Source of the DNA: Eledone cirrhosa
Taxonomy: Eukaryota
Assembly (NCBI GenBank): GCA_964016885.1
Contig: OZ024756.1
Span: 18,910,001-18,974,000, forward strand
Reading direction: 5' to 3'
DNA length: 64,000 nt
Notes under the pieces: generated by a model
The model's input: only the letters and a program-made list of their open reading frames with translations
Told to the model about the DNA's origin: nothing
The model's database searches: none
Translations under genes and position numbers: made by a program
Shown here: one piece after another, positions 1 to 64,000 of the stretch
Layout of the letters: every line of letters starts with the position of its first letter
Numbering within the stretch: position 1 is the stretch's first letter

Positions 1-756
1 AAACCCTGTGATCCAGCAATACTGTTCAGGGATTTATCCGATTGAATAGTTTTATACAAGCGTATATATCCTTTTGCATATGAGTTAGTATGTCAACGAG
101 TTTAGATTATTTTGTATTTTAGTTTTTATCAACAAGGTGTTTTTATCAACAGGTGTTTTTTCCCCCCATTTTTATAAAACGCACTTAAGTATTTGATCTG
201 AGAGTTTGAGACGAACTTAGAATTGATGATATTTCGTTCATATATATTTCGTCGATGACACGGTTTCTCAGTTCATACTTGCTTATTAGAAGTTTCTCCT
301 CTCGAAATTCCATGTAGTCTTGAAGGGGATTTCCCTTAAGTCGTAGATAATGAGTAAACAATTTCTTGTTTTATTTAAACCCGATGACAAATGAATGCAA
401 TTACGAATACTTAAAGTAAAAAAACGGATGGACGAATAACTAACTGCCTTTGTCGTTTCTAGTTTAGTTGAGCCACAACCAACAGAAGTAGAGTTGTTCT
501 CTAAAAGACAAGAATATTCTGTTAAGAGTTTTAGACAAAAATAACTTCTTTGAATGCTGATTCTTTTTTCTTTTCTAATGATTAATTGAAGTGTGTACTA
601 TAATTAAATTGGAAGAATCTAAACTTCTAAAGATAACAGCTAAACATTCGGTGTTTTAACAAAGAAGGTTATTGATGATTTATATAACATTAAAACGAGT
701 CGGCGTAAAACAAACTAGATTCTAGTTCAGCTGATCATATAAATATATATGTTGAA

Positions 757-795
<39 letters not shown>

Positions 796-857
796 GTTGT
801 ATGTGTGTGTGTATGCATATGTGTATATATGTATATATATAGAGAGAGAGAGAACGG

Positions 858-904
858 CTTCTACAGGACTAGAACTGTTTCATTTGGGAGAATTCATCAG
901 GAAA
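858..904 (-). ncRNA. Type I hammerhead ribozyme motif (family A)
   Basis: tttc CTGATGA attctcccaaat GAAA cag ttctagtc ctg TA gaag; a + strand copy truncated in stem II lies at 998-1020. Confidence 0.6.
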
Positions 905-1020
905 ACTCACATACAACACACACCACAGACATATATATATATACGTGTGTGTTGTATGTGTGTTTATATATATATATATGTGTGTGTTGTATGTGTGTTT
1001 TCCTGATGATTTCTCCCGAA

Positions 1021-1657
1021 TATATACCTCTTCCATACACACCTTCCTACAACACCCATCTCTTTGCCAAAGCTGTATCTTCCCTTCTAGACGTACTAAC
1101 TACAATAGTGAAATTGTACTGTGTGTCTTTGTCTTTACTAAACACCTTAGTGAATGTGACTGACTGACTGTTGTCGTTAGAATAAATCTCAGAACAGGTT
1201 TGTTATTGAGAAAGGAATAATAGGATCCTATATAGCTATGAACAAGAAATCAACATATACACTCATCTGTTCATACATAGAATACGTATACACATACATA
1301 ATACACGCACACATATGCATATATATATATATACACACACATACAACATATATATATATGCATATGTGTGCGTGTATTATGTATGTGTATACGTATTCTA
1401 TGTATGAACAGATGAGTGTATATGTTGATTTCTTGTTCATAGCTATATAGGATCCTATTATTCCTTTCTCAATAACAAACCTGTTCTGAGATTTATTCTA
1501 ACGACAACAGTCAGTCAGTCACATTCACTAAGGTGTTTAGTAAAGACAAAGACACACAGTACAATTTCACTATTGTAGTTAGTACGTCTAGAAGGGAAGA
1601 TACAGCTTTGGCAAAAAGATGGGTGTTGTAGGAAGGTGTGTATGGAAGAGGTATATA
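1021..1657. repeat. Long near-perfect inverted repeat (~310 bp arms)
   Basis: 1021-~1332 is the reverse complement of ~1349-1657 with about one mismatch; microsatellite spacer. Confidence 0.95.
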
Positions 1658-2469
1658 GATTTAAAAATCTACAGACTATATTTAACATCGGCTGAAACCG
1701 TAAATAAACGTTGATTAGCGAAGTGTGTACATACGATATAAAAGCTCTTCAGCTTAGTACCAAATAACAAAAATGAATAATTATGTAGGTGGTTCCTTTA
1801 TCAGAGAACAAAAGCCCCATTCTTTCGATAAAATACCAAGTGACTTGATCTGAGATTATCTCTTGAAATTGAAGCAATTATGTCGTGGAAGAGTCATTTT
1901 AACCATTAAAAACCACATACAAACACAGAGTTATGTCTACTTTTTTTTATTTATATTGTGAGGTGGCAACATTTTCGTTGCACCTCTGTGGCCTTATAAT
2001 TGACAACTTCCCCGCAGCTGGTTAGCTTTGCCTTTCATCTTTGCGGGGTCGATAAAATAAAGTACCAGTAATGGTACTTTATTTAATCGACTTTCTCCTT
2101 ACCGCCAAAATTGCTGGCCTTGTACCTAAAGTAGAAACAATTATTACATAACAAAAAAATATTCAGACTTAGGAAAGAATGTCTACAACCTTTCATCGAC
2201 GAAGTAAACTGCTTGTGTAAATCACTTCGTACCAACCATTTGGTTTTTACGTACAACTTAGAACAGACATCATCATTATCAACCGCAGTAAACAACCAAC
2301 CATTTGGTTTGTAAGTACAACTTAGAACATACATCGGCTGTGAGATGAGATGGGGCGAAATTGTGGCCATTTAAAATTATTTTTCTATTTTAATCGTTAG
2401 AGACTTAAATTATTGAAGTGCTTCCAAAATAAGACAGATATCGGTTTACAAGTATTTCTTAGTATTGAG

Positions 2470-3055
2470 TAACCAAGAATAAAAATCATATTTCTGACCA
2501 AGAATAACAATTATATTTCGGACAAAAAATGGAAATTACATTTCTAACCAAGAATAGAAATTATATTTCGGACCAAGAATGGAAATTACATTTCTGACCA
2601 AGAATAGAAATTATATTTCGGACCAAGAATAGAAATTATATTTCGGACCAAGAATAGAAATTATATTTCGAACCAAGAATAGAAATTATATTTCATACCA
2701 AGAATAGAAATTATATTTCATACCAAGAATAGAAATTACATTTCGGACCAAGAATGGAAATTACATTTCGGACCAAGAATGGAAATTACATTTCGGACCA
2801 AGAATGGAAATTACATTTCGGACCAAGAATGGAAATTACATTTCGGACCAAGAATGGAAATTACATTTCGGACCAAGAATGGAAATTACATTTCTGACCA
2901 AGAATAGAAATTATATTTCGGACCAAAAATGGAAATTACATTTCTGACCAAGAATAGAAATTACATTTCTGACCAAGAATAGAAATTACATTTCGGACCA
3001 AGAATGGAAATTACATTTCTGGCCAAGAATAGAAATTACATTTCGGACCAAGAAT
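2470..3055. repeat. 25 bp minisatellite
   Basis: Unit gaccaagaat(g/a)gaaatta(c/t)atttc(g/t), ~23 copies. Confidence 0.95.
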
Positions 3056-3523
3056 CATCATCATCGTCGTTTTACGTCCATTTTCCACACTAACATGGGT
3101 TAAAAATTATATTTCAAATTAAGAATAAGTTATATTTCACCAAGAATAAGTTATATTTCGGACAGTAAATTTAATGTTTGATTTCAAAAACGCCAAGATT
3201 CTATTATATTCCATTCCATTTTTTTATAAAGCGCAACGATTTCTCTATTCACTCCTCTCCATTTCGTAACTGTCTCCTTTCTTTGTAAAGTCAATAGAAT
3301 TATATAGTTAACTCAGTGAGAACTTAGGAACATTCAGGGCGATAGATTTGGAGGATCGGTAGATCAACCAACAAAATATAGTATTTAGTTACGTTGTTTT
3401 ATGTTGTCTGTTCAAATGATGTTGGGTTCGACTAAGCCTTTCATCCTTCCAGATCCGATTGAATAGAACACCAGTGAATTACGGGTAAAAATGTTCTGGG
3501 TTTGTACAGAGGTTAGACATCAA

Positions 3524-3947
<424 letters not shown>

Positions 3948-3982
3948 TAAAAGTGACAAAGGCGTTGTGTTGTTACTAATGA

Positions 3983-4232
<250 letters not shown>

Positions 4233-4269
4233 ATTAAATAAATGGAAACTATATTTATAAAACCATATT

Positions 4270-4335
4270 TATTTCGTTATATATATTTCAGGGATATCAT
4301 ATTAACAATATGTTATGCCTTCTTCAGACAAAATA
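4270..4335 (-). ncRNA. Inverted identical copy of family B hammerhead
   Basis: Reverse complement of 4500-4565 within the 4227-4608 hairpin. Confidence 0.72.
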
Positions 4336-4499
4336 CAATATAAACAGTCTTATAAATAAATAGATACGACATACCTTTCAATCACCTTGCATTTGGGAGG
4401 TTGATTTGGCATATATTTTTTACTGCCAAATCAACCTCCCAAATGCAAGGTGATTGAAAGGTATGTCGTATCTATTTATTTATAAGACTGTTTATATTG

Positions 4500-4565
4500 T
4501 ATTTTGTCTGAAGAAGGCATAACATATTGTTAATATGATATCCCTGAAATATATATAACGAAATA
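4500..4565 (+). ncRNA. Type I hammerhead ribozyme motif with long stem II (family B)
   Basis: tattttgt CTGAAGA agg..catatt-gtt-aatatg..cct GAAA t atat a TA acgaaata; 8 bp stem I. Confidence 0.75.
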
Positions 4566-4693
4566 AATATGGTTTTATAAATATAGTTTCCATTTATTTA
4601 ATATCATAAATATACTCCAAATACTTGTTGAGTGCTTTTATATCAGTTATAAATATTTACTCGTTGTTAACCCAACAATTTAAATATAACTTT

Positions 4694-4751
<58 letters not shown>

Positions 4752-4905
4752 ACTAGAAATTGATTAACATATAAATAAACATGAATAATCATAGGATACT
4801 CGTTAGAATCTTAGAGCTTATTTTGCGGGTGATATGGCGCATGTCTTTCTGGCATGACACCCATGATTTTGATTTAGATTAAATTCATTTGATTTATCTT
4901 AATTT

Positions 4906-4942
<37 letters not shown>

Positions 4943-5704
4943 GGGTTCAGGGTGTTTGGAGTTAAAATCACGCAGCGGTCAGTTTTGCCTTTTCATCTTT
5001 CTGGGTTCTATTTTAAGGAAATTTGGTTGCTATTTCTAGCAGGTCTATGATCACGCAAAGGCTCTCACATTGTTCTGGTTGATGTGAAAGCTTTTTGAAG
5101 GTCAGAAGAATATTGAGCAAAGTTTTGGGGGTTGTGGTGGAAGTGTCTGATCTTTATGAGTGTATATCAGTCAGCATAAGTAGACAATTTTAATAGACAC
5201 ACAAACATGTTAAAGCCAATAAATTCCTAATTTTCTTTCTCGCCGATGTTTATATTTTTCTTGGTGCAATACTTGCTAATATTAATTATATTTATATATA
5301 TATATGGGGAGGGGGATATGTGGGTGTCTATGGGTGTATGTGTGTATGTGTCTATGTGTACATGTACATGCATTGGTGTATGCGCTAATGACAATTTGAT
5401 TCCCTAGGTTAAATTTAAGGCTTCATGAATTTTGGACGAAAAATAAAATATATAAAAGAATAATTAACAATAAAGATATGAAATAGGATGGTAGATTAAG
5501 AGAATTGGTAGAGCGTCATTTGTACTGAGCGGTATTTGTACTGGATCTTAACATTCCGAGTTCAAATCCCGACAAGGCCAACTTTACCATCAACCTTTCC
5601 GGGTCGATAAAATAAAGTACCAGCGAAGTACTGGAGATTAATTTAATCCGAATTAAAAACCTGATTCTAAAGAGACCTCTGTGGCCTGGAGTTAGGACTG
5701 TTGA

Positions 5705-6340
5705 TGTTGTCTTAGATTCCATTCTGGACATTTTGCGATGTCTTAGGTTCCTTTCTAATCTTTTTATGATATCTTAGGTTCCTCCTGATCTTTTTCTTGT
5801 GTCTTAGACACTTTCAGATCTTATTAAGGTGTCTTAGGTTCCATTCTAGACAATTTAAGATGTCTTAGGTTCCTTTCTAGACAATTTAAGATGTCTTAGG
5901 TTCCTTTCTAGACAATTTAAGATGTCTTAGGTTCCATTCTAGACAATTTAAGATGTCTTAGGTTCCTTTCTAGACAATTTAAGATGTCTTAGGTTCCATT
6001 CTAGATAATTTAAGATGTCTTAGGTTCCATTCTAGACATTTTAAGATGTCTTAGGTTCCATTCTAAACAATTTAAGATGTCTTAGGTTCCATTCTAGACA
6101 TTTTAAGATGTCTTAGGTTCCATTATGGACATTTTAAGATGTCTTAGGTTCCATTCTGGACATTTTAAGATGTCTTAGGTTTCATTATGGACATTTTAAG
6201 ATGTCTTAGGTTCAATTCTGGATATTTTAAGGTGTCTTAGGTTCCATTATGGACATTTTAAGATGTCTTAGGTTCAATTCTGGACATTTTAAGATGTCTT
6301 AGGTTCCTTTCTGATCTGTTTAAGATGCTTTAGACATTTT
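5705..6340. repeat. 31 bp minisatellite
   Basis: Unit aagatgtcttaggttccattctagacaattt, ~20 copies, degenerate edges. Confidence 0.95.
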
Positions 6341-6840
6341 CCGTAGGTAACAGTAGGAAAAACAGAATGGTCATTGCTGGAATGTATTTGATCATAGGTC
6401 GGCATCAATTGGACTTACCGCGGGTTAAACAACAACAACTGAACTAAATACCGTATCTAATCTAGATGTGTACTTCTTCATTACTTCAGTTATCATAGCT
6501 GTCTGGAAGCTAATGTTGCAGATAACGTTACACACATACACGTACACGTACAGACACATACACACACATATACACAAGCACAGCACACACACACGCAAAC
6601 ATTCAAACACTGGTGTAAGCATACACACACATAAATGCATAGAATTTCCATGTTATCTGAAATGGATTCTTCCTGTTTGAATATAATACATACATGTGTG
6701 TATATAAATATATTACATACCATTATACAGATACATACCGAGGAACAGTCCACATATATAAGTACACTTACACACACATTTATGTATATATGTGTGTATG
6801 TGTATATCTATATATATCTATATATATATAGGAAAAAGTA

Positions 6841-7735
6841 TAACCCCGACGGCAGAGCTCAAGCCGTTTCGACGGCTATTTCTGGACTAAATTAGAATGT
6901 TTAGCATGGTGAATAAATAGCCGAACTTTTCAAGGGGATACTTCCTTATATGGGAAGATTGTAGTTGTCAAGAGGATTGGTTAAAATGTGTTGTAAACAC
7001 AAATAAGTCTATCATGGCATTTGGTGGGAGGTAGGGGTGGCTGAACTTGCCTGTAGAACAATAGGGGAGTGATGGGAGCGGTCAAGCGTTGAAAGTGATA
7101 TGTATACATCAGCTTCTAAGGATAGTGTGTGAAGTGGGGGAGGGAGGTTATAGAATAGGTAAATCGAAAGAGAGTAGGAGACAATAAAAGATACTAGAAA
7201 TAAATAAAAAAAATATATATAATTAGATAGTGAGAAATGAATAAAGAAATCACAATGCCATCTTACAATTACAGGTTAATAAGTTGAGAATAGAAAAAAC
7301 CTATAGAAATTCCAAAACAGATACAAACCTAAAGGGGTTTTTAACACATCTGCTATAAGTAGTTAGTAAAACGTATTCGGCCAATTCTATCTTAAAATAA
7401 CAGGGGTGGGGAACTGATGGTACAAGGCCCAATGGGCTGCATCGGGGTAGGCGAAAGGGGAAAGCAGACGAGGAAGAAAATAAGGGGCGGAAGGAAGTGA
7501 TAGGATGAGACAGGGGGAAGAAGGAGACAAAGAGGAAAAGAAAAGAGATACATTTACCTATGTAAGCTGGGGTTTCCCCTAACTTATTCGGCAAGAGGGG
7601 GGTATCAGCCCTAGTCTACCCACCTGGGTCGTTATAGGGTTTGAGGGCGAGGTAAGTCCTACGCAATCTGTGTTTGCATGCGGTTACCAGTTGATCTTTC
7701 TTGTTTAGGAGTTGGTCCTTCGAAAACAGCATTTT
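6841..7735 (-). mobile_element. 3' end of a second, divergent Penelope-like element in inverted orientation
   Basis: Minus strand 7732..7616 reads MLFSKDQLLNKKDQLVTACKHRLRRTYLALKPYNDPGG*, aligning with ILYATDHILNKKSEAISACKHKLHKTFLYYSPTLYPNG* of the + strand element; followed by non-coding tail ending in an HHR-like motif at ~6843-6890 and a TA tract. Confidence 0.75.
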
Positions 7736-9660
7736 GTATTACCCGTTTAGAAAGCCGAATGATACGCTTAATTACATAAGTAAGCATTCCAACCATCCTG
7801 CCAGCATAACCAAGAACCTGGTAAGAAACGTTTCGTTGATGCTTTCCCGTCTTTCCACCAACGAGCGTATTTTCAACGACCATTCCACTTATTACAATGA
7901 AGCTCTTGCTCGAAGTGGATTTGTCGATAAGGTAGCATATACGGAGTACGAAAATAGACCTAGAAGAAATAGATCCCGTCGCATTTGTTGGTATAACCCA
8001 CCATATAATATGGAGGTGGCCACACCATTAGCTAAGATCTTTCTTTCCCTTATTACGAAGCTTTTTCCCCCTACACATAAATATAGTAAAATTTTCAATA
8101 GAAATACTATTAAAATTTCTTACTCTACGACTCCTAACCTTGCACATAACATCACAGCTTCAAATTTAGCTAAACTACCTAGCCGTAGGAACACGTGCAA
8201 CCCTGTAGTTAGTACTAACTGTAATTGTAGGAATCGGGTTGATTGCCCCCTATCCGGGAAATGCCTCTCTAGTAACATTGTCTACAAATGTAAGGTTGTA
8301 ACACCCACGTCCCGTAGGGCCTACATAGGGTTAACCGCCAATAGATTCAAGCAGCGTCTTTACATGCATACCCATTCTTTTCGTTACCCTCTAAAAAGGA
8401 ATATGACGTCACTTTCAGCTTATATCTGGAGTCTAAAAGACAACCACACCCAATATAAGTTACACTGGGAGATCCTAGCTAGGGCTAGATCGTATAACGG
8501 AAATAAAAGATCATGTGACCTCTGCGCCGCTGAGGCCCTGGAAATACTCTACGCCACAGACCACATCTTAAACAAAAAATCTGAGGCAATTTCGGCTTGT
8601 AAACATAAATTGCACAAAACTTTCCTGTATTACAGCCCCACGTTATACCCTAACGGATAGTACGATCTATACGTGGATATTTTACGTCTTGATGTGGGAG
8701 CTAAGTATATGTTTTGTTTATACCATTACTTATTTGCATAGGTAAGTATATATTACCCGTAGGTTTTGTGAAGGTACGTATACCTTCTCGTACGTATATT
8801 TGATTGTTTATGTTATGGCGTATAATTTTATATATTCTGGTACATATGGTTTGGCTTTGTGTATACGGTAGTTTTGCGTCTGTGTGAGTATGCTGGTTCG
8901 TACGTATGTAGGGTGTGTGTATATGTGTACTTCATGTTTTGGTTGATTTACGTCTCCGAACATTCGTGTATTTACATGTAGGTATGTGTGTGCGCTTGTT
9001 ATATACGTATTTATTTATTTATATACGTTTATATAATTATTTGTATACATGCATACACACACACACATATTTATATGTGCGTGGTTTTGTATACCTATGG
9101 TAAGTGTTTTGCGTATGCTTGTGTATGTACGTATTTGTTTGCGTGTATGTATTTATTTATTTCTATTAATTCCGTATTGTATTTATTTACTTTGTTCTTA
9201 ACTCTGTAGCGGAGAGTCATTCGGTCTCCTAGTTAGAATTTTAGTCTACGACTTCTGCTATACCATTTACGTGGTTTTGTCTTTGCGTGCTATTGTTCTC
9301 CACGCTCCACATATGACGTATTATCTTCGTTTTTTTCGTTCATTTCCAGAGAACGTCTCTATGAACCACCTAAAAGAACATTAGTCTACGACCTCTTTTA
9401 TACCATAAACGTGGTTCTGTCTTTGCGCGTAATTGTTTTTCACAGCTCCTATTAATGACGTATTATATTCGTTTTTTCCCGTTCTTTGCCAGCGAACGTT
9501 TCCACGAACCAAAGTATCATCTTCCTGTCTTCCTCAGGTTGCAACGTTTTTTGAAATATCCACTTCTGCGTTCACAGATTGACTTTGTTAGTTTCAGAAG
9601 ATCCCGTTAAGGGTGAAAGCAGCGATTCTTTGCTTAAACTTTAATCTGTTATTTTAATAA
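7734..9660 (+). mobile_element. 5'-truncated Penelope-like element: RT C-terminus, GIY-YIG endonuclease and 3' UTR/pLTR ending in an HHR motif
   Basis: ORF 7701..8660: YPFRKPN..YISKHSNHP (PLE RT thumb), CNCRNRVDCPLSGKC linker, NIVYKC...YIGLTANRFKQR..H, CDLC..E..ILNKK (GIY-YIG); ~140 bp tandem duplication at ~9240-9510; HHR at 9590-9640; abuts (TA)n. Confidence 0.9.
9590..9640 (+). ncRNA. Type I hammerhead motif with U4A core variant at the end of the Penelope 3' UTR
   Basis: agttt CAGAAGA t ccc gttaa ggg t GAAA gca gcgattctt tgc TT aaact: all three stems pair. Confidence 0.65.
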
Positions 9661-11083
<1,423 letters not shown>

Positions 11084-12509
11084 CTAGCAGAAGTGCCCGG
11101 CGTTGCTCGGGGCTAAGGAACTGATGTATTATAATGAATATTCCATCTCGTTTGGTTTGCAGGCCTGGTGTGTCATGGTCTCTGTTAACTACGGTATATA
11201 TAATCTGGTTGCAGCTAGAAAAATAGACATACCGCAGCAGGGTCTGTACCTACATAGGTGATCCCCTGTCTATTTGACTTTCGCCTGACCTAACTGAGGT
11301 TGTAGGTGAAAGGGGTAGGATCAATCACTTTTTGAGAGGACAAAGGAAACGTTTGTTGGTGCCTTATTATGTCGTGATTTTGGGTTCAATCCCTAATTTT
11401 TTTATTCCTTACTGAAAGTACTTAATGAACCTGTGAACGTCCCTAGCAGTTAAGAATGAGAAATTTAATTGTTTCTGGCGCGATTGTACTCTCGTCATTG
11501 TTAACGAAAACTACATTGAAACACGCACACACACACACACACACACGTGTGTATTGACGGTAATACACACACACACACACATGCTCACGGCGACATAACA
11601 TTTACCGGTTATATAAACTTTTCATGCTATATAACATCGTACTGACTACATAGCCTTTTACCTGCTACATAGCTTTACCGACTACATAATGAATACCGGC
11701 TACGCAATTGATCTTGTTTAAAGAAATCTGCGAATAGTGTTTTAAAAAATTATTTGTTAACTTGCATGATGTGAAATGGAAGGGTAGTATTATCGCCATG
11801 AAGATTAACAACCGAAAATGAAAATAATGATGTCGTTTGATTTTACGATTGAAAGAAAATAATTGTCGCAAATTAGAATTTTTATTTGTTAATGAAGTGT
11901 GTATGTGTGGTTAGAAATCCGGCACGTGGTTAAATTGATTTAAAGTTTAATTATTCATTTGATGTGAGTGTGTGTTTGTATGTGTTTGCAAATAAATAAA
12001 TCAGTTTGAAGACTCACATTTAGAATAAACGAAATTGTACGTTAATGTGGCTAATGTTTTTGTTGTTTAGTCTGTAAAGTGTATGAGCGAGAGAGTAAAA
12101 CGGACAGTATCACCATCAACATGAACAATGTAAAATGAAAAGAATAGTTGTTTCAGCTTGGAAAGAGAAAGTAGCAGAAAGTATGAAGTTGTATAGATTT
12201 TGAAGGGTAGTGGAAAGAGTTTAGCAGTTGAAATTAAAGAGGTTTTATCGTAAATTATTGAGTTTTATCGAATTTTTGCGTAATTGTGGGTGAAATTGAA
12301 AAGAGTATATATGCCATGACCCAATCGAAGCTATTTCGAATACTGAATTGTAAATTTCAATTGAAAAGCATTTAGAAATGCGCAACCGGTAAAACTTAAA
12401 ACCAAAACTGAATACCAACCAATACAATTACTAATTGTCATTTATTCCGAATTAAACTATTTTTCACTGTGAACAATTTGTCAGCATTTTCTATTCCGTT
12501 TACCAATAT

Positions 12510-12512
<3 letters not shown>
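11084..12512 (-). mobile_element. Non-autonomous Helitron
   Basis: Minus strand begins 5'-TC(TATA), ends CCCGAGCAACGCCGGG hairpin + 8 nt + CTAG, inserted between A and T in a TA tract; shares ~250 bp (about 12098-12365) with 18176-18407. Confidence 0.75.
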
Positions 12513-12576
<64 letters not shown>

Positions 12577-12655
12577 GTCCAGAATTAGCCGTCGAAACGG
12601 CTTGAACTCAGCCGTCGGGGCCCTACTCGTTCCTATATATAAACGATATATATGT

Positions 12656-12725
<70 letters not shown>

Positions 12726-12917
12726 ATAGATATATATGTGTGTGTATAGATATATATGTATGTATATATATGTATATATATTTATATATATTGTTATACT
12801 TGGGGAGGGTCATATTTGTGTAATATTGCCAGAATTAATAACAGAACACACACACTGTTTGGTTGGTTTTCGCTTCTCGCTGTCTTTTATATCTGCAATC
12901 CAGCTTAATCTAGCTTA

Positions 12918-13101
12918 TTTATATATAGATATATAGATATATATGTATGTATATGTATATATATATATATAGATATATATATATATATCTATAGATATAT
13001 AGATATATATATATATATCTATAGATATATATGTATGTATATATATATATATCTATAGATATATATGTATGTATATATATATATATCTATAGATATATAT
13101 G

Positions 13102-13198
<97 letters not shown>

Positions 13199-13230
13199 AG
13201 ATATATATATATATATATATATATATGTAT

Positions 13231-13299
<69 letters not shown>

Positions 13300-13669
13300 T
13301 ATAGATATATATATATGTATAGATATATATGTATGTATATAGATATATATATGTATAGATATATATGTATGTATATATATATATATATATATATGTATAG
13401 ATATATATGTATATATGTATATATATGTATATATATGTATAGATATATATGTATATATATGTATTTATATATATATATATTTATAGATATATATGTATGT
13501 ATATATATATATATATATATATGTATATGTATATATGTATATATATGTATATATATGTATAGATATATATGTATATATATGTATTTATATATATATATAT
13601 TTATAGATATATATGTATTTATATATATATATTTATAGATATATATGTATGTATAGAGATATATATGTA

Positions 13670-13714
<45 letters not shown>

Positions 13715-13739
13715 ATGTATGTATAGAGATATATATGTA

Positions 13740-13804
<65 letters not shown>

Positions 13805-13947
13805 ATGTATGTATAGAGATATATGTATATATGTATATATATGTATAGATATATATGTATATATGTATATATATGTATAGATATATATGTATATATGTAT
13901 ATATATGTATAGATATATATGTATATATATGTATAGATATATATATT

Positions 13948-13984
<37 letters not shown>

Positions 13985-14058
13985 ATATATGTATAGATAT
14001 ATATGTATATATGTATATATATGTATAGATATATATGTATATATGTATATATATGTAT

Positions 14059-14116
<58 letters not shown>

Positions 14117-14356
14117 GTATAGATATATATGTATAGATATATATGTATATATATATATGTATAGAAATATATGTATAGATAGATATGTATACATATATAT
14201 GTATAGATATATATGTATAGAAATATATGTATAGATAGATATGTATATATATATATGTATAGATATATATGTATGTATAGATATATATGTATATATATAT
14301 ATGTATAGATATATATTTATGTATATATATATATGTATAGATATAAATCTATGTAT

Positions 14357-14396
<40 letters not shown>

Positions 14397-14611
14397 TTCC
14401 ATGTGTATATATATATATTTCTATGTATATATATATATATTTCTATGTATATATATATTTCTATGTATATATATATATATTTCTATGTATATATATATAT
14501 ATATTTGTATGTATATATATATATATATTTGTATGTATATATATATATATTTGTATCTATATATATATATATATATTTGTATCTATATATATATATATAT
14601 ATTTGTATGTA

Positions 14612-14656
<45 letters not shown>

Positions 14657-14665
14657 TTGTATGTA

Positions 14666-14719
<54 letters not shown>

Positions 14720-14721
14720 TT

Positions 14722-14760
<39 letters not shown>
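12918..14760. repeat. (TA)n/(TATG)/(TAGA) compound microsatellite
   Basis: Directly visible. Confidence 0.98.
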
Positions 14761-14766
<6 letters not shown>

Positions 14767-14880
14767 GTTAGAATATGTATAATAAGGCCAAGACAATGCA
14801 GGTATAGACATAGAAAAAAGAATGCAATAGTGAAAGATATTGATGTGAATTCGTCTTTCACCTTGAATTTATTTAAATGT

Positions 14881-14915
14881 CCTTAATTTTCGAGATAATA
14901 TCTCTTCTTCGGAGG
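14881..14915 (-). ncRNA. Minimal hammerhead-like motif with U4C core variant
   Basis: cct CCGAAGA a gaga tatta tctc GAAA at TA agg; short stem I; mirror copy at 15004-15038. Confidence 0.45.
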
Positions 14916-15003
14916 GAAGTAAAGTTCTCAAACCAGCGTCTTTAAATCTCTAATCTCTAATCTCATTAGAGATTTAAAGACGCTGGTTTGAGAACTTTAC
15001 TTA

Positions 15004-15038
15004 ACTCCGAAGAAGAGATATTATCTCGAAAATTAAGG
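15004..15038 (+). ncRNA. Mirror copy of the minimal hammerhead-like motif (weakened stem I)
   Basis: act CCGAAGA a gaga tatta tctc GAAA at TA agg. Confidence 0.35.
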
Positions 15039-15197
15039 ACATTTAAATAAATTCAAGGTGAAAGACGAATTCACATCAATATCTTTCACTATTGCATTCT
15101 TGTTTCTATGTCCATACCTGCATTGTCTTGGCCTTATTACACATATTCTAACGTTTATACCTCATTACACAATACTTCAAGTGAACTATAACCTCCT

Positions 15198-15263
<66 letters not shown>

Positions 15264-15433
15264 AGATATATATATATGTATAAATATAAATATATGTATA
15301 TATATATATATGTATAGATAGTCCAGAATTAGCCGTCGGGGTCCTACTCGTTCCTATTACCCACTCTGCGACCCTAAGTATTGAGTACTTTGGTACGTTA
15401 TGGTCCATCTGGTTCCTTACCACTTTTCCTTCG

Positions 15434-16452
<1,019 letters not shown>

Positions 16453-16463
16453 GTCTATACATA

Positions 16464-59645: not shown

Positions 59646-62600
59646 AATTAAGGACAAAATGATGACATACAGACACACACAAGAACCAAACTAATTAAGG
59701 ACAAGATAAAGACATACAGACACACACAAGAACCAAACTAATTAAGGACAAGATAAAGACATACAGACACACACAAGAACCAAACTAATTAAGGACAAGA
59801 TAAAGACATACAGACACACACAAGAACCAAACTAATTAAGGACAAGATAAAGACATACAGACACACACAAAAACCAAACTAATTAAGGACAAGATAAAGA
59901 CATACAGACACACACAAGAACCAAACTAATTAAGGACAAGATAAAGACATACAGACACACACAAGAACCAAACTAATTAAGGACAAGATAAAGACATACA
60001 GACACACACAAAAACCAAACTAATTAAGGACAAGATAAAGACATACAGACACACACAAGAACCAAACTAATTAAGGACAAGATAAAGACATACAGACACA
60101 CACAAGAACCAAACTAATTAAGGACAAGATAAAGACATACAGACACACACAAGAACCAAACTAATTAAGGACAAGATAAAGACATACAGACACACACAAG
60201 AACCAAACTAATTAAGGACAAGATAAAGACATACAGACACACACAAGAACCAAACTAATTCAGGACAAGATAAAGACATACAGACACACACAAAAACCAA
60301 ACTAATTAAGGACAAGATAAAGACATACAGACACACACAAGAACCAAACTAATTAAGGACAAGATAAAGACATACAGACACACACAAGAACCAAACTAAT
60401 TAAGGACAAGATAAAGACATACAGACACACACAAGAACCAAACTAATTAAGGACAAGATAAAGACATACAGACACACACAAGAACCAAACTAATTCAGGA
60501 CAAGATAAAGACATACAGACACACACAAAAACCAAACTAATTAAGGACAAGATAAAGACATACAGACACACACAAGAACCAAACTAATTAAGGACAAGAT
60601 AAAGACATACAGACACACACAAGAACCAAACTAATTAAGGACAAGATAAAGACATACAGACACACACAAGAACCAAACTAATTAAGGACAAGATAAAGAC
60701 ATACAGACACACACAAGAACCAAACTAATTCAGGACAAGATAAAGACATACAGACACACACAAAAACCAAACTAATTAAGGACAAGATAAAGACATACAG
60801 ACACACACAAGAACCAAACTAATTAAGGACAAGATAAAGACATACAGACACACACAAGAACCAAACTAATTAAGGACAAGATAAAGACATACAGACACAC
60901 ACAAGAACCAAACTAATTAAGGACAAGATAAAGACATACAGACACACACAAGAACCAAACTAATTCAGGACAAGATAAAGACATACAGACACACACAAAA
61001 ACCAAACTAATTAAGGACAAGATAAAGACATACAGACACACACAAGAACCAAACTAATTAAGGACAAGATAAAGACATACAGACACACACAAGAACCAAA
61101 CTAATTAAGGACAAGATAAAGACATACAGACACACACAAGAACCAAACTAATTAAGGACAAGATAAAGACATACAGACACACACAAGAACCAAACTAATT
61201 CAGGACAAGATAAAGACATACAGACACACACAAAAACCAAACTAATTAAGGACAAGATAAAGACATACAGACACACACAAGAACCAAACTAATTAAGGAC
61301 AAGATAAAGACATACAGACACACACAAGAACCAAACTAATTAAGGACAAGATAAAGACATACAGATACACACAAGAACCAAACTAATTAAGGACAAGATA
61401 AAGACATACAGACACACACAAGAACCAAACTAATTCAGGACAAGATAAAGACATACAGACACACACAAAAACCAAACTAATTAAGGACAAGATAAAGACA
61501 TACAGACACACACAAGAACCAAACTAATTAAGGACAAGATAAAGACATACAGACACACACAAGAACCAAACTAATTAAGGACAAGATAAAGACATACAGA
61601 CACACACAAGAACCAAACTAATTAAGGACAAGATAAAGACATACAAACACACACAAGAACCAAACTAATTCAGGACAAGATAAAGACATACAGACACACA
61701 CAAAAACCAAACTAATTAAGGACAAGATAAAGACATACAGACACACACAAGAACCAAACTAATTAAGGACAAGATAAAGACATACAGACACACACAAGAA
61801 CCAAACTAATTAAGGACAAGATAAAGACATACAGACACACACAAGAACCAAACTAATTAAGGACAAGATAAAGACATACAGACACACACAAGAACCAAAC
61901 TAATTAAGGACAAGATAAAGACATACAGACACACACAAGAACCAAACTAATTAAGGACAAGATAAAGACATACAGACACACACAAGAACCAAACTAATTC
62001 AGGACAAGATAAAGACATACAGACACACACAAAAACCAAACTAATTAAGGACAAGATAAAGACATACAGACACACACAAGAACCAAACTAATTAAGGACA
62101 AGATAAAGACATACAGACACACACAAGAACCAAACTAATTAAGGACAAGATAAAGACATACAGACACACACAAGAACCAAACTAATTAAGGACAAGATAA
62201 AGACATACAGACACACACAAGAACCAAACTAATTAAGGACAAGATAAAGACATACAGACACACACAAGAACCAAACTAATTAAGGACAAGATAAAGACAT
62301 ACAGACACACACAAAAACCAAACTAATTAAGGACAAGATAAAGACATACAGACACACACAAGAACCAAACTAATTAAGGACAAGATAAAGACATACAGAC
62401 ACACATAAGAACCAAACTAATTAAGGACAAGATAAAGACATACAGACACACACAAGAACCAAACTAATTAAGGACAAGATAAAGACATACAGACACACAC
62501 AAGAACCAAACTAATTAAGGACAAGATAAAGACATACAGACACACACAAGAACCAAACTAATTAAGGACAAGATAAAGACATACAGACACACACAAAAAC

Positions 62601-62700
62601 CAAACTAATTAAGGACAAGATAAAGACATACAGACACACACAAGAACCAAACTAATTCAGGACAAGATAAAGACATACAGACACACACAAAAACCAAACT
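59645..62700. repeat. Highly homogeneous 47 bp satellite, ~65 copies
   Basis: Unit ctaattaaggacaagataaagacatacagacacacacaagaaccaaa. Confidence 0.98.
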
Positions 62701-63089
62701 AACAAATCAAACCAGACACACAGATAGAATAGAACAAGCAACCATCTAGTGAGAAATAAATAAACACTTAAATAAACACACACACAAACACACACACCCG
62801 GATGTAACGTATGCACAAACCAAGTACACAGCACACAATACACAAAAACAAGATTGTGTAGGACAGAACAAAGGAGAGAAACAAAATAAGAAATCAATCA
62901 CTGAGATCACAGTGGCGAAATAGCTTTGACAACATATAAACAAACATCTGGTTATCGAACCAACCATAAATTTGAAGTGAAAACCAGAGGTGCGTTGGTT
63001 TTATTGGCAGAATGACCCTCCCAAAGTATAACAATATCTGTTTCAACACACACTTTCAGATAAAATATCTTGCAAAACAAATCCCAAAA

Positions 63090-63132
<43 letters not shown>

Positions 63133-63135
63133 AAG

Positions 63136-63188
63136 GAGCTTCTACAGGACTAGTACTGTTTCATTCAGATGAAATCTTCAAGAAGCCC
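63136..63188 (-). ncRNA. Inverted hammerhead copy with C3U core change (family A)
   Basis: gggcttc TTGAAGA ... GAAA cag tactagtc ctg TA gaagctc; mirror image of 63190-63242. Confidence 0.55.
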
Positions 63189-63189
63189 T

Positions 63190-63242
63190 GAGCTTCCTGA
63201 AGATTTCATCTGAATGAAACAGTACTAGTCCTGTAGAAGCTC
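63190..63242 (+). ncRNA. Type I hammerhead ribozyme motif (family A)
   Basis: gagcttc CTGAAGA tttcatctgaat GAAA cag tactagtc ctg TA gaagctc; 7 bp stem I, palindromic ACTAGT in loop III. Confidence 0.82.
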
Positions 63243-63326
63243 CTTCTATAAAATAAAAAATTTTACTCTGCCATGTATTGAGTACCTTACTTACTGTGGT
63301 TATCCCCGACTCAACCCGGGACCTAC

Positions 63327-63360
<34 letters not shown>

Positions 63361-64000
63361 TCACACACACACACATATAATAAAAAAGACGAGGTGTTAG
63401 ATCTTCATTACATTTATTGAGGTGTGACGTGCGTAGACGTTACAGTTCCTAATCTATATATACACATACATATGTATGTGTATACATACATACACACGCA
63501 CGAAGCTACTTTATAGCAACTGATTGTAATTGCAGGTATTTTTTGTATCTTAGCTTCCTACACTTATATATACATATATAAATATATATATATAAATATA
63601 TATATCATCATCATCATCATCATCAACGTTTAACGTCCGTGTTCCACGCTTGCATGGGTTTGGACGGGGGTAGTCCCACTTGAGGCAAGAGTGATTGTCT
63701 TGCTCGCATAGGACTGTCTGGCAGGTTTTCTACAGTTGGATGCCCTTCCTAACACCAACCACATTTACAGTGTGGGTCTGGGAGGTTTTTACCGTGTTGC
63801 CTACACGGCCACATTACAGCGTGGACTGTGTGTTTTTTGTCGTGACACCTACACGATCTCATTTGTTTCGGCCTCGATGGCGCGGCACCAACATAACTCT
63901 ACATAGAACGGGGTGGTGTGGATCGGGTGGGGGTGGGGGTGGTGGGACGGGGTGTATTTTGTTAGAGATGCCTACTGGCTGGAGTAGGTTTTACTATATA

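Follow-up and report, generated by a model that had tools for sequence, protein, structure and literature searches.

A hairpin of about 200 bases near the right end of a 64,000-nucleotide stretch of Eledone cirrhosa DNA (hereafter the window) carries a hammerhead ribozyme on each strand, back to back, and raises the question of whether such a unit amplifies by itself or is left behind by a longer retroelement. The first-pass annotation offered both readings, namely an independently amplifying ambisense-ribozyme element and the smallest product of fold-back integration by a Penelope-like element (PLE). We identify the unit as the 5' leader of a Hydra-type PLE of 4 kb, and we trace below how copies of that leader probably came to stand head to head. 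Two arms of 62 nt each (63127-63188 and 63190-63251) flank the single T at 63189 and pair with two mismatches (63181/63197 and 63187/63191); the arrangement is as first described, one hammerhead on each strand, one nucleotide apart, with (TA)n on both sides, and the unit ends at 63328-63330 rather than at 63325 as had been proposed. The features of the locus and of its two relatives in the window are as follows.

63092..63126, no strand: left (TA)n tract, the insertion target, with no target duplication readable
63127..63188, minus strand: inverted arm without tail, putatively the second cDNA, from the start in the A/T linker to the RNA 5' end
63189..63189, no strand: single untemplated base at the head-to-head junction; junctions vary among copies
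63190..63190, plus strand: non-parental G (C in the parent), likely a copied cap, from comparison with the parent
63191, plus strand: predicted transcription start, 29 nt behind the TATA box of the parent
63191..63241, plus strand: type I hammerhead, with a predicted cut after 63235
63242..63264, plus strand: A/T-rich linker, the zone where inverted arms begin and the putative second reverse transcriptase (RT) start
63265..63330, plus strand: tail with predicted hairpins, its fixed end the putative first RT start
63331..63357, no strand: right (TA)n tract, read from the sequence
44299..44428, minus strand: stub of a sister subfamily, twin-primed (non-overlapping) in character, with a tail and a hammerhead arm that is inverted; parent type L192
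857..1021, no strand: more distant relative, with a whole hammerhead at 857-903 (minus) and half a hammerhead at 997-1021 (plus)

Read on its own strand, the minus arm carries the C3U change already noted (U at 63181), a misread first base at 63187 and an extra G at 63188; the C3U change is private to this locus, the 29 other aligned copies having C. All 30 aligned copies are bordered by (TA)n or decayed (TA)n, with (AG)n on the left side of L019. Microsatellites are abundant in this 3.0-Gb genome and swamped a repeat search of the window. Elsewhere in the window, seven calponin repeats (PF00402, E 5e-87) lie in a host exon at 40244-41137, and a tandem repeat of about 47 bp in some six copies occupies 62400-62700, 400 bp from the unit.

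The plus-strand hammerhead consists of the core segments CUGAAGA (63197-63203), GAAA (63216-63219) and GUA (63233-63235), a stem I of 6 bp, a stem II of 3 bp closed by U-U, and a stem III of 4 bp with the palindromic loop ACTAGT (63224-63229) that had been pointed out at first reading. The core, then described as canonical, is indeed intact in its conserved positions, but the closing pair 10.1-11.1 of stem II is U-U and not G-C, as it is in 13 of the 14 commonest variants listed; similarly, the seventh pair of the reported 7-bp stem I exists at this locus but uses a G absent from the parent, in which stem I has 6 bp. Stem I compensates between subfamilies (AGCTTC/GAAGCT versus AGATTC/GAATCT), and an intact plus-strand core with three helices and covariation identifies the motif as a type I hammerhead. 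Rfam returned no hammerhead at E<=10 in 63186-63330 and none among the best 150 of 384 matches in the whole window, and we set aside its miRNA matches as hairpin artefacts; a descriptor scan of the window for the hammerhead motif returned four, the two of the unit and those at 44372 and 900. The expectation that the long hairpin would compete with ribozyme folding was confirmed by prediction, the whole unit folding at -116.7 kcal/mol versus -42.9 with the plus hammerhead forced; this cost of about 74 kcal/mol shrinks to only 3 kcal/mol in a single leader. In a read-through transcript of the unit, the hairpin would by this estimate (about 74 kcal/mol) block the predicted ribozyme.

Short head-to-head copies such as the window unit (hereafter stubs) have longer counterparts, inverted hammerhead pairs 0.7-6 kb apart that share the same tail end and inverted arm and enclose parts of one open reading frame (ORF). 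That the unit should lie directly before this ORF was predicted before we searched with the ORF start, and the search bore the prediction out: in 9 of 18 close matches (L166-L183; 16 listed), upstream sequence, TATAAATA, hammerhead, linker and tail lead into the ORF, and the remaining matches are truncated or rearranged at the leader. The parent reads TATA box, hammerhead, linker, tail and RT-endonuclease ORF, with the ATG about 45 nt beyond the tail, which in full-length parents continues into the 5' UTR and ORF; the window unit corresponds to the first 139 bases of the predicted parent transcript plus an inverted partial copy. Hammerheads around the ORF stand 4251 bp apart in L318 and 3956 bp apart in L320, and L319 holds an open frame of 814 aa with YRDD and YIG motifs (by eye), an RT with a C-terminal GIY-YIG endonuclease (EN). 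The frame also has SDKTKN (DKT replacing DKG), CNCPDKTTC (the CxCX5C linker) and, in the EN, CDLC (CxxC) and CMH (CxH), has no CCHH, and carries RWR where the Hydra-clade motif is RWK; the parent inserts in (TA)n, bears its hammerhead in the pLTR, and has a long, microsatellite-rich 3' UTR.

Because neither the parent frame of L066 nor window frame 7695-8657 matched an RT or GIY-YIG family in Pfam, the clade assignment rests on motifs read by eye. These motifs appear to fit the Hydra clade as defined in the accessible portion of its description (PMC8557442; here and below, published work is cited from the portions accessible to us), where EN+ members including Hydra-1_Obim (Craig et al., 2021) likewise have a single ORF, an RT with C-terminal GIY-YIG, DKT, CxCX5C, CxxC/CxH and no CCHH, as well as a (TA)n target and a type I hammerhead. 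The parent differs in its length of 4.0-4.3 kb, compared with generally <3 kb in the clade (a tendency in that source and not a strict criterion), and in a tail of about 60-85 nt rather than 30-40 (PMC8557442); the hammerhead of Hydra-1_Obim differs from that of the window family, for which a motif search of the supplement to PMC8557442 gave 0 matches. We rejected a Naiad PLE as the source, since the EN is C-terminal here, whereas Naiads have an N-terminal EN and no canonical hammerhead. Next to the parent, at L318 1690-4060 and L319 7077-9169, lies a further Hydra-type element that has diverged from it (about 37-55% protein identity), presumably by way of the shared (TA)n target. The window itself holds an ORF fragment of another Hydra-type PLE at 7569-8660 and 9595-9630, with 47% identity over 360 aa to the parent, and a decayed hammerhead-like motif at its 3' end with a stem II seemingly closed by U-U (by eye). 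Contigs from four runs of other organisms, which we guess to be RNA, hold a relative of the leader and ORF, with starts and strands unreadable there.

The unit is abundant and uniform. All 40 scored matches (the first being the window itself) span at least 198 of its 201 bases at 96-100% identity, its 39-nt core has 2101 exact matches genome-wide compared with 0 for a reversed control, and exact matches to the tail end number 1575. Genome-wide, about 495 fold-backs on the pattern of one subfamily have a centre within 30 nt, the pattern of the sister subfamilies gives 3749 short fold-backs, and 597 arms genome-wide run on into parental upstream sequence. From these sequences we take the unit to belong to a young family. 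Its recurrence at about 44298, with the tail inverted relative to the hammerhead, is as the first-pass annotation had it, the copy at 44299-44428 being a sister-subfamily member (86-92% identity) whose inverted hammerhead arm ends at the wall described below. The copy at 858-1020, assigned at the time to the same family, does contain a related hammerhead but is distant (83-85% identity over 47 nt), with half a hammerhead on its second side, about 100 nt between the arms and no tail match. Sister-subfamily stubs also lie nested inside the (TA)n tracts of long copies (L067 283-576, in element orientation, and L065), and in L069 and L070 tail-less arms are paired face to face 1.3-1.4 kb apart with (TA)n at each end.

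Hundreds of copies of near-equal length and 96-100% identity, with a hammerhead on each strand, are what one would see if the 200-base unit amplified itself as a non-autonomous or viroid-like ambisense-ribozyme element. Against this, the junctions differ among copies, the left end varies by about 28 nt, the unit contains no promoter, its hairpin makes the ribozyme fold less favourable by about 74 kcal/mol, and no tandem or permuted form occurs among the loci read. Moreover, the rare linker-C and stem-T variants turn up in short as well as long copies whose junctions are not the same, which is what one would see if each stub derives from a parent rather than from another stub. We consider self-amplification extremely improbable; the independent element offered in the first-pass annotation is not supported, given the variable junctions, the missing TATA box and the rare variants that also occur in long copies, and the alternative of a smallest PLE fold-back product gains support from the autonomous parent. 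A self-amplifying SINE or MITE was rejected because the junction and left end vary and long copies carry the same variants. Metazoan non-LTR retrozymes (preprint 10.64898/2026.07.22.740005) are likewise non-coding and PLE-derived with a type I hammerhead, but in the part of that source available they are head-to-tail tandems with a hammerhead in each repeat, whereas the window unit is a single head-to-head pair, and we rejected membership for the family's single head-to-head pairs, which form no head-to-tail tandem. Three same-strand hammerheads with parental upstream sequence, about 1060 bp apart (L123-L125; C1:118475479, 118476540 and 118477595), might be a head-to-tail array derived from a circle or a tandem duplication.

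What the copies share is the place where their arms stop, which we call the wall. Because top BLAST matches are biased by likeness to the query, fold-back centres were judged on position-ordered samples, with positions counted from hammerhead C3. Among 90 tail-anchored copies on C1 (consecutive tail ends, 90 of 92 listed), 37 stop at -7 to 0, 2 at -40 to -8, 19 beyond and 32 inside the unit; several stops at -57 to -79 are alignment drops at a C run and were entered solely as beyond -40. The wall lies 29 bases behind the TATA box: in the parent, TATAAATA stands 29 nt before the A at -6, which is preceded by C, and it is kept 35-39 nt before C3 across subfamilies despite a changing spacer, with the initiator matching only as CA. 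The AGCT palindrome was rejected as the sole cause of the wall, which persists in palindrome-less sister subfamilies (1 of the first 50 listed of 3749 sister fold-backs passes it) and also without an inverted arm, where 1 of 68 (TA)n-joined sites passes -8 by hand count.

Since stem I begins exactly where the wall lies in both large pattern sets, the wall could instead be an RT stall or a processing point set by that stem, with the stubs as ordinary truncations at a hot spot. There is also a second wall. In a long-spacer subfamily, with its box at -38/-39, half of the arms extending to -10 (18 of 36) end at that position following a G, whereas only 1 of 23 does so at the same CA in a short-spacer subfamily with its box at -35 (Fisher p=0.0002); microhomology with the other arm could account for the G in 11 of these 18. 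This second wall, 4 nt upstream and only where the TATA box is further away, is not expected of a stem-set stall, nor is a non-parental G in 42 of 68 sites, and we judge a stall very unlikely. Because the second wall occurs where the TATA box is more distant, the wall would seem to follow the promoter rather than the ribozyme stem.

At the wall, the junction letters vary among AGCT overlaps, single bases and short templated inserts. The first-pass annotation had expected that centres would be either fixed, marking a family, or variable, marking independent truncations; the position proves fixed and the letters are made anew each time, which fits neither alternative as framed but follows if the wall is, as it appears to be, the RNA 5' end. 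The centres are not random, nor are they inherited, and the wall is sharp. At some of them (for example C1 81059925, 177072023 and 260408686) stand short inserts templated by hammerhead sequence close by, of a kind that we take to be typical of end-joining by polymerase theta.

The base at the wall bears a further mark. At position -7 of 68 (TA)n-joined sites, we find G in 42, the parental C in 7 and target A/T in 19; in spaced junctions, G occupies -7 in 21 of 33 arms (p=3e-6), and in 9 of 15 in the sister set. This non-parental G is likely to be a copied cap. Of the 42 sites with the G, 15 also show a misread base at -6, and such misreading would presumably fit a modified first nucleotide; by the same count, plain untemplated addition with a bias toward G could explain part of the signal. 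An untemplated G at full-length 5' ends of L1 and SVA has likewise been read as a copied cap (PMC4859970). A start set by a TATA box would not be general among PLEs, since the promoter of Drosophila virilis Penelope is described as internal and TATA-less (PMC2377424).

The two arms of a stub agree where they are informative about their source. A linker variant is the same in both arms in 68 of 68 informative A/C cases (62 A/A, 6 C/C; 18 further cases were uninformative and 1 had a private change), and yet in 14 of 22 junctions with G on both arms the base at -6 differs between arms, although most of these are query-like matches; the window copy is among them, with G-A on one arm and G-G on the other. 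Decay blurs this record, as 65 of 70 arm differences are private. We read these patterns as both arms deriving from one source RNA, with the first base apparently misread independently in each. The tail-less arms begin within a zone rather than at a point, (TA)n starting 48-76 nt after C3 in 98 of 103 with a left-end range of about 28 nt, and 13 of the 103 have A runs of 9-19 where the parent has 6-7, as though the RT had slipped where it was primed. In 8 of 90 copies (9 if L211, judged by eye, is included), the inverted arm outreaches the tail arm on the 5' side, and the tail arm of such copies gives out at +46 to +81, at the linker or shortly beyond it. The copy at 44299-44428 belongs to this class.

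These observations also bear on a reading in which a cDNA that reaches the RNA 5' end folds back and self-primes its second strand, or self-priming takes place on an antisense template as proposed for rotifer Penelopes, in either of which the wall may still be the transcription start. Self-priming would explain why arms share variants (68 of 68) and would, through snap-back, also give overlaps through the AGCT palindrome, which are the commonest junction class (11 and 10 of 51); palindromes at inverted junctions were read in this way in rotifers (PMC3846280). It would not by itself lead one to expect a first base that differs between arms in 14 of 22 both-G junctions, an inverted arm longer at its 5' side than the tail arm in 8-9 of 90 copies, or long A runs in 13 of 103 tail-less arms, and the G, lying at the 5' end in the sense orientation, suits a template that is sense and capped. 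We regard self-priming as unlikely.

The template also seems to have been uncut. Fold-backs centred near the cut site (+39) number 13, one of them exactly there, compared with 495 at the wall, and tail-anchored copies stopping at +37 number 2 of 90, about background; the cleavage site was rejected as the RNA 5' end on these counts. Copying of cut RNA would give arms ending at +39, and we therefore infer that stub templates were uncut and that ribozyme-cut RNA almost never serves as template.

Taken together, we hold it probable that one capped, uncleaved RNA is copied from two internal starts and that the two cDNAs are joined head to head. Pol II would start the transcript at the first base of stem I, and either pLTR, 5' or 3', may be the source of the template RNA. 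The element's endonuclease would open a (TA)n tract, after which one DNA end would prime at the tail end and the other in the A/T linker; both cDNAs would run to the cap, of which the G would be the copy, and host end-joining would close the centre. The resulting stub, having no TATA box, would likely be a dead end, and long copies that include the promoter may come from a longer-than-unit RNA with a downstream tail, from a circle or from a template jump.

Minus-strand strong-stop DNA of LTR elements is likewise primed near the RNA 5' end and runs off at the cap. The stub differs in having neither a tRNA primer nor an LTR, and since the chromosome itself would prime, the run-off product is inserted. 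It is conceivable, and we put it forward only tentatively, that PLEs in general make strong-stop cDNA, starting near the 5' end of capped, uncleaved RNA that opens with the hammerhead's first base, and from both ends of the break, with thousands of the products fixed in the genome, so that inverted pLTRs, tails and solo hammerheads would be outcomes of one process; the hammerhead from start to cut (45 nt) could then serve as a terminal repeat for a jump to a ribozyme-cut 3' end or to a circle, like the retroviral R region.

Parts of this arrangement have precedents. An inverted 5'-truncated copy with a one-sided tail is common in PLEs (PMC8557442; PMC3846280; PMC2377424), and opposite-strand hammerhead pairs have been ascribed to truncated PLEs (Cervera and de la Pena, 2014; PMC4209133). 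Because both the inverted copies and these pairs are published, the head-to-head layout is already known from the accessible literature. The genomic evidence speaks against a viroid-like reading. The published pairs lie about 100-700 bp apart and were attributed to self-priming, possibly on antisense RNA (PMC4209133; PMC3846280), whereas those described here are mostly <25 bp apart. In the rotifer Adineta, head-to-head inverted pLTRs with a tail have palindromes at their junctions and a TATA box and initiator in the pLTR (PMC3846280); unlike the self-priming proposed there, the marks that we describe point to a sense capped template copied twice.

The closest biochemical counterpart is PAc, a Poseidon element of Anolis, which in vitro extends both DNA strands and uses unprocessed RNA (Frangieh et al., 2024; PMC11167929), its RT starting at two internal sites close to the RNA 5' end, which bracket the tail, on an A/T-rich target. 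The stubs, as read here, would match PAc in all of these respects (PMC11167929). PAc is a member of a different clade, and its hammerhead runs into the ORF start; that of the parent described here is confined to the 5' UTR. The accessible text on PAc does not analyse genomic run-off products or how they are joined. In L1 twin priming, too, the opposite DNA end primes at an internal position of the RNA and the two cDNAs are end-joined, and full-length 5' ends carry an extra G (PMC4859970; PMC11702581). In the published portions, however, L1 cDNAs overlap by only 1-10 bases, whereas here both usually reach the cap and the same 60 bases are copied twice; only stubs of the type at 44299 resemble L1 twin-priming inversions (PMC11702581). 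The accessible text of PMC8557442 describes no fixed wall or cap mark for Hydra-clade PLEs, and our search, which covered papers available without subscription, found none that reports, for PLEs, strong-stop products, twin priming, or a wall spaced from the TATA box and carrying a cap-like G.

The origin of PLE inverted repeats and tails, the RNA strand that is copied and the role of the hammerhead are treated as open questions in the accessible parts of the PLE literature (PMC8557442; PMC3846280; PMC11167929), and the stubs bear on each of them. They constitute thousands of natural products of the PLE reaction, from which the predicted start site can be mapped to the base, and they argue for a sense capped template copied twice and against antisense self-priming. 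They further indicate that insertion of ribozyme-cut RNA is rare. Back-to-back hammerheads in animal genomes need not mean viroid-like RNA, and the hairpin in this octopus genome is probably a record of PLE copying rather than a viroid-like element.
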